This document shows positions 1 to 64,000 of a stretch of 64,000 bases of DNA, piece after piece. The notes beneath the pieces are model-generated. The model made no database searches and had not been told where the DNA came from. It saw nothing but the letters and a program-made list of their open reading frames with translations. This DNA comes from Atractiella rhizophila. Lineage: Eukaryota. The stretch spans positions 62,001 through 126,000 of the forward strand of contig MU271236.1 in assembly GCA_021432655.1 (NCBI GenBank). The letters run 5' to 3'. The position numbers and the translations under genes were made by a program. The number at the start of each line of letters is the position of its first letter. Positions within the stretch are counted from its first letter, which is position 1.

Positions 1-851
1 TCAGTTTTTTGGTCCGGGCTCTCCTCTCGTTCTGAGTGTTTACACATCAGGTCCAACGGATTCGTGAACCTTTTACGGTGAGAGTATACGAAAATCATGC
101 TCGCATCGCACTTGAAAAGGTTGGTCCTTATGCACCCATGTCTTCATAACACCGTTTATGACTCTCTGTACAGAAAGATCTCGGCGAGTACAACCAGTGT
201 CAATCTCAGCTCAAGTTCCTCTATCGTATAGGAATAACCAAAGGTGCTCACCCTATGGAGTTTAAAGCTTACAAGATCCTCTACCTTCTACTCACACGGA
301 ACAAAACCGGTCTGTTTGCCGTTCTTTTACTCAGAGCCTTTGGAGCTGACGATTGGATCAGAACTGAATTCAGAAATCTCGTCACTGACCCCTGAAGATC
401 GAAACGATGCTGGGATAGCCCATGCATTGCAGGTTCAACGAGCGATATCACTGAACAATTATAAGAAACTCTTCGAATTATATGCTATTAACCCGCCACG
501 AATGGGAGGGTATATCATGGATCATTTCGTGACTCGAGAAAGAGTCTACGCCTTGATTACGATCTGCAAATCGTAGGCCCTTCTTTTCCAGTGAGCTCGC
601 CATGTCTGATAGGAAGGTGTAGGTATCCAGTTCTGGCGCTTGATTATGTCCAGCGGTTACTTGCGTTTGAGTCCATTGAACAACTGACAACCTTTCTCGA
701 AGAACGACATGCCCTCATCTATAAAACTCAGCCGACGCCTCTGGGAGGAGGAGGTGAGAGTTGGGGAACCCTCGATTGCAAGATGGCCTATGGCGTCTTG
801 GTGGAGGCTGCAAAGGAGTTCCGAAAGGTCGACCTCAAGGGCCAAATCTAG
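1..851 (+). CDS. THP3: 3' part of SAC3/GANP/THP3 (LENG8-like) PCI-domain protein, spliced
   Basis: Spliced translation gives [28 protein letters not shown]...EFKAYKILY...HALQVQRAISLNNYKKLFELY...MDHF and ends VDLKGQI-stop (851), typical of the Thp3/LENG8 C-terminus. The 5' end is outside the window. Confidence 0.85.
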
Positions 852-1594
852 GCGGGGGCTGGGGAACAGGTTCTTTCTTCGCACACACACGCGCAACCGT
901 AAAGGAAGTCTCGGCCCAGGTCTCGCCGTCTCGCTTTTTGTCACGTTGCCTCTTGAGTCAGTTCGCTCGACTTGTCGTGATTCGTTTTTCTTCTGTTCTC
1001 ACTCCGTTATCCTCTTACTCGACTCCTGCTCCGCTTCCCGAGTGGTCCCGAGTGTGCCAGGCCACATCGACCCAGCCTTACCCAAACCGATCCGCCGTGT
1101 TCGAGGCGACGTGTCTTGCTAACTTCTTCCAACCGCCCCTCCCAGTTCTCCTCCAGCTCAACAGGCCCATTTGCGCCGATTTATGCTTCCCTCGGTCGAG
1201 ATCCACCGATTCCGTATTGAGGAATGCTGGATGGATGGTGTAACAAGGATACTTAGTTTCGTGATCGTTTTAGGTAAGGGTACTAACATCTAGGTTCTCG
1301 TATGTTCTGCTGTTGGAGGTGCGCGACTGGGTCATCAGTGGGATATGCATGGGTACATGGGATTACCTCGTTTTCATTTACTCTCTTCTTTGTTGCATCA
1401 GTTCACACTGTTTTTGTCCCTCTGTGGTGTGTATTATTGGATCAGTGATCAGTCGCAGAGTACCTCGTCAGAGGCAATACCATGTCCTGACACTCTCACT
1501 CTCATGAATTCTTTCCAGTGTTGCAAATTCGGCAAGAATCATGGTATAAAACTAATCTTACATTTTAAAGCTGCACCTGCACAACCATCAGGTA

Positions 1595-4500
1595 TCACTT
1601 AGCCTCCTCAATGACCTTCAAACTGAGATCGATGCACTCCTCCGGTCGGGAGAAGATCTTGAGTTTCACTCCAAGCGGTAACTGGTTCTCAGCATTCCAA
1701 ATCCTCGCATAAAACTTCTCCAAAGCCGACATTTGGCCCTCTGTCAGTTCGACGTTCTGAGCGAAGAAGTCCAAAGGGACATGGGCGGTCAATCCTCTGA
1801 CTTCTTGGGATGAGCCGGAGGGATGGGTGATCGTCATGCTGTTGGTTCGTTTTGGGGGTACAGGGGGTGGAGGAGGCTTGGTGGATGCTGGAGGAGGTAA
1901 GGGCGTGGCGTATCCAGGGGGAGAGGCGACGGGCGGTGGTGTGAAGCCTGCGTTGTCAGGATTCGACGCGTTCGAGGTCAAGGAGGCGGGTTTGGCGGGT
2001 TTAGCTGGAGGCGTCGCCGACTTTTGTGCTGTGGGTATTGTAGGCGGTTCTTCATCGATCGGTGTGATGAGGGGAGGAGCGGGAGGAGGAAGGAGTTGGG
2101 CATCCCGGAGAACGTGAGGCGTCGTCACGTCCCGTATGAAGATAGCTGTGCAACCTTTCAATGAAACCCTCCACGATGCAAGGATGAGAGAAACGTACCG
2201 AGGATCCTACCAGCGTACTTGCGAGCGATAGATACGTAGAGTTCGAGGTCGGCCTCCCCCGAATCCCCAACCTGCAGTCTGTTTAGCATTTGCTTCCTAT
2301 GGATGCAAGGAGAAACGACGGACGAGAATGAACTTTGATCCCTTGAACTCTTCGATCGTCGCCTCAAGCGTCGACCTCTTCCTCGCACCGGACTCTTCCA
2401 TCATCCTGGACAAGAACGCCATACCACTGCCATAGCTCTTCATCATCACAGCTCCTTTACACATCGCATTTATCATCAGTTTTACAATCTAGGGAAAAGG
2501 GGGAGGGAATGACGAACCTTGAGGCACGCCGATGCGTTCGAGGAAGGATTGAGTGAACATCCATGCTTCGATTGGACCGTTGGAGACGTAAGCGAATTCT
2601 GCACCTGCTTTCTCGAGCGACTTGTACCACTTCTCCACACCCTATCCACAGTACCACTTCGTCTCAGCGTCTCCACCACGAAAATATGCAGCAAAGGGAA
2701 GGGAAGGTTAACGAACCTCTACAACGACTTCGTCCAAAGGTAGCGCAAATACGTTCCTCATGATGGTCCTAACTCCGGCCAAGACATGAGAGTGTTTGAT
2801 GGTATCATCGATATCCGAAATAACCGTAACTCTCTTCTTCACATCCTTCTCCTTCTGTGTCGCAAGAACAGGGGGTATTCTGACTCTAACATCATTATAT
2901 CCGCTTCTTCCCGCCCTCTTCCTCCTCTCCATCCAATTGCCCCTAGGACCGAGGATCCTGTTCTCTGGAAAATTGAGATCATCAACCATCAGCGCTTCTT
3001 CCCACCTCCTCTTCACCTCTGATCCTTCAGTTGCGTTAGAGTTGCAGACCATCGCCACGTAATCCTCTTCCTCCGTCATCTCAAAAAGGGTCCCGACGAT
3101 TCGGACGCCAATGATTGGTTCTCCATCGGTGGGAAGATTGAGCGTGATTCGGTCTTTGAATAGACCTTCAGCTCCAGTAGGGATAGTTTTCCTGAGCAAC
3201 GGCTCTTTTCCGATAATAGCATCTACAAGAGGGAGTTCCGTATCAGGATTAGCAGCGGTAGCAGTGGAGGCCGATGGAGGTGCGTGGAGTGGCCAGAGTT
3301 CGAGGAAGATGGACCGGTAAGAGAGTTTCTTGGCGAAGAAGGGACGGAGACGGCTAGTCAGATTGAGGTGATAGGTGGGTATCTGAGCGCGCACGGGCTG
3401 CCATACGAACGGGTTCTTCTTTCCATTCTTCGACCCTGGTGGAGGAGGTGGCGCGCGTCGTCCGGACTTTCCAGAAGCAGCAGTGGAGGTGGTCACAGTG
3501 GTGGCGACAGAGGAAGAGGTCGCTGTCGTAGCTGCGGAAGAGGTGGATAAGACAGAAGCAGCGGAGGAACTGGCCTGCCTCCAACTTGCTCCTCCATTGG
3601 ACGCCTCTGAGGCTGGATGATGAGGAGGGGTAACACTGCCAACCTGTTCAGGTTCATCCGTAATGTTTCCATGAGCCAACAACGACTTAGTTCGCTCCTC
3701 GATCTCCTTCCGTTCCAACACGCTCCCCGACCCACCCTTCCCTTCCATCTCCAATTCCAACCCTATTTGTCCCTCCGTATCGGCGTTCACCTCCTCCTCC
3801 TCTTCTGTACCCGGGAGCCGCGGTAAACCGGCGAGAGAGCGGAGGACGCCAAGCGTGATTCGTTGGGAACGGGTGAGCTCGGAGAGTGGGACGTGTTGCT
3901 GGCCGTAGCCGTGGATGAGAAGTTGGAGTTGGAGCGGGTGTTCGAATGTGCCCTCTAGCATAGTTGCAAACTGTGCCACATCATCAGTATCTTCTTCTTC
4001 TTTTGAATTAATAGAGAAAGTCTCATTCTCTCAAGCGTATAGATGAAGGAGAACAAGGGGAGACTCACACCAGGGAGAACAAAAACCTGTTCCTCCTCCC
4101 CACCAGCCTCACTCCACTCCCTCTCCTCCCTCTCCCTCTGCACCCTCAACCTCTCCTTCCTCTCCCTCGAAAAATAATAGCTCGTTCCCTCCGCCGCGCT
4201 CCTCAACATTGGTCTTCCCGCCTCCACGCCCGCCCCTACGTATCCCGCAACCCTCTTCCCTCCCGCGAAAGCGAGCGATCCACCTCGATACGCCAAGTCG
4301 CCCAAATGCCCAGTAAAGGTTTTAGAGGTTGGATTAGGAGCCGCGCGACGGGTGGAATGGAAGTCCATCTCGCGATTCAATTCTTCTTCCTCCATCTCTC
4401 GACTGAGAGCCCGCCCATGTGTCCTCCCTCCACTACCTACGGTGGCCGCAGAGGAAGGAGAGAGGGACGCGGATGGAGAGGGTGTGGATGACGGAGAGGG

Positions 4501-4686
4501 TGTGTTCAGTCGATCCACTTTCCCTCCGGCTGAACGAAGCTTGGAGCCCAGACCGTCTTGACCGCGCGCCGACAGACCCTCGGCGGATTTGGAGAGCACT
4601 TTGGAGGCGCCGGAGAGCGCGAGCGAGCGGAAGGAGGAAAGGGAGGAGGAGAGGGAGGGAGAGGGTGTCTGTCGTGGTGGTGTCAT
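1595..4686 (-). CDS. APP1: App1-like phosphatidate phosphatase (DUF2183), multi-exon
   Basis: VISDIDDTIKHS catalytic DxDxT motif, then YVSNGPIE-, GDSGEADLELY and IFIRDV motifs, Pro-rich C-terminus. ORF pieces are joined by GT-AG introns. Start ATG inferred. Confidence 0.85.
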
Positions 4687-6070
4687 GTTGGGTGGAAGTT
4701 CGGATGTCACGGTCTGTTCAAATTTGCAAGAAAGTTGAGTCAGCAGTTCTCCATACTGGCTGATAGTAGCACGTTCACTCCAATGAGTAGTACATCGACT
4801 CTGAGCTGAGGGGAAAACGCTCAAAGCCTCGGAGCTTCAGTTGACTATTGGCTGCGGTTGGATACTTGGACAATAGCAAAGCAACGCACCCTTGTCTATC
4901 TCAGTATCTACTAGCAGCCAACTATGAGCTGCTTCTCAGCTGAGTACGTATGGTAAAAAGTACAACTTACAACTATGCACAGCTGTTGGCGCTGTCAGTT
5001 GAACAAATAAGGTTTGATCACTTAAAACCATCATCATCATCATTTCATCTGAAGCAAGCAGATCAAAGTAATTGGGCGAACGCTGAGACGACGGAGTCAT
5101 TTCGATGGAAGTACGTTATTTGTACGACAGCCGTTGCCCACACGAAAGGTTCGTCTTAGCAATCTTTAAACCAAGAGATAAATCCAATCGAATGTGGTTG
5201 CTTCGCAATGGACCTACATTTGAGAAAACATCTGTTTCTCCCATGGTACTCGGTCGCACATATGCTGAAATAAAGCTAGTGGAGTGGAGTGAGGCAGGAG
5301 AGAGAGACAAAGATGACGAGAGGACCATAGGCCACATCTCATGTCCGACAGATTTCTCTTCCGCTAGTACCTCCTCCCTTTCCACTTTGGACTGGCAACG
5401 TTTACCCGCACGAGCTAAAGAATGGAAGATTGTTGTATTTGTTCTCGATCGATATTGCCTCCACCTCTAATATTTACTCAAGTCGGAGAATGACAATGGC
5501 TGCAAGCGAAGGGAGCTTCGATCACAAATCAAATATAGCGACGAAGGGGAGAAGCGAGACCGCTGCCCAGTTACAAAGAATGCATGATCCCCAACTAGTT
5601 AGAGATAAGTGAAAGTGTCGGCCTTAGTGCGCACTGGCTTATGTTCCTGGGGTATCGGCGAGCGCAGACTAAGGAACTTTTGAGAACCTCGAGCTTTTCC
5701 GCCCAATCTTAAAGTTAGTGTGATGTGCCTTAGCACTTTTACTTCTGAAGAAGTGCGCACAAGTGTCATCTCCATATTTCTAGTGTGATGCGATAGAGAG
5801 TACCATTCAATACTCAGCAATGCGAGTGATCTTGCTCAATATTTCTAGCGGCTAAATGTTGTGCTTTAACACGTTTTGTAATATTTGAGCGTGTATACCT
5901 TCCCCTCGCTGGTTATCCGACAATAACGCCTACTCACACAACTTGAAGTAAATGTTCTCCCGCTCTTACTACCGTATAGCATCGTTCCCTTTGAGGCTAC
6001 CAATAGTTCTGCGTGCCTAAGCGCTGGTCTAAATGACTTGGAAATATGGAATACTTTGTGGAGAGCAAGG

Positions 6071-6077
6071 TATAAAA
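6071..6077 (+). promoter_or_regulatory. TATA box of M43 copy 1 (equivalents at 9348, 12409, 18575, 48001)
   Basis: TATAAAA, CATAAAA or TATATAA lies 60-90 nt upstream of each paralog's ATG; in copies 1-3 it sits within alignable promoter sequence. Confidence 0.75.
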
Positions 6078-6150
6078 GAGGTCGACATCTCTCTGGTTCA
6101 GACAACGCATCGACGTCCACTCCATTTCTGGTCCAGGATATCAAAAAGAG

Positions 6151-7679
6151 ATGGTCTTCAAACTCATCCCTCTCCTCTTCGCTACAGGAGCCCTGGCCGC
6201 ACCCGGCGTTCTGACTGCCCCGTCGATTGTGTGAGTCCACCGTCTGCCCTGCCCCACCTTACTCCCTTATAGACGGTGGAACTGATACGCTTCTTGGCTC
6301 ATAGTCGATGTGGTGCTACGATAACACCTGAACAAGCGGCGCAGGCGAACACCAACTTCTTGCAAGCGCTGCACGATAAGGGTTTGACCATTGATGATTT
6401 TTCCCACGAGGGGAAGAAAGACAGCCCTCTGTCAGCCAGAGCCGTGGAACCCATCAACGTCTGTGCGTACACTAACCGATTTTTACTGGAGTTGTCCAAC
6501 ATTGAAGGAGGATAGACTTCCACAACATATATGCCACGGAGGACACTCAGGGTGGATACCTCACCGATGATGAAATTGACCAACATATGTAGGTCGCATT
6601 CTCTCATCCCTCCGGCGCGGCTCGGACTCACCCAACTTTTTGTCCGGTGTAGAACGACCCTCAACGATCAGATGGCAGCAACAGGAACCTCTTACAATCT
6701 GGTCAGGATTGACAGGACACAGAACGAGGACTGGTTTAATGGAGCCGGGCCGGTTCTAGACGCGGACACTGGAGGCGAGAACGATTTGGCCGTTCAGATG
6801 AAGAATTCCTTGAGGACAGGCGGCCCAGGGGATTTGAACTTGTATACGGTTGCGTTCAGGGTGTGTACATCTCCAAGACACCTCACTTGTTCTGAATTGT
6901 GGACAGGACGGAGGTCTGAATGGATTGCTCGGATACGCGTTCGTCCATCTGCCTGTGCTGAGGACCATCGCTTACTTCAAACCAAAGAACTTTCCCTTGG
7001 GACTATCAAACGGCGCCAGAGTTGGATGGAGTGGTTTATCGCTTTGGTCTGTCGTCTCTTGCCACCTATCCCTTTCCTAAACTGACATCAACCTAGACAC
7101 TGGACCCGGAGGAGCTGGCGCTGTACCGTCTCTTCTTCTTGAGAAGAGTAGCCTTGATTGACTTGGAGAATGACAGCCCTTCGACGAGGGCAAGACCCTC
7201 GCTCACGAGGCTGGACATTGGCTTGGCCTCTTCCATGTCTTCCAAGGAGGATGCGACGAGCCTGGCGGTACATCTTTCTCCATCCTTCCATAAAATAGCG
7301 TGTCCTTAATGAAGAAACAGACTACGTCCCCGATACGCCTCCTCAGTACGTGGCATCATCCGGTTGCCCAGTTGGACAAGACAGCTGTCCTGCACCTGGC
7401 GTCGATAGCGTTGGTCTTCCCTTTCCTTCTCGTGATAATTGCAGGTATTGACTTGTCCGGTACTGGATGTAGATTCATAATTGTAGGTCGTATTACTTTC
7501 TCAAGTGAACCCGACTTGATTGGCGTCATAGACATGGATTACTCGGACGATGCATGTCTGAACGAGTGGACCCAAGGTCAAGTTACAAGACTTACCGCTC
7601 TGTACGCCGATCAACCTCCATTTGTCATGTCGTTGTTAACTTTGGCGGCAGTATCGCTACCTATAGAGGTATAGTCTGA
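6151..7679 (+). CDS. Secreted M43 (pappalysin/ulilysin-like) zinc metalloprotease, copy 1, 12 exons
   Basis: Signal peptide [19 protein letters not shown] propeptide, [27 protein letters not shown] zinc motif and IHNYMDYSDD Met-turn, rebuilt across 11 GT-AG introns. Confidence 0.92.
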
Positions 7680-9436
7680 GGGGGAACGAGAAAAATTGAT
7701 GTTTTGTAATCACAAATCTGTTCTGTGACTATCGTTGCAAGGATTGTTGGGATTTTCTATCTTCTGTTCCCTGATCATGGCACTTGAGCAAATGAGAATT
7801 AGTCATTTCATGTGCTTCAGGTCACGAACCAGCACGACTCAAAGTGCTGCGGTTACAGAACCACAAAACTGGTGTAAATGCTTGAGGCAGGTTAGGTACA
7901 ATTTGAACACCACCAAACGACATGTAAGAGTGAATGCTGTGCTATGGAAGCTTATGAAGCCAGCGCGTCAAAGTAAGCGTGCAGGACTGTGAGCAAAACC
8001 AGATACGTCTTTTATTTTAAAGTGGTTATCGAGGTGGTTCGATAGCGTAGTCGCAATTGCAATTTCCCCAGCTTCAAGTTTTGAAATCTGTGAAACCTGA
8101 TAGGCTCACTAGTGGAGCTTACCCATGTCAGGAAGAGCAACCTTCCAAGAGAAGCTGGCCGTGCTAAGGGCCTACCATATCAATTCACGCCACAGGTTAC
8201 AGAGGTAGTAGCCCTTTCAGGCTTGGGAAGTTGTGGGAGATTCCTCGCTTAGTTGAAGTACGGCCATCTTTCCTAGGTGCTCTACTTCCTTCTTCGCGAT
8301 GACTGATTTCATTCCCTCTTGTCTTTCTGCCTGCTTGCACCCGGTCTACCTCGAGCTGAGTTCGTTATTCCGTCGAGTTGAGCCTAATCACAAGTCTCAT
8401 TTCGAATCATCAGTATCGCGCGGTAAGGACAGGCATTGTCAATGGGAGCAAATTGTGCGATCAGTTCATGGCCGTAAAGATATTTTCGCGTTCTCTGAGA
8501 TCACATCAGGGGCAGGGATTGGTGAACATCCCAGTAAATAGTTGCACGCTGCCCTCGTCAGTGCGAAAGGTTTCAAGCGCTTATGAGAATTCGTGTGGTG
8601 ATGATGTGGGAACGACTGGAAGTATCCAGGCTATGAAGATACGCTAGGAGTAGATGACGGTGCGGAGGCCGTCGACCAATATGGGTCTAGGCGTTTGTCC
8701 TGGTCGCTTTGTGCCCCTCTTTTTGCTCTTAGCTTACATTCATCTTAAACTCAGAACCTGGTCATGCGATGAGTCTTTCCCAAATTGTGGAAGGAGAGGT
8801 CGACGAAATTGGGACAGATATTGCCACGCCATTTAGGAATGCATGATGCTCAACTAGTTAAAGACGTGCAGCGTTGATCATTAGGCTCATGGACTTTATG
8901 GACGAATTACACTAGGCAAAGGTTGGCACGCATATTGGATAATTGGATTTGGAAGTCTGAAATCATCCAAATCTGAGAGTTGGCAGATGCGCGTTAGTAC
9001 TTTCTGTTTTCTGCAAACGCTGCCGCGGTTAACGCATGCCTCAGGTCAGCTGTTGTTCCATCAGTCCGATGCTACGTGATAGTAAGTATCATTCAATACG
9101 AGCGATCGTGTTCACCATTTCTAGTTATCAGATATTGTGCCTTAATTCCAATATTTGAATATGTATTCCTTCTCACTCTCTGCCCGAAAACGTCCTAACA
9201 CTTGCTCGACAGCACAACTTGAAGGGGATGTCCCGCCGGCTCCTACTGCCATAAACTGCCTTTGGCTTTGGAGCCACCAAGAGTTCTCCATGCCGAAGCA
9301 GTGGTCTATAGACGGTCTAGAAAAGTGGAATACTGTTGAAGGAAAGGCATAAAAGCGCTCCACATATCTCCATCTCAGACAACGCAGCGACGAGCTCTTT
9401 TCTGCTCTTACTTCCTCTCTTCCGGATTTCAGAGAA

Positions 9437-10936
9437 ATGGTCTTCAAGCTCATCCCTCTCCTCCTCGCCGCTACGGGGGCCCTAGCTGCTCCCAGCGCTC
9501 TGACTGCACCGTCTGTCGAGTCCGTCCACCACGCCCTCCTTCCGACCCCCATAGTGACTTTGTTCTGATACTTCTTTGCACAGTCGATGTGGCACTTCCA
9601 TATCCTCCGAACAAGCGACAGAAGCGGACGCCAATTTCATGCAAGCGTTGCACGATAAGGGATTGACGCTTGATGACTTTTCGCATGAGGTTGAAAGAGA
9701 CATCACTCTGACGACCAGAGCCTTGAATCCCATCAACGTCTGTGCGTACTTTCCCTACTTTACTAGCCTGGAAAATAGCTGAGATGAGGATAGACTTCCA
9801 CAACGTCTTTGCAACGCCTGATGCTGCTGGTGGATTCCTCACCGATGATCAGATATTCAGTCATATGTAGGTCACTTGATGTCCACTGTCTGCGACGGCT
9901 CATTATTCCTGTCTGGTATAGTACGACCTTGAATCGACAGATGGCAGCAACGAGAACTTCTTACAGGCTTGCAGCGATCGATAGGGTGCAGAACCCTGCC
10001 TGGTTCTATGCCGCTGGGCCGGTTCGAAGCACAGGAGCTGAGAACGACTATGCAGTTCAAATGAAGAACTCCCTGAGGAGGGGAGGACCAGGGGACTTGA
10101 ACCTGTATACAGTGGCTTTCAGGGTGCGTATAAGACAATATGCTGTCATCCGGTGTTGAAGGGTAGTTAGGACGGCGGCTTGAGTGGATTGCTCGGATAT
10201 GCGTTCGTTCAGCCTGTGTCTGTTGAGCATGGTTACTAACTTAAAACAAAGAACCTTCCCGTGGAACTTTCAAGGGGCTCCACAATTTGACGGAGTGGTT
10301 TATCGATTTGGTAAGTCATCTCATCACGTCCTTTACTTCATAACTCACACTGATCTAGACACGGGACCTGGAGGATCCGCAGCTGTATGAATTTTGCTCT
10401 CAAAAGTTCTAGTTTCCATTGACTCGGACTTCGACAGCCCTTCAACGAGGGCAAGACGCTTGCTCATGAGGTCGGACATTGGCTTGGTCTCTTGCATGTC
10501 TTCCAAGGAGGATGCAACCAGCCCGGCGGTAGGTTCCTTTACATCCTTCTACGAATTGAATATGGTTGACACAGACACCAGATTACGTCCCTGATACGCC
10601 TCCTCAGTATTCCCCTTCATCTGGTTGCCCAGTTGGAAAAGATACCTGCCCTGAGGCCGGTGTAGATAGCGTATGCCTTCCCTTTCTCCCAAGACAATCG
10701 AAGGGGATTGACTTTGTTGGATAATGTAGATTCACAACTGTGAGTTTGGTGTTCCTGAGGTGTGCTCATCTCATCAATGTGACAGATATGGATTACTCGG
10801 ACGATGCATGCCTGACCGATTGGACCCAAGGTCAAGTTGCTAGACTTAACGCTATGTACGCCGATCGTTCTCCCTTTCTGCAACATTGTCAGCTTACCAT
10901 TTCCACAGGATTGCGACCTATAGAGGTATAATCTGA
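9437..10936 (+). CDS. Secreted M43 metalloprotease, copy 2
   Basis: Same exon structure as copy 1; [11 protein letters not shown] and MDYSDD intact. Confidence 0.92.
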
Positions 10937-12498
10937 GTGGAAAGAGGGAGAATGAGGCAACGCTATGAATATGTACAAGTCTCTTGGGTAACTGTCTACG
11001 CAATGGCTGTTTAAAAATCTTCCATTCTGTAATCTTTGATTCTTTGGCATATTGCAAGCAAATTGGCACAGGAGCTGTTTAGATATGTGGTCTGTTTCGG
11101 CTCAGGAACGGGCGATCGACAGTGCCACGGTAAACCACGGGCTGAAAAACGCGGATTTCTTTGGATTTGAAACCCTTGATGATCGATCATGTCTGCAATC
11201 AAGCTGGATGGAAGTTCAGTAGGGAGGTGGAATTGCGTACTGCACTGAGATAAGTCTTCTGTTTCAGAAGTGGCAGTCGGTTAGGTTGAAGCAACTTGGC
11301 GGCCATATCTTCGAGCTAGATAAATTTCCCCTGTCGGGTTCATAGTAGTGAACTCGAAGTATGAACGGGTAGCCTGTAGTATTGTTGCTTGGTGAATACA
11401 TATTTCAGCGACATCAGAGATTGGTGGAGGATGGCAAAGTCCTTGTTCAGTCGTTCTGCCTTAACAGGGATGCCATCATTCATTCTTGCTACGCGATGAT
11501 GGCAGCATCCATCGCCTACCCTACCCTCGATGTTCGTGTCGACTGTTTGACACTTTCCATGTCGTACACTTGGGTTCTCGTCAGCGTTTTGCGAGTAGTT
11601 GTATCAAGCTGCACATCCAGCTCAAAGATGATCTCCCTAAACATGTCATTCCGACTCTGAAGCTATTTCTAACTAGTTCGGCTGCGTTCACAGTAGCGCG
11701 AAAACTTTCAAGCACAAAGAAATACTTTTCATCAGCTTGGGGTGACTGTCATGCCGTGTCGGGAAGTATTCCTCCCTGATGGCTTCCCTCCTGTATCACT
11801 CTTGGTTTTGCAGGCGTCTGCGACTATCTCATTCTATCTATTTGTCACTAGTGTGAGAAGGTAGAGCAATTGGAATGTACGGACGTAGCGGAAAGAGAGA
11901 CAGATGCCTGTTGTGCAATCCGGCTTAATAACTGCTAGTGAAGGCTTGCATTGCTCTGCGCTAGTGAGCGGGCTAGCATTAATCCACGGGGAACTGTACT
12001 AGGCATGATTAGAACCTTGGAAGGTTCAGGCTTCTACGTCCAATATTGCAGCTGGTGGGGTGCGATTAAATTACCGTTGCTAGTAACCTATGTCCCAGCA
12101 GCTCCATATTTCTAATTTGCTGCGAATAGTGAATACCTTTCATTACCTCACTGTGCTCAATATTTCTAATAGTTGTGGATGTTTGTACTGCGCTGACTTC
12201 CAAATATTTGTGAATGAATACATTCTCACGACTTAGTGGGCTACAACGTTTACCATCGCGCGTCCAACTTACAAACTTGCAGGGGATGTTGCCACCGCTC
12301 AGTCTACTGTACCGCTTGTTATTACTATATTTGAAGCTATGAAAGGTTCTGCATCCCTAAACGGTGGTCTAGATGGTCTAGAAACGTGGAATACCATGGA
12401 GAGCAAGGTATAAAAGCGCCCAACATCCCTCTCTCTTAGACAAGGCATCGACGTGCTCACCTCTTCTTCCTTCCCCTGTCACAGAATATTTCAAAGAA

Positions 12499-14008
12499 AT
12501 GGTCTATAATTTGATCCTTCTCCTCCTCGTCGCGGCAGGAGCCGTAGCCGCACCAAGTGGTCTCATTACACAGACCCTCGAGTACGTTGATACCACTTTC
12601 CTGTTCTACTCTAGCGTCGACCTTTGATCCGACGTGTTGTTGTGCTCCCAGCATCTGTGGTGCTTCGATCACACCTGAACAAGCGGCAAAAGCGGACGCC
12701 GAGTTCATGCAAGCTTTGCATGATAAGGGATTAACCCTTGATGATTTTTCACACGCAACTAAAAATGACAACCCATTGTCAGCTAGGGCCTTGAAGCCCA
12801 TCAATGTTTGTATGTACATTCCGAGTTTAGTGGCAGTCCAAAACTGAGAGCGATAGACTACCACAACATCTATGCAACAGAGGACACGGATGGTGGATAC
12901 CTCACGGATGATGAAATCAACACACATATGTAGGTCATCCTTCACTTGTTGGTCCTGGGACGCTCACCAATTCCGATCTGTCGGGCGCGTAGTACCTCTC
13001 TTAACGATCATATGGGAGCGACGGGAACGTCTTACAATCTTATGGCGATCGATAGGACGCAGAACGCGGACTGGTTCCAAGGTGCTGGACCGGTTCTAGA
13101 CGCAGACACTGGAGGTGAAAACGATTTAGCTGTCCAGATGAAAAATTCTTTGAGAAGAGGCGGTGCGGGAGACTTAAACCTTTATACCGTTGCGTTCAGG
13201 GTGCGTACATCGCCGTGGCACCTCCTTTTTTCTGAATTTTGGACAGGGTAGCGGCCTGAATGGTTTACTGGGATACGCGTTCGTCCACATCTGTGTGCTG
13301 AAGACGATCACTTACTTCAAACCAAAGGACTTTCCCTTGGGACTATCAAGCGGCGCCACAGTTCGATGGAGTGGTTTATCGCTTTGGTCCGCCATCTCTT
13401 CCTTCCCATCCTCTTCTAAACTGACATCAACCTAGACACCGGCCCCGGAGGAGCTGCCGCTGTACCCTCGTTTCTTCCTGAGAAGAGCAGCCTTAATTGA
13501 CTCAAACCGTGACAGCCCTTCAACACGGGGAAGATTCTGGCTCACGAAGCTGGACATTGGCTCGGTCTCTTGCACGTTTTCCAGGGAGGATGTAACGAAC
13601 CTGGCGGTTTGTCTTCTTTCAAAAGTTGAGAAAATTGGGTATGTTAAGAAGTAAACCAGATTACGTCCCAGACACGCCTTCTCAGTCTTCGGCATCTTCC
13701 GGCTGTCCAGTTGGAAAAGATACCTGCCCTGCACCTGGCGCTGATAGTGTACGTCTTCTGATTCCTTTCATAACGAACTCCGAGTATTTACTTGTTTCAT
13801 AGATTCACAACCGTGAGCCTTGTTGTTTTTGATGTACTCAGCTCATAGGCGCGAAAGACATGGATTACTCCGACGATGCATGCCGGACTCAGTGGACGAG
13901 CGGTCAAGTTACAAGACTCAGTGCTGTGTAGGTTCTTTCGTTCTATCTTCACTCCAGTCATTCCCTTACATTCATGACAGCATTGCTACCTATAGAGGTA
14001 TAGTGTGA
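12499..14008 (+). CDS. Secreted M43 metalloprotease, copy 3
   Basis: Same exon structure; [21 protein letters not shown]. Confidence 0.9.
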
Positions 14009-14913
14009 TAACATACACACAAGAGAGCAGGAGTGAAAGTTATGTACCACGCCAATCTGTTTCAGGAACTGTCTTTGCAACGATCGATTGTTGACGTTTT
14101 TCTATCCGTTGTGCCATCCTCTGTTTATGTGCCTTTCCTGATGTTCAGATTGCATAAAAGCAACAGGGTTTGTGGTACGTCTGTTCCTGCTTAAGTGCTG
14201 CAGAGATTTAAGAGATCCGAAGTGTTGTGCACAATCATTACTGGCAGCGGATTTACTCTTGCTGGGATACAGATCTGTTCCTTCTAGCCTTACAGGAATG
14301 GGTGAGTCGGCCCAAATTTTCTTATTCTCAATCAAGGGTAGTATTTGTTGCAGTGCCGCTATTTCACTTTCCTTTCCGAGAGTACCTTTGAGCATAAAAA
14401 ACCGAGCGGTGTAGTTTAAGCAAGTCAGCTATTCCGACTGTGGTGGGGTGGGGTGAGTTCTACAAGTTCTAGCTTCAACTTGAAGTGTCTAAACTGCCAG
14501 TTGGTCTAAATAAGTTACTGGTGTAAAGTCGCATCCCTCTTCAAGAAGTGCGTGCGACAGCTGGGTGTCCTTTTGGTTGCTCTGAGGAGACCACCCTCGA
14601 CGCCGTTAACTATGACTCTAAAGGAATGTCAGAAGCATTCAAAGAATAGATGGACTGAATCGAGTGCAATAATCATCGCTCGACAGCGTCATATCGCCGA
14701 GGTGTTGATTGTGAATTTGGACCTAAAGACAAGATTCTATGCAGTCTGATTGTGTACTATGTAACTCATAACTTCTTCGCTTTTGTACGTCCAATCGTCG
14801 AACACCCCAGCGCAATGGTATTTATTGTATTCTTGCTGAAAGGCGTCAATAGTGAACCTGAACTGCGCAGCTCGGTTCCGACTAATTCTAATGACATCAC
14901 GTGAGTAAGAACA

Positions 14914-17053
14914 ATGTCCACCCCACCAGCGCTCGCAGGGATTCCATCCCAATTCCACCCCTCCGCCGCGACGCCCAACCAGCACGAGCTCTGGTTCTGC
15001 GCCAACTTTCCTTCGCCACCATGTCCACCGACAGGTCCATCCTCCGAAATTATAACCAAGTTCCTCACTGGCGCACAGACAATCATGGGCACCGCGCCTT
15101 TCCTCTGGTTCGTGTCTCACCTCATCACGTGTGAGTGATCATTCATGCGAGTGCGAATACAAATGTAGGCGGCGGATGGATCGACCTCCTGGTTCGTTTT
15201 TGCCTTCCTCACGAAGTGGACTTGACTGACCTACGATTTCCCAACGTTCAGCTGGAACTCTTGCCTTGATAATCTATGCCTCCTCCCTCCCCCTCCCTCC
15301 TGACGGTGTTCGCTATCTGCACGGTCCCAACGCCGAAGTAATAAGCCACAATACTTATTCAGTGGGGAGCATGACTCTTGAGATCGAGTCTCTCACCGCT
15401 CATTCAGCATACCATCCACCGACAACGATTGCTGAGCCGTCGACAGACAGGACGCTATCTCGTTTCCGAAAGCGTTGGAGAATCCGTCCCCAGAGTTCAG
15501 CGGGACAGTTAGGCCTCAACGTCGTCTTTTGGGGACAGGACGAGACTGGGAATGCGCAGGGAATCCCTGGAAATGTTCCTCCGGCGCCGGACAGTTGGAG
15601 CACGGAGGTCATCAGAGAGTATCCTCTGAAGCCAGTCAACGAGAATGCGCACTATTTACAAGCGGGAAGGGCGGCGCAACTCCAACAACAGCAGCACCAA
15701 CAACAAATGGCGCAACAACAACAACAGCAGCAGCAGCAGATGGTGCAACAGCAACAGCAACAGCAACAGCAACTCCCACAATCTCAACATCCGACGACCC
15801 AACAGGTCCTTTCCAATCTAAATCTCTCGGGAGGATCCATCGCGAACTATCCTGCGATGTTGGCCCAGCAATTGCAATCACAACAAGCCCAAGCTCAGAT
15901 GGGCCACAATCCTCTCAGCAACGTCCAACCGTCCATGGTCAGCGCCTTCCTCAAACACCAACACCAACAACAACAACAACAACAACAACTTTCTCACCCC
16001 TCTCTAACAGGACAAGGACATCCCTCCAACCCCATCCCTTCTCTAGCTGGTACACTGAACCCACAACAGCTCGCTGTGTTGGCCCAACAGTACCAGAACC
16101 GACCACCTCAAACTCCCCAATTCGGTCATCCCCATCAACATCCGCATGCGCTTCCACATCAACAACACCAACATTCACTTCCACCACAGCTCCAGGTTGC
16201 CTCTCCTCACCCCTCACTTCAACAAGTCCCAGCCACTCCAAGACAGCAGCTCGCCCTCCAACCCAACATGTCATCGATGTCATCGATGTCCTCCCTCTCT
16301 TCTATGCCCCAAGCTCAGGCGCAGGCGATGCAGCAACAGATGAAAATGAATTTCCTCCAGCAACAGCTGCGACAACAACAACAGCAGCAACAACAACAAC
16401 AACATCAGCTTCAGCTTCAGCATCAACAGCAGCAGCAACAACAACAACTCCCAATGCCACCGCCTCAACTCTCAGGTCCCCAGATGTCCCTCCCCCTACT
16501 CCCGTCCGCCGCTCAAAACATCCAACAAACCGCAGCTCCACATGCCCTAACCCACGCTCATGCTCAACCTCACGCTCCACAAAGGGATCAGCAGGCAGCG
16601 CGAGAGGGACATCCGATGGCTACGATGCTTAATATGAACCTTGGCGGCGCGGCTGGGATGGGAATGGGCATGAATCTCGCCGCACTAGAGGAATGGCATT
16701 TTGACCCGATGGAGGGAGCGTTCGGGAAGGAGCTTGCTGCGAAGAGGTTGACAATGAACATGGCTCTATTGGAGAAGATCTTAGGGCCGGAACACCTGTC
16801 AATGGCTGAGAGGGACATGTTGAAATTGGAAGAAACAGAAAAGGTGGAGGAGGGGGAAGAGGAGAAGAAATTGTCGGACATCTTGTTCCGTGTGCTTTCT
16901 GTCGATGAGGATGTGGGCGATGATTGGATGGATAGGGAGAGAGAGAAGAAGGGGAAGGCGCTGGATGAGATGGTTGTTCAGGTTGAGAAGGAGTTGGAGG
17001 CGGAGGAGAAGAAGGCAGAAAGGTTGGGTAGGTTGTTTGCGGAGCTTAAATAA
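14914..17053 (+). CDS. Ssr4-like SWI/SNF-RSC subunit (DUF1750 N-terminal domain) with long Q-rich region
   Basis: N-terminal FLTGAQTIMGTAPFLW...PPDGVRY...TLEIES...RFRKRWRI pattern resembles the Ssr4 N-domain. It is followed by polyQ tracts and an acidic coiled coil. Introns near 15107-15250. Confidence 0.65.
15682..16446 (+). repeat. CAA/CAG polyglutamine tracts
   Basis: Several imperfect (CAA/CAG)n runs within the ORF. Confidence 0.9.
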
Positions 17054-18651
17054 TGATTCCTTGATTATTTTTTGTGGCGAACTTGTAACGTGTTCTCGTC
17101 GTGTGACTTCTGAGGAAATGGAGGCCTACAATGTCAAACGAATATTTAAAACGTAACAAGCACATCTACAGCACTGCGCACTTAGGTTCAAGTTGTTGTT
17201 ATGAACATTTCAAGCTTCGGTAGTTAGCTCATCACTTTGCACCTCCTCCGAATCACTCAGATGTCCCTATAGTGTGAATTGGCAATGGAAGATACCCCCA
17301 AAAATAGCTACGGCTTCGTTTTCTCAAAGAAATACACGTCGACAAGCATTCATCAATTCTGGGTCAGGCCGGGGAGGAAGGGCGACGTGCAAGATAAATC
17401 GCTGATCTTCTCCATCGCGTTCCATAATCTCGCTACAGGAGCGATGTAACAAAAATAACAAAGAAAGAAACGTTTGCCCACTATTTCATCATCGTCCGTT
17501 CACCTGCTTATGGTACATAGCTGACGCAGTTGACCCCCAATGCAGGAGAAAGGAGCGATAAAGGATGTCGATGAGCACCGAAACCATCATCTTCGCACTG
17601 GAATGCGCGCATGTGTAGCAATCGCGGAATTCCTTCCTAGAAGCGCAACAACCTAACTGGGAACCTTCAACGTTGCTCCAACATTAAGCAGTTATGATCA
17701 GAGTAGGATGCAGAGGGAGAGCAAATCAGACACAGACATCCATGTGAGTTTTTCCAACAAACAATGCTGCATGTGAGCTAAATGAGATGGTTGGAGGAAG
17801 AAATGCATAAAGTCTTGGCGCTTGCTAAATGCACGAGGAAGTTCAGTTAAGGAGCTAAGCAGGATCCAGTTTCCGAAGCTGCCAGTAACTCCATGCTCCA
17901 CGATAACATATCGTTAATAACTACGGCCTTTACAGCTTCTTCGCGAATTTGGAAGGTTGTCTTCATTCACACTTGCGCTGTTGAAGAGGTTGTCGACGGC
18001 GCCTATCGATGATACCACTACTTTGTGATGGTACAGGAGCCGAGTTATCAACCCAGACCGGTTTACTGGGCTTTGCCTTCATTCCGTGCCCTTTCGAATG
18101 TGGTCTTTCACGACAACTGGACACAGCTGATCAAAAGAACCGGACTTCTTCATCATGCTCACCACGGAGCATGAGAGCCAAGACTGCACTAGGTCTGTCT
18201 GTAATTGAGAGCACGCCAACATCCGGAGTTGCGCAATCATCAAAATTTCAATTCAGCGTCGATGCTGAAGATGGGGGACGATAAGCTGAGAAGCATGATG
18301 AATTTGCGTGGTCAAACCCAAACCGAACAAACGCCAAAAAAAATCCCCACTCAATACCAACACTAGTGCAATCCCGCCTCAGGTCTCCGACAGCAACACT
18401 GAGCCTCATCCAAAGCCTCGCACATGAGGTATCATACTTCAGGTATGATCCCCATGGCGTGAGAACGCTGCCCGAGAACGATAGATAGCTGTGCGTATCC
18501 TGCTCATGCGAATACCCGTGTCGTTAACTCTATCAGCCGTACAGATATGTGTCACCAAGTGGGGTGAGGATACATATATAAGACCTCGCTTCTCGAGCAT
18601 CAAAGCTATCAGAACATTCTCGATTTCTCGATATTCTCGATCTGTGACAAC

Positions 18652-20161
18652 ATGGTCTCCAAGCTCCTCCCTTTCGCCCTCGTAGCCGGAGCCTTAGCTG
18701 CCCCCAGCCCCTTCAACGGTACCACTTTGGTCGAGTTCGTATTTTCCTCCCATTTCACATTTTCCCGCCTGGACGAAGTCTCATCACGACATTTACAGTC
18801 GATGCGGTACCCTCATCACCTCTGAAGAACTGGCACAAAATCAGGCCAGCTTCCAGCAAGCCTTGGACAACAAAGGCTTGACTCTCCAGGACTATGCTTC
18901 CGTCGCGAGGGTGAAGACGGCGCCTGGAGCGAGGATCGCTGCTCCCATTAACGTCTGTGAGCTGTATCATTTTTCATACTCTGTAGGGATCTGATAATCT
19001 GATCGCAGACTTTCACAATGTCTATTCCACCAACTCGACCACTGGAGGATATCTGAGCGATTCAGCAATCGCTACACATATGTTCGCACTTTCCCTGCTT
19101 CTGTGGCCTAAACTGAGTCTGCATGTATCTTAGTTCCACCCTCAACGAACAACTCGCAGCAACGGGCACTTCCTACACTCTGGCTGCAATCACGAGGACG
19201 CAGAACTCGAATTGGTTTCGCGGCGCAGGTCCCAACTTGAACACTGGGGCTGAGAACTCGCTAGCTGTCGCCATGAAGACTGGCTTGAGACAAGGTGGAG
19301 CAGCCGATCTGAACTTGTACACCGTTGGATTCCAGGTTTGTTCCTCTCTCCTCAAGGAGAGATGGTGGTGACTAGGGCGTCGTTATAGGGATCCTTGAAC
19401 GGATTGTTGGGATATGCGTGAGCATGTCGTCGGAGGAACTGACGGATTGTTGACATCGGAGTAGTACATTCCCTGAGTGGTATGAGGATGAGCCAGAGTA
19501 CGATGGAGTTGTCTACCGCTATGGTATGATTTACTTCCTTCTCTCCTGCTTCGAGGCTCAATCAGACTCTTCAGATACTGGACCAGGAGGATCTGCTGCT
19601 GTACGCTCTCATATTCATGGACACCATGTTTTGCTGGCCTAACACTAGTATGTACAGCCTTACAATGAAGGCAAGACCCTTGCCCACGAGACCGGACACT
19701 GGCTTGGTCTTTACCACGTTTTCGAAGGCGGATGCACCGGCGATGGCGGTATATACCTTATTCTTCTCATGAACATTCTGATCAATATTATTATACGTCC
19801 AGACTTTGTTGATGATACTCCTCCTCAATCTACAGCTACTTCTGGTTGTCCGGCTTCTCAGGATAGCTGCCCTGGAGGTGGAGTTGATAGCGTATGCTCT
19901 TTCCCTTCTCCACCCCAGTGTAACCACCTGATCCACTGTCTACAGATTCATAACTGTAAGAATTCTGTTTTCGTGGAGAGTTCACAGCTAACTGAATATC
20001 GATGCAAAGACATGGATTACTCTGACGACGCCTGCTTGACGGATTGGAGTGCTGGTCAGATCACAAGGCTCACTGCTGCGTATGAATTTCCATATATTTC
20101 CTCTGCCAAGGCTAACCAACAACCTCATGGCAGCATTGACTTGTACAGGGGAATCTCGTAG
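18652..20161 (+). CDS. Secreted M43 metalloprotease, copy 4 (more diverged subtype)
   Basis: Signal [35 protein letters not shown]; intron positions conserved with copies 1-3. Confidence 0.92.
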
Positions 20162-20952
20162 TGGACATTATGTTGAAAACTTATCTGGGAAACGTGTACA
20201 TGAACCATCTTTTCAACTGTCATTGATAGTTAATATCCAAAGCGGACTTGTTTGCCATCCCATACTCTTGGTTCACAAAGTAGAGTCCGTTAATCAGGTC
20301 TGAGATTGACCTTGCTGCGGGAGTACTTTACCCAAGTCTTCAACTTGTTGACTTGCACATCCCTTGACTCGCTCGTCAAGATCTTCAAGGCATCACAACA
20401 GACATCAGGTACCGGGTACGTAGTATTTCTGTGCTGGGATAGCGCGAGGATTATGTTGGCCCTGTGTTGATTGGATTCTTCAATGAGCCTGGACACAGCT
20501 GACGAATCACGTAACCTTAGCACCCCTATCAATTCACCACCTAACATTTACTCCCCATAGCTGCGAATAGCCAGCAGGGTGGTTAATCCATCAGGACGCG
20601 CAGGCCATACTGGCCCTCGCTCTTCTGACTCCTTGCAGATTTATCTGATCTCTCATGTCTGAGAACTACTTACCTCGTTAGTTAGTCCTGAGCTACTTGC
20701 AATGGCCATGATACGATTTACTTTTGCGATTCACTTTTTCACTTCATACTTTTGTTAATGAAAAAGGAAAGGGAGGCGTGTGTGATCCGGCAACCTATTC
20801 TGCTTTGAGCACGATAGAAAGGCCTGTTATCGCAACATGTCTCGACGCTACGCATTTTTCTAGATCTACGGAATAGGCTTTACCTTCTTCAAGACGCTCT
20901 TTCTCATCGTGATAATGTGACTTAGCTGATAGTTGTTTCAAAGGCAACAGTC

Positions 20953-22608
20953 ATGTCCTCATTGAACTCTCCTACACCAACGGCGCCGCCACCCCTTTTC
21001 CTGCCAATCTCCCATCCACTCGTTTCTCAGGCATTCACTGCGCGGCTCCCTCTTCTTTCTTCTCCCTCATCCAGCTCACTTCTCGCCCGCCTAGGACGGC
21101 TCGCTTCTCCATCTACCTCCTCGTCCCTGTATACAGATTTTCAGGAGTTTGCGGCTCGTTCACCTTCCTCTGATGAAGGGGAAACAGAGAAGACGATCGA
21201 GTCCGCTGTGTTGGAGCATCTGCGGACAGCTTACTTTACTGGCGCTGCTGAAACACTGGATTCCCCGACGGCGGAGGAAGACTTGAAGCAGGAACAGTGG
21301 AAGAGGCTGAAAAGGGATCTCTGGGAGGCTGGAGTGAAGGATCTTATTCCAGAACGAATGAAGGGAGGCGTTTATGGGTCGATGCAACAGAAGTTTTCTC
21401 CTTCATCTCACACCTCCAACTCCAACCTCACCTCTGGGGTCCTCAAATCGGATCTATCTGACTTGTTACAGGTTCTCAAGCTCCTTTGTGCGCCAGTGCG
21501 GGACGACGAGGTTTTATCCCTCATTAGCCATATCTCAGCCTCTAGCAATATCTCAGATCTCGTCACATCCCAACTCCCAAGGCTCTTCACCCTTCTCGAT
21601 CATATGAAGGCAGACATAGAACATTTCGCGATTTCGAGGTCGGCAAAGTTTATGAACAAGAAAGCTTTCGAGAGGTCTCTTGTCGCTGTCGCGAAGGAAA
21701 TGGAGGCCGAAGCAGTGATTGCCATCTACGGCGAGAGGAAGAAGATAAAGGACATATCCATGGCATGGATCAGTCAGGAAGGGGAATGGACTAAGAGCAC
21801 TATCAGGAGAAGAACAGTGCAAATGCTCTTCGAGGATGAACCCGTGTCGCTACCTGTCTTACTGACGGATCATTCATCATCAGGAACCGGGCGTTCTGAA
21901 GAGAATCAACTACCACCCATCTACTTAGTCCCTTCACCGTTCCTCTTTGCTCTTCAGAACGCTGTTCAATCTCTCCTCATTCTCGCTTCCCTTCTGGCGC
22001 TCTTTCCTTCCGTTCCATCCTCATCGGTCGACCGCGTACACACGTTATTGGAGGAGGAAATCCTTGACTCCTTCGCCCTTGCAATCTCATTACCGCGACA
22101 GGGAAACGGAGGTGAGAGGGGAACAAAACTCGCACACCTCGTGGATGAAATCGTTTCATTGGGTCTGGAGGAAAGAGAAGCCGTGAAGGCAAAGGTGGAG
22201 AGGGTGTTGAAATATGAGGATCCGGTGTTTCGACTCTTAAAATCTCGTCTCAGATCCGCACTGGAGGGTTACACTGTTCATACCGTCACACCTAACAACA
22301 ATGCAGGAGTACCGGATAGGATGCAAAGTGGACGCCTGTTAAATGGAGAACTAAGGCTTGAGGGTTCGACCAGTGGAAGTATTGACTTGAACAGCAACAT
22401 GGAGGTGGACGTTCCACCAGCCAAGGGTTTTGAGACGAATTTTTTGAAGGAGCGGATCAAAGCATGGGCAGGCGATTGCGAGACGGTTGTTGCTTGGGCA
22501 TGGGCAGTCTGGGTTCGTCCTGTCCCCAAAGATACAAAAACTATAAAGAGCTCACCATATCGTAAGGGAGGCATAGAAAGGAACTCAAACCACGTTATGA
22601 CTCAGTAA
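20953..22608 (+). CDS. TCP11/Sok1-family protein
   Basis: 551-aa uninterrupted ORF with LCAPVRDDEV and LDHMKADI motifs typical of the T-complex 11 domain. Confidence 0.7.
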   Translation: MSSLNSPTPTAPPPLFLPISHPLVSQAFTARLPLLSSPSSSSLLARLGRLASPSTSSSLYTDFQEFAARSPSSDEGETEKTIESAVLEHLRTAYFTGAAETLDSPTAEEDLKQEQWKRLKRDLWEAGVKDLIPERMKGGVYGSMQQKFSPSSHTSNSNLTSGVLKSDLSDLLQVLKLLCAPVRDDEVLSLISHISASSNISDLVTSQLPRLFTLLDHMKADIEHFAISRSAKFMNKKAFERSLVAVAKEMEAEAVIAIYGERKKIKDISMAWISQEGEWTKSTIRRRTVQMLFEDEPVSLPVLLTDHSSSGTGRSEENQLPPIYLVPSPFLFALQNAVQSLLILASLLALFPSVPSSSVDRVHTLLEEEILDSFALAISLPRQGNGGERGTKLAHLVDEIVSLGLEEREAVKAKVERVLKYEDPVFRLLKSRLRSALEGYTVHTVTPNNNAGVPDRMQSGRLLNGELRLEGSTSGSIDLNSNMEVDVPPAKGFETNFLKERIKAWAGDCETVVAWAWAVWVRPVPKDTKTIKSSPYRKGGIERNSNHVMTQ

Positions 22609-22868
22609 CAGCTGCGCTCCTTGAGCCTTCACTCCTACAACGTGGGAGCGACGTAAACGATTCTAGCATCCTGCTGTACTTTAGAGAAAGCAAAGAGTTT
22701 GATTGCTTGATTGTTGATTGTTGTACGAAAGGAATAGAAGTACAATGTGTCCTGATAATACAAACGGCGTGGATCGTGATGCGTTCTCCACTGGCTCAAT
22801 GCACTGCAAACGACGATTATGCAATCCAAATGCAACTCCAAAAACGTATTTCAAGAAATGAGTAGTGT

Positions 22869-25800
22869 TTAAGCCATGTTCCTCATGTGCTGGAGATTGT
22901 TGGCAATTTGTTCGATCGCTGATAAACGATTAAATTCCTCGATGAGCCCGTCCAAATCTTCATCCTTCCAGTCAGCCAGTTTCTTGAATCTCTCGCCTGC
23001 AACCGAAGTCCCAGGCATGGGGAAGGAAAGTGGCTCCTCACCCGGTTCAATCCCTTCTTTATGAAACCTTTCCTCCAGAGTCATATTGGATCGCATCTGT
23101 CGAGCATGTTGTTCTGGTTGAACTTCACTCTGCTGAGTAGGAAACTGTAACTCTGGTGGGCTTTTCTTCAGTATTTCGTCGATGATCATCCTCCTCTGTT
23201 GAACATCATCGACACCTTCAAGTTCTGTTGAGAGCCTATAATGGTTTGTAAGCCATTTGAGCGTCAACCTCTGAAGCTCGCGAAGGGAAAGAGGGCTTGG
23301 ATCGGAAGAACCAAAACGGCGTAGACGGAGACGGATGGGTGGTTTCACGAACCTGTACAGCAAGCTTCCAACGGTAAATTCAGGATTTGGTTCATGTCCA
23401 CCCTGACCATACTGGTTTGCAGCAACCTGAGCTTGAGCAGCTTCCTTAGCGGCCCGATACTGCGCCAGCTGCTTCACCATGGCAGCCCCAGCATCACCCA
23501 TCGATTCTTTCTTACCATCGCCATTCTTCACAGTTTTCCCCCATCGCTCCGCGTGCTCTGTCGCATCTGCACCACGACTAGGACCAAATAAGCCACGGAT
23601 CGAGAGTTTGCGCTTTCGTAAGCCATTACCATTGGACGATGGACCGGGAGTAGAGATTTTTCGCTGTTTCGTCTTCTCTGGTTTAGGGCGGCGCGGGAGG
23701 GGCATTGGCAGGGGCTGCTGAGGTATCCAGCTGTCCACATTGAAAGGTCTATCGGTTATGACACTCGAATGGATGGACGGCGCCGGTTCTGTAACCTTGA
23801 CCATCCCACGACTTCGATCCTTGTTCTTCTCCTTCTTGCTCCGCTTGCCTTGCCGCTCTGGAACCGCGGAAGCCGAGGAAGCTTTTCGGAGTTGATGGGA
23901 GGGGCGGCGGGAGTTTGGAAGTGTCACCGGAGTCTCGGTTGAGGAAGCATCAGACGACGGGGTAGAAGCCGTACGACGGAACAACTCTTCTCTCTCTGCA
24001 AGGATCTGCTCCATCATCTCGAGCAGTGCGCGCTTCTTCTCCGCACGGGAAAGCCTTCGTTGCCGCTTCTCCTCTGCTTTTGCATCCCATTCTGGCCTGG
24101 CGGGTTGTTCCATAAACTCTTCTTCACACTGCTGCTCCATCTGATCCGGAGTATCGAACATATGAGGATCAAAATTATTTGGAGATATCGGGTCGTCCGC
24201 ATCGTGAGTCGGTTGAACATGCCCAAATGAGGGTTGGAAGAATTGTCGCTGTTGATTAACCTGGTGTTGCTCGTTGATTTGCTGCTGCAACCGTTCCACC
24301 TCATGCTGCATCTCACTCTCCTTCCTCATCCTCTCCTCTAATTGCATCCTCACCAGTTCCTCCTTCTCCCTCTCCTTCATCTCTCTCGCCCTCCTCTCCG
24401 CTCTCTCCGCCTCCCTCCTCTCTTCCCGCTGAATCTCCAAAAGGGTCACTTGACCCTTCAACAATTCCAACTCTTTCGTCAAGAAGCGGACACCTTCAAG
24501 AACAGTTTTGTATTCGGACCCCGTTTTGCCCTGCGATTGCTGCATGAGCTGATAAAGCCTAGCCATTGACTCGAGCAGGCTTGTCTGCACGTCTTTCACT
24601 CGGTTCGTGGCTAATAGGGTGCCATTGAGGTTAGGATTACAAAGAAAGGCAGGGCAGCACGCACCATCACTGTAGGTGTGTACAGCTGTGTTGATCTCCC
24701 TCAACTCGTCAGCATGTACCGCTGCCCCTTCTCGATAAGCACGCAGGATCTCATCACTTGTTGCCCTCTCAGATGAGATTACGCCTGGTGTGTACTACAC
24801 CTCTCTTTAGCTCTAATCAAGATACAACGCTCAAGACGAACCGCTGCATCGGCGCGCTTACCAGCCATCCCATAGTCGTCGTGCTATGGCAACATCAGTA
24901 ACAGGGCTAAGATGGGCGAATGCATCCAAAGACTCACTCCTTCGTCTCTGCTGTCATTCCTCATCATTCTCCCTTCATCTCTGCTGTCATTCCTCATCAT
25001 TCTCCCTTCATCTCTGCTGTCATTCCTCATCATTCTCCCTTCGTCCCTACTGTCATTCCTTATCATCCTCCCTTCGTTCCTACTTTCATTCCTCGTCAGC
25101 CTCCCATCGGTCCTACTCTCCTTCCTATTCAACGTCAACGTGGTCCTACTGAGCGCCGCCTCCCTCTCCTTTAAATTCTCCAACCTACTATCCGCCCTCT
25201 CGCTCTCTTCCTTAACAGTCCCCAGTGGGAGGCTCTCCTTCCTCTTCCTTCCCCACGTAAACAGCCTCTTCAAACTCATTGCTCGCTTCGCCACAGTAGC
25301 CACATCCTCTCCCCCGCCACCTCCTTCTGCCTTCACCCTTTCCTTCTCAGGTGGGTACTCGCCAGGTACAGCAGGAGTAGACACGAAGTGATTCGAAGCT
25401 CGACCCTCCGGTATCCAATCCCGCTCCTCTGCTCCCGACGCTGGAGGAAAGACTCCATCGGCGTACCGATGCATCTGCGAGTCCAATGAGAACTTTGGGA
25501 ACTCCAGTGCATTCTGTCCGACCGGAGACATTCTCAAATCCTCCTCCACCCTCCTGACGGCTGTCGGCATCCTGTTCAGCCCGTTCCCAGCCCCAGCGAA
25601 GTCAATATGGGCAGCCCTCTCTTGTTCAAGTTCATCCCTCCCCTCCCTACCCATCGTAAGAGGTAAGGAAAGCCGAGAGGTAGACCCCAATCTGGCAGAT
25701 CCGAACCTTGCCGTCTGACGCGTTGGCGTTATCGAATCCCTTCCGCCTCCAGCCCCAGCTCCGAATCCGAAACGGCCACGAGAGGGGGTATTCGAATCGC

Positions 25801-27313
25801 GCTCGTCCATGCCGAAAGGAACGCTGCTAGCCCTACTGTGGATGGTATCGGTCACGCTCGAGAAGCTCAATGGGCTTCCGGTGCCTATCGTCTCCCCAAA
25901 TCCGCTCGCCGATTCAGTGATTGTTCCAAGTCCATTCGTGATAGGAATGAGCGCTCGATTCCTCAACATCTCCTTCATGTCCTCTAGCGCCTCATGGAGA
26001 CCGTCCACCTCCATTCCTCCAGCCTGAGAGAAAGCAGTGGATGGCAACGACCACCCACTGTGCACCTTGCCTGTCGTTCCTCGCGTCGGGACCTCCTGTG
26101 CGGTCCAGAGGAAATGAGAACAGAGAGCGCAGGAGGGAGAGGAGGTCCCTAGGTAAGGAAATATGAAAGCGTTCCTCGGCGCGTGATGGGAAAGGAAGAC
26201 GAAGGCGGTAATCTCGGGATGTACCCTGGATGAGAGGGAGAGGGTCGTCTCGAAACGTTTGGCGATCTCGCTGAAGTTCGCAGCAGCACGATTTATATAT
26301 CGATGGATTGTCTGGACTGTGGGCGGGAGGGAGAGAAGGGAGAGAAGCGGAGAGAGCGACAGTGGAGTAGGCTTTGCAAGGGGCGGGGAGGTGGGGATGA
26401 TATGTATTTGAACGCCGGGAAGGGAGGGTAGGATCTTGATCATCGTCTGATGCGCACCACGGAGCCTGGAAAGAGCACAAATAGACTCCCAGACCTTCAG
26501 ATAAGGCTTCTCACGACTGTGGAGCGCAAAATATTCTCTCATTGCCTTCGAAGTGGTGAACTCGTAAGCCAAGACGATAAGTTCACCTGTCGTCCTTTCC
26601 TCATTATTAATGGAGGCGTAGAAGGATTGTAAACCCTTGAAGATGGGAGAAGGATGTTTAGTCTCGTAAGGCTGACCCAAGAGCAGACCTAAGCTTCCAA
26701 GGACGTTAGGAAGTAAAGCGACTGTGAGATCTGGACAGGCATAATCGAGGATAGCGTCCCAAAAGAGCTCTTTGGCAGTTACGTCAGCCGCTGCGGAGAA
26801 AAGCTGATACTCCTCCAACCTCCTCAAGAAGGCTTCATCCCTCCCAACTATCTCTCTTCCCTCGACGGCAATCCACACGCCGTTGTCTACCAATGCTGTG
26901 ACAACGGTGCGTTGAATGGCCAGGATCTCGGCGAGACGGTCGAGGAACTTTCGGCGGAGCTTGTCGGATCGCGAAGGGGTTTTGGACATGGCACGGGATG
27001 AGGAGGGAGGGAAGATCTGGCCGCCATTTCTGAAGGAGTGGAGAGTGATGAGGGAGGCGAGGAGGGGATCCATGGAGTCCTGAGAGGAGGATTGCAAGGC
27101 TGGATGGTCGGTGAAAGGGTATGCGCCAGCTACAGACGAATATGGATCCTGGTCGGATGGATATTCGTCCGATATTGGGAGTTGGTGGGCGAGTTGTGAC
27201 GGAGATAGGTACGAAAGCTGGTGATTGTATGGCGGATAGGCTGAACCTTGGTCGTTGGAATCAGCGCCAGGATATTGGGCATAGTTTGCCCTTGTGTGCT
27301 TGCCATCCATCAT
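22869..27313 (-). CDS. Large (about 1400 aa) protein: OTT_1508-like Zn-dependent deaminase domain plus repeat and coiled-coil C-terminal half
   Basis: VHPEI...YLGTSSPSCALC...TRGTTGKVHSGWSLP motif set. The 809-aa and 611-aa ORFs join in frame through GT-AG introns near 24935-24884, 24861-24786 and 24664-24613 (EG/HDDYGMA/GVISSERA...YSD/ATNRVKD). Confidence 0.7.
24937..25125 (-). repeat. 33-nt coding tandem repeat (RMMRNDSRDEG), about 5-6 copies
   Basis: Unit ctcccttcatctctgctgtcattcctcatcatt repeated, with increasing divergence toward 25125. Confidence 0.92.
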
Positions 27314-28356
27314 TCGCTCGATGTTTGGCTTGACGTTGGGCGTATTTTGAGATGTTGGGCGATAACCAAATAGATCCAGCTTGTCAATCTTTCGTCTCAG
27401 CGATCGTTCCGTCCGTTTTTCGCCGTTTACTGGTGCTGCAATCCCCCAAAGTCAACCACCACGAACACTTCATTGGACGGTCATGCCTTCGCTGCCAACA
27501 AGCCTCCAAGCTCACAGGAAAGTCCTCCAAAAGACAGTCCACGTTCCTTCGTTTCTGTCGTCAATAGTCGCACTAAGGCTACTTCAATAGGCCTAAACTC
27601 TTCACTTCTGGTTAGAGCAGTGATGTCTCTTCCAGTGCCCAATGGGCCGACGGCCCTGATCTTGGATTTGATTTGGTCACGGTCGTTTTCTGCATCGGCG
27701 TTTTGTCGGCGACAAGGAACAAGCAAATAAGCACAATCGCCATCCTCCACTCGCTCAAGTCAAACAACCAACTTTGCTTCTTCAGCTCTCACAGGGCAGG
27801 GCGACGCGTTAGATAGTTAGACACTGGTGGTATCGATTTCCCAGAGGCATTAAGATATTGGAGACTGGGAACGAGAAAGAGAACGCGGTATGTCTCGAGT
27901 TTGTCACAATTCATGGGGATCGCATCTAGTCATTTTCTTCCAAGCGTGAATTTGTGTGTAAACTGTCTTGCTATAGTGAGCATCTCCAGGAGTGCCATCA
28001 GTCAACTTGATGCGCAACAAAATCTGCATAGAAGCCGTGCACATATGCTATTCATTTTGTCTCTCTGGATCGTCGATTGGCAGTAATGGCGAGGAGTCGC
28101 GCCTGCTGCATTCCAACTGTACACGACTTGGTCTCTTCATTACCCGAGAACGAATGCATGTGCATCAGTCAGGCTGGTTTCTCTTTGTGAGAGCCTTGAG
28201 CAGATGCTGAGGGTAGAAAAAATGCTGATCTAGCAGTTGGCTCAAAAACCAGACAAGTTGATACGGATAATGAAACCTTTACCTAAAGCTGTCGATGGCA
28301 ATGTCCTTCGCTCCACTGACTGACACCATGCCTCCGTCACAGTTTTTGGCACAAAG

Positions 28357-31133
28357 ATGTCGGACAATTACTCCAAGCTCAACCTTCTCCTCTCCAAATC
28401 CAACCTATACTCTAAAATCATCGCTGAGAAACTAGAGAAAGAGAGACGAGCAAAAGCCGAAGCCGATCTTCGAAAGGAGGAGAATGTAGAGGTGGAGCAG
28501 GAGCAGGAGCGAGAGCAGGAGATAAGCCCTGTCAAAGGAAAGAGGGGGAGGAAGAGAAAGAACGAAGATTCCACTGGCGGTCCAAGTAATGTGTGTCTGC
28601 CTCCACCCATTTTCAAATACGCCACGCTGACATGATATGAAAAAGTCGCGAAAGAAAGCTCGAAAGTCCGCCCCTTCTCGTCTCCAGGAAACCGACACGG
28701 TCTCTACCCCTTCTGCACCTCCTCAACTAGATTCAGCTTCACCTTCCTCTTCCACTTCCTTCCGCTCCCGCGTGCAACACATAGTCCCGGGAGCGACGCT
28801 GAAGACGTACCAATTGTCTGGGGTCGAATGGCTCCTGTCCCTTTTCGAGAATGGTCTCAATGGTGTCTTGGCCGACGAGATGGGTCTGGGAAAGACTTTG
28901 CAGACTATCGCTTTCATCGCTTACCTGCGGGATAGAGGCATAAACGGTCCTTTCCTCGTCGTTTGCCCGTTGTCAACACTTGGCAATTGGGTGAGCGAGT
29001 TTGCGCGCTTCGCACCATCTTTGCATGTCGTCAAGTACCATGGCACGCCAGCGGAGAGGGAGGAGATGAGGAGGAAGTGGAAGTCTTTGAAGGATAACGA
29101 TGTTTGGCCTGTCATCGTGACGAGTTATGAGATGACGATGAGAGATCGGAAGTTCCTCACTGGTCCGCATCGGAGGTATCAGTACATCGTCGTGGATGAG
29201 AGTCACCGATTGAAGAATATGAATTGCAAGCTGATCAGGGAGCTGAAGACGTATAATAGTGAGAATAGGCTCCTCTTGACTGGTACCCCGCTACAAAGTT
29301 CGTCTCTCCTGCCACCTTGCTTTCGGGCCTCCCATCCTGATTCTGATTTGAACAGACAATCTTGCTGAATTATGGTCTCTACTCAATTACATTCTTCCGC
29401 AAATATTCGACGACCTTGATAACTTCACATCCTGGTTCAACTTCACCGAAGAGGAAAACGATGAGAAAGGAGGAGATGGAACGGAAGAGGCGAAGGAAGA
29501 AAAAACGGATGTGTTGAATGCCAAACAGAGCGAAGCTGTCGTAGAGCAGTTGCACGTTATCTTGAAGCCTTTCCTATTAAGGAGGGTGAAAGCGGAGGTA
29601 GAGAGGGATATACCAAGGAAGAAGGTCAGTCCTTTGAACTCGACGAACGCTGATGTGAACGAATGACCTAGGAGTACCTCCTCTCTTGCCCCCTAACCCA
29701 ACAGCAGAAGACACTCTACGACGCCGTGCTGAAGGGGCAGATTCGAGATGTGCTCCTCCATTCAAAACTCGACGAAGGCGCAACAGAAATCTCACCTCCC
29801 AAGACTCCTAACGCAAGCACCGTCTCCATCGCCTCCTCTGACACAGAGAGCCCTTCTGTCAGCGGAAGTCGCCCAGTTCGAAGGGGACGGGGGAAGAAAC
29901 GCTTGTATCGGGAAAATGATTTTGAAGGCCTGTCGGAGAAGGCGTTCTTGAGACAGCTCAACAAGGAGATAGATGAGAAGGAGGCTTTAGCGAGGGTGGA
30001 GAGGGGAAATGAAGAGGAGAGGAGGAAGGAATATGATTTAAAGAAAGCGAAGAAAGAGATCAATAACCTCAAGTTGCAGAATGTCGTCATGCAACTAAGA
30101 AAAATCTGTAATCATGTCCGTCCTGCCTTCCTTCCTCTCTTCGTTGTCCTAATGCCTTCTCGGAATGGCAATAGCCGTGGCTTATGGACTGGCCTAAGGA
30201 TCCCGATACTGGTTTGCCTAGCATGAGCGACGACCTCGTCAATGCATCGGGCAAGATGTTCTGTCAGTCTTGCTCTTCTCTCCTTTCTCGTGACGCTGAT
30301 AATGCGACTGCAGTGCTTGATCGATTATTAGAACGTTTGTTTGCTCAGAACCACAAAGTACTTCTCTTCTCCCAATTCACATCTATGTTAGATGTCATTG
30401 AGGGTAGGTCTTCTCTCTTGTCTTCTTGATGGTAAGTGTCGATCCATGCTACAGATTGGGCGGTGGAAATTAAAGGATGGCCCGCACCTGCTCGGATTGA
30501 CGGAAGTTCAAAGCAAGACGAGAGAGTTGAAGAGATGCGGCGTTTCACTGAAGGACAAGGGGAAGGTGATCCAAAGCTCTTCCTCCTGAGCACACGAGCA
30601 GGAGGTGTGGGAATCAACCTCACTGCTGTACGTCTTGTCGTTATCTCTGAATTAATTCCTGTTGACTAGTCGAATAGGCCGACACCGTCATCCTCTTTGA
30701 TTCAGATTGGAACCCTACCGTCGATATGCAGGCCATCGATCGCTCCCATCGTATTGGGCAAACCTCCCCCGTTCTCGTCTTCCGCCTCGTCTGTGGCTCT
30801 ACTGTCGAATCAAGGATGCTGAAGAAAGCGGGGCTCAAACGCAAATTGGGTCAGATGGTGATCGAGAAAGGGAACTTCAAAGTTCCAGGGGAACAGCAAG
30901 ATCGGCTCGCGTATCAAGTGGACGAGGAGGACATCCTCGGTTTGAACGACATTAAGCTTGCAGACAAGCAGACGGTCGTCATGACAGACGAAGAACTTGA
31001 CCTACTTCTTGATAGGTCTGACGCTGCATTTGATAGAGCGAAGAGCTGGAGAGTGGATGGTGCCAAGAGCGGCATTGAAGTTTTCGAGAGCGACGCAGGC
31101 ATGAACGCGACGCTCGGGACAGTCGCGTCTTGA
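28357..31133 (+). CDS. IRC5: SNF2-family chromatin remodeller of the Lsh/HELLS/DDM1/Irc5 type
   Basis: [17 protein letters not shown]-helix, [66 protein letters not shown]. The true start may lie in upstream exons (about 27850-28300). Confidence 0.88.
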
Positions 31134-31749
31134 ATATCTCACGTGTCTTTCTTGGGAATTCGTTTTCTTCGGCTTTCCATCATTGAGGATTTGTTTTCAG
31201 TCTCACTTTCAACATTTTCCATGGATGCATTACTATGTTATGTTGCTTCTACCCAGCTAAACATTATTCCAATGGAGCCGCTTCTTCAACGCGGCTTCGA
31301 GGCAAAGTTTCGGGTGCACAAATTGGCACAAGAAGTGGGTGGGCAATCAACTACTTACCATCCAAATCTCGGCTTTATCGCTTCAAGATGAATGATGATT
31401 GAACAAAGCTAAGCTGGATTGGGAAAAGCGTGGAACTCTCATCATGCCATCGATTATCGATCTTAGCGACGAATGTGTTTGGTGCCAGTGGAAAGAGGAG
31501 GTTTACGCATGATGCAACAGACTGTTAGTATATTCTCCACCGTTGTGAACACACGGCCACGACAACAGCACGGCATTTCGCACAGAAGTAGTGTGGTGTG
31601 TCATATGTGCGCCAACACCCAGAGCCGAGTCCTAATAATCTCAGCATCTATTCTCCGCGCCATCGCCATAAAAGACCAGCGAGGCTCAACTTCCCATTCC
31701 ATCCCTTCTGCAACTCTATTCACCTTGACACCTCCAGATTTACCTGAAG

Positions 31750-32502
31750 ATGAAAGTGTTTCCTACTGTCTGCGCTCTTGTGGCACTTGTCTCTAGCGTA
31801 GCTGGACAAACTGAGATTACTGGCGTCAAGGGACGAGAGTGAGTCTTCTCAAGTTAGTATAACAGTTTAACAGATTGGATTAGGATCGCTATCGATGGAG
31901 GATCTCCTAGGGGAGCTTGTCAGGTTACATTCTCCAAGAATGATTACATTGTTCGTCTTTACTTTCACATTCAGTTAACAATCAGTGTGCTCACTTTCTG
32001 CACAGGGGTTTATTCCCAAGACGATCTGGGATGAAGCCCAAGCTGCATCTGGATCTACGTGAGCTCCTCTGACATAAACCTACTGCCGCGCACTGATTTG
32101 CTCTGTTGAAAAGCGACCCTCTCGCTAACCCCTTCTGCACGCAAGCCTATACTGTCACTGCTGTATACAATGAGACCGGCACCACTGTGAGTGGTGTGCG
32201 AATCGTTGATGTGTGTCTTGTCCTTTATTAGAATGAAGAACTTGCACTAACTGTTTCTCCTCAGTACTATCGTTTCGATGGTTAGTTGCTTTTCCCTTCC
32301 TACAGTGTTGTTGCTGATAACGACGGATGCGAAGACACGCTCTACGACCTCTGGCTCACCGTCGGACCTCTTTACGCTCTACAAAACAATGTCAATCTGA
32401 AGAGCGTCATTGATGGAGTTTCCGTAAGATTGCATACTCCTCTCTCTCCGCAAGTACTGAGAATAATCTTTTAAACAGTACGAAGTTGTAGGTTCCCCCT
32501 AA
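31750..32502 (+). CDS. Small secreted RlpA/double-psi beta-barrel (expansin/loosenin-like) protein, 7 exons; not assembled in the ORF track
   Basis: Six GT-AG introns give MKVFPTVCALVALVSSVAG...GACQVTFSKNDYI...DPLANPFC...VRIVD...YDLWLT...YEVVGSP*. Has a signal peptide, GAC and NPxC motifs, and a TATA-like CATAAAA near 31667. Confidence 0.7.
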
Positions 32503-32963
32503 AGAAAGAAACTGAAAGGCTAGTCCTGAGATGGTGGATGAATAATGTAATCAGTTTCCTTCGCCACGAATTGCAACGAATAAAGGCCGTTGAGTCCATG
32601 AAGCTGCCCTGCTGAAAACGATCTTAAGAATGGCTCAGCATTCTCAATCAAGTCGACAAGCGAATGATAATGAAAACCGCATGTGGAATTGTTATTCGTT
32701 GCGACTCGCGAGGCATTTAGCCTTTGTTATGTTGCCAGGACTACGATGGTTGATGAGAGTATGACCCTGGAGAGTGCGACATATATTTCATGAAGAATTA
32801 AGTTAAACTCTATGTGGACCACAGCGAGAAATTGTGTTAGATTCGGTTGGATACAAGCTTCCTTGTTTGCTGTTTTGATATTTTGACATTCAATACTCAC
32901 AGACAAGCATTCATCGGAAAGACAAAGTGAACACGGTCACATTGTGACGCAGACAAGAATGAT

Positions 32964-35900
32964 TCAAAGTTCCGGCCATCGAAAGGTAGTTGCAAGATGC
33001 GTCTGAAGGAAAGAATTAGGCCACAGTACTAGTAGAAACAAGTACTGACCATCAAAACTTCTTGCTCCTCTTGTGTGCAGCGAAGCAATATCTGAGTGAG
33101 AATGGCCTGGTCTTCAGGTGCTTGAGTGCCCAACTTATCCCAGTCCCCTCGTGACATTCTCCACACCACGCTGTCCCTCTCAGCAACAACTCTTACGGTC
33201 CTTTTGATGTTTGACAAGAAAGTAAATTCTCCAGCAAGAGTTCCTAAGGCACAAATTAAAACCTATGATTGAACTTGGCATGAACTAACCAGGTAACATG
33301 GTTTCCGATAGTTTGTTATGCATTTGGTTCGTATTTGAAGTTGGAAACGAGTATCCAGCGCGCAACATTCCAGTCTCGATAACGTAGAAAGAGTTTGCTT
33401 CATCATTGACATTCCAAAGAACGTCTCCACGCTTAATAGTGACCCGTTGAAAGTACGGTATTAGACGAAGAAAATATGATTGGTCGAGTTGGCGAGCAAA
33501 CGGTTTGAGCGATAGGAGAAGGAGAGGAAGTGGTTGCGCAAAATTCTGCATCAGATTCTTCCCTTCGCTCGCTACTAACAGGTTAATTGGTAGTCAGGTG
33601 AAGGAAAGAGGACGGACAGATTTGCAAGTTTTCGTGCGCTGCTGCCTGCAAATGAATCCGCCGAGGTGATTGACTGAACAGATGGAAACTAGAAAGGTTT
33701 TCCTGTGGTGGAATGACAGCTGGCACATCTATTAAACGGTTAGCTTTGATGTTATTCTTTGAGTGGCGGAAGACAGACCGATACCAATACTTTGAAAGTC
33801 AGAGCCCGTGGCTTTCGCAGCAATCAATCCAGAGGAGTATAGCGACCTGAGGTACTCGTTCTCACAGTGCTAGGAGGCAATGAGTCAAAGAGAATGTATC
33901 TAAGGATGCTGACATACCTCGAGAGCCTCATTCAGCGTTGCATACACTTCGACCCTCCCGTCGCTCTCGCCGGCCCACAATCCAACAGACCTCAGCGCCT
34001 TTCCAATGCTCGACTCCGGCTTTGTGCCACAGAAGACGAGGACTACTGCCTTTGCATCCAACTGGCGCTTGATACGAAGGAACGCTTCTGCAGCTGAAAA
34101 GTCGACTCCTGCTTCTAGGTCAGGCTGTGAGTTTGTCGCAAACGAGAATGACTTGCCACTGGCAAGGGTGAAATCAACAATGAGGTACCGCACGGGATTG
34201 GAGGTCCATTCGGAGGCGTCCAGAATAGCGCGCATTGTCGCCTCGCATTTTGAAATCGTCCCAAAGAACACTGCGGCATGGCATGAGTGATATTCAGGAG
34301 ACGCAGCAACGACTTAACAATGAGTCAAAGCGAACGTATCGAAGGACGCTGACGTACCTCGAGAGCCTCATTCAACGTTGCATACACTTCGACCCTCCCA
34401 TCGCTCTCACCTGCCCACAATCCAACGGACCTCAGCGCTTTTCCAATGCTCGACTCCGGCTTTGTGCCACAGAAGACTAGGACTACTGCCTTTGCATCCA
34501 ACTGGCGCTTGATACGAAGGAACGCTTCTGCAGCTGAAAAGTCGACTCCTGCTTCTACGTCAGGCTGTGAGTTTGTCGCAAACGAGAATGACTTGCCACT
34601 GGCAAGGGTAAAATCAACAATGAGGTACCGCACGGGATTGGAGGTCCATTCGGAGGCGTCCAGAATAGCGCGCATTGTCGCTTCGCATTTTGAAATCGTC
34701 CCAAAGAACACTGCGGCATGGCATGAGTGATATTCAGGAGACGCAGCAACGACTTACAAAAGCCTTGGAGTTTCAAGATTTTCGTTTGTGAACCCTTCAA
34801 TCTCGCAGTCAATCTGTGAACAGGGAAAGAAAAACTTGAAACATACCACCTGTTTAAGGAAAGCATTTTGCTTTGGATGCCGCCGCACTGTCGAACGAGC
34901 AGTTGCTCCATTCATGACCGCCCGAATTGCGCTGCCCTGCGAGGCAGTGATGACAAAGGAAATGCAAGCTAGAATGATGCCTGCTCCAATGCCAACCACA
35001 AAGTCCCATAATGTCATGACCACAACACTGTTCCAATCACATTAGAAATTGTGTCCTGCTGACTTTCGATTCGATAACAAACTCACATAGCAACAATAGT
35101 GAAGTACTCGAAACCAGCCACCCGCCCATAAGTGTCCCATAGTGCTTCCTTCATCAAATCGAAACCAAGTACATAGATCAAAGCGCCGACCACCATGACC
35201 GGAAGGAATCCAATGATCTTCGGGCCAGCAATAAGGACCCTTCATCCGTGCCACATCAACATCTCGGGTACTGGGCAAATCGACCACCTACCCAGTGGAC
35301 GCAGCAGCAAGCAACACTCCGGCGACCCTGGTGTCGCCTCCGACACGATAGAAAAGTACGGAATTGACATAGCACAAATAGTTTGGAACGCTGCCCGCTG
35401 CCCCGCTGAGAAAGTTCGAAATTCCATGGGCTCTCAGCTCGCGGTTCGTATCCACGTTATCTTCTCCAATGGAGATTCCGAGCGATGGAACATTGATTGG
35501 GACATGAAGTAAGGCGAAGAAAACAAGCGCAAATTGAGTGGGCAGAGTCTTGAGGAGCGCAGGGACGTTGGTTTTTCCGAAATCTATGCTCTCCGTCAGT
35601 TCGATCTGAGGAGAGGAGGAAGTAGAAACGTGCTCACCGAAGTATGTCCAGTATTCGTAGAAAGGGGTATCAACACCTTCGAGTTCGAAAACCCATCCCT
35701 TCTCTCGAAGTGTCGCAAGCGGAGTGCCAATGATGAGGACTACGGCGTAGAAGATGATGGGAATCACAATGAAGTATCCTGTGAAGATGAGAGGGTGACT
35801 AAATTTGTAGGTAATGAGTCGGAGGAGGGTAGCAAGGGCGAGTGGGACCGTCTAAGCAGTTCTTATCTTCAGCGACAATAAAATATCAAATATCGGTGAG

Positions 35901-38290
35901 GAAGAAGCATACCCAAAGTGGCAGAACCGCCAACTCGAAAAAGTGGCGCACCGTTTCCAACGAAAACTCCACGCTCTCGTCCTCCAACCGTGCAGAGACC
36001 TCAAGACCAGTGATAAAGAGAAAAGCCCCAACACCACCGATACAGCCGATCAGGACACTCCTGGGGAAGAATCCGATGAGCGTTCCCAGCTTCGCCGCAC
36101 CGAGGATGTAAAATGTGAGGCCCGTAAGGATGCTCGAGAGGGCAAAGGCGACCATGGTCGTGGGCACCACCTCGTCCTCGCGTCGCGAGGCGGACATGAT
36201 GGTATCGACCATGACGTGGAGGAAAGGGACGACCTCGATCATCATGCTCCCGTTTCCAGAGACGAAGAGAGATCCTCCGAGGGTATAGGTGAGTTGGGAA
36301 ATGATGCAGGAGACGAAAAACATCGAGACTCCAATTCCGCCGAAATTGGCAAAGATGGGTATATTGGTCGGAAAGGTTACTGCCAGTCAGGAACAACTAT
36401 CAGAGGCGGGAGCTCAAACAGGATTGGGATTGACGCACTCAAGCCGTATGATACTCCGTCGAGAACATTCATGAGCGTCCCCAGCAACACAGCAGGCAGC
36501 GCTGCAAAAGGTTGCCGCCAATCAATGCTGAGTTTTTCCCTCCAACCCATTCTGCGCGACACGCTCGGTTTGTCGTTGGAGTAACCAAGCAAAGGTGTTC
36601 TCTCATCCACCATCTTTACAGTTCCCACTTTGACTGGAGGCAGTCCTCGCACCTTCACCTCCTCCTCCTCCTCTTCTGCTTCCTCATCTTCTGGTCCGCT
36701 GACAATAGGACTGGCGCTCGTGCTTGCAGCGGCAAGGGTGCTGGTTGACGGATGATGTTTGAGTGCGAGTGTAAGGTTGGAGGGGCGGACGGTCGAACTT
36801 TGTACGCCTGTTGGAGAGGAAAGGCCGGAAGAATGGTTGGAAGCGGAGCGGTGTGCTTGCGTGTCGATTAGGGATAGGGAAGCTAGTTGAGAGGTGCCTG
36901 TGGTGATGTCCGCTGTCAGCCATTATTCCTTTTTACATATTGGACACAGATCGCGCCAAATTCCCATAACGCGATCAGGTATCTTTCTCGCTTGATAATC
37001 ATATACCAAGTCAAAACAAAAATTACTAGTGAACGTAGCATTGACGCGTATTCAACCTTTGTAACAGAAATTGGTGAGTGGTATATCAATGCACTAAGAC
37101 GAAGGCACAGAAACTCGTAACTATTCTCATGCTATACATGCGATGGGCTCAACCCAGGAATCCCAATTTCCAGCAGTACATCGTGACTCTAGAGATGTAA
37201 CTAAGCGGTAAAACGGAGAGGATAGCCCTGAGCTCTTTACTCACTTTGTTAAGTGGGAAGCTCAGGGGAATCTATTGGGAATGACCTTTCTGGAGCTCAT
37301 GTCGATGATGATGAACAGCACAATTTCAATGCCTCAGGGTAGCGACAACAATGTGATTTGAATTTTTTCAAACGCTCACTGTTTTAGGGTCAAAGTAAAT
37401 GTTGAAACGGAGAAAGTGAACAAGACTGAGTGCTTTAGGAATGAATTGATATCTGAGAGAAAGTCGTCTCAACAGTCCACTGATATGTATGTTTCAGGCA
37501 CGAGACTCGAAAATAACACAGGATGTGAATATCTCTGAACATGTATATAGAGACAAACGGCGAAGTAGTGGTAGAAAACATAAGGCAGAAGTATTTCATG
37601 GGTTTTCAGCATTCTACGTTGCAAAAGGTCGTCATAGAAAGCATCTCTTTTGGGCTGGTTGGAAACTATATTTATTCAAAGTGGTATTTCGCCAGCTCCC
37701 AGAGTAAAGCAACCCATGAAGAACGTAACTTTGTTTGCTCGGTCTTCAAGAGAGGATATTTGTCTTCCCACTCTTCGACAGCCAACTCAATGGTACGGAA
37801 CATCAGCTCGTACAGTCGGATGTACTGCTTGATACGACCGTTGGTGCTGCTCTGAAGAGAGTGGACAGCTTTCAACTAACTAATATATGATAGCGAAAGT
37901 CTCTCCCTCCGCTCTTCTCATAGGCAGACTAGCTGGCACAACGAACTCAAGGCGAAAAGAATAAAAACACAAATTCTCTCTCTCCTTCACTCGAGTAAAA
38001 TAAGAATACACACCCTCTCTAATCTGCTCCTCCTCCGCCGTCCAGCTCCCCACATCCACCCCCCCACCACCACCAGCACTGTCGACAACACCCTCCTCTC
38101 TCCCCTCCTCAATATTCCTCTCCCTTTCTCTTTCCCGAACAGGCGTCATATTCAAATGAAACGACTGATACGACCTCCCCTGGTTGTTCAACTGCGGGAG
38201 ACTCCTCGACACCGACAACGACGCTGAGGCTGAAGCTGGACCAGGAGCCAAAGCGGAAGTAGAGGGGGGAGGGGAGACGGGTGATGCCAT
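32964..38290 (-). CDS. VSB1: Vsb1/YGR125W-like SulP transporter with STAS and cNMP-binding domains
   Basis: LPAVLLGTLMNVLDGVSYG, GSMMIEVVPF, FFPRSVLIGCIGGVG, LHVPINVPSL, RSTVRRHPKQ, GVDFSAAEAF and a C-terminal cNMP domain. First exon 38290-38014 joins through a 1116-nt intron to give IRE-G-TSQLA. Confidence 0.88.
33878..34757. repeat. 440-nt direct tandem duplication of the STAS-encoding two-exon module
   Basis: 33878-34317 and 34318-34757 are nearly identical, and both encode the same peptide. Confidence 0.95.
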
Positions 38291-38765
38291 TTCGGCGTTG
38301 TGGTATAAATATGGCGTGTGGATGAGGAATGAGAGAATATGAGGTCGGAGTAGAGTGGTGCAGACGAGCGATTAATGTGGATATGAGGGAATATCGCACC
38401 ACTGTAATACTCGTACAGTGTCACAGTCACAGTCACCGTAAATAAATAATAATTCAGGCGGAAGTCAAATAACGTTCATTCGATCGCAGCTGCTGCGCGC
38501 CATTTCAGCTGTTCTTCCCAGTTTCCCAAGTCGCTTACGTAAGTAGTGAACAGCGGACGGAAGTATAGTTTGTCAGTTTAGTATTTGTAAGCGGCGGCAG
38601 AGGCTGACAACGCTTCTGCCGATCTTGAATCCTCTCGACTCAACTGCTCCTGCTCAATAATCCGCAACGAACGACCACTTCGGCCTTCTCTCCTTCTTCT
38701 GCTCAAGCACGCAAAATCAAAATCAAAATCATAGTGGCAGTTGGCAGCGTAATAGTTTGAGAAGG

Positions 38766-41700
38766 ATGGCGCAAGACCATGCCCCGACGCCGATGACGGC
38801 CCTCTTCGACTCCCTCCTCGCCGGCGCACAAGCGTCCGCGTCCTCCTCCACATCCTCCGCATCCGGCATCCAGCCCTCCTTCTCCGCCGCCCCAGCGCCC
38901 ACATCCACCACCATCCACCCAATCCACCCACCACCACGACTTCCACCAGCGCCACCGCCACAGGGAGCAGAGCAGTAGCGGGGGAGTCACGGAGGCGCGC
39001 AAGAGCACCGCGCTGCCCCGCAACTCCGCCTGTCGCACCTGCCGCCTGCGCAAGGTCAAATGCGACGCGCTCCGCCCGCACTGCACGCCCTGCGTCAAGT
39101 CCGCCCGCGCGCACTCCATCCCCGTCGAGGAGGTCGGGTGCTCGTACGACGAGCCCGCCGCGTCGTCCTCCAAGGGCGGCGGTGCCTGCTGGTGCTGCTG
39201 GTGCGGAGGGTGGGGAGGGAGGGGGAGGGAGGAAGAGGAGGAGGAGGGAGGATGGGTCCGCGGTTGTTTCGGGGAGTGTGGGTGGACAGGCGGGGGCGGA
39301 GGGGAGTGCGGGTGCGGGTGCGAAGGGGAAGGGAGGGAGGGTGAAGGTTTTGGAGGATAAGATTGGTGTGTTTTCTCTTCTTTTTACTGTGAAGAAAGTG
39401 CAGTGTGTGGTGCGGGACGCGTCTTCTTTAACGCCAGTGTCAACGGCCATGTCGGCCTCTGGGCAAAGAATGGTGATGCCCGAAAATGAATTTCGGCGAC
39501 TCCATCCATCCGAAATCCCTGATCGCTCACACAATCATCCATCATATTTTCTCTTTCTTATTCCCCCATGCATGTTTAGTTGTTTTCTGAGAGGATAAGA
39601 GGGGGAAAATCGTCATGACTCGATCCGTTACATGATGCTCTCTGTCTTTATCAAGCATAGAGACTACGGATGGAGAATTGAACTTCATTGACATTTATAA
39701 TGGAGTTCTTTACCTCTGCTTGTCATTAACTACCGGAGAAAAGGACAATCCGCCGAGCGCGCTTTCACAAGTTGAACGCGTAATTGCTCAATGTTGGGAA
39801 TAAGACAACTTGCAGAGGAACTCTTTTTGAAGCCTTTCAAAGAAAACTTTTTACGTTGGAAGGAAATGGGTCGAACATTACACGACACATTTCTTGTCAC
39901 TGGCGATTTGAACCTAAAAGGATGGAGATCGCAATCGAATCCTCTCTCCGTTAAAGCAGATAACTGAACGAGCTCTTTTGTAATCAACAGCTGAACTCGA
40001 ACGCCTCATTCGCGAACAAGCCGCCATCAACGCCGGCAAAGCGATGACCTCCACCACCACCCCCCTCCCTCCGCCCACAACGACAAACGCAACCACCTCC
40101 GCTTCCTCCTTCGGGTTCACGAGCATGCCGGAGGCGGGAACGAGCGTGTCCGTCGCTGGGACGGGGGGCGGGATCGGAGTTGGAGGCGGCGGACCGGCGA
40201 TGTTCGACCCGTTCTCGACCCTCACGTCGCTCGCTGCTGGAACGGGCTGGAGGAGAGGAGCATGAATATGAACTTTGATTTTGGGATTGGGAGTGCGGCG
40301 TTGGGTGGCGCTGCGAAGAGTAATAGTGTTGGGCCGGGATTGACGGTGGGTGTTAGTCCCCAGCCGGGGACGGATGCTAGTCCGAGTAATTTGAGCGGTG
40401 GGGGAATGATCCGTTGTTGGAATTGTTGTGGCCGGGATGGAGCAAGACGTTGCCTAATCCTACCGTTGTGCAAGGTTCGTCATGCCCCACTCTCGTTCGA
40501 CGGTTAATTTATAAGTTGATTCGACCTGGACGGCTCACAGTGCTCGTCGACTCCTTCTTCACCCGCGATCACGCCGGCAAGAACCTAGTGGACAAAGCCA
40601 AGTTTTCCCGAAACCTCCTCCTGCCCCCTAACCACTCCTCCTTCCCCCACCTCTCGCTCATCCACGCCATCTGCGCCATCGGAGCCCGATTCGTCTCCCG
40701 CGACACCTTCTCCTTCGAATTCGAGGGCGTCCCGAAGTACTGGCTCAGCGCCGGGACGCCCGAGAACTACCATGCCCAATGCGCAAAGGAGTTCATCGAC
40801 GAAGCGATCGCGCAGGGTCGGAAACTGTTCCAGGTCGCACAGGCCATCGTCCTCGTCTCCTTCTACGCTTATTCCCACGCGCGCTACGTCGAGGTCTGGC
40901 TCTATTGTGGTCTCGGGACGAGATTGGCGACCCCGCTGGGGCTGAATCATCTCGAGGGAACGTATAAGGGAGATACGGGAAAGAAGGAGAGGAAGGAAAC
41001 GGCGGGGAAACCGTCGATCTTACCCCCGCCGGTGGATGATCAGGAAACGTTTGAGAGGGCAAGCACGTTTTGGTCCGCTTTTTGTTGTGATCGGTTCGCG
41101 AGCGCGAGCACTGGGTGGGCGACGAGTATTGACGAAGCTGATATTTCAACTTTGCTCCCGGTACCTCCTGGAGCTGATGTGGGAAGCTATAACCACACTG
41201 ATTCGTGAGTACGTCTTCCAGTAGAGAGACGACGATTGAATTGATGTCGCATAGACCACTCTCTATTTCATCACCTGACTTCCTTACCTCCCACCCACCA
41301 CATCTTGTCACCTCCTTCCAACTACACATCAAATCAGTAGTCCTCCTAGGTCGCGTCGTGACGTTCATGCAACGCGCTCCGTGGCCCATCGGGAAGAATC
41401 TTTGTGCGTTCTCTACCAAGACAAATTGAAGTGCGCTCATGCAGGTGGCTGATGACAGCACGAGGTGTTGCTGGTGCACCAAAGCACTTAGCCAGCGTGC
41501 CGTTGGGAACACCACTTGTGGATGTACGGAATAGGTTTGTCTCTGCTTAATTCATTGAACAGGATGTTGATCTTCGTTGATGAAGCAACGAGTTCAAACG
41601 ATTGGATGCGGATGTGGTCAAGTTTAGACTCAGCTTTCCAAAGGATTATAGTAATATGTTGGCGAAAAACGAGGATGGGCAAGTCGATTCCAACTTAGTC

Positions 41701-42761
41701 ACTGCTCATGTCATTCCTCGTATGTCTTCTTCTCTTTTTCACTTTACGGAAAGCTGACAAAGAGAGGATAGATGTGTTGGTCCCCTTGTTTTTTTCTGGC
41801 AACGGGTAGGATGGATGACTGACATTTTGTAACAGCTGCACCATCCTCCTTCATGAACCTTTCTGCAGCTTAAAAGACGAAGTATCGATGGCGAGATGTC
41901 TCACATCTGCGCGAGCGATACTGTCAAGCATCTATCTACTTTGGAGCTCGAGTTACGAGATCGCTCTGCTCAGCCCTTTCGTCAACTGGGTATGTCATTG
42001 TCTGCACTTCCTCTTGCAGCACTCATTTAATCGATTATGCCAGTGTTGGGCTGTCGCAGGACGTGAGTAATTTGTCCTTTTGTCAGAATGAGAGCCTGAT
42101 GAGCTTTATTCATCAGGGACATTGGTCAGAGAAATTGCTGTCAAGGAACTTAAGGGAGACGCCGTTGCTGCCGCGAGTACCAGGCAAGAAGTGGAAGTCA
42201 TCCTTGCCGCAATGACGGGATATGGGCAGGTACGTCATTTTGCCCGGGTTTTCTTTGCTTTCTAACTCAAATGTCGCAAAGCGAGCACCACTAGGTTTAA
42301 ATTCAGCCGAAAATCTGAGACGTCTTCTCAACAATCCTTCCTGCGTGCTGGACGAGACGGATGACCTGTGCACACTCGGGGATATCTACCCTAACGGCTC
42401 AAACATCCACCCCATCGACCCAGTCCAACCGACATCCGGCTTCCAACCCATGGAAGTCGACCCCACGAATCCCCTCGACACCCTCCTCCAACAGATGGAG
42501 AACTCGCGATCAAACTCGAACACAGATTCTCCCGCCAATTCGTCCAGCAATAATACCGAAAGTTCGCCGGGCCAGCAGCCTGGTGCGACTCCGCAGAGCA
42601 TCGAGTTCTCGTCCTTCCTTCTCGGCTTTGAGAGCCCTGCTCCTTCTGGAAGCGCGATTGGCGGCCCGTTTTCGAGCCAGGCGGATCAAATGAAGACTCT
42701 GTTGGAGTTCATGGAGAAGAATGGACTAGGGGGAACCTTCAACTCGTCTGCTGGATTCTGA
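38766..42761 (+). CDS. Zn(II)2Cys6 transcription factor with fungal-specific TF domain; has about 4 apparent frameshifts
   Basis: ACRTCRLRKVKCDALRPHCTPCVKS...CSYD cluster, KVLEDKI/AELERL coiled coil across a 625-nt intron, LATPLGLN and FWSAFCCDRFAS motifs. Confidence 0.85.
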
Positions 42762-43891
42762 GAGATTTATCTTATTGTGCTATCCGACTCCCTCCACTCT
42801 GTCCTATCCATTCGCTCGCAGTTTCAGGCATTGGCTGCTTTGATGTATTGTAGATTTGATGCTTGTGACGGAATTGTCAAATTATCGCCTATCGATACTA
42901 CAGAGACCTTCAGAACTTGAAAAGAGTTGTGCTCCTTCGCGTATCCGATCTCGCCAGCTTCTGTAATACATGTTCTTCCTCCGATCGTCCCGACACGATG
43001 GATGTTGGTATCGAGGTGAGCTGATGTGAGCCACTACTACTCCCCTGCCGAAGTGGTCGGCAACCCTCTTGCGAGAGAGCGAGCATTGTGAGCACGGATC
43101 GGGTACCCGCTCCACCCTCTGAACTCGGAGCAGCTGACATTGCATTACTGCATCACTTACCAGTGTATTATCTGACAATTTTCTGATCATCCCTTCCGTT
43201 CATTAAGAACTCCGTTGGGGAGAGAGCAATGTCGGGCCCCGTTCCTGATTTTCAAGGATTTCCCGACGGGTGACTCCACTGCAGATGTACCTGTAGGCTT
43301 TCTGCATGGAATTCTTCGCAAGTGTCGGAACATCAAAAAGCTGTAGCGAGATCCCATTGTGACCCAAGGAATTCAAGAAAGCCCAGCCTGCGTCGGTTCA
43401 AGAGTTCAACTCGTATTCCTTGTTCAATCTCACGTGCTTGTACATCTCCGAACGCTGCCACAAGCGGCATCAGCGCACCGTACTGTGCTAGAAGCTTCTT
43501 TACTTGTAGTACCAAATCTACTCCAACAATACTTGACGGGACTGTGCTACGGTGTAACGGGCCAGATTCCAACCCGAATAGTCGTGCTTCTCTGCTCAGA
43601 CAGGATAAAGATAAAGAGCAGGGGGCTGAGAAGCGAGGGCACTCATATTCAACACCTCTTAGCCAATCGCGCCCTCGATTCCGTAATACGCCGCTTCTGA
43701 AGCTCAACTCCTCCATTCGCCTGTTTCTTGTTGACAAGCTGATATATAGGTGGGTGAGTTTCTCCTCATTTCTCAAAACCTTCAACGACATTTCTGAAGA
43801 TTTTCACTCAGGATTCCCTTCCCCGCTAAATACAGAACTTCACCTCCATCATCATCGTCGCAGTTGGTCCCCAAACTCAAACGGAATAGAC

Positions 43892-44951
43892 ATGTCTCTT
43901 CGCCCTCCTCTCAAAAGAAATCAAGGTTCGTTCCCTGCTCATTCTCAAACGCTAGGAACTGATGGAATGGTCAACAGCTTGCTCAAAGGTGCGGAGTTTC
44001 TGCCCGACAGCCGAGCTAAAGTCCTCACGGCTGGGTTGTGGGTTCCAGTGCAAAGAGCGAAAAATCAAGTGCGATGGTATGCGTTTCTCCTCTCCCCTGT
44101 ACAATCCCGAGTCTGTGTCTCACTCGATTCGATTCTCTGTAGCGACCGTTCCCGCGTGCCTAGCATGTCAACGTTCGGCACACAACCGTGGAGAAGATCC
44201 AACTCTCGTTGTCTGCCACTACCCGGATCAAACAGCGATAGAGGCCGAATACGCGTCACGGTGAGCTCCCTCTCCCTTCAAAGCACTTTAACGGAATCTG
44301 AAGTCCCACTTAGAAAAGGGAGGAAACTCAAGCCGCGGCTTTATGGGGCTGGTGAGAGTCGTGACGGCTCAGTAGAGCTCAATAACGACCGCCTCGCGAT
44401 GCTGGAAGCTCGTTTATGTGCGCGGAGTTCCATGCTCAAAAGCATGAACATTGATTTCGAGGCCAGGTCGTCTTGAAAAGCTCAACACGGACCTCATGGC
44501 TGCTCTCGGTAGAAGCGCAAGCTCGTCGACCACATCAACGACCAATTCTTCACCAGAACACTTCCCCACATCCCTCACAAGCTTTCCCTTCCCACTCCAT
44601 AATCCAGCAAGCTTCCCCTCTACGAGCAACAGCAACAGCAGACAAGGAAGTGCGGATCCAATCGATTATTCGAGTCTGCTCAAGTTCGAAGAGGAACATT
44701 GCAACTTCAACGCAAACACGACATCAATTCAGAACAACCTCGAACCTATCTTCGCCTCCAATCCAAACCTCGAGCCCCTTTTGGCTGCCCATCCGAGCCT
44801 CGAACCCATATTAGCATCGAATCCCAACGTGATTCAATCGAATTGGACTGAAATGCTCAATATGGAACCGATAGTCAGTGCTGAGCCAACAAAGATTGGA
44901 TCAGATGAGCAGGGTCTGTTGGATCTCCTTTTATCGATCCAAAATCAATAG
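43892..44951 (+). CDS. Short Zn(II)2Cys6 transcription factor lacking the middle homology domain
   Basis: Spliced MSLRPPLKRNQ/ACSK/CKERKIKCD/ATVPACLACQRS...CHYP, then RLAMLEARL coiled coil; 11-nt micro-exon at 43978-43988. Confidence 0.8.
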
Positions 44952-47900
44952 CTTCTTTCTCTCCACATCATGACTATGTACCATATCTAATATGCTACTC
45001 GTGTACAACTTGAATCAAATAACGACGTACCCAAGGGTATTCAAAACATATTCAAGCATGAATGATTGCACAAGCACAGAGCACAGGATGAAGACAGAGT
45101 AGGCTAAAGGACTTCAGTTCAATAAATAAAAATCCAGAAATATTGGTGATCTCTACTCTTTTATAATCCACGGTCTTCGTCGAATTCTCCGTCAAGGTTT
45201 AGTAACGTGGGAGACTTCCTCGCAAGGGTAAACCATCGAGACCGATCCCCTTCCATCCCCTTGCAGCAGACACCAAACGCAACGCAGTATGTCATTGGCT
45301 GCGATTACCAGATTAATTGTCATTTAAATTCGAAGTGACCATTCATCAGGAGTCAGGATAGATCACCAGCATTCAAATTTCAAACCTTTCCTTTGATGCA
45401 TGTGATGTGATGTGTACAATTGGCGTAATTTGGGCTTCGTGATAGGTGATAGCAATTTTAATGGTGTTCCCAGGTGTCAGCGATTATCGCCAACACTGCA
45501 ATCATCTGATGCAAGTTTTGCCAACTGCACAAACGGAGCAGAGGCGGGGAGCTAGCTCAAATTACACAGAGTTAATATGAACAATAGAGTCATCTCACAT
45601 AGAATCACGACCTCGAAGGTCACGACGTCGCTAGTCGAGGCAAAAGCATGACCAGAGGTTCGAGAGGACAAAAAGGTGCTAAGCAACACTTTAAATTGTA
45701 AGGAAAATCAAGAGTGTTGCATTTTTGGCTTGTACAATTATCGCAACATCGGCGATGTGAAAATGTGTGAAAACTATAAATGTCGGTGTAACGCTGTAAC
45801 ATTTCGTTCTTTCAGCGAGAGAGAGTAACATTGTGGAATACATAATAGCAGACATCGCAATTGTATACTCAAAGTTTGCATTGAAATAATGGCCCAGAGA
45901 GCATGAGTTGCACAAATGTTGAAACAACTTCAAGCTCAGTTTTGGAGTAACTTAGCTCTGGAGATGAGAAAGCACATGAGTTAACGAACTCACTGATTTC
46001 GAACCCCTCGATATTTTCAATTCCCAAGCACTCAAGATTAGAGTCTATATGTTGTTTGAACTTGTTCTATCCAGTCACCACTAACTAACAGTGTTGCGTG
46101 GCTGCGTGGAGTTGACGGAATGGAACACGTGACAGTCCGCCCGCAAACCAAACGCGTTTCCAGCTGCGCGTCACAGATTTAAAAATCGTCAGTCCCTCAG
46201 TATACCTCAGTAGCTTCAGTCCTGTTTCAACTTACTTGCATACTTATTGGCAGCTCATTCCTCCCACACACCCACATGATCGCAAAATCACTGAACCTCA
46301 GAACCCGGTTGCAGTATGAACACATTTAACACCTTCAAGGTCTCGAGGTTATACAGTTATTACATATAACAGCCTCGAGTTGGAGTTTCTACAAAAGAAT
46401 CCGGTACACGAAGTGACTGCGGATATTAACAAGCGATTTGGGATGTGGAACATGTAAGCAAGGAGTTGTGGATAGGCAAGGGAAGACTTGAGCGGGATCC
46501 TTAGTTTCTTGTTCTAAAGAGAGTAAGTCTGATCCTTTTTTCGATCGGCGGGCTTTGGGGATCTAGAGAGTTCGAAAGCCGAAGGCTGAACATTTGCTAT
46601 CCCTGACAAGGCTTCTGACATGGTCAGCCTCATGCATGCTCCTTTGTCAAGGCATGCCCGTCTTGTGAGGGCAGACTATACCAACGCTTACTAATTACAC
46701 CACCTGTTGATTGAGAAGGATTTGCCTTCATCGATTACATGTTTTATCGCCCTGAACACCCGCGTTCCCCGGTGAGACCTCTGTAGGAGTTGAACGTGGG
46801 GTATTTGCAACAGTGTGATGAGAAATCCTCCAATCTGATGGGAGAACTTGCGGTGTCATGTGATGTCCCTCAAGATGTCGATGATAAATGAGCTATGCTT
46901 GAGTAGTCATGATGCGACGTTTCTCAAATCTTATGGAATTCCTATGGAATTTCACCGGAACTTATGCGCGGGATCACTCTATCGTTTGTAGCAGGTTTTG
47001 AAGTGAAGTGAACCACGGTAGGAGCCATGATACTGTAAAATCGAATTTGACTTCTGTGACGGCGAAGGTTAAACGTAATTCATTCATGATTAGGCTTCGA
47101 ACCCTGTCCGAGGTTTGCGAGCTTTTGTATTGCGTCCTCTAAGTTGTTTGAAGTTTGAAGCATGCTATTGAGTACGATAGTGATAGGCATTATCTTCAGC
47201 TAGCCCTTTGTACGTTTCATGCTTACCTCCACTTAAAAGACTTTTGTGTTTTCTGCTACTCTCCTACTCCTATCAACCCCTGTCCATTAAGAACGCTGGT
47301 GAGGAGAGCAGTGGATTATACGGCTTGAAACCTCCCAAATACCACTGATTGATTCGTCAAGGCAGAGAGGTATCAGATGTCAACTGTCCGTCCCGGGCGG
47401 TTATCGCATGAGCCAAGACTCTTCAGCTGAGCAAACTTTGCATTTGTCTCAACTTTGCATTACACTTCCGCAAGTGGAGAGCGTTGCAGGAGCACGCAAA
47501 AGTTCGATTGGAAGACTTTCCGTGTGGATGAGGCGAGAAACGCATTCAGACGAGCAACATGAATTCTCTTGTCTCTATCACGATAGCACACTGAAAGATA
47601 TCGGTTCCCCTCGACTATTGTGAGGTAGAAGGCGGTACCGGCTCCAACGAAATCTACCGGGGTTCACGCTACACGGGCAAGTCGTACAATTGATGGTGCT
47701 GGCTTGGCGAGGATAGGTGAATGAAAGATGAACTGCAAACGCGTGGATGAGAAGAGCTAGGACGATAGGTGATAGCGAAGAAGGAATGTCCATTCAGCTC
47801 ACAGGGTTTCTCAAACTTCTCTTGCGATCCCACCTCACGATGCACAGGATGATCCACCTCCACGATACACGAGGTTCGTCTCGACAGTCATCCGTTCTGA

Positions 47901-48060
47901 GGTGTTCGTCAGTCCCGGATCTCCTCGACTTGCTGAACTGGTCAGGAGTGCTGAGGTCGCAATCGAATTTCGCGATCCAGAATGCGAGACTCAGTCAAGC
48001 TATAAAAGCCACTCCTTGTCTGCTGTAAACGCAACGCGCTTCTCTCGGATATCTGCAAGC

Positions 48061-49585
48061 ATGATCTCGAAGTTCTTGCCTCTCCTCTTAGCTGCCAGCG
48101 CTCTCGCTGCCCCTAGCCCCTTTGATGGTCAAATCTTCGCTTCGTGAGTGTTGTGCTTCGTTTAACGAAACTTGCGCTGATCTCTGTGTCTAGACCTTGT
48201 GGCAGCGACCTTACACCCTCTGAGGTAGCTTCTGCGGAAGCTAGCCTGCAGAGCGCTTTGGATGCTAAAGGATTGACCCTTGACGACTACTCTTCCGTTG
48301 CGAAAGTCAGGACCGCTCCTGGAGCTCGCGTTGCTGCTCCTGTCAAAGTTTGTGCGTATATTTCGATGTTTTGGTGGAAATGATGTATGGACTCATGTTT
48401 CGGCAGACTTCCACAACATCTACTCCACCAACAGCTCCAGCGGCGGATACCTCACTGATGCTCAGATTTCCAGCACCATGTCAGTCTGTTCTCACGTCAT
48501 GGTTTTTATTCTGATTATTTGGTTTAGCTCCACTCTTAACTCTCAGCTCTCTTCCACTGGTGTTACTTTCACCCTCGCTGGAACAACCAGGACTCAGAAC
48601 TCCAACTGGTTCTCCAGTGCTGGACCTAACCTCAACACCGGCGCTGAAAATTCATTGGCTATTGCCATGAAGACCGGCTTGAGGCAGGGTGGCGTTGCTG
48701 ACTTGAACCTGTACACTGTTGCATTTTCAGTACGCACATTCGACCAATCCTGCTTTGCGCATAGGTGACGTTTGCTTCAGGGGTCTTTGAATGGCTTGCT
48801 AGGCTATGCGTAAGATTTCTTTCGGTGGATCGAAAAACACTTCCTAATTGGGAATACAGTACCTTCCCATGGTGGTATGAGGATGAGCCCGAATACGATG
48901 GAGTCGTTTACAGATATGGTATGCATTTACTCTCTTCTTGATGCCAGTCCTGACCGTAGATCGCAGACACGACCCCCGGATCCACTCTGACTGTACGCTA
49001 ATGTTCCCACACCACTTTAGATGCCTTAATATTGCAACCAGAACTACAACCAAGGCAAGACCCTTTCTCATGAAGTTGGTCACTGGCTTGGTCTCTACCA
49101 CGTTTTCCAGGGTGGATGCACCGGTGATGGCGGTACGTTGTCTATCATAGCTGAGACGACGGGGATGTAAACGATTATTCAGATTTCGTATCCGACACTG
49201 CTCCTCAGGCTGGTCCTACCAGTGGTTGCCCGGCCACTGCCCCAGACACTTGCTCTGGAGGCGGAGTTGACAACGTCAGTATTTCTCCGTTCTAAATGAA
49301 TACCCATCACTAACGGAGTAAACAGATTCACAATTGTAAGCATTTTCTGTGCTCGAGAGTATGTCTCATTAATATTGACTATGACCTCCATAGTCATGGA
49401 TTGTGAGTTGAAATCTCTCTTGCATTGCTTCTACTTATTTATCCTTAGACACGATCGACACTTGCAAGAACCAGTGGACCGCTGGACAGATTACTCGTCT
49501 CACGGCTGCGTAAGTCGATAATCTGTCCGCAATTCCGTTACTGACAGCCCAATGCAGGATCGATATCTACAGGGGCATCGTGTGA
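48061..49585 (+). CDS. Secreted M43 metalloprotease, copy 5 (closest to copy 4)
   Basis: [16 protein letters not shown] signal, [23 protein letters not shown]; one extra intron compared with the other copies. Confidence 0.9.
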
Positions 49586-49801
49586 AGGACGGAGAAGCGC
49601 TCGACGAAAAAATGTTTCGGTGTATTGTCACAGAACTGTCGTTGAAACGATCATTGTTTATTCAAGTTGTAGCTTTGGTGCCAACTTTCTGCGAACCCAA
49701 GTACCCAGAGATCTAGTAAGCATACAAAGGCATGAATGGTGAACGATGAGCGTAATATTACAAGTGATAACTCAAAGATAACATCATCACAGCAGGGAGA
49801 A

Positions 49802-52365
49802 TCACATAATAGTGCAACCGGTTTCCTCCTTTTGAGATTGGCTGCTACTCGCTTTCTCCTTCGGAGCGAGGCGCTTCAAAGGAACAACCTTTCTGCGACT
49901 TGCCAACCTGCCACCATTTGCCATGATATTCACAGCTGTCCTCGCCAACTGAGCTCGAGGAGGCATGGGCGTGCTTTTCGCCTTCATCATACACCGAACG
50001 CTCCAAGGAAGATTCGATGAAGAACCGACTGGAGGGCGAACATGTCGCCCTTGTTCCTCAGAAGGGAGCTGAAATTGTTCCTTCTCTTGAGGTGTCAGAC
50101 GGTGCTTCGCTTCTGCCTCCAGTGCTTTCTCTGCGATCAAACGACCAATCGATCCATGCCTCTCTTCCATTGCCTGTGCGCTACGTTTAATACGATCGCT
50201 CCACGAGACACTTTCACGGAATCCGTTCTCGATCTGGGATTGTGTTGCTCCTGAGTGTGGAGAGATCTTCTGCTCGCTTGCTCCTTTAAAAAACGAGGCA
50301 AACCAAGGTGAGGTTTCATCAGGAGGTGCACTGCGTGTGGTCGTTGCATCAAGTTTGACTGATGGTTCTTCCACTCGTTCTTCAGGTTTACCTTCTTCCT
50401 TTGGAATAGTGGTTTGCAGTCGTTCCTTCGCTTCCTTCTCCTCGAGCTCTCGGATTTGTGCATGCAAGCTTTGGAGCGCTTCGTTTCTCAATTGATTTCC
50501 ATACGCCATCGAACGCTCCGCCGTCGTGGTAGCGTTGCTTTCATCAAAGTGAGGGAAACTCGCTTCTTTTTTTGGGAGAGGAGCAGCATCACCGAAAAGG
50601 TAGTCGTTAATGGGTGAGGGATTGTCTGGTGAGGAAGAATCGGGGAGACGCTTCCGTGGTTTCTGCTCACTTTCTCCTATTGACGGTTCGCCCGATGAAG
50701 CAGCGACATGCTCCTCAGGGTTAGAGGATGGGCCAGAATGCTGATGCCTGTGTCCACACCCCGTTTTGTGTTCCTCCTCTTCTCGCAGCAGCCTTTCTTC
50801 TTCACTCTCACGCAGCTCGTCTCCTTCAGCTCTTCGTTGACTGAGCTTCACAAGTTCCTCCAACCTTAACCCGCGCTGCAGTAATCCACTATTCTCCAAG
50901 TCCTTCGTACTCATTTCTTTTAGCGTACCAGGGTCAAGACCATGTTTCGAGAGCAGTTTAGAGACTCGGGTATGTGAGGAGAGAGCGAGGGTGGTTGTTC
51001 TCAGGAAGGGAAGGAAGGCTTCTGGCGGTGTCACCACCGCTGGAGGTCGCGAAGCGGAGGACGAAGCAATGGGTGGGTTATCCGGTTGATCCTGCCCCAG
51101 TTATCGTACGCGAACGTTTTCAGCGCAAGAGAGCAGAAACTTACATAGAAGGAATCCAAGAAACTACTCTTCCTCACTCCTTCTTGCACCATCTTCGACT
51201 CTGATACCTCACCGCCCGTTTGTGAGGAAGAGACAAGCGGCAATGTATCCTTGCCATCGATTAGGAGCCACTCCTCCTCTCCAACCTGGGCACGAACGGT
51301 CTTCCTTTCTTCCTCACTCCAATCTTCGATCTGTGTCGACAGCTGCAGTGAGGCCAAAACCTGCGCGACACGTGGATAAGAATCGAGCGCAAGTTCTGTG
51401 CTTGACAGGAGGGAAAGGTACTGGCGGGGATCTCGAGGGAGTGAAGTCGAAGCTGGGATGGATCTGGATCCCGCAAGGAGACTCGAGGTAGCAATATCCG
51501 GATCGAATGTAGAGATATTGTCCATTGCAACATTCTTTTCCATCTTTGGAGATGATTCTTGCGCTGGGATATTAGTGGTTGTCGCGAAATCAGGATCCGG
51601 AGCTGCTTCTCTGGTTAAGAATGGTGATGTCGGGATAGATGTTGTTGTAGCAAAGTCGGGGTCAAGGGTGGGAATGGATGAGTTCGATGCAGCTGGCATT
51701 GCGCCAGCAGTGATATCAGGCACAAACTCGCCCCTTCTCACTCTCTCCAACAATTTCACCTTCTCCTCCTCCCCCAGCACCCTACGTGATCTCACATTCA
51801 ACTCCATAACCTCCTCACCCAATTTTTCCCTTGCCGGTTCCTCAAAAAAGTCATGCAAAAAAGTGCTTCTCCTCTCCTTGGAGCCATCCGTCGTCGTACT
51901 AATGGTTTGCAGACGCTCAGATGGAGTAGGCGTCGCGGATAAAGGGGAAGAAGCTCTTCTGCGGTCCTCCAACACTCTCTCCATACTCCTGATCTCCTCC
52001 CAAACCGCTTCCAACTCCTGGGACTCCGTACTCCCTTCCTTTACCTCTCCCAGTCTCTTCACTTCATCAATGTACGACCTTATCCTGTCGGGGTGGCCGC
52101 GTGTAAATAGTGGTGACGCGAGGATGTCCCGAAGGGTATGACCACTGATTACAGTCTCGAGATGCGGGTTAACAGAGGACGAGGATTTTGATTGTGGCGT
52201 GTTATCACTTCGGGGAACGACGGATGAATTTGAACTTGAGGTTGCTGAGGACGCCTCGATATTGTCTCTGGATGGATTGGGTCTAGCTGAATCTGTTGCT
52301 CTCGATGGAGACTGGGGAAGGAATTCGATGTCAATAAACCATCGTTTTTCGTGGTTCTGCTGCAA
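49802..52365 (-). CDS. Hypothetical low-complexity protein (about 830+ aa) with internal repeats
   Basis: Two long ORFs join in frame through an intron at about 51093-51144 (GTAAGT...GGCAG). Repeats include DPDFATT x3 and P..(Y/F)L..L..T.LAL.S..RV..L x2. Start not resolved. Confidence 0.6.
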
Positions 52366-52744
52366 AGGCGCTTTGACTGGGTCTACTTTCGCCTCCTCCT
52401 TTCTACCTCGAGTGAAGTATGAAAGTCCAGAATCAAGGCTGTGCCTTTGTTCCTAACGATAAGAGTGTCAGGTACCAGAGGTCAACATGCCGCCAACTCA
52501 TAACCAGCCAATGATCAGTAAAATAAAGCGGGAAAGCGAACAAATAGTTGAGTGTATCACACTTTTGTGTCAGCCTTTGTGGTAAGTCTAAAGCGACATC
52601 CTGTTAACTATATTTGACGTAAGAGATCGTTTGATCCCTACGGTGCAAGGCAGCTGGGCAAATATTCGCCACGACGTATCCGTTGGTGAAGATGAAGACA
52701 CAAACACGAAGTATGTGTTTAATTGCAATCGGTGTGCTCGTCGT

Positions 52745-55411
52745 TTAAGCATACAGCAATAACTTGGCCGAAAAATTTGTACACCCACCTCGGGGCTTTC
52801 CTGGCTCCCCAGACATGGAGACAGATGACTGCTGAGCGGACAAGAATCGCCACACAAACGGTTGCACCTTCCTTCCTTGTTGTATATACAAACCACAAAT
52901 GCTCACCTCTGCATCTTCCACCTTCGTAAATTGCTCTTCCAGTTGCAGTTTACTGTCCTTGAATCCTTGGGTCATTCTTTTCAATCCATCCAGCTGCTCC
53001 TTGTCAGAACCCTTCCCATCATTCCCCTGCTCAAGCCAGCCGAAATACCCCTCCGGATCCAGAGAACGACTGCGACGTCGAGAACCGAACATGATGCCCT
53101 GAAGCTCTGGAACGGTGAAAGAGACGAGTTAGAAAGGATTGGTGTTGAACTGTCAGCAAGCAATAATGGCCGAACTTTGCCTTTTGCGGGACCAAAATGT
53201 GATTGTGCTGGTATACATATCGGTCAGAGCAAGCAGAATAACATTAACAGAAAATCAAAAATGCTAAGCGTTACAACATTCAATGGGAATCAAAGATGAC
53301 CGATTATCAAAGGAAGTCCGTCGTAAGGGAATCTAGCGTTTCCACAAAGGCTTCCGGTTCAGAATCAAGATAACTCATCAGCTCAATTGACATAACGGAA
53401 TAAAATTGATCATAATATGCAGCAAGCTTAAAGCCTTCCGCAATCCTGCGTTCCAATGGAGTCAAAACGACATCCTTGCCAGAATTGTTCGAACGTACCA
53501 AAAAACCACCTCTTTCCTATTCACGCCTCTTGTTCCAGCTTCACTTGCGTACCTTTTCATGAAATCTGTGTGTCTAAGGACATGCATTATGGTATGACAG
53601 AGTCCTTTGTGATCCCTTGCTGCTTGGGAACCAGCAATAATATTGCCCGCCTGTCGTCAGATTCCATCACTTGATTTCTTTTGAAAGTCGAGATAAAAGA
53701 GACGGACGATAACATTCTTTTTCAATTGTTCGGCAATATACTCTATCGTACGCTCTACCACATTCTCGTACAACTCAACCACGCTTCGCAGTTCAGAGTC
53801 AATGGCGATGGGTTCATTGAGCCTCTTCAGGTAGTAGCTGAGTGCGGCGTAACTGTACTCTCCTTCGTTAGCTCCGTGTACAACATACCAGAGAGCGAGT
53901 TACTTGGTGAAAACAAAGGTCGGGAACTCCGTGCGCTCATTAAATATCCATATTGAACCTAAGTCCCATTTAAACTTAGCTCCTCAACCACAGGGAAGGG
54001 AGCATACGTTTCAGCGCTCCTAAACAATTGTCTTTGAACTCCAAGCCTGATCCCATACTAGCGCCACCGTTCAACTCCCTTTCCGCCCTTCCGTGAATAG
54101 GGAAACGAACAGTTGCTCAACCCACTTCCGCCTCCACATGACCCAAGCCATGGCCGTCTTGAAGTACCCAGCAGCAGCGTTTATGTCCGTGCAATTGTAC
54201 GCTCTGAATCTAAGGGCATGCAGGGACCGGATGAACGCTGCAGCTCCTATCACCACCATTTCCTCCCATAAAGGCGAGGAAAAATCAGGGTCAGGATGTG
54301 AAAAGTTCGGTAGACTGGGAGGCGCTGGTGTTGGTGTGGTCGGAACGATGTAAGTGACTAATTGGGTAGGCAGAGAAGGATGGAGATAGGACATGAGTTC
54401 AATGGTTTCTTGATCCGACCTGTGGAAACTTTTAGCACAGCTCATAGTCAAAAAAAGAGGAATTAAACATTTTGGATGGTTGTCTCCAATAAGCACTGAG
54501 AAAACAGTCTTCGATAATAGTTGAAAAGGTGATGTGTCGCAATAGCCTCGCTTTCTTCGATTCCCACCCACCCAGTTCTTCGATCGTGTTTTGTCTGCGT
54601 AAAGCCTCCACTTTCCGAACGACGGAGCGATTAATTTCTGACGCTTCTTTAACTTTTCCTAATCCTACATCATCCGCGAATTTTGGGTAATCTTACTTAG
54701 AAATGAGAAAAGGGACGAACGGTGTAAGGTGATCTCGAAGTCAAGCGCCATTGCCACGCTTTCAAGGTCAGGTTCAGAATTCAGAATTCCGGAGTCGTGG
54801 AAGACCCTACTCACCCATATCAGCCAGCTATTGAATGGTGGTAAGCTGAACACATACCGAATGGCCCGTTCAGCTAGCGTGTTCACCGCCGATCGTCTGG
54901 ATATGGAATATATTACCATGTCACCGATAAGTGTAGTCTTTTTCGGTGTTTTCATAGACACAATGGCTGGATGTCTGAACCGAACCAAGGCCATTTGTTA
55001 GTCTCTTACGAAATTAACGGAGGACAACCTACCCAGAAGTACTGGCGCCGCTAAGCAGAAGAGTTGACACCAGCAACTGTGCATTTATCAGCCTCATTTA
55101 CATCAATGGAGGCGAAGAACTGAAAGGGAACCGACCTCTCCATACTTGCCCATAGATGTCGGCTCTCTCCCTCTCCACTGAAACTCCCTAACCGTCTCCC
55201 AGTCAAATAGGTCATTGACCAGTCTGAAAGGATTGGACGCCAATGCTTCTTCGATCAAATGTAACCCCAAAGAGCCTTCTATTGATTTGGTAGAAAGACG
55301 TTCTTCGGTGGACGTGACAGCCGGCGCGCTGGGCCCTTGTTAAGTCCCATGCATTAGAAGGAGGTGGAGCTCACATGTATGCAGGTGGGGCGGAAGGTGC
55401 GCCGCGCTCAT
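52745..55411 (-). other. Multi-exon hypothetical gene(s) or decaying pseudogene
   Basis: ATG at 55411 followed by a GTGAGC donor and several protein-like minus-strand ORF pieces with splice signals; no recognisable family. Confidence 0.35.
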
Positions 55412-56670
55412 TCTTGCGCCGTTTAAAGACACATCTGTGACAAGGAAGAGAATGAACACGGAAAGAGAGGAATCAAGCAGGTTGCCTACGGTATACCACG
55501 CTGTGTGCAGAGGGTGCAAAATGGCGGATCGGTGTTGTGTACTCGAATGCACCTGTGCAAATGGACCAGTCAGCTCCACTGCAAGTCACAGAATGTTGGT
55601 AATAGATTGTAGAAAAATACAGAAACTATGTAGCATGTGCTACCTCTTACTGCCCAGCGAAGCTGTGCGACAATGGTGATGGTCTAGTGAAGATTGACGA
55701 CTTTTTCCAGAAAATTATTGAAAGCCCGCCGTCTTTAGTTGACTCAGGGCTGATTCAAAAAGTTGCTCTCTCCTACTGGTAAGTCAATACACTTCATTCG
55801 TCGCGATGTAATGAGAGGACTCAGAAGTTTAGCATGGCTGTTGCTAGAGTAATTCCATTTGTCGCGGCATAGGGATATGATAGGGTCATACAAGTAAAGG
55901 AGAATCCGCTGAAGTTTTGTCTCAAGAATGTGAATTTGACTTCTATGGCCGGGAAACACAGTCGAGTTGTGACGCAGGAATGAATCCAATTCACTAGCAG
56001 CTGGAGCAGAAAGTCACATTTGTGCATCCCTTGGATTCTGGAGAGTACGAGAGCCAGGGGACGGCCGAGTATACCACTGTGGGGTACTAAGTATTTAATC
56101 GTGAAAGGTAACTAGATTCATGTCTCGGAAAATTAAATGAGAATGAAAGTGCTTGCTGACGCTAGATTCGCAACGCAACGCTGCGTTAGGTCTTGTAGGA
56201 GTCATGATATAGCTAAGGTAATCACAATTGACAGCTTTAGAAGAAAAATAAGGTAGATAGGAGCGCTATCAGCGTTCATCGGCTAGTCCGACATTGTTTC
56301 TTGGACGGACATTTACACCTTGCTGACTGCCTCTTGATCCACCTCCTCATCACACTTCAAGCAAAAGACAATTTCGATAAAATTTGAGCGGTATTGAACG
56401 TAGAAGTGACAAATGACACGACTTACTTCCTCTTCATGCTCCGACATGCCTCGCACGCATAAACAATCGGTTTCCCCTGTCCCCTCTTCCTCTTTGCACC
56501 ACCTATCGTCACCTCAGTTACTTTATAGACATCTCCCTTGTCACTACTGCCACTCGCTAACACTATCGTATGAGAATCACTCTCAGGAGAGGTCGAAGAG
56601 TCAGTGGACATGATCGTTTGGTGGTGTGTCACTATTCCGCCCGCGGAACCACAAAAAATGAAAAATGCGG

Positions 56671-56704
56671 GACTCGAACCCGGGCAAGAACTAGCAGGTA
56701 TATA
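56671..56704 (+). promoter_or_regulatory. snRNA-type upstream element GACTCGAAC (-58) and TATATA (-30) of U4
   Basis: Position relative to the U4 start; a similar motif pair recurs upstream of the four small RNAs at 61.9-63.0 kb. Confidence 0.65.
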
Positions 56705-56728
56705 GAGCGCCCAGCCTGACAACTCAGT

Positions 56729-56866
56729 ATCTTTATGCTCGGGCACGCGTCATATCCAGTGAAGCTTAGCTGAGGAGTGACCATTTGCTAATTGCAAACT
56801 ACCCATCCAGATCCTCTTCTTCAACCTCCGTGTTAGGAAGGAATTTATGGAACCCTTGCGGGATCT
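56729..56866 (+). ncRNA. U4: U4 spliceosomal snRNA
   Basis: 5' ATCTTTATGCTCGGG resembles yeast U4 AUCCUUAUGCACGGG. Kink-turn 5' stem-loop GTCA-TAT-CCAGTGA-AGC-TTA-GCT-GAGG-AG-TGAC, U6-pairing TTGCTAATTG as in human U4, Sm-like site AATTTATGG (56842-56850) and a short 3' hairpin. Confidence 0.9.
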
Positions 56867-57054
56867 TTGTTTTTTAGCTTTCTGATACGTTTGTTTGATT
56901 AGCGAACAGGGACAGAGCACCTCGTGTTTGTTTGAACCTTTGCTTGATCTCATTTTGCCACTGGTGTTGTGACTTCAAGTTTTCGATTATTAATCGATTA
57001 TAATAAGTAGATCAATTCTGCATGAAATGGATTGCGAACAGATTCGGTTGCACA

Positions 57055-60000
57055 CTATCTTCGCTTTGAAAGAGCTTTCAGCGCAAGTGCCTCCAAATCT
57101 GCGTCCTCCTTCGCTTTCCGCTTCTTCGCTACAGGTACCAGGTCATCATCAGCGTCCTTCTTTCGCTTCTTTTCCCGCACAGGCGGTAAAGGTTCTTCGG
57201 TCCACGGCTCCACCTCAGGTGATGGTAGTCGTGGTGCCTGTTGTCCATCGTCAATGTAAACGAAGGGAAGGGAGGGAGGGCTCCGTACCATATCAACATC
57301 ATCCTCCATGTCTTCCCGTCGCCTCCTCTTCTGTTTTTCCTTCTTCTCACGTTTCTTCATCTTCGCCACCATCCGATCCTCCACATCCTCTGTCCGCAAA
57401 TGCTCCCTTTCCGCTTCCACGAACATCCTCTCTAACTCATCCTCCTTCCCATCCACCATCTCCTTCCATTTCTCCTCGGTCTGTATCTTATACACATCCG
57501 TCGCCTCCCCTGTCTCGTCATCGAATACAACCTTGGTTCCCAGCCCTCCTTTCCGCAACTGTGCTTTCTTGGAATGGGCAAAGCGCTCCTGACGCTTCGA
57601 TATGTGATCAGAGGCTGGAAGGGAGTCTGGAAGCTCGTGATCTCGCCGTTTGATGACCATGAAATCATCGTCTTCCTCGCCGTCACCATTGAGATTATCA
57701 GGTGACGATCGGTCGATGATCTTGTTATAGTGCTCAGAAAGGACCCCTTGATTCTTACGAGCGAACATCCGATCGTACTTCGTCTTTATCTTCTTCGCCT
57801 CACTTGGACCTGCTTCCCTTTCCTCTTCCCCTTTACCTTCGTGCTCCGACACCTCGCTTTCGCTTTCACTTTCATCCGCGACTTCAACCTCACTGTTGCC
57901 CTCCACGTCCTCTTCGGCCTTCTCCTTCCCCTTTCCGTTGACGGGCCCCTTCAAAGCGGCCACGGTCCGACTCTGGTTCTTCTTCTGACTCGCCACGCCT
58001 TTCCCTACAAACTTGATTCTCGGCGCGCCAGCGAGACCCAAGGATTTTGCGAACTCTTCGAGAGGGAGGGAGTCGAGGGAAAATACGGTTTTGTCTTTCT
58101 GAAGGTAGATCGACCGCACATAGGAAATGAATGCCTAAATCCAAACTCGTCAGCTTATCCACACAGACTGGTTATCGGAGGCAGAGAAAAAGAAAGTGGA
58201 AACGCACGCGCTGAGCGAGGAACTTGACCTCTGGAAACTTGAACAACACCCCCTGAACCTTCTGGGTGACATCGACAACCTTATTCTCCTTAATCTTGAT
58301 ACTCTTCATCTCCTCCCACATTCCCCTCTCCTCCAACCTCTTCCTAAACCCTTTTTCCTCCCCAGGCGTCAACATCAACAACGCATTCCCCGCCTTCCCT
58401 TCCCCCCGCGCAGTCCGCCCAACTCGGTGGATATGCGTATCCACATCTTCCGGACAATCCGCTTGTACCACCCAATCGACCGAAGGGAAGTCCAGGCCGC
58501 GGGACGCGACGTCAGTTGCGAAGAGACAGGAGTTGGAGGAGTGCAGGAAGCGTTCGTAGATTGACAAACGGGTAGCTAGCTTCTGCTTTCCGTGTAAATG
58601 GAGGAGAGAGACGCCGGGACGCATGTGTCGGAACGTCTCGTAGACAAAACGGACCTTTTGCACCAAAAGCATCAACGCGAGGCAGGGAGAGAGTTTTAGG
58701 AAAGACGGACCTGTTTGCAGGATGAGAGAAAGACTAACGTCTTACTCGTTAAGTGGCTCTTAACGAAACCCCATAGCACGTCGATTTTCTTCTCTAAACC
58801 AACAACCGTATATCTCTGCTGAATACTCTTTGGGATCCCCACTGCAACGGAACGGTCTCCCTCATCATCCTTTCCTTCAAAGATCCGATCGTCCGCTTTA
58901 TCCCTCACAGCAACATACTCAGGATCCTTCAGCGATAATTTCGCCAGGTCCTTCACGCGCTTTGTTTGCGTAGCAGAGAACAAGAGCGTTTGGCGAGGCG
59001 ATGTCCGTGGGAGATGTTCTATGATCGCCGTAAGAGTAGACTGGAAACCCATATCCAATAACCTGTCCGCTTCATCAAGTACTGGTTGCCCATCTTCAGC
59101 GTCCGACCTTGCGTACGGATCGGAAGAGAACGCACCGAGAATCATGAGATTGGCGACGTCAAAACCTGCCGTCTGGTCCAGATGTTGTAACAATCTTCCG
59201 GGGGTACAGACCAGGATGTTCATCTTTCCTAGGCGTGCTTGTTCTTCCTCGAGACTCTTCCCTCCTATCAGCAAGCCGGCGGAGAAATTGTGAAAGCGTC
59301 CAATCTGGCGGAGAACGTCGAATATCTGCATTGCCTGTTGATGAAAGAGTTAGATGCTGGTTCTGAGACTCATACACGAAGAGTAAGAAGGTATAATATG
59401 AACTGCTCCATAATAATGACATGATTGAACATGACACGATGATTTGTTCAAAGTTTATGACCGGCCGTATGAAAAACGACGAGTGGATGATTCTGCTCCA
59501 AAAGATTGCTCTTGTCATAATATTAGACATGAGGAATAAAACGAGCTCATGCAATTTCAAAGATGTTATGACCTCGTAAATGGACATTTAGCCACATCGC
59601 TGTGTCAAACGGCTGTAGCATAAGATGATGCCAGCCAGCTTTCAAACCGACTTAGGAAGCAAGCTGATACTTGAATCAAGAAGAGAAGGGCCCTTTGATT
59701 GCACATTACAACAAAAAAAGCTCACCAACTCCCTCGTCGGACTCAAAACCACAGCCCCAACCCCATCCTCCCTCGCCCACTTCTCCCTCCACAACCTCTC
59801 CAAAACAGCCACCAAAAACGCGACCGTCTTCCCACTCCCCGTCCTCGCCGCCCCCAACACATCCTTCCCCTTCAGCGTATACGGCAACGACGCCGCCTGA
59901 ATAGGAGTTGGGGTCTTGTAGGACGAGGCGGCGAGGCCGCGGAGGGTGGGAGGGGAGAGAGGGATCGTGGAGAAGGTGCTGGGGAAGGGCGTGTCCGGGA

Positions 60001-60091
60001 GAGAGGTGACTTGGGCCCAGAGACTGGAGGGGGTTGTTTGGGCGCGTGGGGCGCCTTTTTGTGCTTTCTTGGCCTTGGGACGAGGCGCCAT
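57055..60091 (-). CDS. DBP4: DEAD-box RNA helicase Dbp4/DDX10
   Basis: Q motif, [56 protein letters not shown] and [13 protein letters not shown] (Dbp4-type) motifs. Confidence 0.95.
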
Positions 60092-60574
60092 GATCGATCG
60101 CTGGAAGCGAGGCAAAAAATTATTGGTGGATGTTCAACTAACTTTAGTGGAACGGGACTACGTCATCTCCTGGTGCTTTGAACTTGGAAGGCTCCAGAGG
60201 ATAGAGCTGGTTAGAGCGTACGTTGGAGAATGTTTGAGACTGACGCCGAGTTAAGGGGGTGAATCTAGCTAGCAACGCGAGAACTTCTTCACCCATGCCA
60301 TGCACTCAGATGTTGTACGCAGTGATATTGAATTTTCAGACAGTAATACCAAGGGTAAGTATATACGCTATAACTACATTTTCGACCAGCAACTACGAAA
60401 AACTATTTTCAATTTTGGTAAGGAATGGACGAGAAGTCGAAGATAAGATGGTAAAAGGACAACAGCAGACAGTCAACCACACCACACCACACAATTTGCG
60501 CTCAACGAAAGACTGAGAATGTCCACAAACACACAACACGAAAGAACCGAATCAATGAATCAAAAGATATCACA

Positions 60575-61548
60575 TCACATCAACATTTTTCCCTTCCCCT
60601 TCCTATCTCCTACCGTCTTCCTCTCCACTGTATGAAGGAGGGCGTTACCCAAATTGAGCGGCAAGAAGATGAAATACATGACTCCCCTCTCGTACCACGC
60701 CCTATGCACACTCTCCACCTCCTTCTCCAACTCCATCATCCTCTTCTCCAACAACACAAACCGATCCTCCGCACTCAACCGCAGATACTGTTCGCTCTTC
60801 TCTTGTCTCCTCACGACCCCTCTCACGCCCTCCAAGCCCTCCCTCAAGCCCTCCAAATCCCGTCTCCCAATCACACTCGACCTCAACGCCCTCTCCACCT
60901 TCTCCACCCGTCCCTTAATCTCCTCCACCGACCCCGGGTCGAGCCTCGCCTCCTCCTGCCACTGTTTCGTGCTCCCCCGGAGCAAGCTGACGAAGTGCGA
61001 GAAGGGCCGGATGGAGGCGGCGAGGCAGAAGAGCTTCAGGCTGCGGCTGGAGAGGACGAGGGAGGTGTCGGAGAGGAGCGAGGGCAGGAGGCGGGCGAGC
61101 AGCCAGGTGCCGAGGAGGGGCGAGACGAGCGTCGCGAGGAGGGAGAGCAGGTGGACGTCGCTCAGACGAGCTGTGGCGTGGTCGGAGTGGGACACGGAGG
61201 GCGGGATGGAGGAGACGTGGATCTCCCAGGGCACTGCACGCGACACACATCCATCAATCTCAATCCAATAACCTCTGAATGAGAACAAATGACGAAAGAC
61301 GGACCTTTGACGATTTGGACCATCCAGAACCCCACGAGGACAAGAACCAAAGCGTCGCTCCAGCTGTCGCTCCTTCCACCGCCGAGGAGGGAGCCCAGGG
61401 GAGGAATGAACGCGATGAGGAGGGGGAGGTAGTGTCCCCAGCTGGTCTCGCCGCCACTCGGTGCTGCAGAGTTGGGCTGGCCGTAGAGGGAGCTGGAGGT
61501 GGAGTGTGTGGGGGACGGCGAGCGAGTGGGCGAGCCAGTTCGCGGCAT
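60575..61548 (-). CDS. Conserved fungal hypothetical membrane protein with C-terminal coiled coil
   Basis: Two ORFs join through one intron (about 61235-61304: IVK/VPWEIH); hydrophobic helices followed by a coiled coil. Confidence 0.65.
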
Positions 61549-61973
61549 TTTGTCGACGTTGGTTGAAAACGAGCTTTCACACTCTCGTTCTGGCTGGCCG
61601 CTCTAATTTAGAGTTTGGACTTGACGCCCAGATGTTCCCGATCACACTACCCCGTAGTCCTCATTCTGACTACGCAGCTGACTACGGCAGCCAGCAGGCG
61701 TGCGTTTCTGTTTTTCCCTGCGACGCGTTGGTTGTTTGAATAGTGCGACGGTGCGACGCATTGTGGAAAGCCCCTGACGTGTGTTGAGCGCATTGAACGT
61801 CAGGGTTTCTTCGCCTCAGTCCACGGCGCAAGACCGAACCTCCACGACTCGAATCACCCATCGTCATCCCGAAAGCGTTCTGAATCAGTTTCTTTCCCTT
61901 TCCTATTGCGATAGCTGTGGGATTCGAACGAGCGAGGAACGGAGGTTTATCAATGCATCTTTCAAGTTTGCTG

Positions 61974-62047
61974 GTGTCCAGTAGCTCTCAAATGCTCACC
62001 ATAGCCACCGGAATTGAAATCTGCATATCTCTGGACATGTTCTTTTT
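61974..62047 (+). ncRNA. Putative novel tRNA-like small RNA, unit 1
   Basis: GTGTCCAG/CTGGACAT terminal stem, TAGCTC box, hairpin CGGA-ATTGAAA-TCTG, T5 at 62043-62047; upstream GATTCGAAC at 61921. Confidence 0.7.
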
Positions 62048-62159
62048 ACTATTTTCATTCTCACACGAGGTCTAGACCTGAGGAGCAGAAAGAGATTGAA
62101 CGAACGGGGTTCGAACGAGAAAGACAATGAATATATTAGTTCCTATTTTAAACTCTCAA

Positions 62160-62252
62160 ATGTCCAGTAGCTCCTCTACTAAACTGGTAAAGAATAGTCT
62201 AACAACTGTTTGAGTGCGTTCAAGTCGTGCATCTACTCTGGACGTGCTTTTT
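62160..62252 (+). ncRNA. Putative novel tRNA-like small RNA, unit 2
   Basis: ATGTCCAG/CTGGACGT stem, TAGCTC, hairpin AATAGT-CTAACA-ACTGTT, T-arm-like GTGCG-TTCAAGT-CGTGC, T5; upstream GGTTCGAAC at 62108 and ATATAT at 62131. Confidence 0.75.
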
Positions 62253-62572
62253 GCCACCATCGCGTCTTGATGCTGATTCTTCCATTTCTTTCTTCTTTGC
62301 ACATTTTCAGGTCTACATTACATTTTGGCTCAGAACGATCATCCATGCACTTTAAAATACCCCTGCAATCTCAAGCGCTTTTGCGTTTCTGGATCCACCA
62401 GTGTTGACCATTGACGGTGCCAACCATAACGACCTTGCGAACTTACGGTATTCTCTACCTTCCGTTCCTACCTACTTGCAGCACTTGGGAGAAGAATATT
62501 CTACGAACGAGATTCGAACTTGATCGTACATGACCACGCAGACGACTCATATATGCCCGATGCAACGTGGGT

Positions 62573-62652
62573 CGTGTCCAGTAGCTCTCTTCAACTACGC
62601 AATCAGACTGCTAATCTGCCGTGCATCAACACTCACTTGGACATGCATTTTT
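62573..62652 (+). ncRNA. Putative novel tRNA-like small RNA, unit 3
   Basis: CGTGTCCAG/TTGGACATG stem, TAGCTC, hairpin CAGA-CTGCTAA-TCTG, small GTG/CAC hairpin, T5; upstream GATTCGAAC at 62511 and ATATAT at 62549. Confidence 0.75.
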
Positions 62653-62936
62653 GTTACTTTGACTCGGCCTCCTTTCTTTCAGTGAACCTATGCACATCCC
62701 TGTGTGTTTTTGCCTCCCCTTAGTTTGCCATACAGAGACAAGTGTGTGGAGCAGCAAGGGATTAATCGATTACAGGATTGTGCCCTTCTCATGAGTAAGT
62801 CTGGTGTTTTCTCTCCTTCCTTCTGTGAGTAAGAGGACAGGAAAGGATGTTGAATGAGGAAAAGACACTCTACGAACCGGATTCGAACGTAAACAAAACG
62901 TATTCACTTTATGGGTTCCTTTTACGACCTTGCCTC

Positions 62937-63018
62937 CATCCAGTAGCTCTTCAATTTAACAATCAATAGTTTGGGTCTATTTGAGTGCTTCACGGCACCA
63001 TCTGGGTGTGCGCTTTTT
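62937..63018 (+). ncRNA. Putative novel tRNA-like small RNA, unit 4
   Basis: CATCCAG/CTGGGTG stem (compensatory changes relative to units 1-3), TAGCTC, hairpin AATAG-TTTGGGT-CTATT, GTGC-TTCACG-GCAC, T5; upstream GATTCGAAC at 62880. Confidence 0.75.
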
Positions 63019-63511
63019 GAAATCTTTTCATTTCATTGTCACTTTCTTTCTGACACTGTGTTGCTCCCTCTCCCTTTTCTTTTTCTCTTTTTCAGAAAGT
63101 CAATCTCCGCGCTTCGAGCTTTGGATCTCATATTGCAAATGATCCAACAACCTGTCCGTTCATCCTAACTTCGAAATCTAAAGAACTAAGGTAAGTCAGA
63201 GTCATGGTGTCGTAAGATTCGGACCTTTTGAGACCGGAAGTCAACGTGTTCTCAACTTCCTGTTTCTGCGTTGGCATTACAGTAGCTGTACATTATATTC
63301 CCTCTGATATTTCCTCAGGTAAGTTTGTGAGTCTAGATTGAGCTCTTCACAGGATCCTTTTTTACGGCTTTTCTGTTCCTTGAAGCCCTCCCTGTTCATG
63401 TCTGGACCTATAAACTGACTTTGATCATCAACAGGTCTGAACAATTGGTAATCGAGGAACTGAAGATATCTCACTCTCTACAAAGGCGACACATTCTCTG
63501 TGACCGTTATC

Positions 63512-64000
63512 ATGAAGCTCGAAGATCAAGTCGTCCTACATCCCGTCAGGTTTGTACTCCTTCAACAATTTCATCATGCTAACTCGACGGCAGCGTGACG
63601 CCCTCTCCACCCTTCGTAGTCTCATCCACCTCCCCCGACCTTCCTCAGTCCGTCATCCAACAACTAAACCAAATCCACGCCACCATCATCAACCTTCCCC
63701 CACAACTCCAAAACATCCCTCCACCACCCCAACCCGTCCCCAATCAGCGTTCGCAGACCATCCAGAAAGCGCGAGAAGAGGGAAACACGCATTTCAGGAA
63801 CCAGCGTCCCCAAGAGGCCATCAAAGCGTACACCCTCGGGTTGTCCGTAGCCTCCTCCCGTGCTTTATGGGAATCCGCCCAGTATCCGAGGGAGGAAGTA
63901 AATGCGTTGTTGATGAACAGGAGCGCGGCTTACATGGCAGTCAAGGACTGGAAGAGGGCGGAGATCGATGTCAGGAAGGCGCTGGAGGGAAGAAAGGGTC
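63512..64000 (+). CDS. SEC72: Sec72-like TPR protein, 5' part (runs off window)
   Basis: After one intron: QLNQIHATII...IPPPPQPVPNQRSQTIQKAREEGNTHFR...AIKAYTLGL...RALWE...LLMNRSAAY, the Sec72 pattern. Confidence 0.75.

Follow-up and report, generated by a model that had tools for sequence, protein, structure and literature searches.

The question raised by this locus is whether four short sequence units, standing in tandem in an intergenic region of about 2 kb from which two protein genes diverge, are small RNA genes and, if so, of what kind. The window, that is the whole stretch of DNA analysed, comprised 64 kb (64,000 nt) from a basidiomycete of the Pucciniomycotina, either Atractiella rhizophila or a close relative of it, and the fungal origin of the DNA was upheld by an SNF2 ORF that shares 99% identity with a protein of Atractiella rhizophila. 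An earlier note made from the sequence alone had described the units as undescribed, tRNA-like small RNA genes lying outside any credible ORF. Reading of the window sequence placed the four units exactly where they had been reported, all on the plus strand between 61974 and 63018. Between 61650 and 63450 no ORF exceeded 101 aa and the five ORFs searched there (69-101 aa) had no match in Pfam, in agreement with the claim that the region has no credible ORF.

The units are built on a common plan (Table 1). The 11-mer box TCCAGTAGCTC occurs exactly four times in the 64 kb, always on the plus strand and once near the 5' end of each unit, as the earlier note had it. A 7-bp helix joins the 5' and 3' ends of every unit, with the strands that had been claimed (TGTCCAG/CTGGACA, TGTCCAG/CTGGACG, TGTCCAG/TTGGACA and CATCCAG/CTGGGTG for units 1 to 4), and in unit 3 it can be extended to 9 bp. 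All 28 of the 28 helix cells were paired, compared with 12-46% when the partner strand was slid by 1-3 columns. As RNA, the 5' ends would read (G/A)UGUCCAG or CAUCCAG and the 3' ends UG(N)UUUUU. TG stands directly 3' of the helix in all four units and is followed by a T5 run, which begins 5, 3, 4 and 5 nt past the helix in units 1, 2, 3 and 4; the run was thus correctly reported, but the gap is 3-5 nt rather than 4-5 nt. Inside the units no T-run is longer than T3. The distance from the box to its 3' complement is variable (43-64 nt) and that from the complement to T5 is fixed (3-5 nt). A combined pattern of promoter core, box and 3' strand, TTCGAACN{40,65}TCCAGTAGCTCN{40,70}YTGGR, matched only the four units in the window and had no match in 100 shuffles. 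The arrangement of the four units is not due to chance.

Table 1. Positions of the units, their upstream sequences, the neighbouring U4 gene and a candidate fifth copy in the window.
Feature	Position	Strand	Details
Unit 1 upstream element	61920-61929	+	GGATTCGAAC
Unit 1 TATA-like box	61946-61953	+	TTTATCAA; 29 nt 5' of helix
Unit 1 predicted RNA	61974-62047	+	model score 43 bits; helix 61975-61981/62031-62037; box 61977-61987; spacer TGTTC; T5 62043-62047
Unit 2 upstream element	62107-62116	+	GGGTTCGAAC
Unit 2 TATA-like box	62130-62139	+	AATATATTAG; about -31 to -29
Unit 2 predicted RNA	62160-62252	+	model score 79.4 bits; helix 62161-62167/62238-62244; box 62163-62173; spacer TGC; T5 62248-62252
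Unit 3 upstream element	62510-62519	+	AGATTCGAAC
Unit 3 TATA-like box	62547-62555	+	TCATATATG; about -28 to -25
Unit 3 predicted RNA	62573-62652	+	model score 53.3 bits; helix 62575-62581/62637-62643; box 62577-62587; spacer TGCA; T5 62648-62652
Unit 4 upstream element	62879-62888	+	GGATTCGAAC
Unit 4 TATA-like box	62908-62914	+	TTTATGG; 29 nt 5' of helix; read directly
Unit 4 predicted RNA	62937-63018	+	model score 79.3 bits; helix 62937-62943/63002-63008; box 62939-62949; spacer TGCGC; T5 63014-63018
U4 snRNA gene with two-part promoter of the units' type	56670-56875	+	Rfam 71.7 bits
U4 upstream element	56670-56679	+	GGACTCGAAC; at -59
U4 TATA-like box	56699	+	TATATAGA; at -30
U4 RNA	56729-56863	+	T6 56870-56875
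Possible decayed fifth copy	63216-63362	+	global alignment z 2.8-4.7 with the four units

The upstream promoter that had been proposed was borne out and proved more specific than claimed. All four units are preceded by a GGAYTCGAAC-like element about 51-65 nt 5' of the helix and, at about -25 to -31, by a TATA-like box rich in AT; the minus-strand reading of the unit 1 element is CGTTCGAATCC, which is B-box-like. The same two-part arrangement stands in front of a U4 snRNA gene 5 kb from the cluster, whose element, read on the minus strand as GGTTCGAGTCC, fits GGTTCGANTCC perfectly and whose RNA is followed by a T6 run beginning 7 nt past its end. Twelve GGAYTCGAAC-like sites with at most one mismatch were present in the window; seven of these were set aside as coding-like sequence with neither TATA box nor T-run, and exact or near matches in a promoter-like setting were confined to the four units and U4 across the 64 kb. 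Since the spacing from element to TATA-like box is 29 nt in U4 and 25-29 nt in three of the units, spacing does not tell the units from U4. Derivation of the units themselves from U4 was considered and rejected: local alignments gave z values of -0.2 to 2.9, not significant, with a best p of about 0.012 (U4 against unit 3) before correction for eight tests, and the short words common to U4 and the units (UCCAGU..AGCU, CCAUCCAG, UCUUCAAC) are not collinear.

Outside these elements the copies have little in common. Similarity between units was random in the flanks, both 81-160 nt upstream and over 80 nt downstream (z -2.0 to 1.6), and within the RNA body it was found only for units 2 and 4 (z 4.1) and units 3 and 4 (z 3.3), so the description of the intervening sequence as largely unalignable holds for the flanks and most of the body. 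The promoters, by comparison, were similar between units at z 1.5-6.9. Only promoter, box, helix and terminator are selectively retained.

In unit 4, two base pairs of the helix have changed on both sides, from UA to CG and from GC to AU. The compensatory pairs noted earlier are therefore real, but both lie in unit 4, and in 79 of 500 column shuffles the observed covariation was reached; for these two reasons covariation alone is weak. The invariant box takes in five of the seven helix positions, and conservation of the 3' strand might therefore have a cause other than pairing. RNAalifold recovered the terminal helix and nothing more, and folding-energy z values of the units were -0.13, -1.26, -0.52 and -0.94; these energies are ordinary and the thermodynamic signal is weak. 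A covariance model built from the helix plus the box scored the four units at 43-79 bits, with the next best match in the window at 11.4 bits.

The internal hairpins reported earlier fared unevenly. One had been claimed for every unit and was found in the minimum-energy folds of three of the four, but was absent from that of unit 4. Of the T-arm-like hairpins claimed for three units, that of unit 2 is convincing (GTGCG-TTCAAGT-CGTGC, 5 bp with the loop TTCAAGT, in a minimum-energy fold shaped like a cloverleaf), while those of unit 4 (4 bp, 6-nt loop) and unit 3 (3 bp) fall short of it. Unit 3 also contains the hairpin CAGA-CTGCTAA-TCTG. The hairpin loops carry U at position 2 in all four units. 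A reading of these loops as anticodon-like was discarded, the hairpins having been selected post hoc and that of unit 4 lying outside its minimum-energy fold.

Searches for known families and for relatives returned nothing that would name the units. A search of the window against Rfam, which the earlier note had proposed as a check, matched no family to the units at the gathering threshold or at E<=10; for 61800-63200, cmscan at E<=10 gave only three spurious matches (snR40 on the minus strand, bxd_5 and NPPA-AS1_3) and no tRNA, snoRNA, snRNA or Y_RNA-type match. By eye, K-turn, C/D, H/ACA and Sm-site readings were also tried and were dropped because the GA, CUGA, ACA and AU(4-6)G signals were absent or inconsistent. 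No copies outside the cluster were found within the 64 kb. One metagenome scan was made with promoter core, box and 3' strand under a demand for exact matches, a pattern that diverged relatives would escape; its 50 loci, about the number expected from the information in the pattern, all looked like chance by helix completeness, T-run, GC and model score (at most 19.5 bits, with a T-run in only one of the 50, on a contig of 62% GC). In the literature, the motif as text returned only unrelated primers among the matches listed, Atractiella returned nothing on such RNAs among the matches listed, and queries on U6, B-box and Basidiomycota likewise returned nothing on such RNAs.

Based on these data, we lean, with moderate confidence, towards a family of four small non-coding RNA genes, duplicated locally and each transcribed on its own, together with one copy that has probably decayed. 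That they would form a previously undescribed RNA family with a common scaffold and a variable body is supported by the shared scaffold and the lack of an Rfam match, so this part of the earlier proposal stands, but not the tRNA-likeness attached to it. Each gene would have an external two-part promoter, composed of a GGAYTCGAAC-type element and a TATA-like box 25-31 nt 5' of the RNA, and the host's U4 gene would have a promoter of like type. Since a T5 run ends each gene, RNA polymerase III is probably the enzyme, judging by the T5 run and TATA-like box alone. The product would be a panhandle RNA of 70-90 nt with its first and last nucleotides in a 7-9-bp helix, past which an invariant, single-stranded UAGCUC would follow on the 5' side and UG, 1-3 nt and an oligo-U tail on the 3' side. 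Helix and box together may be a protein-binding platform and the U-tail a La-type site, and the divergent body, usually with one small hairpin of 6-7-nt loop, could give each paralogue a specificity of its own. Such units would act as scaffold or decoy RNP RNAs, a kind reviewed among Pol III transcripts in an excerpt of PMC6884708. What the data show is the sequence anatomy and the selective retention of precisely its elements; transcription, polymerase, RNA ends, protein binding and function are what we infer for these genes. Instead of an RNA-level signal, the box (about +3 to +13) might be a promoter element within the gene.

Function might instead reside in the DNA, although we consider this improbable. 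The units would then be TFIIIC/TFIIIB-type binding modules (B-box-like element, TATA box and half A-box TAGCTC) without a functional RNA, and the cluster a boundary or regulator between the divergent protein genes with short transcripts as by-products. The minus-strand readings of the element in unit 1 and in U4, the position of the cluster in a divergent intergenic region, the weak thermodynamic signal and the agreement of TAGCTC with the tRNA A-box consensus over its opening six positions are all in keeping with such modules. They leave unexplained, however, the complement of the box at a variable distance from it and a fixed one from T5, the compensatory changes of unit 4 and the single orientation of all four units, and the promoter type also stands before a bona fide RNA gene, U4. 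That last gene can be turned to another argument, since U4 is a Pol II transcript in well-studied fungi and animals: the promoter common to U4 and the units, with its similar spacing, might be a general snRNA promoter, the units Pol II genes for capped small nuclear or nucleolar RNAs and the T-run incidental or a 3'-end signal. We regard this as unlikely. T5 lies 3-5 nt past the helix in every unit, the T6 run 7 nt past the end of U4 makes Pol III, not Pol II, the better fit for all five genes, direct reading of the units revealed no Sm-site consensus or C/D or H/ACA boxes, and no snoRNA or snRNA family was matched in Rfam.

The tRNA-like label itself was not supported, and an origin from degenerate tRNA genes or from a SINE-like repeat of tRNA descent appears to us very improbable. 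Positions 1-13 do resemble an acceptor strand followed by U8, A9 and GCUC, the start of a D-stem, and the T-arm-like hairpin and cloverleaf-shaped fold of unit 2 and the U at loop position 2 in four of four units agree with such an origin. ARAGORN nevertheless called no tRNA gene in the 64-kb window at default settings and, at a 70% threshold, made no plus-strand call on any unit despite 208 calls in 64 kb; Rfam gave no tRNA match at E<=10, and RNAalifold only the terminal helix. The D-stem partner is missing, T-arms are absent or defective in three of the four units, and every copy has an external promoter of its own; for a SINE, the copies are moreover tandem and local rather than dispersed, with no other in 64 kb. 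Relaxed ARAGORN runs did place minus-strand calls on the upstream elements (at ps80, 62499-62571 and 56658-56726; at ps70, 61910-61995 and 62094-62183), to which we gave no weight because the background is 38 (ps80) and 208 (ps70) calls per 64 kb.

For RNA genes of the kind we favour, Y RNA, vault RNA and Dictyostelium Class I RNA are architectural analogues rather than relatives of demonstrated kinship. The resemblance claimed in the earlier note extends to architecture only, family-specific features and Rfam matches being absent. Dictyostelium Class I RNAs, as described in an excerpt of PMC7919456, are RNAs of about 60 nt in which a short 5'/3' helix is kept in structure rather than in sequence, a conserved motif of about 11 nt adjoins its 5' strand and the remainder is highly variable. 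The same excerpt reports a presumed promoter element some 60 nt 5' of the start, which is also found at Pol II- and Pol III-transcribed genes (citing spliceosomal RNA work), a T-run after many genes, one RNA bound by an RRM protein, and 18-39 genes per dictyostelid genome with none outside Dictyostelia. Our units have the terminal helix, the adjoining motif of about 11 nt, the element at about 60 nt and the T-run, a likeness of layout only; the Class I motif, DUSE and AAG...CUGU ends are not in the units and there is no sequence relation. The units are also longer (70-90 nt) and number four in one window.

[quoted passage not shown] The units share the paired ends, variable interior, 3' oligo-U and small paralogous family, but their helices are uninterrupted duplexes of 7-9 bp rather than a Ro60-type bulged stem, they lack the upper stem whose (A/G)UG-CAC/U motif surrounds the loop, and Y_RNA-type Rfam models had no match in 61800-63200 at E<=10. 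Vault RNAs pair at their termini and, close to the 5' end, carry UAGCUC, which is A-box-like. The units likewise have UAGCUC near the 5' end, and unit 2 a B-box-like GTTCAAGTC. An excerpt of PMC7916137 describes vault RNAs as Pol III RNAs of 80-140 nt, thought to be tRNA-related, with internal A and B boxes in their genes, and states that the MVP gene was not found in fungi. In contrast, the units hold half an A box, a B-like sequence in one of four copies and no Rfam match.

Two further systems bear on the promoter. Type 3 Pol III genes (animal U6 and 7SK, plant U6 and U3) combine an upstream element, which also serves Pol II snRNA genes, with a TATA box at about -30 and T-run termination. 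This external layout, including the element common to U4, recurs in the sequence of the units, but the sequence of their element shows no relation to either the PSE of animals or the USE of plants; to our knowledge, type 3 external promoters have not been described for fungi. In trypanosomatids, according to an excerpt of PMC4950102, small-RNA genes including U4 need an upstream B-box-type element on the opposite strand, both box A (about 104 bp upstream) and box B come from a complete tRNA or tRNA-like unit in divergent orientation, the first RNA nucleotides of snRNA genes contribute, and all snRNAs are Pol III products. Here a TATA-like box is accompanied by no more than a B-box-like 10-mer at about -55, over which relaxed ARAGORN makes calls at the background rate, and the comparison concerns the promoter and not the RNA.

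Fungal Pol III transcriptomes are seen as tRNAs, 5S, U6, RNase P and 7SL RNAs with a few oddities. A panhandle RNA family in a basidiomycete would, if expressed and selectively maintained, open the question of fungal Y/sbRNAs in a culturable host. The shared promoter would be, from the literature searched, the first defined snRNA-type upstream element for the host subphylum, and would help to annotate further small RNA genes and to express guide RNAs. It also leads one to ask which polymerase produces U4 in this host: if truly shared, it would imply either Pol III transcription of an Sm-class snRNA or a shared snRNA-activating factor, and we know of neither in fungi. Rather doubtfully, the units might be the first fungal counterparts of the Y RNA/sbRNA/Class I panhandle RNP RNAs, specific to Atractiellomycetes, in which the UAGCUC-helix platform recruits a dedicated RNA-binding protein, the loops address different partners and a B-box-like element with a TATA box forms the external promoter, as it does for U4.

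Downstream of unit 4, the candidate fifth copy begins with AGATTCGGAC at 63216 and continues with TACAGTAGCTG at 63278, a box with two mismatches, and a T6 run (63357). A TATA-like box, a terminal helix and an exact box are all missing from it, and the covariance model did not match it. Global alignment with the four units gave z values of 2.8-4.7, and its alignment score of 46, compared with a maximum of 44 among 1000 random window segments, is inflated because the segment was picked for its box and T-run. As a decayed copy, it may show the course of neutral drift.

The four units on the forward strand were present as the earlier note had described them, which our own reading of the sequence confirmed. 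They lie in an intergenic stretch of about 2 kb bordered by two ORFs, one on the minus strand that ends near 61576 and one on the plus strand, containing TPR repeats, that starts near 63514, and the claim that this stretch holds no credible ORF was upheld, the longest stop-to-stop frame being 101 aa. None of five frames of 69-101 aa tested from it had a Pfam match; matches elsewhere in the window included an OTT_1508 deaminase, Fungal_trans, APP1, and exons of a DBP4-type helicase. The OTT_1508-like domain (E 2e-09) fell within a long ORF at 24884-27451 (-).

Coordinates of the units and of the tandem upstream words
Feature	Position	Strand	Associated units
Unit 1	61974-62047	+	
Unit 2	62160-62252	+	
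Unit 3	62573-62652	+	
Unit 4	62937-63018	+	
Tandem CGAAC..TTCGAAC	62094-62116, 62497-62519, 62866-62888		Units 2-4

An 11-mer box, TCCAGTAGCTC, was exact in all four units and had no other exact or one-mismatch match in the 64-kb window. The two bases preceding the box and its first five form the 5' strand of a 7-bp terminal helix, the partner heptamer lying 43-64 nt downstream (TGTCCAG/CTGGACA, TGTCCAG/CTGGACG, TGTCCAG/TTGGACA, and CATCCAG/CTGGGTG for units 1 to 4). Standard pairs filled 28/28 helix cells, compared with 12-46% when the partner strand was slid by one to three columns, and in three units the preceding purine and following U could extend the helix, to 9 bp in unit 3. The helix is followed in every unit by TG, 1-3 more bases, and exactly T5 (spacers TGTTC, TGC, TGCA, and TGCGC), and internal T-runs never exceed T3.

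Pairwise global alignments were compared with shuffles. The flanks (upstream, positions 81-160 nt away; downstream, the first 80 nt) showed random similarity (z -2.0 to 1.6), so enough time has passed since the duplications for neutral sequence to be randomised. The 80-nt promoters ranged from weakly to clearly similar (z 1.5-6.9, units 2 and 4 being the top pair), and the RNA bodies were alike only between units 2 and 4 (z 4.1) and units 3 and 4 (z 3.3). The upstream element, TATA region, 11-mer, 3' strand, TG, and T5 have been selectively retained in all four.

Evidence for RNA structure was more limited than had been proposed. Two adjacent pairs of the stem do change on both sides, but in unit 4 alone, and 79 of 500 column shuffles matched the covariation score; five of the seven helix positions fall inside the invariant box. 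Folding energies were ordinary (z -0.13, -1.26, -0.52, and -0.94 for units 1 to 4), reverse strands did no worse, and the RNAalifold consensus recovered the terminal helix alone. The small internal hairpin ascribed to every unit (6-7-nt loop) was part of the minimum-energy fold in three but appeared only as an alternative fold in the fourth, and the T-arm-like hairpin ascribed to three units was convincing in unit 2 but not in the others.

Each unit is preceded by one GGAYTCGAAC-like decamer (starting at 61920, 62107, 62510, and 62879), with its TTCGAAC core 51-62 nt before the helix, and, roughly between -25 and -31, by a TATA-like box rich in AT (TTTATCAA, AATATATTAG, TCATATATG, and TTTATGG). 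This arrangement resembles the external Pol III promoters of plants and animals. The same element and TATA type were found at the U4 snRNA gene at 56729-56863 (GGACTCGAAC at -59, TATATAGA at -30), which is the window's sole Rfam gathering-level match (71.7 bits) and has a T6 at 56870-56875, seven bases past its Rfam-defined end. GGAYTCGAAC had 12 matches in the window when one mismatch was allowed, and of these only the five named here precede both a TATA-like box and a unit resembling an RNA gene. A search pattern joining promoter core, box, and 3' strand matched the four units and 0/100 shuffles. Derivation of the units from U4 was rejected, their similarity to it not being significant. In units 2-4 the GRTTCGAAC element has another short word, (G/T)(A)ACGAAC, 2-4 nt before it, which is absent ahead of unit 1 and U4.

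On the minus strand the U4 copy of the element is GGTTCGAGTCC, a perfect fit to the B-box form GGTTCGANTCC, and at units 1 and 4 it is CGTTCGAATCC. The locus could consist of DNA-level TFIIIC-type modules with no functional RNA, a reading we consider unlikely. It is just as improbable that the units are Pol II snRNA-type genes. The promoter shared with U4, together with the T6 behind that gene, raises the possibility that U4 may be a Pol III transcript in Atractiella rhizophila, or that one upstream factor may serve both polymerases. In PMC4950102, trypanosomatid snRNA genes likewise have a B-box-like element on the opposite strand, whereas our units have no upstream tRNA-like unit detectable above background. 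That the units are tRNA-derived relics is more doubtful still. ARAGORN made 0 calls at default and none on the plus strand of any unit at 70% of threshold, a setting that gave 208 calls in 64 kb, and Rfam at E<=10 returned three spurious matches only and no tRNA; tRNA identity was thus rejected. A remote tRNA ancestry may still be conceivable, since the 5' 13 nt do resemble an acceptor strand followed by U8, A9, and the beginning of a D-stem.

The view that these units form a real family stood, and the tRNA-like label did not. Based on one 1.4-kb stretch of one genome, the family is new, though its general kind is known, if not reported in fungi. No Rfam family describes them, and literature searches found no paper describing such an RNA family. 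With a helix-and-box model, scores ran from 43 to 79 bits for the four units and reached no more than 11.4 bits in the rest of the window, and one metagenome scan returned 50 loci, all chance-like. Atractiella rhizophila belongs to the Atractiellomycetes (Basidiomycota, Pucciniomycotina), a poorly sampled class, and it is in keeping with this that the collections searched yielded no relatives. An SNF2 exon of the window was 99% identical to a protein that NCBI assigns to Atractiella rhizophila, its next best matches, one from Mixia osmundae among them, reaching at most 65%, which places the window in that species or one close to it.

Among known classes, Y RNA as defined was ruled out, the unit helices being uninterrupted and the Ro60 site needing a bulged C with a 3-nt bulge opposite (PMC4726728, in excerpt). 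Vault RNA was ruled out as well: the units lack a full internal A and B box pair, and according to PMC7916137 fungi have no reported MVP. The closest match is Dictyostelium Class I RNA, in architecture only. PMC7919456 describes a short terminal helix whose structure is conserved, a motif of about 11 nt beside its 5' strand, a variable remainder, a T-run after many genes, and a bound RRM protein. About 60 nt ahead of the start it places a putative promoter element, also tied to Pol II and Pol III genes with citation of spliceosomal RNA work. The layouts are alike but the sequences unrelated, and since the class is reported from Dictyostelia alone, the likeness is one of analogy (PMC7919456, in excerpt).

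The anatomy and its selective retention are shown by the sequence itself; that the units are transcribed, by which polymerase, where the RNAs begin and end, what they bind, and what they do is inferred. The locus would comprise four independent Pol III transcription units. Their RNAs, 70-90 nt long and flush at the 5' end, would be closed by a helix of 7-9 bp, carry a conserved UAGCUC predicted to be single-stranded where helix meets loop, and finish in a 3' tail UG(N)U5. Helix and junction may form a protein platform and the U-tail a La-type site, with the divergent body giving each paralogue its specificity; overall, these would be scaffold or decoy RNAs of the kind reviewed in PMC6884708.

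The stretch at 63216-63362 is probably a decayed fifth member. Where the upstream element would be it reads AGATTCGGAC (one change), at the box TACAGTAGCTG (two changes); a T6 run is present, and it has no TATA-like box or terminal helix; the helix-and-box covariance model did not match it. Its body aligned to the units at z 2.8-4.7, with a score of 46 against a maximum of 44 among 1000 random window segments, a score inflated because the stretch was picked for its box and T-run. If real, it would show how a family member appears without selection. Part of it coincides with a region ahead of the TPR gene that contains GTAAGT sites resembling splice donors. Elsewhere on the plus strand, 6815-7030 and 10078-10300 are alike, opening with CCAGGGGAYTTGAACYTGTATAC and sharing later blocks, one of them a TACTAAC-like branch site before AG; rather than small-RNA promoters, they have the appearance of exons and an intron from protein-coding genes that were duplicated.

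Follow-up and report, generated by a model that had tools for sequence, protein, structure and literature searches.

Four clustered candidate small-RNA genes with a predicted panhandle fold and a promoter layout in common with U4 in Atractiella rhizophila

Anatomy of the four units and their promoter layout

The window, meaning the whole stretch of DNA that was analyzed, comprises 64,000 nt of Atractiella rhizophila (GCA_021432655.1, contig MU271236.1, positions 62,001-126,000, forward strand). It holds four related short units at a distance of 5 kb from a U4 snRNA gene (Table 1). The best matches in a protein atlas are eukaryotic, Zoopagomycota and Basidiomycota being the commonest phyla. The 11-mer TCCAGTAGCTC occurs exactly four times in these 64 kb, always on the + strand (at 61977, 62163, 62577, and 62939), and in 4/4 units it makes up the 5′ strand of a terminal stem of 7-8 bp. 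Pair probabilities in this stem are mostly 0.8-1.0, and all four helices pass for a tRNA acceptor stem. The units start with R-UCCAG, have RUGC in front of the U run, and measure 64, 85, 70, and 73 nt (units 1, 2, 3, and 4, respectively) from the start of the stem to a discriminator-like base.

When the four units are aligned, two of the eight predicted stem pairs are changed on both sides, and in unit 4 two pairs are altered on both strands relative to units 1-3, a covariation that rests on very few sequences, namely the four paralogues and one uncertain outside candidate. The RNAalifold consensus of the units retains the terminal stem only. Mean column identity within the closest unit pairs is 78-79%; judged by this value the units are old, yet they all carry the same 11-mer. 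When a covariance model of the four units is run against the window, it finds these four alone, at 58.6-87 bits, with the next best match at 8.5 bits (E 5).

The box GRYTCGAAC is found at five sites in the 64 kb, all on the + strand, lying 55-66 nt 5′ of the four units, which carry the form GRTTCGAAC, and 58 nt 5′ of U4. TATA-like elements start 27-31 nt 5′ of TCCAG in the four units, and a T5 run lies 2-5 nt 3′ of the stem in every one of them. The shorter TCGAAC has 43 sites when both strands are counted; a TATA-like element lies no more than 45 nt downstream of eight, and five of those eight, U4 and the four units, also have a run of T5 or longer 40-320 nt downstream. The combination of box, TATA-like element, and T5-6 run is thus present at all five loci and at no other site in the 64 kb. 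Set against the B-box consensus GWTCRANNC, as worded in an excerpt of PMC5499648, the box matches on the minus strand in 5/5 cases and on the + strand in 0/5. Of all the evidence on the identity of the units, the external promoter common to U4 is the strongest. In most eukaryotes U4 is a Pol II product, and a promoter in common with U4 is therefore no proof that the units are transcribed by Pol III. An external promoter in common with U4 did not figure in the initial annotation of this DNA.

Table 1. Positions in the window of the features of the U4 gene and of units 1-4.
Feature	Position	Strand	Details
U4 snRNA gene, reference with like layout	56671..56875	+	snRNA 56729-56863
U4 upstream box GACTCGAAC	56671-56679	+	minus-strand reading GGTTCGAGTCC
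U4 TATATA	56699-56704	+	starts 30 nt 5′ of U4 position +1
U4 T6 run	56870-56875	+	7 nt after the Rfam match
Unit 1 upstream box GATTCGAAC	61921..61929	+	56 nt 5′ of TCCAG
Unit 1 box, minus-strand reading, B-box-like GTTCGAATC	61921..61929		
Unit 1 TATA-like element TTTAT	61946..61950	+	31 nt 5′ of TCCAG
Unit 1 predicted RNA	61974..62047	+	covariance model 58.6 bits
Unit 1 terminal stem	61974-61981 with 62031-62038		5′ strand with 3′ strand
Unit 1 weak hairpin CGGA/ATTGAAA/TCTG	62009-62023		loop ATTGAAA 62013-62019
Unit 1 T5 run	62043-62047		
Unit 2 upstream box GGTTCGAAC	62108..62116	+	55 nt 5′ of TCCAG
Unit 2 TATA-like element TATAT	62132..62136	+	31 nt 5′ of TCCAG
Unit 2 predicted RNA	62160..62252	+	covariance model 70.4 bits
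Unit 2 terminal stem	62160-62167 with 62238-62245		
Unit 2 hairpin	62192-62211		7 pairs, 6-nt loop CTAACA
Unit 2 T-arm-like hairpin GTGCG/TTCAAGT/CGTGC	62214-62230		
Unit 2 internal B-box match	62218		within T-arm-like hairpin; only internal B box among the four units
Unit 2 T5 run	62248-62252		
Unit 3 upstream box GATTCGAAC	62511..62519	+	66 nt 5′ of TCCAG
Unit 3 TATA-like element TATAT	62550..62554	+	27 nt 5′ of TCCAG
Unit 3 predicted RNA	62574..62652	+	covariance model 69.4 bits
Unit 3 terminal stem	62574-62581 with 62637-62644		
Unit 3 weak hairpin CAGA/CTGCTAA/TCTG	62604-62618		loop CTGCTAA 62608-62614
Unit 3 T5 run	62648-62652		
Unit 4 upstream box GATTCGAAC	62880..62888	+	59 nt 5′ of TCCAG
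Unit 4 TATA-like element TTTAT	62908..62912	+	31 nt 5′ of TCCAG
Unit 4 predicted RNA	62936..63018	+	covariance model 87 bits
Unit 4 terminal stem	62937-62943 with 63002-63008		
Unit 4 weak hairpin AATAG/TTTGGGT/CTATT	62965-62981		loop TTTGGGT 62970-62976
Unit 4 stable hairpin GTGCT/TCAC/GGCAC	62985-62998		
Unit 4 T5 run	63014-63018		

tRNA-like traits and tests against known RNA families

By their anatomy the units look like real small-RNA genes, and their sequences support some tRNA-like traits: a 7-bp stem followed by UAGCUC, a tRNA-like size, 7-nt loops of the U-turn type, a T arm in unit 2, and T5 trailers. The initial annotation had placed TAGCTC where a tRNA has its positions 8-13, and in 4/4 units the motif does lie there, 3′ of the 5′ strand of the 7-8 bp stem, because the copies of TCCAGTAGCTC form that strand. 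The length of 73 nt given for unit 4, from the stem start to a discriminator-like base, is also recovered (62937 to 63009), and all the letters quoted in that annotation are found in the window.

The same annotation proposed that each unit displays a different anticodon-like loop. The loops it quoted for units 1, 3, and 4 (ATTGAAA, CTGCTAA, and TTTGGGT) are present, on stems of 4-5 pairs whose energies in isolation are -0.2, -0.7, and -0.5 kcal/mol and whose pairs have probabilities of 0.07-0.39. The proposal thus stands for these three units in the form of weak hairpins (-0.2 to -0.7 kcal/mol) and falls for unit 2, whose loop has 6 nt (CTAACA) or 8 nt, never 7. The loops of units 1, 3, and 4 start 34, 34, and 39 positions from the stem start, against 32 in tRNA, an offset of +2 to +7. 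Folding of whole units gives z-scores of 0.01, -1.52, -0.77, and 0.06 (units 1-4), with energies no better than those of shuffles. A hairpin whose 7-nt loop has U as its second and a purine as its sixth letter is found in 4/4 units when unit 2 is represented by its T-like hairpin. Such loops (T at 2, purine at 6) were borne by three or more units in 0/2000 dinucleotide shuffles, a test that is post hoc and that unit 2 enters only through its T-like loop. Units 1 and 3 retain the strands of the stem as well as loop positions 2, 6, and 7, with different letters at all three middle positions. Furthermore, when the units are aligned by position beside the conserved TGCAT, the hairpin of unit 1 falls opposite the T-like hairpin of unit 2, and the anticodon-like hairpins may be non-homologous between units. 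A tRNA-like anticodon display by each unit is weakly supported.

The TTCAAGT T-loop earlier reported for unit 2 is there, in the hairpin GTGCG/TTCAAGT/CGTGC, and so are the extra nucleotides said to separate the T-like arm from the closing stem, which number 3-7. As had also been stated, the D stem cannot form, because GAGC occurs in 0/4 units. The view that the units are not canonical tRNAs is borne out on several counts. ARAGORN finds 0 tRNAs in the 64-kb window, and the Rfam tRNA model (RF00005) gives no match at E ≤ 10 either on 1.4 kb or on single units. The A-box consensus TRGYNNANNNG is present in 0/4 units, with only TAGC(TC) kept, and an internal B box (GWTCRANNC) in 1/4 (unit 2, at 62218), where it lies 7 nt away from the closing stem. 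A permuted tRNA gene or upstream T arm was considered and rejected, there being no pairing T-stem flanks at the box in units 1-4.

Across the whole window, both at the gathering threshold and at E ≤ 1, Rfam recognizes U4 only; on the units at E ≤ 10 it yields no match to tRNA, Y RNA, vault RNA, or Class I, and recognizes no snoRNA among them. On the + strand of the units the C box RUGAUGA, allowing up to one mismatch, and CUGA are each found in 0/4. The minus strand has only scattered partial matches to C/D boxes, and the Rfam hints there (snR40, snR64, and sR43; E 0.38-8.9 in searches of 93-101 nt) were set aside, since they reach 7-15 bits against gathering thresholds of 38-50 and the boxes are absent; a C/D reading of that strand also has no promoter or terminator logic. 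H/ACA snoRNAs were likewise rejected: ACA follows the stem in only 2/4 units, where it overlaps paired, covarying positions. In open-access text, the 11-mer TCCAGTAGCTC and its RNA form have only primer-like matches, in papers unrelated by title, and the open-access literature on novel fungal ncRNAs, fungal snRNA promoters, upstream B boxes, and tRNA-like Pol III RNAs yielded no such family.

Proposed RNA family and alternative readings

We consider it fairly probable that the four units are one lineage-specific family of small non-coding RNAs, encoded by separate genes with an snRNA-type external promoter, folded as a panhandle, and most likely made by Pol III. The sequence anatomy, the layout in common with U4, the covariation of the stem, and the lack of a match to known families are direct observations. 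The units would be independent nuclear fungal genes for RNAs of about 64-85 nt, and we infer from the above their transcription, polymerase, RNA ends, protein partners, and function. Each unit would be transcribed from its own gene-external promoter, in which the GRYTCGAAC box, a match to an inverted B box, lies at about -55 and a TATA-like element at about -30. The enzyme would most likely be RNA polymerase III, stopping at the T5 run 2-5 nt past the RNA. In the predicted panhandle, a helix of 7-8 bp would pair the 5′ and 3′ ends. A conserved, presumably single-stranded 5′ motif, UAGCUC followed by YUCWAY, would adjoin the 5′ stem strand, a partly conserved GUGCAUC... segment would precede the 3′ strand, and the middle, specific to each paralogue, would form one or two small hairpins. 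Stem, 5′ motif, and U tail may together offer a common protein-binding platform, occupied first by La and then by a family-specific protein, and the variable hairpin loops may give each paralogue its separate specificity; Y RNAs and the Class I RNAs of Dictyostelium are built on such a plan of platform plus variable loop. We prefer to explain the tRNA-like traits by descent from a tRNA gene or by convergence and do not take them as a sign of decoding; the units may be derived from a tRNA.

If transcribed, the units would be an undescribed family of fungal small RNAs, with a panhandle and a variable core as in Y and Class I RNAs. Given their partial tRNA likeness, they may be an instance in which a tRNA gene became a different kind of gene. 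Moreover, other small-RNA genes of the lineage could be located by the signature of -55 box, -30 TATA-like element, and T run, and the promoter in common with U4 prompts one to ask by which polymerase U4 is transcribed in this lineage.

An alternative that we hold to be unlikely gives the tRNA-like traits a function. The units would be tRNA mimics, reduced cloverleaves that each present a different U-turn loop (UGA, GCU, UGG, or AAC) on a common acceptor-like stem, and would serve as decoys or substrates of anticodon-loop nucleases or modification enzymes, or as non-standard adaptors. The closing stem of 7 bp with UAGCUC behind it in tRNA register (4/4 units) and the tRNA-like sizes speak for this, but the D stem and the A box are absent from all four, and the tRNA covariance model, like ARAGORN, is silent, even on single units. 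The good T arm of unit 2 is set off from the closing stem by the extra nucleotides found between T-like hairpins and that stem. The recurrence of 7-nt loops that have U and a purine at positions 2 and 6, not reproduced by shuffling, and the change of all three middle letters between units 1 and 3 within otherwise kept surroundings would fit this reading; against this, the shuffle test is post hoc and draws on unit 2 through its T-like loop only, the stems are weak and the loops displaced from tRNA numbering, unit 2 has no loop of the right size, and an outside candidate (L073, below) is without a 7-nt U-turn loop. The short trailers ending in T5 do resemble pre-tRNA trailers. Less likely again is a bolder form of the mimic reading, in which tandem, copy-number-variable, tRNA-shaped Pol III RNAs with a constant stem and 5′ motif and diversified middle letters in the U-turn loop would be programmable mimics, in which every paralogue titrates, or reports on, its own tRNA-directed enzyme, nuclease, or codon-specific process. 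Were the units tRNA mimics, this lineage would drive small-RNA genes, U4 included, from an inverted B-box-like upstream element with termination at T runs, an arrangement not otherwise known outside trypanosomatids.

It is improbable that the units are Pol II genes for snRNA-like RNAs of the Sm class, with the box and TATA-like element recruiting Pol II as at U4 and U5G after the stem acting as an Sm-type site and not as a terminator. Such genes would account for the promoter layout common to U4, and in unit 3 the AUUUUUG after the stem resembles the Sm-site consensus; however, an A precedes the U run in only 1/4 units, and no conserved 3′ hairpin comes after that run. In U4, the Sm-like site and the 3′ hairpin lie within the Rfam match and a separate T6 run follows 7 nt on; all five genes therefore have the T run as a 3′ signal in its own right.

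Equally improbable is a release of the units from introns, in the manner of snoRNAs, out of a non-coding transcript or the 5′ UTR of a downstream + strand gene, in which case they would lack separate promoters. Unit 4 has 5′ splice sites (GTAAGT/GTGAGT at 62795/62825) on one side and a branch point with YAG (CTGAC...CAG, 63050-63095) on the other, so that intronic release is possible for this unit, but no 5′ splice site of the GTRNGT type lies upstream of units 1, 2, or 3, and the reading fits 1/4 units. Pyrimidine tracts ending in CAG do follow units 2, 3, and 4, and further short exons and introns run into the downstream coding region. On the other hand, the RNAs would lack the C box and CUGA of their presumed class on the + strand (0/4) as well as any H/ACA layout, and the only Rfam C/D hints come from the minus strand. 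Nor would this reading explain the -55 box and TATA-like element in common with the intergenic U4 gene.

Least probable of all is a reading without any RNA function, in which the units are tRNA-derived copies in decay or a tandem repeat of DNA and their conserved blocks are bound by protein as DNA, in the manner of TFIIIC-type sites: well-kept B-box-like sites, loss of unit 3 from some haplotypes, and weak internal structure would suit it, but compensatory changes preserve the terminal stem, a natural variant there turns U-A into U.G, every stem has its T5 2-5 nt beyond, the TATA-like spacing is fixed, and the 11-mer is identical in all four despite the age of the units.

Parallels in other systems and variation among relatives

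The proposed family can be set beside several known systems. According to PMC7919456, the ends of Class I RNAs pair in a short stem, with a conserved motif beside its 5′ strand and a variable remainder, and their genes, which often occur in clusters, have T runs and an upstream element at about -60 that is common to snRNA genes. These RNAs are given there as 42-65 nt long, with an AAG start, a CUGU end, an 11-nt motif, and an upstream element called DUSE, and are reported as unique to Dictyostelia (PMC7919456). Measured against that account, the units share the terminal stem, the motif adjoining its 5′ strand, the variable rest, the upstream element, the T runs, and the clustering, and in them, too, stem structure is kept more than stem sequence. 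By the same account, they differ in length (about 64-85 nt versus 42-65 nt), they have no AAG start, CUGU end, or 11-nt motif of that kind, and their box is GRYTCGAAC, not DUSE. It is a resemblance in design and not by descent.

Y RNAs and nematode stem-bulge RNAs (sbRNAs) are described, in excerpts of PMC4726728, as small Pol III transcripts with individual external promoters and up to four clustered paralogues, with ends paired in a conserved stem, a variable internal loop, and a 3′ U tail. The excerpts place the Ro60 site in a lower stem that carries a bulged C and a bulge of 3 nt and an upper stem A/GUG-CAC/U, and state that, up to 2015, fungi had no known candidates for a Y RNA or sbRNA (PMC4726728). 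Going by sequence anatomy only, the units resemble this class, as the excerpts portray it, in their paired ends, paralogue-specific loop, U tail, individual promoters, and clustering. In contrast to the Y RNAs so described, their helix runs continuously for 7-8 bp with no bulge, and thus offers no Ro60 site, and there is no upper stem of the A/GUG-CAC/U type.

Vault RNAs are panhandle Pol III RNAs with tandem paralogues, mixed internal and upstream promoter elements, and an association with the major vault protein, and have an A-box-like UAGCUC directly after the 5′ stem strand. The units are like them in panhandle, size, tandem paralogues, and the position of UAGCUC, but have a full A box in 0/4 cases, an internal B box in 1/4, and no Rfam Vault match. 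In trypanosomatids, a tRNA gene that lies upstream in divergent orientation drives snRNA and 7SL genes through its A and B boxes. The inverted B-box-like element upstream of small-RNA genes, a spliceosomal snRNA among them, and the 3′ T runs recall that arrangement; however, the units and U4 have only a B-box-like 9-11-mer at about -55 and a TATA-like element, with no companion tRNA gene and no A box, and the host is a fungus with ordinary spliceosomal introns. With tRNA genes in general, the units share the 7-bp stem plus UAGCUC, size, U-turn-type loops, the T arm of unit 2, and T-run trailers, but they have no D stem, their anticodon-like stems are weak and offset, and the T arm is missing or displaced. 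Their upstream box and TATA-like element are reminiscent of tRNA genes with external promoters (tRNA-Sec). The abstract of a Brf2 paper names U6 and selenocysteine tRNA as type 3 genes; the element at about -55, the TATA at about -30, and the T run of the units and of U4 make them similar to type 3-like Pol III or snRNA-type genes.

Metagenomes were scanned for relatives with the pattern TTCGAAC, a gap of 40-70 nt, and TCCAGTAGCTC, which is too loose: at least 118 loci matched, and on inspection almost all were chance matches in unrelated, prokaryotic-looking, protein-coding DNA. At E ≤ 1, model R1 picked out L073 alone among the first 100 listed loci (15.1 bits, E 0.52) and L107 alone among the other 18 (12.7 bits, E 0.079). 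L107 was rejected as a family member, having no closing stem, and a third locus, L108, proved to be an ordinary intron-containing tRNA gene. L073 is a possible fifth member. This single outside candidate is without a 7-nt U-turn loop.

Natural variation touches the units themselves in a few places. A62242G, seen in two DNA runs, changes a U-A pair to U.G, and T61975C would disrupt the pair next to the outermost one in unit 1 unless a compensating change is present at the partner base, which lies beyond the end of the contig. One haplotype and a relative have no 62498-62866, so that the whole of unit 3 is gone; at least that copy is therefore dispensable or redundant. Among allelic or related contigs, spacers vary more than genes: one contig over the spacer 62624-62787 has 23 substitutions and 20 gap letters, and contigs covering unit 3 (62475-62653) and unit 4 (62937-63100) have 0 substitutions or gap letters.

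A shared terminal stem and variable hairpins

Units 1–4, the four predicted small-RNA genes arrayed on the + strand, are a real and non-random feature, and their sequences make it reasonably likely that they form one lineage-specific family of small panhandle RNAs, each transcribed on its own from an external promoter of the snRNA type and terminated in Pol III fashion. The units are homologous from end to end, the closest pairs being units 1 and 3 and units 2 and 4 (mean column identity 78% and 79%, respectively), and each reads RUCCAGUAGCUC and then YUCWAY, a variable middle, GUGCAUC...CUGGAC RUGC, and a U run. The 5′ motif TCCAGTAGCTC has four copies in the 64 kb, all on the + strand (61977, 62163, 62577, and 62939). 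In each unit the bases of the TCCAG region pair with a CTGGAC-type strand 45–70 nt 3′ of them. The RNAalifold consensus comprises an 8-pair terminal stem and no other element; the terminal stems of the single units have pair probabilities near 1, and unit 4 has two stem pairs changed on both sides (G-C to A-U and U-A to C-G).

The initial annotation took this stem to be acceptor-like, with a different anticodon-like loop on each unit. All the sequence letters it quoted are present in the window. Moreover, when a 7-bp stem is counted, TAGCTC does sit at the equivalent of tRNA positions 8–13, unit 4 is indeed 73 nt long (62937–63009), and GAGC, the missing partner of the D stem, is absent from 4/4 units. 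Its statement that these are not canonical tRNAs agrees with the lack of ARAGORN predictions in the window and of Rfam tRNA matches. Such likenesses hint at a tRNA gene as ancestor, yet of five tRNA hallmarks the units clearly show only one.

The letters of the proposed loops were confirmed (ATTGAAA, CTGCTAA, and TTTGGGT; CTAACA, the T-like TTCAAGT, and TGGTA in unit 2). An enumeration that required four or more base pairs and accepted G-U found, in every unit, a hairpin whose 7-nt loop carries U at position 2 and has a purine as its sixth base. Among 2000 sets of dinucleotide-shuffled unit interiors, three or more units qualified in 0 sets, two in 53, one in 500, and none in 1447, a post hoc comparison that unit 2 enters via its T-like hairpin, not its "anticodon" hairpin. 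The anticodon-like stems of units 1, 3, and 4 are marginal (isolated energies of -0.2, -0.7, and -0.5 kcal/mol; pair probabilities of 0.07–0.39), while the stable hairpins are the two of unit 2 (-3.2 and -2.7) and the T-like one of unit 4 (-4.3). Whole-unit folding energies were no better than those of shuffles (z = 0.01, -1.52, -0.77, and 0.06 for units 1–4). When units 1 and 3 are compared, the small hairpin is conserved in both stem strands and at loop positions 2, 6, and 7, with all three middle letters different, which for this single pair fits the proposal. In an alignment anchored at the conserved TGCAT, we read the hairpin of unit 1 as facing the T-like hairpin of unit 2, and the four "anticodon loops" may thus not be positional homologues. 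Anticodon display is an interesting minority possibility, and it is unlikely that the units are tRNA mimics or decoys. For a panhandle family, we infer from sequence a function in which the conserved stem, 5′ motif, and U tail would form a common protein platform, and what distinguishes the paralogues would lie in the variable hairpins.

A predicted promoter and terminator signature in common with U4

A GRTTCGAAC box lies 55–66 nt and a TATA-like element 27–31 nt 5′ of TCCAG in every unit. The gene for the U4 spliceosomal RNA, scored at 71.7 bits by Rfam, has the same arrangement, with GACTCGAAC 58 nt ahead of its first base, and in a five-way alignment its +1 falls on the purine immediately 5′ of TCCAG. 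A T5 run begins 2–5 nt past the stem in each unit. The window contains 43 TCGAAC sites; eight are followed within 45 nt by a TATA-like element, and only five of these, namely U4 and units 1–4, also by a T5+ run 40–320 nt on. The box matches the B-box consensus GWTCRANNC (as worded in PMC5499648) on the minus strand in 5/5 cases and on the + strand in 0/5; this is a permissive pattern that the window matches 47 times, and the weight lies on the specific common 9-mer and its fixed position. Read on the minus strand, the U4 element is a complete T-arm-like B box, CCGGGTTCGAGTCCCG. These signals prompt the question whether, in this fungus, U4 synthesis or termination relies on machinery of the Pol III type. 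A divergent transcription-factor-like ORF starts ~117 nt from the U4 start, so a very short intergenic region common to both genes contains the U4 box.

We think it very unlikely that units 1–4 are Pol II Sm-class snRNA-like genes. Processing from introns has a similarly slim chance, as unit 4 is the only one flanked by canonical splicing signals (5′ site, branch point, and 3′ site). A chain of short exon-like segments runs to an ATG near 63514 of a TPR-like gene downstream, and unit 4 may therefore lie within the first 5′ UTR intron of that gene.

The content of the window gives it a eukaryotic, fungal character: its introns are short and GTAAGT-type, it has a DEAD-box helicase-like gene besides that for U4, and one ORF ends in a CEACRSMKRK-type motif, which we take to be of the fungal Zn2Cys6 type. 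Protein atlas matches are eukaryotic, Zoopagomycota and Basidiomycota being the commonest phyla.

Features of the array, the U4 locus, and a metagenome candidate (window positions, except L073)
Feature	Position	Strand	Details
Unit 1 RNA	61974–62047	+	predicted
Unit 2 RNA	62160–62252	+	predicted
Unit 3 RNA	62574–62652	+	predicted
Unit 4 RNA	62936–63018	+	predicted
Box, unit 1	61921	+	GRTTCGAAC
Box, unit 2	62108	+	GRTTCGAAC
Box, unit 3	62511	+	GRTTCGAAC
Box, unit 4	62880	+	GRTTCGAAC
U4 snRNA locus	56671–56875	+	RNA 56729–56863; GGGACTCGAACCCGGG upstream; TATATA at -30; T6 7 nt past 3′ end (Rfam match)
Zn2Cys6-type (fungal) transcription-factor-like ORF	56423–56746	-	divergent from U4
9-bp perfect hairpin	61770–61810	+	CCCTGACGT ... 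ACGTCAGGG, then TTTCTTC
Exon-like chain	62795–63435	+	GTAAGT/GTGAGT and YAG at 62795, 62825, 63095, 63191, 63319, 63434
L073 candidate distant member	1260–1376	-	TTCGAAC 54 nt upstream; TCCAGTAGCTC; AGCTC/GAGCT hairpin; TTCTACCAAAG; 8-bp closing stem; T4

Known families, candidate relatives, and array variation

Units 1–4 are assignable to no curated RNA family. Rfam returned U4 only for the whole window (gathering threshold and E up to 1). For the 1.4-kb array and single units, searched at E up to 10, it matched no + strand family, whether tRNA, Y RNA, vault RNA, or any other; the only hints were low ones to C/D snoRNAs on the minus strand (7–15 bits), and the + strand of the units has no C or D boxes. 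The closest documented design is that of the Dictyostelia Class I RNAs, for which PMC7919456 describes a short stem joining the ends, a conserved motif flanking its 5′ strand, a variable remainder, and clustered genes with T runs and a DUSE at about -60 that snRNA genes also use. Second are the Y RNAs, with four genes at one locus, individual Pol III promoters, stems that are conserved, and a loop that varies; a review states that no fungal candidates were known as of 2015 (PMC4726728). The units lack the defining sequence and structure motifs of both families.

A metagenome pattern scan yielded at least 118 loci, nearly all chance matches. A covariance model trained on units 1–4 retrieved only these from the window and, among the loci listed, gave one lead (L073:1260–1325, minus strand, 15.1 bits, E 0.52), adjoining an aconitase-family ORF that we read as fungal homoaconitase-like. 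Apart from what the scan pattern itself dictated, L073 shows the closing stem, the second 5′ motif (TTCTACCAAAG, compared with CTCTACTAAAC in unit 2), ATATGA ~32 nt upstream, and the T4 run; its folding z is -2.28. The chances that it is a true member seem about even; if it is one, its lack of a 7-nt U-turn loop speaks against the idea that the family as a whole displays anticodons. Another locus, L108, is an ordinary intron-containing tRNA gene with acceptor stem GGTCCAG/CTGGACC followed by TAGCTCAGTTGGTAGAGC. Hence, real tRNAs can open with almost the same 13 letters as the units, a likeness compatible with a tRNA origin of the family.

DNA contigs from four sequencing runs revealed a natural 369-nt deletion (62498–62866 missing, 62497 joined to 62867) in one contig each of runs X1 (depth 115.9) and X3. 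It removes unit 3 and fuses its promoter region to that of unit 4; the array is thus variable in copy number, probably via unequal crossing-over. The RNA bodies (305 nt) hold 4 of the 40 substitutions listed, with 44 more beyond these, and one contig has 23 substitutions and 20 gap letters in the spacer 62624–62787, with none in contigs over units 3 and 4. That the units are non-functional tRNA-derived repeats or DNA-level sites is very unlikely. Within the stems, A62242G (X1 and X3) turns a U-A pair of unit 2 into U.G, and T61975C would make the second-outermost pair in unit 1 weaker, the opposite base of that pair being outside contig coverage. Upstream of the array, the 3′ part of the 61770–61810 hairpin (ATTGAACGTCAGGGTTTC) has 78% identity to the stretch just 5′ of the unit 2 box (62095–62112); this hairpin may be left over from the promoter of a fifth unit, or it may be the terminator of the adjoining minus-strand gene.
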